DNA of 63,224 bases, filler included, from Octopus bimaculoides (lineage: Eukaryota): assembly GCF_001194135.2 (NCBI RefSeq). It is 4 parts of 4 records of this genome, joined end to end, with 100 filler letters (N's around TTAATTAATTAA, not from the genome) between each part and the next. Parts side by side here need not be neighbours in the genome. Positions count along the whole stretch, not along the records: positions 1 to 29,790 come from NC_069008.1; 3 more parts are not named here. One strand, written 5' to 3'. Of the stretch, positions 1 to 63,224 are shown in pieces. The notes beneath the pieces are model-generated. The model was not told where the DNA came from and made no database searches. It was given only the letters and a program-made list of their open reading frames with translations. A program made the position numbers and the translations under genes. Numbering within the stretch: position 1 is the first letter of the stretch; the number at the start of each line of letters is the position of its first letter.

Positions 1-2065
1 GTGCAATGATCGTAAATCAAAATCGGGAAGATTACGAACTATAAATGAAAAGACGCATGGAAGGGCCGATGTATACCCAGCGCGCAGATGATTTTTTCCG
101 CAAATTATAGGGTGGCTTACGATGCGTTGCCAACTCATGGTCTTCAATGGAGCTGAATTATTATTATTATTAGTTTTTGTTAAGTATCACCATTATAAGT
201 AATTATACTCTGGTGTAATTAAGAAATCAAGTCGTAAATAAACGAAACCCTCGAACCCATCACTATACACGCACACACACTCACACACACACACATCTTC
301 AATATATCAACTGTTGCCATCACAACAAACACAACAATACCACCGCCACAGCAACACCACCGCTACAGCCAACAACAATATCCAACACATCCCATCGAAT
401 GTGCATTTGGGTATCCAACGTGCTCAATGAAGTGTACCTGTTCATATTCATGTTAGACAGTTTAGCTTAGTTCCGTGTAGGTGAAGGCATAATATCATTA
501 ATGATCAGTGTTGATCTCATTGTGTATGTTATTGACCATTATATAGAGTTGTGATATCTGAAGATACTGGTGACAGTAGCGAGCAGTCCTGCTATCAGGG
601 AACAGTTCGGAAACCTGCGCTCTGGTTTCACTTCCAGAGACAGTGCTGACATTGTCATTCGTAGGAGCTCTGGAGACAGTGCCGACCCCTGTGGTAATTC
701 TGGATAATAGTCCTTCTATTATAAACACAAGGTCTGAAATTTTATAGGAAAGGGCCAGTCGATTATATGAACCCCACCGCTCACTTAATACTTGTTTTAA
801 TGAGCCTGAAAGGATAAAAGGATAAGTCGGCCTCTGTAACATTTGAAAGCAGTGAACAATATCGGCATTCGTAGGGATTCTGACTTGACATCTAGAGACA
901 GTGCTGACATCTGTGGTAATTCTGAAAGCGAGATTTGTGGGCATCCTTCATATTTATGTCATTATATTCGTAAGTGGACGGTCATCCGAGGAGAGGACAT
1001 TACTGGACGGTCATAGTGGACAGATTACGTTTGTGCGTCAAAGATATTCCAGCCGTGACCATCCCGTTCTTTTTAATTCAGATATTCTCTATTAGCTTTT
1101 TCTTCTTTCATTTCCCCTCACAAATGTATCTCTTGCACTTTATCTCTTCCTTTATCTCGTCCCTTCTCTCTATTACTATCTATTTCTAGCAATGTCGTAC
1201 GTATTCTCTTCCCCTCTCTATTCCATGCCCTCCTATCCTCTAGCTCCCCCTATGTTTCTCATTTACTCTGATGTCTCTCACTTTCTTTTATCTGTTAGTC
1301 TTTCTTTTTACATCTCCCCTTATCCCTTTCTCTCTCTCCCTATACCATNNNNNNNNNNNNNNNNNNNNNNNNNNNNNNNNNNNNNNNNNNNNNNNNNNNN
1401 NNNNNNNNNNNNNNNNNNNNNNNNNNNNNNNNNNNNNNNNNNNNNNNNNNNNNNNNNNNNNNNNNNNNNNNNNNNNNNNNNNNNNNNNNNNNNNNNNNNN
1501 NNNNNNNNNNNNNNNNNNNNNNNNNNNNNNNNNNNNNNNNNNNNNNNNNNNNNNNNNNNNNNNNNNNNNNNNNNNNNNNNNNNNNNNNNNNNNNNNNNNN
1601 NNNNNNNNNNNNNNNNNNNNNNNNNNNNNNNNNNNNNNNNNNNNNNNNNNNNNNNNNNNNNNNNNNNNNNNNNNNNNNNNNNNNNNNNNNNNNNNNNNNN
1701 NNNNNNNNNNNNNNNNNNNNNNNNNNNNNNNNNNNNNNNNNNNNNNNNNNNNNNNNNNNNNNNNNNNNNNNNNNNNNNNNNNNNNNNNNNNNNNNNNNNN
1801 NNNNNNNNNNNNNNNNNNNNNNNNNNNNNNNNNNNNNNNNNNNNNNNNNNNNNNNNNNNNNNNNNNNNNNNNNNNNNNNNNNNNNNNNNNNNNNNNNNNN
1901 NNNNNNNNNNNNNNNNNNNNNNNNNNNNNNNNNNNNNNNNNNNNNNNNNNNNNNNNNNNNNNNNNNNNNNNNNNNNNNNNNNNNNNNNNNNNNNNNNNNN
2001 NNNNNNNNNNNNNNNNNNNNNNNNNNNNNNNNNNNNNNNNNNNNNNNNNNNNNNNNNNNNNNNNN

Positions 2066-2117
2066 CTAATGACAGTCGTCAGCACGAATGACAGCAACGA
2101 GATGTCCTACTTCAGAA
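2066..2117 (+). CDS. Gene A coding exon 1, visible 3' end only (LMTVVSTNDSNEMSYFR); the rest lies in the N gap at 1349-2065
   Basis: Reverse-complement match to the 3' end of gene B exon 1 (IMTVVSTNDSNEISFYK). Ends at the GTAAGT donor 2118-2123 in phase 1, same as B. Confidence 0.8.
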
Positions 2118-2139
2118 GTAAGTGAATTATTATTATTAC

Positions 2140-2206
<67 letters not shown>

Positions 2207-2209
2207 TTG

Positions 2210-3489
2210 TTGTTGTTGTTGTTGTTTTTTCTAATTTCTTCAAATTTTCTTCCGTTTGTCGCCGAGTGTTTTCCGTACACCTGGGGCAGAGAATCTCATT
2301 GTATGCATTCCCAGTTTACACACGCAAATTCACAGGTAAAATATGTATGTAAAAAAAAAAAATTAATGAATGGATGTTGTTTTCACAGCGATAATGCTCT
2401 TCTCAGTACATGAGTTGTTCCAGTTAACACAATTGTTTACACTTCCTGTAAGCCTGGAATCATTTTCAAATGGGTTTCATCTTTGCCATATAGTTTTAAA
2501 TCATCCATATAAAATAGATGGCTTATTTTCCTGTTGTCAATTTTGTAGCCATTCCGTCTTATTCAGTTCACCTGAGAGTGGTATTAGTGCTATGCAGAAA
2601 ATTAGTGGTGAAAGTGAGTCACCTTGGAAAATGCCACAGTTTATACTAATATTGTTTGAGCGCAATACTCCATTAGAATGATATAATTGGAGCTTCGTGT
2701 TCCACAGTGACATACTATACTTTAAAATATCTGAAATCACAGGAGAAATTTTGAAAATGTCCAGCGATTTCAGAATCTACGAATGTGGTGTGTTGTCAAA
2801 GGCATTTTTATAATCAATCCATGAAGAGCTGAGATTTCTGCGATTGTTATGGCNNNNNNNNNNNNNNNNNNNNNNNNNNNNNNNNNNNNNNNNNNNNNNN
2901 NNNNNNNNNNNNNNNNNNNNNNNNNNNNNNNNNNNNNNNNNNNNNNNNNNNNNNNNNNNNNNNNNNNNNNNNNNNNNNNNNNNNNNNNNNNNNNNNNNNN
3001 NNNNNNNNNNNNNNNNNNNNNNNNNNNNNNNNNNNNNNNNNNNNNNNNNNNNNNNNNNNNNNNNNNNNNNNNNNNNNNNNNNNNNNNNNNNNNNNNNNNN
3101 NNNNNNNNNNGACCCAGTTAGAATTTTCTTCAGGTCGAGTAGCCCATCTCACTCAAAAGGTCCCTGAATAGGTTTCTTTAAGGATGTTGAGCAAAACACC
3201 CATGTTTCCAAAGGTGAATTATTCAAACCCCAAAGAATTCCTCTCAACACATGGCTATGATTTTCTCCAACTACTTCTGCTCATGATCAGAGATGCACAT
3301 ATCGTCGGCCACCAAGGGACATGCTCAACTGGTTAAGGTCAAACAACTGACAAGCAAATCTGTGGTATTGAGCAGAATATTTGCTGTATCCCATCTTTTT
3401 ATACCAAGACAAAACAATGTACATGATAACACTTCCAATCAATTAAGATCAGAAGCCATGAGAGCCACTGCCTGGTACTGCATCCGGGC

Positions 3490-3495
<6 letters not shown>
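2210..3495 (-). mobile_element. Internally deleted R4/Dong-like non-LTR retrotransposon in intron 1 of gene A
   Basis: RT motifs on - (GIFQGDSLSPLIFCIALIPLS, then ISHLFYMDDLK) at about 2480-2740. The element is flanked on both sides by (ATT)n tracts. Confidence 0.75.
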
Positions 3496-3560
<65 letters not shown>

Positions 3561-3627
3561 ATCGTCATCGCCATCGTCATCGCCATCGTCATCGCCATCG
3601 TCGTCGTCATCATCATCATCGTCATCG

Positions 3628-3679
<52 letters not shown>

Positions 3680-3939
3680 TATCATTATTATTATTAATAT
3701 TATTATCATTATCATATCTTTTCTTTTTTAAGGCGGTGAGCTGGCAGAATCATTAGCATTCTGAACGAAATGTTTCTAAGTTCAAATTGCGTCGAGGTCG
3801 AGTTTACTTTTCATCCTTTCCGGGTCGATTAAATAAGTACCAGTTGAACACTGGGATCGATGTAATCGACTCATCCCCTCCCCCAAAATTGCTGCCATTG
3901 TGACAAAATTTGAATCCATTCTTATTATTTCATTTTACC

Positions 3940-5130
3940 ACAGATTTTGTTGGAATTCTTGGAGTCTTGCATGCGTAGCGGGCATGCTGCTTCCAGCCCA
4001 TGGTACCATGTTATCCGTCCTTTTCAACTAATACTTTCCGGATTATTCTGACCGCGTCAAGGGAGCAAACCTTTTGTAACAGTTCTACTGGGCACTCTTT
4101 TCTACTTTCCTTTATATTCCTCTTGATGCCTTCTGATACTGTCCCTAAGGACCCCTCAGGGATTGGCACTATCTTCACCTGCTTCATTTTCCATTGCTAG
4201 AATATTTCGTACTTAAGAGTGTTGTATTTATCTATTTTTTTCGCCTTCTTTGTTGATTATTCGCGGATCAAAGGGGCGCGCAACATCAACTGTATGGCAC
4301 ATGTGGTGCATCTTGTCGGCAACTACTTGATCCGCTCTGTTTTGCTCTAGCACCTGATTTGTTTGGTTTTGGAAACCTCAGAGGATTTTGCTTGACTGTG
4401 GTTCCACCATTCTCTCCGATTTGTTCTCATACTACGTCTTACCTCTCTCTAACCCCCAATTTCCGCACAGGTTCCAACATCGCACTTTCGCTACCTAACT
4501 GTGTCGCCAAAATTTGTAGTGGTTTTGGACATGTCTAGGCCATTCGTAAGTGATATGAACCATGGTTTCGTCCACTCTATTACAGATGCGGCACAGCGGT
4601 GCAACTTGCTCATTCCTAAGGTTGACCCTCGAATTCGTGGACAAGCCATGACTATGTGCTGCCAGTATAGTGCTGTCAGTCTCTATTTTCAGTGTCCCTT
4701 TCTTCAGTGTTCCTTTTTTCAGCCAATCCCACTTATTTTTTCCAACAACTTCTATTGTGGTTACATGGAAATTATTGTGGAGTCCCTTGTTGCCTTATGC
4801 TTTTCCATATCATTTTTGTATTTCTTCCTTTATTTTGCCGTTTTTTCTAGGTTTTCAATACTCCCTCAGTCCTAACTGCCACTAGCAAGGTTTCCTTACT
4901 TTAGCATAGGTGTCTCATCAAGCTCCCGAGTTCGATACGTACGCAGTCTTCCACACTTATCAGTGCCCTTCCTCCATTTGCTCTTTTCGTGTAGAGACGA
5001 TCAGTGTCTGAAGGTGGATGATGGACTCCATGCATCATTAGAAGCTTTCTTGTCTTCCTGTCCAACTCCTATCTCTCCTCCTCTGTTCACTTCAATATTC
5101 TAGCACCATACCGAACTACTGCGGCTGCGC
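3940..5130 (-). mobile_element. Degenerate 3' part of an R4/Dong-like LINE (thumb region, CCHC knuckle, RLE endonuclease)
   Basis: Frameshifted translation on - gives DRKTRKLLMMHGVHHP...RLY, WDWLKKGTL, PLCRICN, DVARPFD and VELLQKVC...RIIRKVL. Confidence 0.75.
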
Positions 5131-5220
5131 GTGAGTTCATGGCCGAAATAATGTTTCAGGTATTCAGCTTTGAAGCCACTACTACTACTACTTCTACTAC
5201 TACTATCATTATTATTTCAG

Positions 5221-5399
5221 ACAGCCAATGGATTAAAACATATGCCATATCAATGGGAGCTGGTTCGAAAGTCTATAATTCATTCATGAATATCGAAAGT
5301 CCTTCAACCTGGAATGTGGACAAATGCATTGGTACCTTTTGTCCCAACTTCTGCCGACGTCCCATTCTTGATTTCTGGAACTATCTTCCCATTGATGAG
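5221..5399 (+). CDS. Gene A coding exon 2 (SQWIKTYAISMGAGSKVY...PILDFWNYLPIDE)
   Basis: TTTCAG acceptor ending 5220 and GTATGT donor at 5400. 179 nt, phase 1 to 0, open frame; paralogous to 19994-20172. Confidence 0.9.
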
Positions 5400-6298
5400 G
5401 TATGTAGGCATATGCATACACATACACGCGCACACAAACACATATTGTTATTTTCATAATAACAACAATAATGATTAACAGATATTTAGATCAATTCAAT
5501 TGCTTCTGACATTTTTGACCTGTAAAAATTTTATATTATGAAGGCGAAACCNNNNNNNNNNNNNNNNNNNNNNNNNNNNNNNNNNNNNNNNNNNNNNNNN
5601 NNNNNNNNNNNNNNNNNNNNNNNNNNNNNNNNNNNNNNNNNNNNNNNNNNNNNNNNNNNNNNNNNNNNNNNNNNNNNNNNNNNNNNNNNNNNNNNNNNNN
5701 NNNNNNNNNNNNNNNNNNNNNNNNNNNNNNNNNNNNNNNNNNNNNNNNNNNNNNNNNNNNNNNNNNNNNNNNNNNNNNNNNNNNNNNNNNNNATATATAT
5801 ATGACGTATATGTATATGTGTCTGTAGTGGGGTGTATCGGATCTAAAAAGGAATCGGTCGTTTAGGTATTACGATACGTGTTTCAGTAGCAGAAAATTGC
5901 TTTTATTAACACATTGAGTTATACAACTTGACATACAATGACATGAGATTTTTTGTAAGATTATGAAATGAAAAGTTTACCTTAGATTACCACATCTTGT
6001 GGGGGTGGGGGTCAAACTGTATTAGAGGTTAATTAAGCGATATGTACCAGATAGTATCATGGTAGAATATGAAGTTTTCAAGTGACGGGGAATTAAAAAT
6101 AATATTTGACTCATTTAGATAGAGCAAGGTACCGCTTAGGTCAATGACAAATCAATGTCAATAATTTCGTGTGTTAAAGAAATTCTTTACATTCAAAGCA
6201 ATGATGAAGAAAAATGAGAGTGGACATTATGGCTAACATCCAAGGAAATGTATGTTAAATTATCTCGATCTATTTAAATTTATTCACTTATTTTTTTC

Positions 6299-6341
<43 letters not shown>

Positions 6342-6748
6342 NNNNNNNNNNNNNNNNNNNNNNNNNNNNNNNNNNNNNNNNNNNNNNNNNNNNNNNNNNN
6401 NNNNNNNNNNNNNNNNNNNNNNNNNNNNNNNNNNNNNNNNNNNNNNNNNNNNNNNNNNNNNNNNNNNNNNNNNNNNNNNNNNNNNNNNNNNNNNNNNNNN
6501 NNNNNNNNNNNNNNNNNNNNNNNNNNNNNNNNNNNNNNNNNNNNNNNNNNNNNNNNNNNNNNNNNNNNNNNNNNNNNNNNNNNNNNNNNNNNNNNNNNNN
6601 NNNNNNNNNNNNNNNNNNNNNNNNNNNNNNNNNNNNNNNNNNNNNNNNNNNNNNNNNNNNNNNNNNNNNNNNNNNNNNNNNNNNNNNNNNNNNNNNNNNN
6701 NNNNNNNNNNNNNNNNNNNNNNNNNNNNNNNNNNNNNNNNNNNGTGTG

Positions 6749-6784
<36 letters not shown>

Positions 6785-6807
6785 ATACATGTTCATTTCT
6801 TTTGCAG

Positions 6808-6971
6808 GTTAAACTGGTGATTTATGAAAAACAAACAGCTGTGGTGACTATGATATTTGATGGACGAAATACAACACTTAAAACCTGGTTCTCTCAAAGA
6901 AACTTGAAAAGTTCGCCATGGGTCGATCTAGCTTCAGCCACAAGCCTTCTTTTCTCAGTGGAGGGAGTTTT
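6808..6971 (+). CDS. Gene A coding exon 3 (VKLVIYEKQTAVVTMIFDGRNTT...SSPWVDL...FSVEGV)
   Basis: TTTCTTTTGCAG acceptor and GTATGT donor at 6972. 164 nt, phase 0 to 2; paralogous to 16046-16209. Confidence 0.9.
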
Positions 6972-7814
6972 GTATGTTTCTTTATCTTCTTTGTTGTTTT
7001 GTCTTATTCTGTCATGTAGAGAAATATAATATTAAAAAGCACTTTTCGTAGGCTACGGATATACAGTCTGACACTATACATTTAGACGCGATACTCTGTG
7101 GAGACGAACAACGCATCATATTTCCAGTCTTTCAACAGTATATCTGCATTTGTTATGATATACAGAATGCAAATTTGAACAAATACTGATGTCGTCTGTA
7201 ATGATGAAATATATCCAGACTTCCGGCTAACTACAGTACCGCTGATTTGCTTATCACTATTTTTCTATGTCAAAAGAAGCGAAATTTCTCTTGACCTGCG
7301 GATGCCAACGACTACTTACTACTGATGTGTTTGAATTCATAAGAAATACGGATTTAGCAATTCCGTCGCCATTGCTAGAGGCTGTTTCTCTATTATTAGT
7401 ACATTTCTGTATTTCTAACATTATATATCTAAATGAAATGCTTTCCGGGTGGAGTAAAGCAGTTTCCTGGCTTTCACGTTAAGTGACATGTTTTAAAGTG
7501 ATAAACACGAAAATATTCACCTTAGAATATTGACTTATATCTGTTCGTTTTGAATATTATATTTCATTATATTATTTCTACTGAGCAAAATTTCTTGTAT
7601 GTTTATTTGGCGCTTTGGTAAGATGTTTAACATGGGAAAATATTATCGTTTATAGGTTAGTGGCGTTTTGTGGATTTTTTTACTGAGGTGTGACTCGTGT
7701 GTAGTTTCGCATTTGTTGGCGTATTTACATTTGCACATTTCTACGTGCTTGTATGTTTGTATGTGAGTGTGTGTGCGTATGTGCGTGCGTGTGTATGTAT
7801 ATCTATGTGTATGA

Positions 7815-7870
<56 letters not shown>

Positions 7871-8320
7871 AAATGTATGTGTGTGTGAGTGTAAGACAGA
7901 TCTCGTTGGGAAGAGAATCTATAGATGGCTGTTGGTGATGTCACAGCATATTTTAACACAGACTGCTATAGATCTCTATGTATCATACATAACGTATACT
8001 CATTCACGACAGGCCAGTTACTGCAATATGTGTCCTGCTATAACACCTTGCTCTCACCGGCTGTTGATGGGACGAAGATTTTCTGTCTTTCCGGCATTTA
8101 TTGTGTTCGTAACACAGCAAATCCACATGAGATATTATTCAAGGAAAATATACTATAGTAATTAGTCTATCAACAATGTGAATATACATTAAGTATGATA
8201 CACGGAAGGCAATTTTAAACACTGACTGATTCAGTTTTGTATAGCTGACATATTCATATATTTCATAAATGTTTAGATTTTCATATTCTGAAACCCAACC
8301 AACTTTCATTAACTCCACAG

Positions 8321-8481
8321 CGGAATACGTAGCTTCTATATAGGTAAATTTAAGACATGTTCAAAAATTGGCGGCTGGTTGATTGTCGATGAGATTCCAC
8401 CTTTCTGTTCGTTTCGTTACAAAGGTCATTCTCCTTCAATCCGTTATTCTAATACAAATTTGGAATTCGTATGGAAGAACG
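8321..8481 (+). CDS. Gene A coding exon 4 (GIRSFYIGKFKTCSKIGGWLIVD...PSIRYS...VWKN)
   Basis: AACTCCACAG acceptor and GTAAGT donor at 8482. 161 nt, phase 2 to 1; this frame is not listed in the ORF track. Paralogous to 14994-15154. Confidence 0.9.
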
Positions 8482-8525
8482 GTAAGTGACATTATATCTT
8501 TTCTGGGTGTGTGTGTGCGTGTGTA

Positions 8526-8573
<48 letters not shown>

Positions 8574-8932
8574 TGTGTGTCAGTGTGTGTCTGTGTGTGT
8601 GTGTGTCTATGTATCTGTGTCTCTGTGTGTGTCTGTCTGCCTGTCTGTGTGTGTGTGTGTCTGTGTTTCTCTGTGTGTGTGTGTGTCTGTGTCTGTGTGT
8701 GCGTGCCTGTGTCAGTCTGTGTCTGTGTGTGACTATGAGTGGTAATAGTAGAAGTTATTTTCGTACTTAATGTTCAGCAACCAATCAGGCTTGATTCAGC
8801 TGATTTTATGATTAAAAGCGTTCTGACCGGGAATCGACTGCTATTTCTAGTAATTCGAGCTACCACGTGTAAAGTCTTCCCACGATATATTAGAATTCCT
8901 TTTCTTGTTGATGTTGTTATTGTTACTTCCAG

Positions 8933-8988
8933 GTTATCCATTAGCAGATTCCATGGCCATATTCATCCGCTTGAGGCAGCAGAACTAA
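8933..8988 (+). CDS. Gene A terminal coding exon 5 (GYPLADSMAIFIRLRQQN*)
   Basis: TTACTTCCAG acceptor, phase 1, TAA at 8986-8988, AATAAA 100 nt downstream; paralogous to 14639-14688. Confidence 0.88.
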
Positions 8989-9087
8989 CCTAGCACATAA
9001 TATCCATTGATTCTATTGGTTTCGTTAACCTCCATCCAATCCAGCTGACCACCACTAGTGATCCACATAAGTCACGTCTTGCCTGTT

Positions 9088-9093
9088 AATAAA
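9088..9093 (+). terminator. Polyadenylation signal of gene A
   Basis: AATAAA 100 nt after the stop codon; the same position is conserved in paralog B. Confidence 0.7.
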
Positions 9094-9319
9094 GAATCCA
9101 TATAAATATTGTATCTAGCATCGGTCTTTTGAGTTGTGATTCTCTTTCTCTGCTTTCAGAGACAGAGCTGTTGTTGTTGTTTTTTCCAATTCGCGTGTTT
9201 GTTTGTTTGTGTTCGTGCTTGAGTGCGTATGTGTAGATAGATATCTGAGGTTTTGTCTCTGTGCCGTAAGGAAAAATCTCTCAGCAAATCAAGGAGACCA
9301 AAACAATAATACTAATTGC

Positions 9320-10510
9320 AGAAGGGGAAGTGAAAAATAACCGCCGTTTGGTCAAAACATTCTTATGGTCGGTCGCACCACCTTGAACGGTCACATGGTA
9401 TGCTCCCGATTACGTAACCGACGTTCCACCTTGACCGCTCCACTTTTCTTTCTTGTGTTACAGAGTAAACATGGCCGCTCCACTGGCAATGTGCATCAAG
9501 GAAGAACAGCAACCAGTGACCCGATTTCTCTGGTCTGAATGTGTGTCAGTGGCTTAAATTCATCGCAGGCGTTCAGTACTATACTGGAACAGAGCTTTAC
9601 TGCGCAGAAGTGTGTATCAGTGAAACGGGAAGTTTTAAATCTCTGAACAAGATTGAATTGGATCAAGAAGTTTTAAAATGGCCGAATAAGCGCGAAGTAT
9701 GAGAACAGAGCAAAAGGTCCATCAACCTCTGTCATTACGAGAAGATTTAACAAGTTCGAGAGATAGCTGCTGCAAACGCACGAGTGACTATCGATTGTGC
9801 GGCATGGTTTCTACAAATTAATCATGGCTCTGTGTACGAAATCATCCACTAAAATGCTNNNNNNNNNNNNNNNNNNNNNNNNNNNNNNNNNNNNNNNNNN
9901 NNNNNNNNNNNNNNNNNNNNNNNNNNNNNNNNNNNNNNNNNNNNNNNNNNNNNNNNNNTCTACAAATTAATCATGGCTCTGTGTACGAAATCATCCACTA
10001 AAATGCTTAACTTCCGTAAAATCTATGTGTAATGGGTTCCAATAAAGATTACCGAAGCGCATTAGGGAAATCGAGTGGAGATCCGTCAGAGTTTATTTGA
10101 CAGCTACAATGATGAAAGCAAAGCATTTATGGAGATAGCAGTCACAAGAGATGAGACCTGCGTCCATCATTTTGAGCCAGAATCGAAAAGACAGAATGGA
10201 AACATCCGGAATCGATAGCGAAAAAGTAATTCATGACTGAACCTTCTACGGAAAAAGTGATGCTAACTGTATTTGGGGATGCAAACGAGCCTATACATGA
10301 ACATTGCCTGGAAAAGGGGTCTATTGTCACTAGTGTAGGCTACAATGAAATGGCAGCCAACAAACTGAAACCAGCAATTCGCATCAAACACCAAAGTCTA
10401 TTGTTAAAGTATGAATTATTGTCGGACGACAATGCACGCTCGCATTCGGCCAGCCACACTATTGAAACCATGGAGTCATCAAAATTGTGAGCCACTGGAA
10501 GAAGCACATG
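9320..10510 (+). mobile_element. Mariner (DD34D-type) transposase relic, multiply frameshifted
   Basis: MAAPLAMC.KEEQ N-terminus, RFLWSE, WVP, DETCVHHFEPESKRQ, KVMLTVFGDA, KLKPAIR and DDNARSH (HDNARPH-like). Confidence 0.85.
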
Positions 10511-10991
10511 GAAAATCAAGAAGACTATGGCGAAAAATGAAATAAATATACACAAACATCTTTTGTATTTACTTTTACTGGTCCCAGCTAGAGGCTGCGG
10601 CCATGCTAGAGTACCACCCTTAGTGTGAGGTGTTTTTATTTTACACTAAATTCCAAGCTTTCATCTCCGGCATTATGTCTGGTGAAGTGGCGAGTTAGAC
10701 GGAGTTGTTCATCTTTGTGATCCCTGCTGCCATGTGGGCTCATCTGGTACATTAGATAAAAATTTAACAAATATACCTTGCAGATCTCTGAAATGTTTTG
10801 GTAGAGTGCTGAAAGGATACAGGCCTTTGAAATCTTACAGTGCTAAGTCCTTACACTAGATGGAGAAGATGCGATATTTGGAATCTTGCAATGATGTCCA
10901 AATCGGTAGTTGTAATAGATTGCAATACCAAATGTGGAAAATGGCCTTCCAGGAACACACACACACACACACACACACATACACACACACA

Positions 10992-11025
<34 letters not shown>

Positions 11026-11613
11026 NNNNNNNNNNNNNNNNNNNNNNNNNNNNNNNNNNNNNNNNNNNNNNNNNNNNNNNNNNNNNNNNNNNNNNNNNNN
11101 NNNNNNNNNNNNNNNNNNNNNNNNNNNNNNNNNNNNNNNNNNNNNNNNNNNNNNNNNNNNNNNNNNNNNNNNNNNNNNNNNNNNNNNNNNNNNNNNNNNN
11201 NNNNNNNNNNNNNNNNNNNNNNNNNNNNNNNNNNNNNNNNNNNNNNNNNNNNNNNNNNNNNNNNNNNNNNNNNNNNNNNNNNNNNNNNNNNNNNNNNNNN
11301 NNNNNNNNNNNNNNNNNNNNNNNNNNNNNNNNNNNNNNNNNNNNNNNNNNNNNNNNNNNNNNNNNNNNNNNNNNNNNNNNNNNNNNNNNNNNNNNNNNNN
11401 NNNNNNNNNNNNNNNNNNNNNNNNNNNNNNNNNNNNNNNNNNNNNNNNNNNNNNNNNNNNNNNNNNNNNNNNNNNNNNNNNNNNNNNNNNNNNNNNNNNN
11501 NNNNNNNNNNNNNNNNNNNNNNNNNNNNNNNNNNNNNNNNNNNNNNNNNNNNNNNNNNNNNNGTAAACATACCAACATTGTTTATCAAGCGATATTGGTG
11601 GGCAGGGGCAATC

Positions 11614-11694
<81 letters not shown>

Positions 11695-12539
11695 CGACAT
11701 GCTTCTTTCAGTTCCCGTCTACCAAATCCACTCTCAAGGCTTTGGTAGAAGACACTTACCCAAAGTGCCACGCAGTGGTACCAAACCCGGAACCATGAGG
11801 TTGGTAAGCAAGATTCTTACCAGTACCACATAGCCATTCCTGCACCTAGGTCACAATATATTTATTGAAATTTTAGCCCTAGGTGGATTATGAATTAATG
11901 ATCTTCAGATATTGAATGTAACTACTGGTTATTAAATCAGATACAACTAAATATATGTGGAATGATGAACTTATTTTTCTTTGTATAAATTAGATTTTAA
12001 ATTAAATACGGTTTCGTCCTCCTATGTGTATTGCAAGAATTCTTAATATAAATAGTTTTACTTATAGAGAACACTGATTTCTACTTGAAAGTCAAACCAG
12101 ATACTACACTGACATTTGCCATGTAAACTCGGTCACCTCCTATTTACGTGGTAGTTACTAAATCATAAGTTCGTCTCATGGAAGTTTTTATAATCCCTTC
12201 TGTAGAGGTGAGAATATCTTAAGTCTTGTTCCAGCCTATTCTTAAGCAACTGATGTTTAGCCATGAAAACATGGAATATTTCCTAAATACATAAATTTTA
12301 CCTCTTTGCTCCAACTAGGTAACGTTCAACTACGCCTAATTATATCGCATTCTATATTAAAGTTAGTATTTCTAACGTTAAGAAACCAGATAAACACACT
12401 TAAGCTGGTGCTATGCATTTTCTCTCTATCCTTTCCATAGGACATGGGTTTCGTTAACTCCGTGAATGCTTGCAACAATGTGTAGTATTTGTTGGAAGCA
12501 GCGGCGGCAAAAAAAAAAAAGAGCCGGGCTGACTGTGGA

Positions 12540-14357
12540 AACAAAACAGTCAGTGTCACGCACAGTGAGTTACGTCTTACTGTCGATCATTTGCCTTTTC
12601 TTTAGATCAACCAGCAAGGAAAAGTGGGAGAGGAAATCTGCCCTACGTATCGGGTACAGTAGATCGGTAACTAAAATACCTCACTGGAAGCATTGTTCGA
12701 GTCGTATATTCAAGGTGAGAGAAATTTCGACATATGTGGTAAAGGGTGATTTGTTGACCGCTTGCAAGATAGTGGCTGAAGGACAAGGTTTTCTGTGCGT
12801 ATATTTGGCTTGCCAGATACTACAGGCAGCTTCTGAGTCAATCAGGAAGCTCCTCTGGGAAATTCATCTTTGGTAAAAATTGCACCACTTGGAGGGATGA
12901 TACCAGAAACAGTGGCCGTACTTACTGCTCCGTTTGGGCGTTTCCCTAGGTATTATTTGAATGAGGTGGTGTGCATTTCCTTGCCTTGGCACCGAAGTTG
13001 GTATGGTACCAACATACCGATCCATTATTGCCGACGTATTGATATATGGATAGAGATTTAGAGCGGGATCGGCATCTTGCATGTAGGACTGTATTCTTTT
13101 CCAAACGAAGGTTGCGGACTTCCGCTACTAAGTCTTCGATTGTTTTTTTTTTTTTCTGTGGCGCGTNNNNNNNNNNNNNNNNNNNNNNNNNNNNNNNNNN
13201 NNNNNNNNNNNNNNNNNNNNNNNNNNNNNNNNNNNNNNNNNNNNNNNNNNNNNNNNNNNNNNNNNNNNNNNNNNNNNNNNNNNNNNNNNNNNNNNNNNNN
13301 NNNNNNNNNNNNNNNNNNNNNNNNNNNNNNNNNNNNNNNNNNNNNNNNNNNNNNNNNNNNNNNNNNNNNNNNNNNNNNNNNNNNNNNNNNNNNNNNNNNN
13401 NNNNNNNNNNNNNNNNNNNNNNNNNNNNNNNNNNNNNNNNNNNNNNNNNNNNNNNNNNNNNNNNNNNNNNNNNNNNNNNNNNNNNNNNNNNNNNNNNNNN
13501 NNNNNNNNNNNNNNNNNNNNNNNNNNNNNNNNNNNNNTTTTCTCCGCTGACAGGGAATTCCGCCGTAGAATCTCGGCTTTATCAGAAGTATAGCTGGCGT
13601 CCATAGGTGGATTTGTAATTATACCCCTGACTTCACTGGGGAGAGCAGGTGGCAAAAGACTTACCAGAAGATGCAAACGCTGCGTTTCGGACGACACATG
13701 GTTTGCTGCAAAGTAGGATTCCATTTTAGCAACCCAACCGGAAACGTCTCCGGTGAAAATAGGCACAGGTGGATGAGAAACAGCAGCTGTGGAACGTGAG
13801 GCCATTGTTACTTGCCGAGTGTGTGAGTCTGGAGAAAGAAATGTCGCTATGATGCTCGGCATTGCCACGTGAGAAATGTTTTGCGTTTCTCCAACGTCGG
13901 ATTCACCACTTTGGTGAGTATATGTGTGTTTCCATTGTTAGGTTGGCGATGTACTGATTAGGTGTCGGCTGCGTGTAAATGAAGAATAAACACACACTAA
14001 ATATAACAATTTTTATTTTGTTGGAGATGCGTTGCAAGATGTTATGGCATTTTGGCATGTGCCGTTTACTGTGAGAGAGGCGTCGCGACACTACGTGTAG
14101 GGGACTGAAGCACAGAAAAAGAGCTAGCAGTCCTAGCTGTGGGCAGTTGACGAGCTGACTGCCCAAAAGGGAAAAGAGAAAGAGCCCTGTCAGTCGGGCT
14201 CTTTACATGCCTTTCACGACTTCCGTTAAGGGCTGCTGTGTTTTGCGCATGCTTCGTGACTGCCCGCTTCGTCCCTTCCGGGCCTTTTATCTTTAGCCCT
14301 GAGAAATGCCAAGGAGGCACGATGAGTATGCTACAGACAAAACGTCAGATATCTACA
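12540..14357 (-). mobile_element. Truncated Ty3/Gypsy LTR retrotransposon: LTR, PBS, gag and protease
   Basis: Gag N-terminal region (VSHPPVPIFTGD...IITNPP...Y...EILRR) at 13550-13810; WYHTNFGAKARKC knuckle at about 12970-13010; protease-like FLIDSEAAC...ADFLSHFSLLVDL at 12590-12850. PBS-like TGGTGAATCCGACGT at 13908-13894 follows a CACCA LTR end. The LTR 5' boundary is approximate. Confidence 0.8.
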
Positions 14358-14524
14358 TACGCACACTCATGCACGCACACACGCACGCACGCACGCACAC
14401 ACACACACGCACGCACACACACACACACACACGTGAACTAGAACATCAACAACAGCTCTGTCTCTGGAGTCAGAGAATGCAAATCACAACTCAAAAGACG
14501 GACTTAGAATATTTACACGGATTC

Positions 14525-14530
14525 TTTATT
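14525..14530 (-). terminator. Polyadenylation signal of gene B
   Basis: TTTATT on + (AATAAA on -), about 110 nt past the stop codon and homologous to 9088-9093. Confidence 0.7.
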
Positions 14531-14638
14531 AACAGGTAACACTTGACCTATTCGGATCATTGGTGGTGGTCAGCTGGATTGGATGGACGTTAACAACAAC
14601 ATCAGTAGTATCAATGGATATCATGTGCTGGGTTAGTT

Positions 14639-14688
14639 CTACTGCCTCAGGCGGATGAATATGGCCAAGGAATCTGCTAATGCATAAC
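14639..14688 (-). CDS. Gene B terminal coding exon 5 (GYALADSLAIFIRLRQ*)
   Basis: TTACTTGCAG acceptor and TAG at 14641-14639. Spliced CDS is 295+179+164+161+50 = 849 nt, or 282 aa, with no internal stop. Confidence 0.88.
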
Positions 14689-14867
14689 CTGCAAGTAACA
14701 GTAACAACATCAACAACAAAAAGAAATTGAAGCAAATCGTGGAAAATCTTTATACGTGGTCATTCGAATTACTAGAAACACCAGCCGAATCTTTAAATCG
14801 TTGAGTGGGAAACATACAGGAGGGTCATGGTCGGAATGCTTTTAATGATAAATCAGTTGAATCAAAG

Positions 14868-14965
<98 letters not shown>

Positions 14966-14993
14966 TACACACACAAAATAAAATATCACTTAC

Positions 14994-15154
14994 CTTTGTT
15001 CCATACGACTTTCTTGTTTTTATGAGAATAACGGATTGAAGGAGAATGAGCTTTGTAACCAAACGAACAGGAAGGTGGAACCTCATCGATAACCAACCAG
15101 CCATTCGCTGTTGGACATTGACCGCTTTTTGCTATATGGAAGCGACGTATTTCA
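14994..15154 (-). CDS. Gene B coding exon 4 (EIRRFHIAKSGQCPTANGWLVID...PSIRYS...VWNK)
   Basis: AACTCCACAG acceptor and GTAAGT donor, 161 nt, phase 2 to 1. Confidence 0.9.
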
Positions 15155-15644
15155 CTGTGGAGTTAATAAAATTTGGTCGGGTTTCAGAATATGAAAATCT
15201 AAACATTTATGAAATATTTCAACATGTCTGCTATATACAATTGAATCGGTTAATATTTAATTATAATAGGCTTCAGTGTATCATGCTTAATGTGTATATA
15301 CACACAGCCATTAAGCTAATTACTGTAGTATTTTCCCCTGAGATAACATAAACTATGGATTTGCTGCGTTACGAACACAATAAATATCAGAGAGACAGGA
15401 AAACTTGTCCCAGCAGCGGCCAGTGGGAGCGAGAGAAGTAATCTCAGGACATACACTGCAGTAACTGGCCCGCCGAGAACGAGTATACGTTATGTATGAT
15501 ACATAGATATCTATACCAGTTTGTGTTAAAATATGCAGTGACATCTCCAACAGCCATCTATAGATACCCTTCATAACGAAATCTGTCTTACACACTCTCA
15601 CACAGAGACATATGCACAAACACCTACACACACACATACACACA

Positions 15645-15700
<56 letters not shown>

Positions 15701-16045
15701 CACACACACACATACATACACACAACACACACAAACGCGTAGAAATGCACAAATCTAAAAACGCAAAGGCGAAAGTAAAGTCGAGGCATACGATTTAGTA
15801 AATAAACCGACTAAACGCCACAAACATATATATGAACGATGATATTTTCCCGTGTTAAGCATCTTAGCAAAGCGCTAAATAAACATGGAATGAATTCTGC
15901 TCCAGAGAAATAATATAATGGAATATAATAATATTTAAAATGAACAAACGCAAGTAAACAAAGTTATAGTATACATTTTAAGGTGAAAATACATTTTGGT
16001 GCAAAAAAAGAAAAATACAACAACATAAAAGATATACAGACATAC

Positions 16046-16209
16046 CCAAGTCCGTTCATTGAGAAATGAAAGTTGGTGGATGAAGCTAGATCGTTCCAGG
16101 GTGAACTTTTCAAGTTTGCATGAGAGAACCAGCTTTCAAGGGTTGTATTTCGTCCATCAAATATTATGGTTACGACAGCAGCTTGTTTTTTATAAATCAC
16201 CAGTTTCAC
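16046..16209 (-). CDS. Gene B coding exon 3 (VKLVIYKKQAAVVTIIFDGRNTTLESWFS...SSPWNDL...FSMNGL)
   Basis: TTCTTTTACAG acceptor and GTATGT donor, 164 nt, phase 0 to 2. Confidence 0.9.
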
Positions 16210-16230
16210 CTGTAAAAGAAATGAGCCTGT

Positions 16231-16271
<41 letters not shown>

Positions 16272-17911
16272 TTGACACACACACATGTATAAGTATATAT
16301 ATGTGTCATATATGTGACATGAACGAAGTTTCACCTGATGTGCATGGATATTACGGATTGTACTGTAATGATACCGGGTATATAGGCTCAGGAGTGGCTG
16401 TGTGGCAGGGTTCAGTCCCACTGTGTGGAACCTTGGGCAAGTATCTTCTACTACAAGCTGGGGTTGACCAAAGCATTGTGAGAGGAGGATTTGGTACATG
16501 GAAACTGAAAGAAGCCCGTCTTATATATATANNNNNNNNNNNNNNNNNNNNNNNNNNNNNNNNNNNNNNNNNNNNNNNNNNNNNNNNNNNNNNNNNNNNN
16601 NNNNNNNNNNNNNNNNNNNNNNNNNNNNNNNNNNNNNNNNNNNNNNNNNNNNNNNNNNNNNNNNNNNNNNNNNNNNNTGTGTGTGTGTGTGTGTGTGTGT
16701 GAGTGTATGTGTGTGTGTACGTGCGTGTGTGTGTATTTGTGTGTCTGTTTTTGCCCCCCACCATCACTTAACAACCGATGTTGGTGTGTTTACGACGGCG
16801 TAAGTTAGCGGTTCGGCAAAAGAGACCGATAAAAAAGTACTAAGCTTACAAAAAACAGGTTGGGGGTCAATTCGTTCAACTAAAGGCAGTGCTCTAGCAT
16901 GGCCACTATCAAATGGCTGAAGCGAATAAAAGAGTAATGTGGACTAAGTTCGTATGGACTATGCGACTCGCGGAACCGCGCGTAGCGACGGATTAAATAC
17001 TTATAAATCCCATTTATGGATTATTATTACTATAACAATGTTTATCCTACTTTGAATCGGAACCATTGGGCGGCAGCCAACACAATGAAATAGCAACTTT
17101 TATACGCGTACACAAAATAGTGTCCCGTGAACGAACTTATAAGTATCTGCGTGAGTGTGTGTGTGCGTGTACGTAAATGTCGAACAATGAGAAATAAGGA
17201 TTCAAAACCGCATTGTTGTTTAAAATTTCTTCATTTGTGTATTAAGGCTACTATTGGTTTCCTTTAAAGATGAATGTCTTAATATGGTAACGACTTTTTA
17301 AGCCGATTACCTGGAGGGAGGGTGGTCGTCTCCATTGTGGATGAAAACACGAAAAATCTCTGAGAGAAATGTTTCGTGATTGACACATCTAGTAAAGAAA
17401 AAGCAATCAAGGGGCGCTACTCTCTGATGATAACTTTTGAGTGATTATCTCCCTTGGACTTGACTTGTGAGGGAAACTACCATGTTGCAAAGTGAATTTG
17501 CTTGCGTTATATCATATTATATTCTTGGTGTATGTGATGTTCTTATGTTTGTGTACTGATGTAGTTCATCAGAATGAAGGGTATGTATCTCTTATGTGCG
17601 GAGTTCATGTATTGGATATATTCAATGTTCACGCTTCAAGAAAGCAACTATCCTGCTGGGATTCGTGGCGTTGGTGGTGGTTCCTTTTTGAAATGTCGGA
17701 ATCTGAAATATTGCGTGTGTATGCAGCGACAGAAATTTCAACCCTAATATTTAAGATGTTATTTGTTGACTGTATGATATTTAACTTCATATATATATAT
17801 ATATATATCAATAATAATAGGACCCCGGGGAGATGTAGTATCCCATATTTTATAATATTTTATATGTATGAATCGTTCTGGATATTGCATCGAAATGTTC
17901 ATAGGTTATTT

Positions 17912-17951
<40 letters not shown>

Positions 17952-18747
17952 NNNNNNNNNNNNNNNNNNNNNNNNNNNNNNNNNNNNNNNNNNNNNNNNN
18001 NNNNNNNNNNNNNNNNNNNNNNNNNNNNNNNNNNNNNNNNNNNNNNNNNNNNNNNNNNNNNNNNNNNNNNNNNNNNNNNNNNNNNNNNNNNNNNNNNNNN
18101 NNNNNNNNNNNNNNNNNNNNNNNNNNNNNNNNNNNNNNNNNNNNNNNNNNNNNNNNNNNNNNNNNNNNNNNNNNNNNNNNNNNNNNNNNNNNNNNNNNNN
18201 NNNNNNNNNNNNNNNNNNNNNNNNNNNNNNNNNNNNNNNNNNNNNNNNNNNNNNNNNNNNNNNNNNNNNNNNNNNNNNNNNNNNNNNNNNNNNNNNNNNN
18301 NNNNNNNNNNNNNNNNNNNNNNNNNNNNNNNNNNNNNNNNNNNNNNNNNNNNNNNNNNNNNNNNNNNNNNNNNNNNNNNNNNNNNNNNNNNNNNNNNNNN
18401 NNNNNNNNNNNNNNNNNNNNNNNNNNNNNNNNNNNNNNNNNNNNNNNNNNNNNNNNNNNNNNNNNNNNNNNNNNNNNNNNNNNNNNNNNNNNNNNNNNNN
18501 NNNNNNNNNNNNNNNNNNNNNNNNNNNNNNNNNNNNNNNNNNNNNNNNNNNNNNNNNNNNNNNNNNNNNNNNNNNNNNNNNNNNNNNNNNNNNNNNNNNN
18601 NNNNNNNNNNNNNNNNNNNNNNNNNNNNNNNNNNNNNNNNNNNNNNNNNNNNNNNNNNNNNNNNNNNNNNNNNNNNNNNNNNNNNNNNNNNNNNNNNNNN
18701 NNNNNNNNNNNNNNNNNNNNNNNNNNNNNNNNNNNNNNNNNNNNNNN

Positions 18748-18787
<40 letters not shown>

Positions 18788-19010
18788 CACTTAGGAGCGA
18801 TGCACGGTTTCAGAATTTATCGACTCAAGTCAAATATCACAAATCCTCCAAGTCCTTGTTAGATTATCCACGTAAGAGAAGACTGGACCGGCTTACATGA
18901 CTGGTATCAAGTCGTATAATTTGTAATAATGAAGTGAAACAAAAATGGTGGTATTTTCAAATCGTGTTGTTTGTGTGTGTTTGCGTTTGTGTATACATAT
19001 GTATATGTCA

Positions 19011-19072
19011 CTAACCCTAACCCTAACCCTAACCCTAACCCTAACCCTAACCCTAACCCTAAGCCTAACCCT
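19011..19072 (+). repeat. Interstitial telomeric-type (CCCTAA)n array
   Basis: About 10 units of CCCTAA with one GCCTAA variant. Confidence 0.9.
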
Positions 19073-19993
19073 ACTACCTCACAAATGGCTTTCTTGGGTT
19101 TATGTCCCGATAACTTAGCGGCTCGGTCAAAACACTGGATACCAAAGGATTTGTTCAACTAATCCCCTTTAAGGCGGTCCCCTAACACGGCCGCTGTGCA
19201 ATGACTTAAACAGGTAGAAGAACTTCTTCCCCGCAAGATGTGTAGCCAGCTATCCATTAGAGAAAACATTGAAACGTTGAGTTTAGTAGTTAGACATACA
19301 AGACATAACACACCCGACGAAATGTCTTCATAATTCCATTATGTAGAATTTAGGGCGCCAACAACAGATCCAAACAGTCTTGAAATTTGACAATAAATTA
19401 TGGTTGTCCCCAGGTATAGCCGTCTGTTACTTCTTCATTTTCTGTTGAAGTTCTCCATGTTGCTTTCGATCTGTCACGGTTCTGTTTCCCTTGAGATATC
19501 CACTGTTTGGTTTGCCTGGTAATATCAGAAAGAGGTTTCTATTCGGTGTGTCCTAGCTAACCTCAGTTCCTGCACTTGATCTGGGTTCCGATAGGTTTCT
19601 GGCTCACCTGTTCCCATAAGGTTTTGTTTGTTACTCAGTCTTGCATTCTCACAAGAAGAATGACAAAGTAATACAACTTTAAATTCAATTTTTGCCGAGC
19701 TCAATAAAACTTTTACCAATCATGTATCATAAGCTGATTTCATCGATTTTGTTTCCCATTTACTCGTCAAAACCCAAAAGATTTTTTTGTCTATGACAAT
19801 TTTTTCTTATTACTACGGTTTGCCGCGGATAAAATTCTATTCAACACGGTTTAGCCTTCCTCATATAAAATTTTTACAGGTCAAAAATGTCAGAAGCAAT
19901 TGAATTGATCTAAATATATGTTAATCATTATTGTTGTTATTATGAAAATAACAATATGTGTTTGTGTATGCGTGTATGTGTATGAATACATAC

Positions 19994-20172
19994 CTCATCA
20001 ATTGGAAGATAGTTCCAGAAATCAAGAATGGGATGTCGGAAGAAGTTGGGACAAAAGTTCCCTTTGCATTTGACCACTTTCCAGGTTGAAGGACTTTCGA
20101 TATTCATGAATGAATTATAGACTTTCGAACGAGCTCCCATTGATATGGCATATGTTTTAATCCATTGGCTGT
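19994..20172 (-). CDS. Gene B coding exon 2
   Basis: TTTCAG acceptor and GTATGT donor, 179 nt. Only 10 nt differences from gene A exon 2. Confidence 0.9.
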
Positions 20173-20187
20173 CTGAAATAATAATGA

Positions 20188-20241
<54 letters not shown>

Positions 20242-20294
20242 CTTCAAAGCTGAATACCTGAAACATAATTTCGGCCATGAACTCACGCGCAGCC

Positions 20295-20492
20295 ACAGTA
20301 GTTTGGTATGGTGCTAGAATATTGAAGTGAACAGAGGAGGAGAGATAGGAGTTGGACAGGAAGACAAGAAAGCTTCTAATGATGCATGGAGTCCATCATC
20401 CACGTGCAGACACTGATCGTCTCTACACGAAGAGGGCAAATGGAGGAAGGGCGATGATAAGTGTGGAAGACTACGTACGTATCGAACTTCGT
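20295..20492 (+). mobile_element. Truncated copy of the same R4/Dong-like LINE fragment in gene B intron 1
   Basis: LDRKTRKLLMMHGVHHPRADTDRLYTKRANGGR; near-identical inverted match to about 4930-5130. Confidence 0.75.
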
Positions 20493-20604
20493 TTTTTAAG
20501 CATCATCATTATAGATATTTATACTCCTGTGAAATTAACGAATCAACTTGTAAATAAATGAAAACCTCGAATCCATCACTGTAGGCACACACATACGCAC
20601 ACTT

Positions 20605-20645
<41 letters not shown>

Positions 20646-21939
20646 CAAACAGTCGCATATCTCTATATGTATGTATGTACCCACACGTGTCTAATTTTCT
20701 AATTTTCTGTAATAGGTTGATGGTAATAAAAATTTTTGAGGTTTACAGATATGAAAGCTTTGAAAGTTCGTGGATATCAAAGTTTGAAAGTTAATGGGCG
20801 TGTAGAAGGTAATTCTATTTAAATTTATTATTACCTGTATGTTTTAATGAATATTTTCTCATTAAAATCCATACTATAATAATGGATACGAAGCAGAATA
20901 TATAGTGGTGTTTCAAAATAATTATGTGCTCTGAAAACTCCGTAAATGTGCTACGCTCTTATTTTGATAAATTTGAAGTCATTTGCTTAAACACACATTT
21001 CCTTAGTTTTGTAACTATGAAAACTCCGTTATGAGTATTGATGTTACTAGCCAGAGACGAGAAGCATCCAGATCTCATCAACAGTATAGGCTGATCATTA
21101 CTTATAGCTATTATTTGATTTTTGTCATGGATTTATCCTGTGTGTATAAAATATTTAATAAAGTTGTATAATACATAGATATATACAAATATATATATNN
21201 NNNNNNNNNNNNNNNNNNNNNNNNNNNNNNNNNNNNNNNNNNNNNNNNNNNNNNNNNNNNNNNNNNNNNNNNNNNNNNNNNNNNNNNNNNNNNNNNNNNN
21301 NNNNNNNNNNNNNNNNNNNNNNNNNNNNNNNNNNNNNNNNNNNNNNNNNNNNNNNNNNNNNNNNNNNNNNNNNNNNNNNNNNNNNNNNNNNNNNNNNNNN
21401 NNNNNNNNNNNGATATATACATGGGAGAGTATTGTAGTTCGCTTGAAGCATTGTGTATTGTTTGTAAAGAATAAAAAGTTTTGAATGGTACAACAATGCA
21501 CTGTAATACAGACAATGAGCTATATACCTGTTCTAATTTAGTCATCCATAGTCTGATATAATATTTCAGAATAATATTCCTTTTTCAGATATTCTTAGAT
21601 TGAGTTGCTGCTATAATCGGTTTTCCAACGGCTTTACTTTTTTATTATTTTTTTTTTTTTGAAACGTCTCAGCAGTGGTCTCATGAAGCTCCTTCCAGAA
21701 TTCCTCATGAGAATTGCGTGAGGTCGGCCATGTCTCTATCTCTTGTGTGCTGGTACCTCCGTAGTGCTGCTTCTAATTTATGTATTATACGTGCAGCTTC
21801 CTTTTTTCCCTTCTTTTTTATCTCTTTGGTTTTTTTTTTTGGTTTTTTTTTGTTATAAACTACAAATGGGCATATTATCACAAATGAACCTACACACATC
21901 CAGATGTAGCTAAATGATATATTGATTACCAACTTCCCT

Positions 21940-22627
21940 CCTGTTGTTCATTTCGTGTCCTAGTCTGTGTATGAGTATAGCTTCCTTAATTCTTAGATTA
22001 CCCAAATTTCTTTCCTCGGCCTCAATTGTGACTGTTATGCTTTTGTCGGTGTTCCGGCATCTGTCTAGATGTTTTCTGAAGGAGGAGGCTCTCGCGTTCA
22101 GATGTTCTTTGATGCGGACGTGTAACGGTCNNNNNNNNNNTGTTTTCTGAAGGAGGAGGCTCTCGCGTTCAGATGTTCTTTGATGCGGACGTGTAACGGT
22201 CTTGTTGTGCTACCCACATAGAACTTGTTGCATTTGTTACATTGTATTCTATGCACAGCATTTACCCGTTGGCATAAATCTGTGTCACGGATGGGACAAT
22301 TTAATTTGCATTGATTGCTGTCCCTTATTCGTTTCTTTGCGAGGTGTCCTCTCAGAGAGGGGCTGGAGTGGGCTAGTTGTATGTCTAGCTTTCTCTTCTT
22401 ATGGCTCTTCAGATGGCTGTAGTTATCCTCTCGCTAAAACGGGGTATTTTAAGGAAGCATCTGTTGCTGGGTTTTCTATGTGTTCGGCGTGCTGGTCGTC
22501 TTGGGTACTTAAGCCGATTTACAATGGATCTAGGGTACCCGTTGGTTTTCAATATATCTAGGAAGCGTGTGGAGTGGGTCACCCTGTCCTCCATTCTGCT
22601 GCACTTATCCTAGATGTGTGCAAGTTC
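21940..22627 (-). mobile_element. Penelope-like element 3' portion with GIY-YIG endonuclease
   Basis: On -: ILKTNGYPRSIV, then YRIQCNKCNKFYVGSTTRPLHVRIKEH...LRIKEAILI. Confidence 0.85.
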
Positions 22628-23103
22628 NNNNNNNNNNNNNNNNNNNNNNNNNNNNNNNNNNNNNNNNNNNNNNNNNNNNNNNNNNNNNNNNNNNNNNNNN
22701 NNNNNNNNNNNNNNNNNNNNNNNNNNNNNNNNNNNNNNNNNNNNNNNNNNNNNNNNNNNNNNNNNNNNNNNNNNNNNNNNNNNNNNNNNNNNNNNNNNNN
22801 NNNNNNNNNNNNNNNNNNNNNNNNNNNNNNNNNNNNNNNNNNNNNNNNNNNNNNNNNNNNNNNNNNNNNNNNNNNNNNNNNNNNNNNNNNNNNNNNNNNN
22901 NNNNNNNNNNNNNNNNNNNNNNNNNNNNNNNNNNNNNNNNNNNNNNNNNNNNNNNNNNNNNNNNNNNNNNNNNNNNNNNNNNNNNNNNNNNNNNNNNNNN
23001 NNNNNNNNNNNNNNNNNNNNNNNNNNNNNNNNNNNNNNNNNNNNNNNNNNNNNNNNNNNNNNNNNNNNNNNNNNNNNNNNNNNNNNNNNNNNNNNCCTGT
23101 AAA

Positions 23104-23125
23104 ATACTACTACTACTACTACTAC

Positions 23126-23216
<91 letters not shown>

Positions 23217-23271
23217 AAGAAGAAGAAGAAGAAGAAGAAGAAGAAGAAGAAGAAGAAGAAGAAGAAGAAGA
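23104..23271 (+). repeat. Compound (TAC)n(TAA)n(GAA)n microsatellite next to the exon 1 donor of gene B
   Basis: Read directly from the sequence. Confidence 0.95.
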
Positions 23272-23284
23272 ATGCTTCACTTAC

Positions 23285-23579
23285 ATTTATAGAAGGAAAT
23301 CTCGTTGCTGTCATTCGTGCTGACGACTGTCATTATATTTTTCGGTGAGTAATTCTTACAAACATGGCTGACTTTGTGGTAAGTGAAAAATTGCGATTGG
23401 CTCCTCTGAGAGAGTGCGGTGCAGTCGAATAGATTTCGTGTTGAAGAGAATTGTTCTGCTGGAGATGGCTGAAGGTAAGCATAAGAATAACCAGGACCCA
23501 AAGATTTGTAATAGGCCTCAAGTTCCTGATCTGAGGTAACAACCAGAATTGTTGTAAGGGTTAACAGCAGCACTTCCAT
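23285..23579 (-). CDS. Gene B coding exon 1: signal peptide plus PAN/apple-like module (MEVLLLTLTTILVVTS-DQELEAYY...DCTAL...FFTY...VCKNY...ISFYK)
   Basis: ATG at 23579-23577 in a good context (GCTACAATGG) followed by a hydrophobic N-terminus. GTAAGT donor at 23284-23279; 295 nt, ending in phase 1. The PAN-like call rests on the C..., F-x-Y...C spacing and is an inference. Confidence 0.85.
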
Positions 23580-24149
23580 TGTAGCTAGACGGGTAAAATG
23601 AAACTGAGACATTCTTGGGTCTAAGATCACCAGAGGAAGAAAGAAGGGGGAAAGAAATGTCATGAAAGAGAGAAAGAAAGGAGCAGGGAGATATTGGAGA
23701 AGATTCGGCAAAGGGTCAAGGCGAAATTTAATATATAAAGAGAGAACGGAGAAGAGAAAGACAGAGAGGGCAGGAAAGAGTTAGAGAGTATCTGAGAGAA
23801 ATCCTGAAAAAGAAGAAAGAGACACACAATGAGAAGAGGGAAAACGTCTGTGTGTGAGAAGAAGGATGTTTGGAAGATAAAACGAAGAGGAATAAATTAC
23901 AATTTAAAACAGAAAATTTCAAATAAATTAGGGTCATTAGCAAAGCTGCAAGTCCTGGGTATGATTTTAAACTGTATCTTTTACGGGGGGCCCTGGTTGG
24001 GGATTTCCAATGTTTTGAGGAGTTTGGAATCGCTTCTTAGCCACTGCTGTTTGAAAGTCTACAGTGACCAGGAGTAGAAGTACTTGTGAATGTCCCAGCT
24101 GTGGGTTAATTAGTAATTCAGTCGATCGGATGGCGCTCATTAGACATAC

Positions 24150-24450
24150 AACTCTAGGTAAGGAGCGATATTTTTAGTGATAGGACGCAAATCATTTGCT
24201 TTAAACGTGAATAGTAGTGAAGTTAAAGCCCTGAAGCCAGTCAGTCATCTTCGAACAACACGACATTTTTCTGGGTATACTCACTCATTAGTATTAGTGG
24301 GTGACTGCAATGGGAACTTAGCAACAGACCGGAATCAGGTGGAATTAGTGTTTAGGAACATCTGCTCAGATTTCTCTATCTGTCGTAACGATCCGATTGG
24401 ATTATTCTTATGCTGCAAAGTGGATTTCGGAAACTCGCATTGAATCATTC
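24150..24450 (+). mobile_element. Possible degenerate APE-endonuclease fragment (L1/Tx1-like)
   Basis: LVLVGDCN resembles the APE motif (L/V)GDFN; similarity is otherwise weak. Confidence 0.35.
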
Positions 24451-26261
24451 AGATAGAAGCTAGTGTATATTTCAGGGTAACTCTTATATATAGGTTACTT
24501 TGATCATTCCCTCTTTATTTGGTGCAGTGAGGAGAATACACAGTTTACGGTGAATAAAAAGTATTTAGACTGGATTAGCGATTTCACAGGGACATAATTC
24601 ATAATTACATGAGTGAACGTGAAAAGGCAATTTTTTTTATGTATCGTATTTTATGGGATATACGATGCACATCCTCCGCACCCACCCCCAAAAATCCTCT
24701 AAAAAACCATCATGGGTCCTATAAGTGACTTTGGGACCATGTTCTAATGCACAGAAAACCATTTTTCCTGAATATGTGCTGATAAGTGTGGGATGCGTCT
24801 CGGAGGCAAGGGTGTCATTTAGACCATCAAATACGAAATACAAATAAGAGGGAGAGACAATCAATGGTTTAGAAGAGAGACTGTTGGAACTTCAAGGTCT
24901 TTAGTAGTAACAGCCAGCATTTTACTTGGCCATTACTTTGATTATAAACAAGAAGGCCGCATTGTTGGTTTAAGGACCATCCTCAAAGGTACGAAGGAAT
25001 TAACTTTTCCTAATAGGACGACATGGCGGAAACCACGATATTGTCTTTCACAAATGAGGGACGGTGTATAATTGCCGGTTTCAAGCGAATGTTTGCAGCT
25101 TTTTAAAAGCAGTTGGTCGAAATATTCGGGGCGATTGATTGACTGTGGTATATGAAGGGGTTATAGAGGATCATCTTCCTTTGATCTGGAAGATAGGAGT
25201 CAAGTATAGCTAAAATTGACGCACTCAACACTGTACTAATGTTACACACACACACACACACATACACACACACACACACACACACGCACACACAGAGGTA
25301 CACACATACGCACATATTGATCGTAGAAATAACCCACTTACTCTCACGGAGGTTGAAGGCTGCCACTGCACTTCCGGTAGTTATGTAAGGAGCTGATGAC
25401 AGTTCCGGTCATTAATGCCACAAGTTTTCTCTGCTCTCCCTTCCGTCTTCTGCTGTTGGTATTTTCCTCTGTTACGCACAATAGAGTCCACAGATATCAG
25501 GACTCTTCATAAATGCCAACACTAGCCACTGTTCTCACTCCGATGTTCTTTCATTACACTCAAGTGTGTCTATGAATGACCAAAACACAAAGACTGTCCA
25601 CTGTTGCAAGCAGCATCGATTCAGATCAAGCTTGTTAACTGATATGCCAGTATTTCTCCACTGAAGCGAAAACACAAAAACGAAAACTTTTCAATGCGTC
25701 GTCTTCATTGCTGTGAAAGAAAAGTGCTTGAATCGAGACAAACGCTTCATTAAACATATAGAAATTATGTGGTTGTATTGTTTCTGAAGTCATTTCAATG
25801 TTAGCAATTATGCTATCTTGATGTGATGTCGGTGGAGACATAAAACCCAGAGGTTTCACGTCACTATACCCGTGGTATCTATTACATAAAAATCATTCAA
25901 ATCTATCAATAAAGATGAAGAAACGAGGACATTGTTCTGAAGTAGTGCACAATTAATTTTAACAATCGATAATTAGCATGTTAAAGGATATTCTTATGCA
26001 TTTTATGATAAATACAGCCATAAATATACTGGCTTCTAACATTTTCCATTTAACTTGCTTACGGATGTCGGAATATAAAAGGAACGGCTTTCACCACTTT
26101 TACACTACATGTTTTTATATGTATCATGGAAATTATCGGTGCTTCTTTATTGCAAAGAACGCAAAGCCATACACTCACAAACATACAAACAGAAAGATAA
26201 CTCATTGCTACAGATGAATTATTATTGGATCTAAATTGTAGATAAACTACATGTAGATTAG

Positions 26262-26300
<39 letters not shown>

Positions 26301-26994
26301 ATANNNNNNNNNNNNNNNNNNNNNNNNNNNNNNNNNNNNNNNNNNNNNNNNNNNNNNNNNNNNNNNNNNNNNNNNNNNNNNNNNNNNNNNNNNNNNNNNN
26401 NNNNNNNNNNNNNNNNNNNNNNNNNNNNNNNNNNNNNNNNNNNNNNNNNNNNNNNNNNNNNNNNNNNNNNNNNNNNNNNNNNNNNNNNNNNNNNNNNNNN
26501 NNNNNNNNNNNNNNNNNNNNNNNNNNNNNNNNNNNNNNNNNNNNNNNNNNNNNNNNNNNNNNNNNNNNNNNNNNNNNNNNNNNNNNNNNNNNNNNNNNNN
26601 NNNNNNNNNNNNNNNNNNNNNNNNNNNNNNNNNNNNNNNNNNNNNNNNNNNNNNNNNNNNNNNNNNNNNNNNNNNNNNNNNNNNNNNNNNNNNNNNNNNN
26701 NNNNNNNNNNNNNNNNNNNNNNNNNNNNNNNNNNNNNNNNNNNNNNNNNNNNNNNNNNNNNNNNNNNNNNNNNNNNNNNNNNNNNNNNNNNNNNNNNNNN
26801 NNNNNNNNNNNNNNNNNNNNNNNNNNNNNNNNNNNNNNNNNNNNNNNNNNNNNNNNNNNNNNNNNNNNNNNNNNNNNNNNNNNNNNNNNNNNNNNNNNNN
26901 NNNNNNNNNNNNNNNNNNNNNNNNNNNNNNNNNNNNNNNNNNNNNNNNNNNNNNNNNNNNNNNNNNNNNNNNNNNNNNNNNNNNNNNNNNNNTA

Positions 26995-27025
<31 letters not shown>

Positions 27026-27094
27026 GTATATATATTGTATACACACACACACACACACACATAGATATATATAAATATGTATATTAAAATTATA

Positions 27095-27855
27095 ATAAGT
27101 GCGCTGAATGACTACAACACCAGTCTGCTAGAAATAGACCCCAAATGGTCTATGAACCACTTAGACTATTACTCCATTACACAAGGGTGTAAGCGAGGAA
27201 AATAGACAGCGAGGATTTAAAAACAAAAAAAATGGATAATCCTAAATCTAGAGATTTCACGGTTTGAGTTATTAAAAACCCTTTCCGATCGTCAGTAGGA
27301 ACATACCGAAACGTAAATAAATGAAAAATACATTATATACACTGCTATAAGTACAAATAATGTACACACATTTCGCACGTATTCACGAATTAAAATCGAA
27401 GCGCCTATTTTCAACCATGTGCTAATTTACTCAGAATAGTTCCGCAGTAAATATGTTATAGGAGTGAAAAAAAGAAATTTTATACGTAATTAAAATAAAA
27501 TCATTATTTAATGATTAATCAGTGGCCACTGATGAATCAGCACTATTCTGAGTAAATAAGCACATGGCTGAAAACAGGCGCTTGAATTTTAATTTGTGAA
27601 TACTTGCGAAATACGTGTACATTATTTGTACTTATGGCGGTGTGTATAATGTATTTTTCCTTTATTTACGTTTCGGTATGTTCGGAAAGGGTTTTTACTA
27701 ACTCAAACCGTGAAATCTATAGATTTAAGACTATCCAAATTTTTTTTAAATCCTCGCTTACAACCTTGTGTAGTGGAGTAATAATCTAAGTGGTTCATAG
27801 ACCATTTGGGGTCTATTTCTAGCACACTGGTGTTGTAAACATTCAGCGCACTTAT
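27095..27855. mobile_element. Long fold-back (palindromic) element, MITE-like
   Basis: 27095 to about 27445 is the imperfect reverse complement of about 27540-27855 (ATAAGTGCGCTGAATG...CATTCAGCGCACTTAT). Confidence 0.8.
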
Positions 27856-28508
27856 CATGATTTTAATATAAATTAATCATTATGTTAATTTTAGTATTCT
27901 GGCCACTGATAAATCTTTAAATAATGATGTTATCCTAATTACGCATAAAAATATAAACACACATATATATATGTGTGTGCATGTATATATATATATATAT
28001 ATATATATNNNNNNNNNNNNNNNNNNNNNNNNNNNNNNNNNNNNNNNNNNNNNNNNNNNNNNNNNNNNNNNNNNNNNNNNNNNNNNNNNNNNNNNNNNNN
28101 NNNNNNNNNNNNNNNNNNNNNNNNNNNNNNNNNNNNNNNNNNNNNNNNNNNNNNNNNNNNNNNNNNNNNNNNNNNNNNNNNNNNNNNNNNNNNNNNNNNN
28201 NNNNNNNNNNNNNNNNTATATGTATATGTATATATATATATGTATGTATATATCTGGGATATATATCTTATTTTCTATGATCTATTTGTTTCAGTAATTT
28301 GACTGCGGCAATGCTGGAGCACTACCTTGAAATGTTTAATTGATCGAGTCGACCCCAGGACTTTCTTTAAATGATATTCATCGTATGGTTTTCTTTACTG
28401 AATAGTTAAGTTACGGGAATGTAAAACCACCAACACCGGTCGGCAATCAGTGGTGAGGGACAAATATATAAACAGACACACAGATTAAAGAAATACATAC
28501 ACATACAT

Positions 28509-29708
28509 CACAGAAGTGAACAGACACGCTATAAAACATCATTTTATGTTTATTTAACTTGAAAAGGTATCTGTCATTAATTGACATATTCATGTTTCAG
28601 GTTCTATATGGGACTGTTTAATCATGCCACCCAAAAAAAGTGGCCTTGGAAGTGTCCGAATTTCAAAGAGGCCGTATTGTGGGTCAATCTGAAGGTGGGC
28701 TTAACGTAAAATCGCAGAGAACCTTGGGATCCCGTTTTCTACAGTTAATAGAGTGAGTGTACAATTCAGCAAATAGGGAAAGAAGTTCACATCAGCTCGC
28801 TCATGTCGACCAGGTCCCTCTGACAGAACCCTTCGGTCTGTGAAGAGTAGTGTGGAGGATAATCCACGTTGCAAAGTCTCTGACACATCAGAGCAAGTTG
28901 ATATCAGTCCCAGAATACTGTCAGCTGTCTCCAAAAACCTGGATCCTACGACGGAACAGCGAGAAGGAAGCCAATATCGAGCGGAGAAAAGACTGGGCAG
29001 GGAGATGGTGGGGAGGTTACTAGGATTTTTGGTTACTGTCATATTCTCTTATGAGTCCAGATTTGCTGTATTTTCTGACAGTGGTCGAGTGTGGGCCTGG
29101 AGACGCTGAGATCAAAAATTTGACGCGAGAAGATTGCGGCCAACACTAAAACATGGCGGCCTTTCTGTGGTGGCCTGGGGAGCAATTTAAAGGAATGGTC
29201 GATCAGAGTGGAACGTAAGGGAAACATAAATTCAGATTGGTATGTGTCCATATTGCAGGAAGGACTCCTTCAATCTTCTCCAGTGATAAAATGATAAAAG
29301 AAAACTCTTCATTTATGGAAGATGGAGCTCCTTGTCACACAGCTAAAAAGACCCAAGATTCGTTGGAAGAGAATGGCAGTAGACGACTTCCATGGTCATG
29401 CCAGTCACCAGATATTATCTCTATTCAACGCCTCGGGGACATAATAGGCAGGACACTTCGTAAAAAGTACAGGAAAACATCGTCAAAGCTTTTTGAGATT
29501 ACTGCATGAAACCTGGTAAGAAATTCATCATGAGAATATTCGTCATCTGATCAGTAGCATGCCTCACAGGGTACTTGCATTGAAAAAGGCAATGAGCATG
29601 AGTACAAGATATTAGGTATTCACATTATAATAACTAACAAACAATTTCGATGTATAATTTCAGATAAAATAAATTTTAACGATTAAAAAGTGTCTATTTA
29701 CTTCTGTG
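28509..29708 (+). mobile_element. Tc1-family (DD34E) transposon, near full length, pseudogenised
   Basis: SEFQRGRIVG, VIFSYESRF (DESRF-like), KHGGLSVVAWGAI, FMEDGAPCHTAK and LPWSCQSPD. Imperfect inverted repeats CACAGAAGTGAACAGACAC (28509-28527) and GTGTCTATTTACTTCTGTG (29690-29708). Confidence 0.85.
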
Positions 29709-29897
29709 TCTTGTCTGAATACATACATACACACACATACATACATACATACACACATACATACATATATATATTAATACATATACATATNNNNNNNNNN
29801 NNNNNNNNNNNNNNNNNNNNNNNNNNNNNNNNNNTTAATTAATTAANNNNNNNNNNNNNNNNNNNNNNNNNNNNNNNNNNNNNNNNNNNNTATATAT

Positions 29898-29947
<50 letters not shown>

Positions 29948-30999
29948 GTGTGCGAGTGTGTCTTTGTTCCTGTATCCGCCCCCCTCCGCCACCTACCGCT
30001 TAACAACCAGTGTTGGCGTGTTTACGTCCTCGTACGTTAGCAATTCGGCAAAAGGGAGGATGGCATAAGTACCAGGTTTAACAAAATAATAAGCACTCAG
30101 GTCGATTCATTCGACTAAATCCAATTGTTTAAGGCGGTGCCCCAGCATGGCCGCAGCGTAATGAATGCAGCAAGATAAAAGATAACAGAAATAAACAGAA
30201 AATACTTTTTATTAAAAAGGTCGAATCCCTTGACCTTTAACACGATCTCCATGGTTCTGCAGATTATTACAAACACTGTGGTTAATCGTTTCGTTGTTGA
30301 AATTCCTTCTATGCTCTTATGTTTCACACATCACAAATTATCGTGAAGGTTTCTTTTAAACAATATCAGTTACACCTCTCGTCGTGTCTACCTTCTAAAT
30401 AATGTTTTGTATACTCATTACCATTTGTATGCCATTTACTATAAATCTACATTTACAATACGCAAGTTTTTTCTCACAAGCCAAAATATGTGATATTAGG
30501 TAGGAATATATTTCTTCAAACACTTACATTACGAATAATCCGCAGCCATGCAATGTAATCTATTTCGTTTTTTTCATTTGTCTTGCAGGGTCTTTGAAAA
30601 CAAAGTTCGTATTTTGGAAACATGAACTTAACTGTAAGAGGGAGACATGCAGGTGAACGTATATGTTATTAGCAAAATTAACCTCTCAATATACAATTTT
30701 TCATGACTGTTATGCATGTTATAGATAGATGGTTTCAAAATTATAACCTGAATATTTAAGTTCTAAATCTAAAACCACTCGTAAACAACAATTTTATCTC
30801 GAGGTGAATGTGAGACATAGATATATAACATTTCAAAAAAGAGAAATATCGAACACATTTTTTGCGCAAATGAAACCCAATTGAAGATAAATAACTCAAA
30901 GTGACGAGTGGCGGAGAATTTGAATAACAAGGTGACTGAGACTGTATTAAATAACAAAGTAGATATATTTGTTGTTTCCTAAAAATGGTTTGATAGGCA

Positions 31000-31290
31000 A
31001 ACATGGAGTAGGAAAGTGGAACCTAAACGCTGAGATGCTAGCCCACTGCTCCGAATTCAGCCTCGTAATTTCAAACACTGCCTTCAAAAGCCCACTTGTA
31101 TCCACCTTCGCTCTAAGTACCGACACTTGTTAAACTACATAATTACTCAGAGAAGAGATCAGAACGATGTCTTGGAACGAGAGCCACGAGAGGGTCAGAT
31201 TGCTCCACAGATCACCACAGGATCAGATGGAAGCTCACTTTGGCCTACAGTAAACGAAGTACTAAAAGAAAACGCTGACCAAAATATGAG
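31000..31290 (+). mobile_element. RTE (BovB-like) LINE endonuclease fragment
   Basis: Frameshifted GVGK.N.N..ML..C.E..LVISNT.F, HLRSKYRHLLNYIITQRRD and CSTDH-like motifs. Confidence 0.65.
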
Positions 31291-31499
31291 CAAATATCTT
31301 TGGAGGAGGCCGAATAATTGCCTTGGGTCCCCAACTTCGCATTTGGTATTGGCTGCAGTCGGTTTCACTAAGGATTTATATTGGCTTAAAATGACTAATG
31401 AATTTTTTTTTTTTATATAAATATATTGACTACAGGAACTTGCCATTATTTAAACAACGCCGATTGTTATTATGATGGTGGGAAGCTGAGCATAGATGT

Positions 31500-32045
31500 G
31501 GGTTCATAATTACGATGATGTGAGTAACGACGAAGTTGATCAAGGAGATGAAAAGGAAAAGAGGGAGACGATGATGAGGAAGAGGAGAAAAGACGACGAA
31601 GACGGTAATATTGTCATGACGACACCGGAGACGACGAAGATGATGAGGGTGACGGTGAGCACGATGATGATACCACAATGATGACAAAGAGAAGGAGGAC
31701 GATGAGGTGGAGGAGGAGGAAGAGGAGGAAGAGAAAGAAGATGGTGATACCAACGATGATGAGGAGGATGAGAAGGAGGTTGTTGATGGTGAAGTCGTTA
31801 GTGACGATAATGGTGACAATAATGATGTCGATGATGATGATGATAATATTTATAATGATGACGATGACGATGACGATGATGATGAAGATGATATCGGTAA
31901 CATGAAGATGATCGAGTTGATGATGATGATGATGATGATGATGAGGATGACGATGATGACAATGATGACAATGATGATGATGATGATGATGATGATGGTA
32001 GTGATGATGATGGTAGTGATGATGATGGTGACGTTGATGATGAGG

Positions 32046-32117
<72 letters not shown>

Positions 32118-32147
32118 GTAGTGATGATGATGGTGACGTTGATGATG

Positions 32148-32228
<81 letters not shown>

Positions 32229-32352
32229 GTAGTGATGATGATGGTGACGTTGATGATGAGGATGATGATGATGATGATGGTAGTGATGATGATGGTGACG
32301 TTGATGATGAGGATGATGATGATGATGATGATGATGGTGGTGATGATGATGA
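31500..32352 (+). repeat. Cryptic GAT/GAG trinucleotide satellite with a higher-order unit
   Basis: (GAT)n with four recurrences of GGTAGTGATGATGATGGTGACGTTGATGATGAGG. Confidence 0.9.
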
Positions 32353-32776
32353 TAAAATATTTCCTTCCACAGTTTGTCAATTTTATGCGTAAAATTGAAC
32401 TCCACGCAGTTCGTTTGTTTCTGTATTTTTTATTTTTAGAAAAAAACAGTAGTTTTGTTTTAATGTTATTTATTTGTTTTTATTCCACTCTTCTTTTTTA
32501 TGCTTTTCATCTATGTTTCATTGCTTAGTGACCTTGGCATCTCTAAAGTTCAGTGACCATTAAACACATTTTCCCTGGTTCTACCAAGAATTGAACAAAA
32601 ATAGACATGCGTGTCTGTGAAACCAGCACTGTATACATGTATGTATGCATGCATGCATGTATGTATGTATGTATGTATGTATGTATGTATGTATGTGTTT
32701 GTATGTATGTACGCACGTATGTTTTATATATTCATATACACATATATATACATATTTTTTACACATCTATGTTTAT

Positions 32777-32885
<109 letters not shown>

Positions 32886-33148
32886 CGGATATTTGTATCT
32901 GAGTCTCTTTGCTTGCTTGTGTGTGTGTGCGCGTGTGTATGTGTCTGGTTTGCTTTTCACTGCTATTTCCGTTTGACTAATGGAACTCTATAGAATGACA
33001 ACGCTGTTTGTACTTCAATCAAGGACAGGTTTACAATATGTTGCGTGACGTGTGATGCCATTACCGTCCATAACAACAAGAGCAAAAACAAAAAGCAACA
33101 AAAGTAGCAGCAGCAGCAGATGCAGCAGCGGCAACGAAAATAACAACG

Positions 33149-33219
<71 letters not shown>

Positions 33220-33507
33220 CCTTGCTACTAAAGGCACAAGGCCGAAAATTTGGTGAGAGATTCTAAGTCGATTATATGGACCTCAGTATTCAGCTGGTAT
33301 TTATTTTATGGACCCCGGAAAGAAGAAAGGCAAAGTTGACCCCGGCCGCATGTGAGCTCAGAACACGAAGACGGACAATATACCCGGAGGCATTTCGCCC
33401 AGCGTGCTAACGATTTTGCCAGCTTATACACATACATAACTAACCCTCCTACTTTCTTCTCTTCCCCTCTCCCCTTCTCTCGCTCTTTCTCTGTCTCTCT
33501 CTCTCTC

Positions 33508-33600
<93 letters not shown>

Positions 33601-33922
33601 NNNNNNNNNNNNNNNNNNNNNNNNNNNNNNNNNNNNNNNNNNNNNNNNNNNNNNNNNNNNNNNNNNNNNNNNNNNNNNNNNNNNNNNNNNNNNNNNNNNN
33701 NNNNNNNNNNNNNNNNNNNNNNNNNNNNNNNNNNNNNNNNNNNNNNNNNNNNNNNNNNNNNNNNNNNNNNNNNNNNNNNNNNNNNNNNNNNNNNNNNNNN
33801 NNNNNNNNNNNNNNNNNNNNNNNNNNNNNNNNNNNNNNNNNNNNNNNNNNNNNNNNNNNNNNNNNNNNNNNNNNNNNNNNNNNNNNNNNNNNNNNNNNNN
33901 NNNNNNNNNNNNNNNNNNNNNN

Positions 33923-33989
<67 letters not shown>

Positions 33990-34539
33990 CTTGCGAACGT
34001 ATGTAATTGTATGTGCGCGTATGAGTGTGTGTATGTGTGTGTAAAATTGTATTGCAATATATGAACTGAAAGAGTCATGTGGCTATCATGGAAAGCTCCT
34101 CTAGTGGACCCTGCTTGCACACTACTTGGTGATCCAATCCAAGAGATCCAATCAATGGAATTATTCTATGAGGTGTATATTAACCAGAAAACTTCAGGAT
34201 GTATGGCAGGTAAATATATTTATTTAACCATTTGTCTTTCATTTGGTTACGGCCGTTTCGTAGCCTTCATCATATAATAATAATGTGAGTGTATAATAAT
34301 TTATTTTATATGTCTGAATTAATATTCACGCTACGCATTGCACAATATAATTTTATATTTACAAATCAATGCAGAGACATAAAGCTAGCTCATCAAACCA
34401 CCACAATACCATGGATCCAGTAATGCTTCAATGTCAAAATATTAATGAAAGACATAACCACCGTCTAATGAAAGGACAAAATATAGACACGGATAAATTC
34501 ATATGTGAATATAAACATACATGTGAGTATACTTGTGTG

Positions 34540-34586
<47 letters not shown>

Positions 34587-35099
34587 TTGTGTTTGTGTGT
34601 GTGTGTACGTCTTGTGTGTGTGTGTGTGTGTGTATGTGTGTGTGTGTGTGTTCATATGCTCACATACTTTCACGTACACATATCATGCACAGGCTTACAG
34701 TCACAGACACACATATCAATAGCTTGGTGAAAATCGCATGTGTGTGCGTGCGTGCGTTCGTGCGTGCGCATTGAATGGTGTGTTAGGTTTCATCGTGTGA
34801 AAATCGGATTTCGTTTTGGATATATTTTCATGTGATAAAATCGTATAATAGTTGTTCATCGATCATTCCAGAGCAAATTGTAATTCATCGCTATATAACG
34901 TGTGAAATCATGGATCTTAAATCTGTTTTATAACTGCCAGACAAAAAAAAACGCTCGATGCTTGTGACACTTGTGTGGCTGTGTGGTAAGAAGTTTTGCT
35001 TCCCAGCAGTATGGTACTCAAAATCTTTGTGAGTGTTTAAGATGACAGAAACTGTAAGAAGCCTTTCGTATGCATACGAGAGAGGGCTGAAAACTTCCT

Positions 35100-35290
35100 G
35101 GCGTTAAGGGTGTTGTGAAAGGCCTGGTTGGTGGCCCAACATTCCGAGATCTTTTACAAAGCTTGGAAAAATTGATGGACCACTGCAATAAGTGTGGGAA
35201 TCTGTTGAATAATTAACTGATCCTCCTGTATTTTCTTCTACCCATAGAAAGGACCGTTTCAGCACCCACTCACGTATATCAACTGTGTTT
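35100..35290 (-). mobile_element. LINE fragment (RTE-like), homologous to 57960-58140
   Basis: Shares long stretches, e.g. GGACCACTGCAATAAGTGTG and AACTGATCCTCCTGTATTTTCTT, with 57960-58140. Confidence 0.6.
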
Positions 35291-35690
35291 GTATGTGTGT
35301 GCGTATGTATGTGCGTGTATATGTGTGTGGGGATGTGTATATGTGTGTGCATATGTGCGTGGGGAGTGCCTGGTTTTGTCCGTCCCCACCGCTTCACAAA
35401 AATGTTGGTGATTTCATGTCCCCCGTAACTTAGCAGTTCGGCAGAAGCGAGAGATAGAATAAGCGCAAGAGTCAAAAAATAAGTACTAGATTCCGATTCG
35501 TTAGACTAAAGTTTTTGAAGCAGCTGCCCCAGCATTGCCGCAGTCTAAATGACTAAAATAAAAGATAAAGGAATATATATATATATATATAATTGATCCA
35601 GAACAGAAAATTCTGCGAATTTGTGTGTGCGTGTGTATGTGTGTGTGTGTTTTGTTGTGTGCGTGCGTGAGTGCGTTTGTGTGTGTGTGT

Positions 35691-35772
<82 letters not shown>

Positions 35773-36307
35773 ACATGTGTTTCTGTGTGTGTGTATATGC
35801 TTTGTGTCACACACACACATATATGCAAACAATTTGATATTTCTGTAACATATTCCATCTTGTCCATCCATCTTTGATTGTTACCACATTTCCTTCTTTT
35901 TTTCTATCTTTGTCTGTCTCTCAGCACCTATATTTTTCTCTTTATTCTGCCTTCAACCAGACACTTGTGATCTTTTGATCCGTTTGTCAGCTTTTCAAGG
36001 CAAGAATGAAGCAGTATTTGAGCTTTAAATTGTAAGGTTTTCCAGTTAAGCCAATGTTGTATAGAAAATATCCGATACATTATAGAAAGACTGTTTAAAA
36101 GAGTAAGTATAAATGGATGCTGGTGTTTCTGTTGTGGTTTAGCAGACATGGCGGCCATGATTGGACATACCTATCATGAAAAGCATTCCTGCGTTAAGTG
36201 CCAGTCAGTTTTTGTTGGGGTTTTTTTTTTGTTATTTTCGGATGGTGTTACAAGGAATAATGTACTCTGGATTATGTTATTTTATTTGGCCTCTATTCTA
36301 TTTAGTG

Positions 36308-36537
36308 TGGAGGCGTCTGGCATAGTGGTTATTGACCTAGTGGATCGTAAGATTGTAGTTTCAATTCCTGGATTGTGTGACGAATTGTGTTCTTGAGCAA
36401 AATACATCATTTTATCTAGCTCCACTGCATTCAGCTGGCAAAAATGAATAATTCTGCAACGGAACGGCTTTCCATCTAGAATGGGAATATGCACGCCACA
36501 GAATCCTGGAAATTGGTCTTATGAGATTAAGGCTCAA

Positions 36538-36540
<3 letters not shown>
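36308..36540 (+). mobile_element. tRNA-headed SINE, third family
   Basis: A-box/B-box-like head (GGCATAGTGG...GTTTCAATTCC) followed by a TGTGTTCTTGAGCAAAATAC core-like segment. Confidence 0.55.
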
Positions 36541-36573
<33 letters not shown>

Positions 36574-38348
36574 CGCTTAAAAGAGTTTTTGAATGCGTAA
36601 TTTATAACAGAATTAGACTGGTAGTACAAAAGAAAATATGGCGCAAAATGTCTTTAGTAAGCAAAGTGTTTATGTTATTATTAGCAGTTTTAAACTGAAT
36701 CGAATCAAAATCGCAAAAATTGCTACCCTGGTCGTGTTCTTATTCTTCACAACTATTTCATTTTAAATGAGATTTGGTGGTGTTCATGCAATGGATAGGT
36801 GATTGGTTAAATAGTTTCAAGTTTGAATTGAAATTGAACCTCTGCTTTGGTTACTCACTTGTGCATGATTTTTCTGTGAAGATCAACTTGTTTAAAAGAG
36901 TGTATGGAAATATTGATACATTTCTTTATATCGGTTTCAAATTTTTAGGAGTGGTTAAATCGATTATATCAACCTCAGTGCTTAACTGATAAGTTATTTT
37001 GTCGATCTAGAAAGAATGAAAGCAAAGTTTTCACCGGAAGTATTTGAATACCGCATGTAAAAACGGGCGAAATGCCGCTAAGGGGGTTTTACCCGGTGTG
37101 CTGCCGATTTTCCCTGCTCACTGCTCTGCATACATTTCTTCATACTGGAATCGAAACTAGGTCGTGAAATATTTTGACAGAAATCTTTCCCTAAATTTAC
37201 TGAAACGTTTTGAAACCCTGAGCCAATATACATATATATATATATATATATANNNNNNNNNNNNNNNNNNNNNNNNNNNNNNNNNNNNNNNNNNNNNNNN
37301 NNNNNNNNNNNNNNNNNNNNNNNNNNNNNNNNATATATGAATATGAAGTATGGTCTACTTTAAGAGACCCAGTTGGAAATAAGATCAATTGTTGCAAGAC
37401 AAGCATTGTTGTAGAAATATTAACAAAAAGAAAAATATTCTTGCGAGACAAGAGTGGCTACAGAAATATAAAAAAAAGCAATGAACATTAAATTTCAAAT
37501 AAATAAATAAATAAAACAAAAGAGAAAGAAAATTCAAAAATAAAAATGCAAAACAAAAACAGAAAAGTTGTGGACAGTAAAAACACGGTGAGTCTAGAAG
37601 AGGAAACTATTTATATGACCTGAAATATAACAAGAGACCTCAAATGGGACAGAGGTAGAGAAAGTGGGAGGAGAAAGATGCGAGGGAGAAGGGGGAGGTA
37701 AAATAATGAATGAGTGAGTGAGTGAGTGAGTGAATGAGTGAGTGAGTGAGTGGATGGGTGGGTGAGTGAATGACTGAGTGAGACGGTTATTGATGTGTGG
37801 TTATTCCATTGTTGAAAACCATACAAGTGTGAGATATAAATTTTGTTTCGTTGGTTCCAGACTACTGCAGTGCGTAAGAGATGGGAGTAATGACAAAGTC
37901 AATTCAAAAACCTGAACAACAACAACATAGCAAAAATACAAAAAAAAAATATATAAATAAATAAATAAATAAAAATCTAAAAATTTAAAACAAAAACAAA
38001 AAAAACAACCAGGCAAACAAACAAACGCAACAAAATGTTTTCGGTGAGGAACATCTAGATAATACAACGGTACGTTGGAATAATGGTGCTATGACAAGAC
38101 TCTACAAAGGTTTTGATTCTACAATGGTTGTGATGCTACAATGAATGGCGTGTGATGCGACAATGCTTCGAATATTGATTATTATTTTTCTTACATTCAA
38201 AAGCACTCATTTTATTTTATACTGAGGTAAAGAAGGCGAAATTAGATTATGTGACAACCATGCTTTCATCGAAAGCTTTAGAAAGCTGTACGATGCGATG
38301 ATGCTTCGAAAATCGATCATTATTATGATTATAATTTTATTATTATTA

Positions 38349-38416
<68 letters not shown>

Positions 38417-50655: not shown

Positions 50656-53180
50656 TAGAGGTACCAAAATCTTTTAAATCCTTAAGGGCCTCTATGGGTT
50701 TTAATCTAGTCCTGTGCACAAGGCTAGAAATTTTGAGTGTTGCAAGATATTTGATACCTCATTCCCATTACTTGACTGTTGCTTTTTCCGTTGACTTCAT
50801 AAGGATGAAATTCAAAGTTGACCTTAGTGGAAAATGAACTTGGAATGTAAATGGCCAGAACAAACACGTAAGGCAATTTTTCCGAGACACTAATTATTCT
50901 ACCAATCATCTACCTTAATAATAATAGTAATAATAATTCTGATATAGATTAGACGTTATTATATATATGGAAGAGTTCTCACGTTGGAAAGTTACAGTTC
51001 TATGCGAGACCATCAAACAGAGTGCTTTGTGCTTTGCCCTTCATCCTGCTGGTACTTATAAAATAATGCACTAAGTCAAGCGCTAGAGTTTATTTAATTG
51101 ACTGAACAGAAACCTCTGTGTATGTATATTGATTTCAAATTTTGGCACAAGGCCAGCAATTTTGGGGGAAGAGATAAGTTGATTACATTGACCTCAGTGT
51201 TCAACTGGTACTTATTTTATTGACCCCGAAAGGATGAAAGGCAAAGTCGAACTTGGCAGAATTTTGAATTCATTATGTGAAGACGGATGAAATACCACTA
51301 GGCAGTTGGCTTGGTGCCCTAATGATTCTGTTAGCTTGCCACCTTTGTATGTGTGTTTATTAAAAGAATTATTATTATTATTGATAGTATAGTTGCTGAA
51401 ATGGTATAATTTGGAATTAAGTCCCCAACACTTCATATCACTTTTGTCCTAAAACTTTGCAGTGCAATAAAATTGAGCACCAGCTGGGGTACCACTGTCC
51501 CTACCCCTCCTCCTCTATAAATGTATGTAGTGTTAGATCAATCTGAGAGGAGGTGCCTCTACTTTAGGCACTCTCACTAGTGCTGGTGTCATGGTAACAC
51601 ACAACCAGTACATTTTACAAAGTATACTATGACAGGGAGTGCAGTTGCCCATAGAAATGAACCCCCAAAAAGGAAATGCACAATGAAGACAAGGTCCACT
51701 GTGCCATTTAGGAATGCAGTACCTGCAGATAAGACCTAGCTTAGATTAGGGTGACCTGTACAGTTTAAGCCAGGATAAAAGGCAAATTTAAAATGATGAT
51801 GATGATGATGTTAATATGATGAAAATGAGGATGATGATGATGTTTTGTTATATATATTCAAAATTCTGAGTTCAAATCTTTCAAGGGTGTGATATTGCAT
51901 TTAGAGTGTTCTCAGAGCAACATTCCTTAAATCTATATGGGACTGTCTACATGGTCACCAAAAGTAGCAGCCAAAGTTCCCCTTAAATTACTGCCTACTT
52001 TTTTAAAACCTGGAATGACATACTGGAAAATATAGTTTTTGATATCAAATGACAAAGGTCAGAGTTGACATGGTGTACTTTTGATAAGTTTGATCAAACA
52101 AGGCTGACTTTGAGCTTGTAACAAGAAGAAAATTAAGAGTTTGGATTATCACTTTAGAAAATATATATAGATGTGTGCATGTAAGAAGGTTTGAAATGTA
52201 TAAATGCATGTTTTACATTAAAGTAATGATAGATATCAGAANNNNNNNNNNTTTTTTTTTTTTTTTTTTTTGTTAATAAACATAACAATTTATTCCTTGA
52301 TCACACATGAAGTAGTAAGTACATCAGAGATAAGTGTTCAAGGCAACAAGGTGTAGTGAGACATGAGTTAATTTCTTAATACACATCAAGGTAGTTAGAT
52401 CCAGTATTTGGCTGCAAATCTAAAATATCCAATGAATTTTGTAGTGGTTGTGAGGCTTGGTAGAAATCCTATGGTTGTATGAATACTGTTTTCTGATCAG
52501 CGTGAGTTCAGCAACATTTTGTCGTCTGGACGAACAACTGATATGTTTACATCTCGATGTCTTTTCGGGAACTGATTATTGCCTTTCAAAACTCATGCTT
52601 CACTGCTGGGTCATGTGTCTCCGTCCATGGTCAGCAGTGATTAGATGTTTGTATGTACGGATTGGTAAATTTAAAATAATTTAGTTTCTTTTACTATTGC
52701 GAAGTAATAATAATTACTGAATTTGTTTTTAAGCTTAAAAATGGCTTTTATTTTACCATGTCTTATTGCAAACTGCATTCATAAAAAAGCGTCCATGATG
52801 TATAGTAAATACTGTCAAATTGTATTCATAAATTTAGATTACTTTTTTTTTACTGTATTGTATTAAAAAATAAAAATTATTTGTTTGTAAGCTTAAAATA
52901 GGTTTTTACTAACCATGTATTATTGAAAATCCATTCATAAATAAAGTACAGAACTTGGAATGGTTATTATTGGTTTAGCCTAGAGACAAGTAAATTCGGC
53001 CTAGCCCAGCCTAGAGATATGTTAATTCAGCTTAAGTCATTTTTCGATGTAAGTCATGTTTCCTGGAACTAATTAACGACGTAGGGTGAGGTATGCCTGT
53101 ATTATGTTTATTAAATAGTATATATATACATATATTTTCATACATACATGCACACACACAATCACATACTCACATATGTA

Positions 53181-53246
<66 letters not shown>

Positions 53247-53489
53247 TATATATATGTATATATATTGTATATATATCATGAAAACTACAAGTCTTGTGAA
53301 GTACAGCCACAGAGTTTTGTGGCCAAACATCAATTTATTCTGCCTTTTATCAAGCTGAGAACAAAACTGTTTGCCAGTTGCTTTTTAAGCAGATGACCTT
53401 TGAACAGGGAATGCTCATAAGGAAGACAACAGTAAAAAAAGCACAAGGGTTAGATTAGTGTCACAGATATATGTGATTCAGTTGGCTTA

Positions 53490-54480
53490 TACATGTTAAA
53501 TTATCTAAATTCAAAATTCCTCAACGACAGCATCGGTATATATCAGGGCAACGCTTTAGCAGTGTCACACAGTTGTGATGACGACACTATAGATTACCTT
53601 AGAACGCAGTTAGTTTCTCCCTTCAACTCTTTAGGACTTAATATTTCTTTCAACACTAATCTACCTAGGACTAACCTTTTAGATGTTACCTTAGGCCTCA
53701 AAACTAATTCCTTTTAATGAGACTAACGAGAACCTTAAATATATTAATAAACATTTTTGTCATACACCTACTGTATTTAAAAACTCAATTCCAAACATTA
53801 GCCATAGGATCACATACTTTTCTTCTTCAGAAGAAATATTTGTAACGGCTGCCTCATATTATAAGACTCTGCAGGTTAGTGGCTTTACACACTAAATCTT
53901 TTACAGCTCCCATCTCCTCCATTACCTAGTTTGAAGAATAGATCTCAGAAAGTTTTATAATTCATTCCTTTCTCCCTTAATGTTAGGACGAATGTAGGTA
54001 GAAGATTCTTGCATTTAATAGATATTCACTTTCCTAGAACCCATAAATACAGTAAGATCTTCAACAGACACACATTTTCTTGTACTCTTAACGTTAAGAC
54101 ATATATCAATAAGCATCTAATGACTAAAGCCTGCTCCAGATGCACAAGCAAAAACAAATATAAGCATCTTCTGTGGTATAAATGTGATATATCTGCCATT
54201 GTTTATAAAGCACAGATATCAGCAAACTATGTTGAAGGTTGAACAGAAATCAAGGAAAATTTAAATCAAGATACAACAACCATCTTTTGACATTTAGACA
54301 CCATGATAAGAGACATTCAACCACCCTTTCAGCTTTAATTTGGAAACTTAGAAACAAAGGGACCAACTACAACATCAAATGGAAAATCCTTTCCAAAACC
54401 AGACTTTATATTAACAGGTCAAAGAGATGTTCAGTATGTTCTCTTGAAATACTATATTTCTTAAAGAACTTGAAAGCCTC
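53490..54480 (+). mobile_element. Degenerate Penelope-like element (RT C-terminal half through GIY-YIG region)
   Basis: IGIYQGNALA, TNLLDVTL, NVGRRFLHLIDIHFPRTHKYSKIFNRHT and QGKFKSRYNNHLLTFRH...TTLSALIWKL...YNIKWKIL...SKRCSVC. Confidence 0.8.
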
Positions 54481-54672
54481 CAGCGAGTATGAAGATTCCT
54501 TAGATGGGATTTTTTTTCTTAATGTCCACATTTTGAAAAATAAATCTTGATAGAATTTTGAAATAGGCCACCAGACACATCGTAAACCATTAATATCTTG
54601 TTTATGGTTTTTTGACATTTGTATATTATAATATTGGTTAATTCCCCTATGCTTTTCTTTCTGTATACATAT

Positions 54673-54715
<43 letters not shown>

Positions 54716-55186
54716 CATGTGCACACACGCACGCACGTGCACACACACACACAGTGCACACACACACACACACACACACACGACAAGATTCCATACATTT
54801 TCTGTAAACCAGACAAAGCAGTGGTTGACCTGAGTCTATAAAAAGGATATTTCACCAAAGATGTCACACACTGGGACTGAACCCAAAACCATCGAGTTTC
54901 AAAGTAAACTTCTTAACAGTACATTCTGCCTGCATCTTGTACATACATACATACATACATACATATGTATGTGAGTGTTTCAATATATAGATTCATAACA
55001 TACTTATGTTTTTATGCATGCACATATTTCCATGTATGTATATATTTTTACACATACACACACAGATATATATTCATATAAATATGTGTGTGTGTGTGTG
55101 TGTATGTATATGGACTCATAAACACACTCATACATATATTAATACTTGTATCAATTCATATATACATGTGTGTGTGTGTATGTGTA

Positions 55187-55259
<73 letters not shown>

Positions 55260-55820
55260 NNNNNNNNNNNNNNNNNNNNNNNNNNNNNNNNNNNNNNNNN
55301 NNNNNNNNNNNNNNNNNNNNNNNNNNNNNNNNNNNNNNNNNNNNNNNNNNNNNNNNNNNNNNNNNNNNNNNNNNNNNNNNNNNNNNNNNNNNNNNNNNNN
55401 NNNNNNNNNNNNNNNNNNNNNNNNNNNNNNNNNNNNNNNNNNNNNNNNNNNNNNNNNNNNNNNNNNNNNNNNNNNNNNNNNNNNNNNNNNNNNNNNNNNN
55501 NNNNNNNNNNNNNNNNNNNNNNNNNNNNNNNNNNNNNNNNNNNNNNNNNNNNNNNNNNNNNNNNNNNNNNNNNNNNNNNNNNNNNNNNNNNNNNNNNNNN
55601 NNNNNNNNNNNNNNNNNNNNNNNNNNNNNNNNNNNNNNNNNNNNNNNNNNNNNNNNNNNNNNNNNNNNNNNNNNNNNNNNNNNNNNNNNNNNNNNNNNNN
55701 NNNNNNNNNNNNNNNNNNNNNNNNNNNNNNNNNNNNNNNNNNNNNNNNNNNNNNNNNNNNNNNNNNNNNNNNNNNNNNNNNNNNNNNNNNNNNNNNNNNN
55801 NNNNNNNNNNNNNNNNNNNN

Positions 55821-55878
<58 letters not shown>

Positions 55879-55995
55879 TGCAAGTATTTATGCACACAGA
55901 TATATTTAATGTGTGCACAGACACATACCTTTAAAGCTATCTATAACTCTCCATTTCCCCTTTCATCCCAACCACAACTAACTATTACTACTACA

Positions 55996-56026
<31 letters not shown>

Positions 56027-56575
56027 TTACCACCACCACCATCATCGCCAGTGTTGTTGTTCTTGTCATTGTTGTCCTTCATACAATTCATTAGGTCCCA
56101 AATAAATAAGCCACATTTGAATTTTTAATCAAGTAGCTTTTATATACTAATTCTTCAATCGGTTTGGCCCATTAGGGTACAGATTGCACCATCATTTCCT
56201 CTTGGTCTGCTTTTGTACTTCCTGAATAGAACAGAATGGATAAACAAGCAATTGAATGAATATTTCCATATATCACTCTCAAACCATCCCACCATTCTTT
56301 CTCTGTCACTTACATCCTGGCTTTGTGTGTATGTATATAAATGTGTGTATATATATATATCTAACATGTATGTGTGTGTATGTGTTCATGCATATATATA
56401 TATATATATATATGAATATATAGATATATATATATAGAGAGAGAGGGGGAGAGAGAAAGTGAGAGAGACATAGACATTTATATAATTAGGTGTGTGTATA
56501 TGGACATATTTATGTTCGAACAGACACTCACACATACTTATGTCTGTGAGAGTACTTATTAATAAATGTATTTCT

Positions 56576-56639
<64 letters not shown>

Positions 56640-56689
56640 TATATATATATGTATGTATGCATGTATATGATGTATGTATGCATGTGTTT

Positions 56690-56905
56690 AAGGCAGTGAG
56701 CTTGGCAGAAACGTTACCACACTGGGTGAAATGCTTAGTGGTATTTCGTTTGTCTTTACGTTCTGTGTTCAAATTCCTCCGAGGTCAGCTTTGCCTTTCA
56801 TCTTTTCGGGGTCAATAAATTAAGTACCAGTTGTGTACTGGGGTTGATCTAATTGACTGGCCCCCTCCGCCAAAATTTCAGGCCTTGTGCCGAGAGTAGA
56901 AAAGA
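56690..56905 (+). mobile_element. tRNA-derived SINE, family B, representative copy
   Basis: GGCAGTGAGCTTGGCAGAA...TTCAAATTCC...GGTCAGCTTTGCCTTTCATC...AAATTTCAGGCCTTGTG. Homologous copies at about 3732-3925, 33220-33425(-), 46062-46280, 46380-46615, 48290-48500(-), 49260-49570(-, two partial), 51130-51340(-) and 59475-59690. Confidence 0.88.
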
Positions 56906-56947
56906 ATATATGTCTGTGGTTATGTATCTACATATACATACACATCA

Positions 56948-56983
<36 letters not shown>

Positions 56984-57739
56984 TGCATGTATGCACATAC
57001 ATATATAAATATATATGTGTTACTTATAAAAATAGATACACAGTTTTGTACTCATGCCATTATGTATATGTAAGTGTGTAGGACCATATGTATGTGTGTA
57101 TATACATATATATATATATATGCATATATAACGGTGTGGCTGTGTGGTAAGGAGCTTGCCTTCCAACCACATGGTTTCGGGTTCAGTCCTACTGCATGGC
57201 ATCTTTGGCAAGTGTCTTCTACTATAACCTTGGGCTAGCTCATTGCGTGTGTGTGTGTGTGTGTGTGTGCATGCATGCATGCATGTGTCTTTGTGTCTAT
57301 GCTTGTTCCCTGCCACTGCTTGACAACCAGTGCTGGTGTGTTTACATCTGTAACTTAGCAATTTGGCCTAAGAGACCGATAGATTAAGTACCAGGTTTAA
57401 AAAAAAAGAGGAATAAGTACTGGGCTTGATTCATCTGACTAAAAACAAAATCTTCAAGTCAGTGCTGCAACATAGCTGCAGTCTAATGGCTTAAACTAGT
57501 GGAAGATAAAAGATATATATATATTCTTCAAGTGGCTGCAACTAAGATGCATCACACAAAGTTGCATCAGGAATACTTGTTCTCTGTTACCTTTGTTTTC
57601 AGGTTCATGTTGTGTCTGCCAATAACATCAATATAATTGAGTGGTCTTTGTTCTCTATTAGTCTCCAAAATATAAAACTTCCCATATGATAACAGTGGTC
57701 AGCAAAACCTACTCTGCCTTGAGTAATATTAGCAGATGG

Positions 57740-58470
57740 ATGGAATTTTGCCATTTTAGCTTATCTCTAGCCTTGTACTCATGCCTTTCAATATTTTGAA
57801 AGCCCTCTTCAGAAGTTTGGTATATGCACTTTCATAGTGATCTTGAATCTGCTTTTCTTAGTTCAGATTTTGGCTGTGTTGAAAAGAATGATCTCTGCAC
57901 ATATCCAGGGAAGGGCCAGCCTTGTTAACTTTGAAGTATTTAATTCCTGGAAGCTTGTTACAAAGGGGCTTTAAGGGCCTGGTTGGAGGACCAACCTTCC
58001 AAGTTCTTTTACGGGACTTAAATAAACTGAAGGACCGCTGCAATAAGTGTGTGAATCTGAGAGGGGAATGTGTTGGATAAAATCATAACTAACTGATCCT
58101 CCTGTATTTTCTTTTACCCAAAGCCAGGAACTTTTCATCACCCCTTTTTACATATACTCCAGGATTGTTCCTTGTATGTCAGGAAGTTTTACTTACTGCC
58201 AGCAACATAGGCCCCAAGGGATTTCTAGTCACTGACCACTTTTAATAGGGTGCCATCATTGGAACAAATTGGCAGGTGGCTTTGAAGTTCATTGATGGTC
58301 ATGCACAAAGTCTCCTTTGCTTTGAAACAGACTGGTTTTGGTTGTAGCATTCTTAAAGGAGTCAGTATCCCTACGGAAACCAATTTAACCATAGTTAACC
58401 TCTTAGTTGCAACACTAGATTTAAACATTAGCTGTTACAAGCCCTACCACATACAAGTTGAGCATTGGGA
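57740..58470 (-). mobile_element. Degenerate RTE-like LINE ORF2 fragment
   Basis: On -: KSLGAYV (YLG-like) and AYTKLLKRA..N; homologous to 35100-35290. Confidence 0.5.
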
Positions 58471-58589
58471 TTGAAGTAATTAACTAGACCCCCTCCTAGT
58501 AAAATGTGCCTGCATGAGAAAATGAGAAATGACTATCATCATCACTACTATTATTATACTATTACCACTACTAACATCACTACTATTAC

Positions 58590-59080
58590 CACTTGACCAT
58601 TGTCCCTGCCACATTTGCTGGTTGACCAAGCTGGTGCACTTACTCTTCCACTTTCTGTCGAAGGGATGCATTCCACTGGTCAGGCGCTCTATCTACTGCC
58701 AACAGCCACTGAATGGAGGGCTGAGCATGCCGTGGTTGCTGATATGCAGACATGTACTCAGGCTACAGCATCTCCAGTGTTTCCTTGACGGTGAGCAGGT
58801 GTGGTCACCGTTTGTCAGACTCGCTTTTCTACAGCTCATCTCTTTGACTGAGCTGCAAACCTGGATTAGGCATAGGCCGAGGAGGGGCACTTGGCACGTT
58901 AAGTGCCGTCAGACACTCACAGCTCTCTGCCAGGTGGGCAATGCGGTTGGTTGTAGTTCCACTCTAGCATTCATTCTGTAGAGGGCTAGTGGAGGGAAAG
59001 TGCAACAACATTCTTGGGGAAAATCTGGGTGTCAGTGAGGATCAACTAACCAGTCTGTTTCAGAGAACTTTGGGGCCTTA
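58590..59080 (+). mobile_element. Tx1/L1-clade LINE ORF2 post-RT fragment
   Basis: LFHFLSKGCIPLVRR...PLNGGLSMP...LRLQHL, which resembles the conserved F.W......V.....P...GGL..P segment. Confidence 0.6.
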
Positions 59081-59089
59081 CCAAAGGCA

Positions 59090-59425
59090 GAGGTATTGTT
59101 TTAAGTTCTGTCTGTTCATTTGTTTGTCCAGGGACAAGATATCTCAAGAACCGCTGGATGGATTCAGATGAAACTTTCAGGGATGATTGACCTCGTGACT
59201 GGCACAAACTGATTAGATTTGGGGATTCATCTAGTGCTGGACAAGGATTCTGGATTATTTTTCTGGATTTTTTACTTAATTTTTGAGAGTGGCTGAATTC
59301 AATTTTAGTATTCTCGTTTGTCGAGTTTATTTCAGATATTCTCATTTTAAAAATCATCTCCAGCTAATCATTGAGAGAACGTTGATGTTGCCTTGGCAGA
59401 GGTTTGCACTCTGTGAGTGCTCTTG
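59090..59425 (+). mobile_element. DINE/HINE-like (Helentron-type) non-autonomous element
   Basis: CTGTCTGTT...GATATCTCAAGAACCGCTGGATGGATT..ATGAAACTTT core and a terminal GGCAGAGGTTTGCACTCT segment. Family assignment is from recall. Confidence 0.45.
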
Positions 59426-59688
59426 TTATTATTATTATCATTATGATTATTATTATTATTATTATTGAAAACAGCAAGCTGGCAGAATCATTAGCACGCT
59501 GGGCAATATGCTTAGCAGTACTTCCTCTGCTGCTACATTCTGTGTTCAAATTCCACTGAGGTCGACTTTGCCTTTCATCCTTTCAAGGTTGATTAAATTG
59601 GTACCAGTTATGCACTGGGGTTGATGTAATTGACTTAATCCCCTCCATCAAGCTGCCCTTATGGCAAAAATTTGAAATCATTATTATG

Positions 59689-59733
<45 letters not shown>

Positions 59734-59901
59734 GCAGTTAATGTTACTTTATTTAGTCTTAAATGAATTTAATTCATTATTCATGCAAATACTCTTACCA
59801 TGAGCCTAATATGTATGCTTGTATCATAAGCATTAATACACATAAGTGAACATATGTGCACACATATATTATATACATATGTATGTGCTTATATCTATCT
59901 A

Positions 59902-59940
<39 letters not shown>

Positions 59941-60541
59941 NNNNNNNNNNNNNNNNNNNNNNNNNNNNNNNNNNNNNNNNNNNNNNNNNNNNNNNNNNNN
60001 NNNNNNNNNNNNNNNNNNNNNNNNNNNNNNNNNNNNNNNNNNNNNNNNNNNNNNNNNNNNNNNNNNNNNNNNNNNNNNNNNNNNNNNNNNNNNNNNNNNN
60101 NNNNNNNNNNNNNNNNNNNNNNNNNNNNNNNNNNNNNNNNNNNNNNNNNNNNNNNNNNNNNNNNNNNNNNNNNNNNNNNNNNNNNNNNNNNNNNNNNNNN
60201 NNNNNNNNNNNNNNNNNNNNNNNNNNNNNNNNNNNNNNNNNNNNNNNNNNNNNNNNNNNNNNNNNNNNNNNNNNNNNNNNNNNNNNNNNNNNNNNNNNNN
60301 NNNNNNNNNNNNNNNNNNNNNNNNNNNNNNNNNNNNNNNNNNNNNNNNNNNNNNNNNNNNNNNNNNNNNNNNNNNNNNNNNNNNNNNNNNNNNNNNNNNN
60401 NNNNNNNNNNNNNNNNNNNNNNNNNNNNNNNNNNNNNNNNNGAATGTCCTGAAATCTTTCACAGCTTTGGATGTTTTATCTCATTCTGTTAATTTATATA
60501 TATATATACACACACACATGTATGTACATATATGTATAGGG

Positions 60542-60590
<49 letters not shown>

Positions 60591-60872
60591 TAGATAGATA
60601 GATAGATACGTAGGCAGATAGATACATTTATGTATATCTATATATATGTGGGTATGTATAAAAGTACTGGTGCATTTTCGTAAGTATTGAGTATTGTATA
60701 TATAAATGTGTATATTTATATTTGCCTGTATACATGCATATACATATGCATACATACACACACGCATGCACACACACACATACACACACCACACGTGTGC
60801 ACATGTAGTGTTTTAATGTCTCTCTAGGTCTCCATATATATTACAATGCACAAATGCATATTGTTCTATTTG

Positions 60873-60929
<57 letters not shown>

Positions 60930-63224
60930 TGCCTGAAATTGTCTACAGTTATAAACATTTTACTTTTTCTTTAATTATCACAATCATCGTTATGATCATT
61001 ATCATCCTTCTCTTCCATTATTTATTATCATTATCATTTTTATTATCATTATTATTATCATTATTATTATTGTTATTATGATTATTTTACATATTATACT
61101 TAGTCTCCCCACCCCACTTTTTTTTTAAATTTCATTTATCTAGCTCTTCTTTTAGCCATTGTTCTGCTTTGTTGATTGTTAAGCAGGAAACTCAGTCCAA
61201 GGAAGTCCTTTCACTATGCTTGGTTAGCGTCAATATTTTGGCATGTACTGGTACCATATCATTAACTCTCTCCCTCTTTCTTTCTCTCTCTCTTCTCTTC
61301 TCTTCTTTTCCCTCTATACTCTGTGTTTCCTCCTTTTCTATTTCACTTTTCCTCTTTGTGTCTCTCAAAAATAACCTATATCTATAAGGAAAAACAAAAA
61401 CCTTTTTTAAAAATATGATGCTGGCTGGGGTTATACATGTATGCATATGTATGTACATGTATGTATATGTATATATGCTATGTGTCTCACCCCCCACACC
61501 AATCTCTCACCCACAAACCTTTGCTGACATTACATCTATCCACTGCAAACCACTACCACCACCACCACCAACAACAACTCTGCCATCATTAATAAATCTT
61601 TTTTTAATACAATAGTAATAAATGGTATAAATGGTGTCGGAATTGAAATCCAAATTCTGAACAGACGGACTTTTAACAATAAGGATCAGTAAACACAAAG
61701 CATCATTTTACAGCTAAACAATGCATTGTGTTGTTGTGTATGTGTGTATGTGAGTGTATACATACATATAAACATATATATATATATGCACACACTCACA
61801 CATATATGCATATATATGCATGCACGCATGCATGTCAATGTGTGTATTATATATATATATATACAAAATTATTTATATGTATATAATTATAATTGTACTG
61901 ATGTATGTAGAAAGTTATATATGTATATAAATATATATATATATGTGTATATATATATATATATATATTATATATANNNNNNNNNNNNNNNNNNNNNNNN
62001 NNNNNNNNNNNNNNNNNNNNTTAATTAATTAANNNNNNNNNNNNNNNNNNNNNNNNNNNNNNNNNNNNNNNNNNNNGTGCTGATAAACTCTATCGAATAA
62101 CAAGTAAGTGTCCGCAGCTGTTCTTCCTCTTCAAACAATCAAATGACTTTTTCTTTAATGAGATGCCAATTGTGAGAATTGTTGATCCTTCAGATCACGC
62201 GCACACGCGCATGCACAGATAGATATACATACGTAAATGCACACATACATACATATATATGTGTATGTGTATATGTATCTGTGTGATTGTGTGTATATGT
62301 ATCTGTGTGATTGTGTGTATATGTATCTGTGTGATATATATGTATATATGTATACATATATGTGTGTGCATATATACACACACATATGTAAATATATATA
62401 GAGAAACTTACATATATATATACATGCATAGGCTCAAACACATATATAATGCACATGCACACACAATGAGAAGTATTTAAAAAATTGCTGACCCAAATCA
62501 TTTCTTAGTAAGTTATTGATCCAGTTACATGTTTCCTTTTTTTCTACCTTGTCATCCATGTGATGTGTTCATGCATGTGTGCTTTAGGCTAATGGTAGCA
62601 CCCAGAAACACACACATTTATTGATATTCATACAAACATGCTCACTTAAGCAGACATACACTCACAGCAAATATCTGCGCATACTCGCATACGTACATAC
62701 ATACATACATACATACATACATACATACATGCATGCNNNNNNNNNNATACATACATACATACATGCATGCATGCATACATGCATACATACATACATCCGT
62801 CTGTTCATTCACCCATCCATCTGTAATTATTGAGGTACTGGGATATGTAACACACTGCCTAAGTCTCAATCTTGTGAAATTAAGCTTCTCAAAACCAGAA
62901 AAGAGAAAGCTGATTCGAAGTCTACAGATCCAAGCCATCACTGGAACTGTAANNNNNNNNNNNNNNNNNNNNNNNNNNNNNNNNNNNNNNNNNNNNNNNN
63001 NNNNNNNNNNNNNNNNNNNNNNNNNNNNNNNNNNNNNNNNNNNNNNNNNNNNNNNNNNNNNNNNNNNNNNNNNNNNNNNNNNNNNNNATACATACATACA
63101 TACATACATACATACATACATGCAAAAATATCCTGTTATTGATGTTGAAATTCCAATGAAGGAGCCTTGGATACAGGTTAGAAACTGACTCTTTCTCTAT
63201 TGGCAAGAAATCTTGAAATAAAAC

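What the first reader, a model, noticed from the sequence alone, without database searches (positions are those of the whole stretch)
8321..15154. Exon 4 differs between paralogs almost only at amino-acid-changing sites
Hand codon alignment of 8321-8481 against 14994-15154: of 53 codons, 24 differ nonsynonymously and only 1 (AAT/AAC) purely synonymously. Changes cluster around the first Cys (GKFKTCSKIG vs AKSGQCPTAN) and the end (NTNLEFVWKN vs HKNKKVVWNK), while GWL, C-S-F and SPSIRYS stay fixed. Inference: diversifying selection on a ligand-binding surface, as seen in immune-recognition, toxin or gamete-recognition proteins.
Basis: partly seen in the sequence, partly recalled or inferred. Interest (0 to 1): 0.75.

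Follow-up and report, generated by a model that had tools for sequence, protein, structure and literature searches.

The report
Hypervariable exon in octopus paralog pair
Two neighbouring octopus genes for secreted, probably ligand-binding proteins differ most in one exon that encodes loops around two fixed cysteines, but the tests run here do not clearly show positive selection rather than loose constraint plus patchwork gene conversion.

Summary
Exon 4 of copy A (8321-8481, +) and copy B (15154-14994, -) differ at 25 of 53 codons: 24 change the amino acid and 1 is silent. The window is Octopus bimaculoides DNA. A and B are convergent, tail-to-tail paralogs of a large, unnamed family (more than 50 octopod proteins). 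Each protein has a signal peptide, a PAN/apple domain and a ~190-aa C-terminal domain with no Pfam model. That domain has over 1,100 relatives in marine invertebrates and resembles fibrinogen-related domains only weakly. The three assembly gaps in the range lie in the spacer between the two stop codons, so no reading frame crosses them.

Exon 4 is the family's hypervariable part. It also carries the superfamily's only invariant residues, two cysteines. Pairwise dN/dS for A versus B is 1.8-2.0, not significant (p about 0.2). My own M1a/M2a site tests are significant (p = 0.001-0.005; 0 of 49 null simulations reach the observed value). The signal mostly disappears once synonymous rate may vary among sites (p = 0.06-0.33). 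Differences pile up in the first 18 codons, next to a block conserved at nucleotide level, and gene conversion between partners is visible. Diversifying selection is plausible but unproven.

The parts
2066..2117 (+). Copy A (NCBI LOC106882933), visible 3' end of exon 1 (…MTVVSTNDSNEMSYFR). The 5' part, with signal peptide and PAN/apple domain, is lost in gap 1349-2065.
   Evidence: P0004 and P0029 match
5221..5399 (+). Copy A exon 2 (SQWIKTY…LPIDE). It lies in a block 91% identical to the other arm.
6808..6971 (+). Copy A exon 3. The last 16 codons (6922-6969) are hypervariable across the family.
8321..8481 (+). Copy A exon 4, the finding. It has three parts: a hypervariable stretch at 8322-8375 (codons 1-18, with the first Cys); a conserved block at 8376-8450 (GWL…C…HSPSIRYS); and a variable tail at 8451-8480.
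8933..8988 (+). Copy A exon 5 (G-YPLADSMAIFIRLRQQN-stop). Its frame is correct only if exon 4 is included.
   Evidence: P0029
8989..14638 (.). Spacer between the two convergent stop codons. It holds all three assembly gaps of the finding's range (9859-9958, 11026-11562, 13167-13537) and a mariner-type transposase remnant.
14639..14688 (-). Copy B exon 5 (G-YALADSLAIFIRLRQ-stop)
14994..15154 (-). Copy B exon 4. The hypervariable stretch is 15153-15100, the conserved block 15099-15025 and the variable tail 15024-14995.
16046..16209 (-). Copy B exon 3
19994..20172 (-). Copy B exon 2
23285..23612 (-). Copy B exon 1. It encodes MSQFHFTRLATMEVLLLTLTTILVVTS (signal-peptide-like) followed by a PAN/apple-like domain. 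The start could instead be the inner Met at 23579.
   Evidence: family alignment; Foldseek PAN hits

Best explanation
The window holds two intact, convergent paralogs from a large octopod tandem family of secreted proteins. Each protein has a signal peptide, a PAN/apple domain and a ~190-aa C-terminal domain. That domain is undescribed and is probably a distant relative of fibrinogen-related domains (FReD).

Exon 4 encodes the C-terminal core of that domain: R-x-F, Cys, G-W, Cys, Pro and Y-S, conserved across phyla. Between these fixed residues lie loops that vary freely. By analogy with the FReD P-subdomain, these loops would form the ligand-contacting region.

The loops change amino acids at or slightly above the local neutral rate. 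Gene conversion between the two arms, and among other paralogs, homogenises other parts of the genes to different degrees.

My reading is that paralog specificities are diversifying in these loops, with some positive selection at a minority of codons.

Shown: the gene structure, family membership, hypervariability, conserved scaffold, and an omega of about 1 overall.

Inferred: the binding role, the disulfide bond between the two cysteines, and the selective cause.
For: Gene models and splice phases are. The RefSeq protein P0029 includes exon 4 and has the exon 5 frame predicted here.

The family has 53 hits, all octopod, most about 295 aa.

Among 29 members, exon 4 shows 0.40 mean identity, against 0.69-0.71 for exon 2 and the first 38 residues of exon 3.

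Across a broad alignment covering molluscs, echinoderms and a bacterium (amphioxus relatives), the only invariant columns are the two Cys of exon 4. R123, G138, W139 and Y162 are near-invariant.

For A versus B, dN is 0.300 in exon 4 and 0.106 in exons 1-3. Pooled flanking introns give JC = 0.209 over 895 sites, so dN/K(intron) = 1.44, p = 0.054. For codons 1-18 the ratio is 2.77, p = 0.0009, a segment chosen after looking at the data.

Site models (my own code), M2a versus M1a:
- 12 sequences: LRT 13.5, p = 0.001, omega2 = 2.8 in 31% of codons.
- A/B clade, 6 sequences: LRT 11.6, p = 0.003.
- 4 taxa: LRT 10.5.
- Exon 2 control: LRT 0.27.
- 0 of 49 simulations under M1a reached 11.58; the maximum was 5.5.

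High-posterior codons lie in predicted loops next to the two Cys.

For domain identity, Foldseek gives PAN/apple matches for the N-terminal domain with probability >= 0.95. It gives recurrent weak FReD matches for the C-terminal domain. A Myxococcota relative has three FReD-length units in which Pfam Fibrinogen_C positions 4-52 are followed by this domain.
Against: No pairwise dN/dS is significantly above 1.

A_bim versus A_sin gives dN 0.276 against a local intron K of 0.37.

When site classes may differ in overall (synonymous) rate, a fast neutral class fits better than M2a. The omega > 1 term then adds little: LRT 3.65 (p = 0.056) for 6 taxa, 0.95 for 4 taxa, 1.76 for 12 taxa.

Within exon 4, codons 1-18 have both pN = 0.40 and pS = 0.34, while codons 19-43 have pS = 0 of 17 sites. 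This points to a mosaic history.

In O. vulgaris, A and B are 90% identical over the 3' two-thirds of exon 4 and 57% over the first 57 nt. For the flanking introns the distance is K = 0.13 over the first 60 nt downstream and 0.86 upstream. That is a conversion tract.

Sites chosen from the other clade do not predict where A and B differ.

The FReD link fails Pfam and sequence search against the PDB, and Foldseek E-values are only 0.04-0.4.

There are no expression, binding or polymorphism data. The codon-model code is my own, with NJ trees and only 53-54 codons.
Confidence: 0.5

Rival explanations
1. There is no adaptive diversification. The loops encoded by exon 4 are simply unconstrained (omega = 1) between a few strictly conserved scaffold residues. 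Patchy gene conversion among the many paralogs gives neighbouring segments different ages. Clusters of old differences next to freshly homogenised stretches then mimic an excess of replacement changes and fool constant-dS site models.
For: Omega is 0.96 in the A/B clade and 0.73 family-wide, neither significantly different from 1. A rate-variable neutral model fits better than M2a, and the LRTs drop to 0.95-3.65. Both pS and pN are raised in codons 1-18, and pS is zero in codons 19-43. A conversion tract is visible in O. vulgaris. Arm identity varies by block: 91% around exon 2, 83.5% around exon 3, 75% around exon 4, 82% around exon 5. Seven codons carry multiple hits.
Against: Exon 4 non-synonymous sites are more diverged than 895 flanking intron sites: ratio 1.44 overall and 2.77 in codons 1-18. 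B_sin versus B_vul gives dN/K(intron) = 1.86, p = 0.013. Only one silent-only codon is seen where about 5 are expected, p = 0.026. M2a beats M1a in every subset, and no null simulation comes close. The pS estimate in codons 1-18 comes only from path-averaging in multi-hit codons.
Confidence: 0.38
2. Exon 4 is a decaying or usually skipped exon in one or both copies. Older gene models splice exon 3 directly to exon 5, so the replacement changes would be neutral drift in non-coding sequence.
For: UniProt A0A0L8FKA6 (P0004) and several O. vulgaris models (P0005, P0036, P0042) skip exon 4. The exon as a whole is as diverged as the intron, or more so.
Against: All 12 exon 4 copies examined have open frames. 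Ten also show clear AG/GT splice signals; the P0013/P0017 acceptors could not be placed and N16_bim lacks a GT at the expected position. Skipping the 161-nt exon shifts the frame of exon 5 and destroys the conserved ADSMAIFIRL end. RefSeq models include the exon (P0029, P0007-P0017). The exon holds the superfamily's only invariant residues. About 35% of its codons have omega near 0.
Confidence: 0.04
3. The inverted pair is an assembly artefact, for example two haplotypes or a mis-join at the gaps, so the comparison is between alleles or is meaningless.
For: The window has 14 gaps. The chromosome-level assembly carries the same gaps. A perfect 61-bp duplication flanks the 10-N gap at 22131-22140.
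Against: The same convergent pair, with a spacer of about 5 kb, is present gap-free in O. sinensis (L001) and O. vulgaris (L002). The arms differ by 18-25% in introns, far above allelic divergence. The copies have different stop positions, which are shared with their counterparts in the other species.
Confidence: 0.02

Closest known systems
Fibrinogen-related domain proteins (Pfam PF00147): ficolins, tachylectin-5, angiopoietins, and molluscan FREPs such as those of Biomphalaria glabrata
   Same: These are secreted proteins with a C-terminal globular domain of about 200 aa. That domain has a Cys…G-W…Cys segment near its end, which in FReDs (my recollection of the consensus) forms the ligand pocket. 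Like FREPs, this family is expanded in tandem in a mollusc and is most variable in that segment. Foldseek repeatedly lists FGL1, fibrinogen D, ficolins and angiopoietins. A bacterial relative joins a Pfam-recognised FReD A-subdomain to this domain.
   Different: There is no Pfam Fibrinogen_C hit, even at E = 10, and no sequence hit to any FReD in the PDB. Foldseek E-values are 0.04-0.4 with TM <= 0.41. The octopus proteins lack the CDM-x-GGGW A-subdomain. They carry a PAN/apple domain at the N-terminus rather than IgSF or collagen. There is no evidence of lectin activity, immune induction or somatic diversification.
PAN/apple-domain proteins (HGF N domain, plasminogen, factor XI, Toxoplasma MIC4, Sarcocystis lectin SML-2)
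   Same: The N-terminal domain matches these folds with Foldseek probability 0.95-1.0. The family profile hits the MIC4 and factor XI apple domains. Pfam PAN_1 is found in the Mytilus and crinoid homologues.
   Different: The PAN part is not where the finding lies. It is moderately conserved (0.61 identity). For copy A it is missing from the window, in a gap.
Multigene families in which a binding exon stays diverse while gene conversion homogenises the rest (for example MHC peptide-binding exons). This is an analogy only.
   Same: The pattern is a block-wise mosaic of arm identity: the exon 2 block is 91% identical and the exon 4 block 75%. Conversion tracts stop at the hypervariable segment.
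   Different: The proteins are unrelated. No polymorphism data exist here, and selection against homogenisation has not been shown.

Membership tests
Fibrinogen-related domain (Pfam PF00147) | Match to the Fibrinogen_C profile at or above the gathering score | tested here: not met
   Pfam scan of full-length B at E <= 10 lists no Fibrinogen_C. Scans at E <= 0.01 of the Mytilus and Nucella homologues also find none.
Fibrinogen-related domain (Pfam PF00147) | FReD fold, meaning a significant structural match to solved FReDs | tested here: inconclusive
   The AF2 models have pLDDT 72.6 and 81.2. FReD chains recur among the hits, but only at E = 0.04-0.4 and TM 0.3-0.41.
Fibrinogen-related domain (Pfam PF00147) | N-terminal A-subdomain with the C-D-M-x-x-x-G-G-G-W motif | tested here: not met
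   The motif is absent in the octopus proteins, which have a PAN/apple domain instead. It is present just upstream of this domain in the Myxococcota relative P0079.
Fibrinogen-related domain (Pfam PF00147) | Ligand or Ca2+ binding by the P-subdomain | not testable with these tools
   This needs protein and binding assays or a solved structure.
PAN/apple domain | PAN fold or profile match in the N-terminal ~80 aa | tested here: met
   Foldseek probability is 0.95-1.0 to the HGF N domain, plasminogen, MIC4 and SML-2. The family profile hits MIC4 at E = 0.003. Pfam PAN_1 is found in homologues. Pfam does not reach threshold on B itself.
Octopod PAN + C-domain family (unnamed; LOC106882933 and relatives) | Full-length similarity and a shared five-exon structure with the same phases | tested here: met
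   E-values run from 1e-133 to 1e-42 against 53 octopod proteins. Exon boundaries are conserved in 12 genes from 3 species.
Genes under diversifying (positive) selection | dN/dS significantly above 1 over the region | tested here: not met
   For A versus B, omega is 1.8-2.0 with p = 0.18-0.19. All 15 pairs give 0.5-1.84, none significant. M0 omega is 0.96 and 0.73.
Genes under diversifying (positive) selection | Site-model test (M2a versus M1a) with a class of omega > 1 | tested here: met
   LRTs are 10.2-13.5 with p = 0.001-0.006. Of 49 null simulations, 0 reached 11.58. The exon 2 control is negative. The code is my own.
Genes under diversifying (positive) selection | Signal robust to synonymous-rate variation and recombination | tested here: inconclusive
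   With free class rates the LRTs are 3.65 (p = 0.056), 0.95 and 1.76. Gene-conversion tracts are present.
Genes under diversifying (positive) selection | Selected residues form one exposed surface | not testable with these tools
   Only secondary structure and pLDDT are returned. The candidate codons lie in predicted loops beside the two Cys.

The most novel reading that the evidence does not exclude
Octopods may carry a lineage-expanded repertoire of dozens of tandem genes per species for secreted PAN/apple plus cryptic fibrinogen-like recognition proteins. In this reading, a disulfide-framed loop encoded by exon 4 is kept diverse by positive selection and escapes the gene conversion that homogenises the rest of each gene. 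That would be a cephalopod counterpart of snail FREPs, built on a domain family that has no description or Pfam model despite more than 1,100 relatives in marine invertebrates.
Probability: 0.3. Interest if true: 0.65.

Novelty: new member of a known kind. Interest (0 to 1): 0.4.

Why it matters
Cephalopods lack adaptive immunity, and their recognition molecules are poorly known. A large, fast-diverging family of secreted binding-type proteins is a candidate for innate immune, mucosal, chemosensory or reproductive recognition.

The work also brings to light a widespread extracellular domain that is not in Pfam. It occurs in molluscs, echinoderms, hemichordates, amphioxus, a flatworm and some bacteria, and may be a cryptic branch of the fibrinogen-related superfamily.

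The case is also a methodological warning. A 24:1 codon count and a significant M2a test can arise largely from mosaic gene conversion and site-to-site rate variation in tandem or inverted paralogs.

Tried and rejected
- **Pfam on the exon 4 peptides and on full-length B:** nothing relevant.
- **Family profiles against PDB sequences:** no hit for the C-terminal domain.
- **Literature searches** (octopus with apple or PAN domain, LOC identifiers, fibrinogen-related): nothing on this family.
- **Fetching more paralog DNA:** 4 of 12 look-ups gave no DNA, either because the gene range was too long or because the product was not on record. The codon set therefore stayed at 12 genes.
- **The chromosome-level O. 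bimaculoides assembly:** it has the same gaps, so it cannot close them.
- **Cross-validation:** hypervariable codons defined in the other clade did not separate fast from slow codons in the A-B pair.
- **Predicting the structure of spliced copy B:** I used P0008, the counterpart of A in O. sinensis, and P0029, which is copy A.
- **Mapping residues on a surface:** impossible, because no coordinates are returned.
- **Assembly-artefact and pseudo-exon readings:** rejected for the reasons given under the rival explanations.


Full report
**Where the window comes from**

The window is Octopus bimaculoides DNA. It matches chromosome record CM046628.1 of GCA_001194135.2 at 100% identity, starting near 13.636 Mb. 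That record has the same gaps as the window.

A self-comparison shows a large inverted duplication centred near position 11,810:

| Left arm | Right arm | Identity |
|---|---|---|
| 2067-2229 | 23335-23172 | 74% |
| 4929-5551 | 20488-19848 | 91% |
| 6750-7010 | 16267-16009 | 83.5% |
| 7542-8535 | 15946-14942 | 75% |
| 8831-9234 | 14791-14393 | 82% |

**Gene models**

Each arm holds one five-exon gene, and the two genes converge tail to tail.

| Exon | Copy A (+) | Copy B (-) |
|---|---|---|
| 1 | 2066-2117 (3' end only; the rest is in gap 1349-2065) | 23612-23285 |
| 2 | 5221-5399 | 20172-19994 |
| 3 | 6808-6971 | 16209-16046 |
| 4 | 8321-8481 | 15154-14994 |
| 5 | 8933-8988 | 14688-14639 |

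The exons of A and B listed here have AG/GT borders and matching phases.

RefSeq protein LOC106882933 (P0029) is exactly A with exon 4 included. An older UniProt model (P0004) skips exon 4. Because the exon is 161 nt long, skipping it reads exon 5 out of frame.

**Gaps (tested first, as asked)**

The three gaps inside the finding's range all lie between the two stop codons, at 8988 and 14639. Nothing coding crosses them. Sequence on both sides of the first gap is contiguous in gap-free O. sinensis and O. vulgaris DNA. The same convergent pair, about 5 kb apart, exists in both species.

**The observation**

Random placement of the 36 nucleotide differences predicts 5.2 silent-only codons, and P(<= 1) = 0.026.

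Seven codons carry 2-3 differences, so the per-site estimates are less extreme:
- Nei-Gojobori: Sd = 5.0 over 33.5 sites and Nd = 31.0 over 125.5 sites. This gives dS = 0.166, dN = 0.300 and omega = 1.8, with one-sided p = 0.18.
- Pairwise ML: omega = 2.0, LRT 1.74, p = 0.19.
- For comparison, exons 1-3 give dN = 0.106 and omega = 0.61.

**What the protein is**

B encodes 282 aa from the inner Met at 23579, or 293 aa if translation starts at the upstream Met at 23612. It begins with a signal-peptide-like stretch. A database search finds 53 relatives, all from octopods (O. bimaculoides, O. sinensis, O. vulgaris, Argonauta hians). Most are about 295 aa, they cluster on single chromosomes, and all are unnamed.

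Pfam finds nothing in B. The AF2 models have pLDDT 72.6 for P0008, the counterpart of A in O. sinensis, and 81.2 for P0029, which is copy A and covers the C-terminal domain only.

The N-terminal domain matches PAN/apple folds: the HGF N domain, plasminogen, MIC4 and the SML-2 lectin, with probability 0.95-1.0. The family profile also hits the MIC4 and factor XI apple domains.

The C-terminal domain matches only weakly. FGL1, fibrinogen D, ficolins and angiopoietins recur among the hits, at E = 0.04-0.4 and TM <= 0.41.

An exhaustive profile search shows that the C-terminal domain is widespread. There are 1,119 cluster representatives at E <= 1e-3. They include:
- PAN + domain proteins of about 300 aa in Mytilus, with similar ~300-aa uncharacterised relatives in Nucella, Potamilus, Gigantopelta and Elysia;
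- proteins in starfish, crinoids, Saccoglossus and Macrostomum, several of them multi-copy, and multi-copy proteins in Branchiostoma, one of them joined to a ZP module;
- one Myxococcota protein.

In the bacterial protein, three units of 221-238 aa each begin with Pfam Fibrinogen_C positions 4-52 (CDMTTDGGGW) and continue with this domain. I therefore regard the domain as a probable, unproven, divergent branch of the fibrinogen-related fold. It has no Pfam model, and I found no literature on it.

**What exon 4 encodes**

Across 29 octopod members, mean pairwise identity differs sharply by region:

| Region | Mean pairwise identity |
|---|---|
| Exon 2 | 0.69 |
| Exon 3, first 38 residues | 0.71 |
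| Exon 3, last 16 residues | 0.37 |
| Exon 4 | 0.40 |

Yet in a cross-phylum alignment the only invariant columns are the two cysteines of exon 4. R-x-F, G-W and Y are nearly invariant. Exon 4 is therefore a fixed scaffold carrying free loops.

In the model, the variable stretches fall in predicted loops: residues 130-136 around Cys133, 144-149 before Cys149, and 163-168 and 171-173. The A/B clade has also lost the Asp of C-x-x-D-x-G-W, which other octopod clades and most distant relatives keep.

**Selection tests**

I extracted exons 2-4 from 12 genes of three species. I wrote a GY94/F3x4 codon-likelihood program that uses NJ trees.

| Data set | M0 omega | M2a vs M1a LRT | p | Notes |
|---|---|---|---|---|
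| Exon 4, 12 sequences | 0.73 | 13.5 | 0.001 | omega2 = 2.8 in 31% of codons |
| Exon 4, A/B clade (6) | 0.96 | 11.6 | 0.003 | omega2 = 4.2 in 19% of codons |
| Exon 4, 5 taxa | - | 10.2 | 0.006 | |
| Exon 4, 4 taxa | - | 10.5 | 0.005 | |
| Exon 4, other clade (6) | - | 7.3 | 0.026 | |
| Exon 2 (control) | 0.44 | 0.27 | n.s. | |
| Exon 3 | 0.46 | 14.5 | 0.0007 | candidate sites only in the last 16 codons |

Forty-nine data sets simulated under M1a gave a maximum LRT of 5.5.

High-posterior codons sit at alignment columns 8-18, 29-31 and 53-54.

**Why this is not conclusive**

1. When site classes are allowed their own overall rate, a fast neutral class fits better than M2a, and adding omega > 1 gives little:

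| Data set | LRT | p |
|---|---|---|
| Exon 4, A/B clade (6 taxa) | 3.65 | 0.056 |
| Exon 4, 4 taxa | 0.95 | 0.33 |
| Exon 4, 12 taxa | 1.76 | 0.18 |
| Exon 3, 12 taxa | 3.89 | 0.049 |

2. Exon 4 is a mosaic. In every A/B pair the first 57 nt are 54-61% identical and the remainder 75-90%. Between A and B, codons 1-18 show pN = 0.40 and pS = 0.34, while codons 19-43 show pN = 0.10 and pS = 0 of 17 sites. About 35 nt (TACAAAG.TCATTCTCCTTCAATCCGTTATTCT) are almost unchanged in all six sequences.

3. Gene conversion is visible. In O. vulgaris, A and B share the 3' two-thirds of exon 4. The first 60 nt of the downstream intron have K = 0.13, against 0.86 upstream. Arm identity in O. bimaculoides varies block by block.

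4. A and its O. sinensis counterpart give omega = 1.13 and dN below the local intron divergence. Their exon 4 neighbourhood is also much more diverged (about 29%) than the spacer shared by the two species (11-17%). This again suggests non-orthologous patches.

5. Sites picked in the other clade do not predict the A-B differences.

6. From my own knowledge, not tested here: silent sites in coleoid genes can be constrained by RNA-editing structures, which would inflate dN/dS.

**Evidence pointing the other way**

Non-synonymous sites of exon 4 are more diverged than 895 flanking intron sites: 0.247 against 0.182, a JC ratio of 1.44, p = 0.054. For codons 1-18 the ratio is 2.77, p = 0.0009, though that segment was chosen after looking at the data. 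B_sin versus B_vul gives dN/K(intron) = 1.86, p = 0.013.

**Verdict**

The genes are intact members of a large, uncharacterised family of secreted proteins, and exon 4 is that family's variable module on an ancient scaffold. A binding role is plausible from the domain types, but it is an inference.

Diversifying selection is one of two live explanations, and I put it at about 0.5. Unconstrained loops combined with mosaic gene conversion is the other, at about 0.4. The two can be separated with more paralogs, recombination-aware tests, polymorphism data and a structure.

Noticed in passing
window 8376-8450 and 15099-15025; L001 and L002 exon 4: About 35 nt of exon 4 (TACAAAG.TCATTCTCCTTCAATCCGTTATTCT) are nearly identical in all six A/B-clade copies from three species. 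There is no silent change (0 of 17 synonymous sites between A and B), although the flanking introns differ by 18-30%. The cause could be recent conversion, a splicing signal, or an RNA structure.
   Followed up: partly
window 4929-5551 and 20488-19848: The block around exon 2 is 91% identical between the arms, intron included, against 75% around exon 4. This suggests a younger gene-conversion tract. The block also carries a reverse-transcriptase-like ORF fragment on the opposite strand (4904-5068), which has no Pfam hit.
   Followed up: partly
L002 25980-26143 vs 20103-20263 (O. vulgaris): Copy B of O. vulgaris shares the 3' two-thirds of exon 4 and the start of the next intron with its partner A, but not the 5' 57 nt. 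This is a clear conversion breakpoint inside the exon. B_vul also has a one-codon insertion before the first Cys.
   Followed up: partly
window 10066-10487 (+): A mariner-type transposase remnant lies in the spacer between the genes (Pfam Transposase_1, E = 1e-4). The region 9959-10569 is 89% identical to the same spacer in O. sinensis and O. vulgaris, so the insertion predates the species split.
   Followed up: partly
window 22101-22433 (-): An ORF with a GIY-YIG nuclease motif (Pfam E = 3.5e-4) sits inside intron 1 of copy B. It looks like a Penelope-like retroelement fragment and is interrupted by the 10-N gap.
   Followed up: no
window 22070-22130 and 22141-22201: A perfect 61-bp direct duplication lies on either side of the 10-N gap at 22131-22140. 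It is most likely an assembly overlap that was not merged.
   Followed up: no
window 9024-9113 and 14502-14600; L001 21806-22728: A unit of about 94 bp lies just downstream of each stop codon (it includes the frame-shifted 'VNLHPIQLTTT' reading). It is single-copy in each O. bimaculoides arm. Downstream of copy B it forms a tandem array of about 8 copies in O. sinensis and about 5 in O. vulgaris.
   Followed up: no
proteins P0004, P0005, P0036, P0037, P0042 (public gene models): Several public models of this family skip exon 4 and therefore end in a frame-shifted tail (…ISRLHGHIHPPEAAELT…), or they fuse neighbouring genes. These are probably annotation errors, though real exon skipping has not been excluded.
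   Followed up: partly
protein P0079 (Myxococcota) residues ~1540-2194: A bacterial protein carries three tandem units in which a canonical fibrinogen A-subdomain motif is followed by the invertebrate domain studied here. This hints at horizontal transfer, or at an old link between this domain and fibrinogen-related domains.
   Followed up: partly
window 11563-11848 and 16408-16531; many sites in L001 and L002: A dispersed repeat of about 200-280 bp, 74-87% identical, occurs in the spacer, in intron 2 of copy B, and at several places in the O. sinensis and O. vulgaris loci.
   Followed up: no
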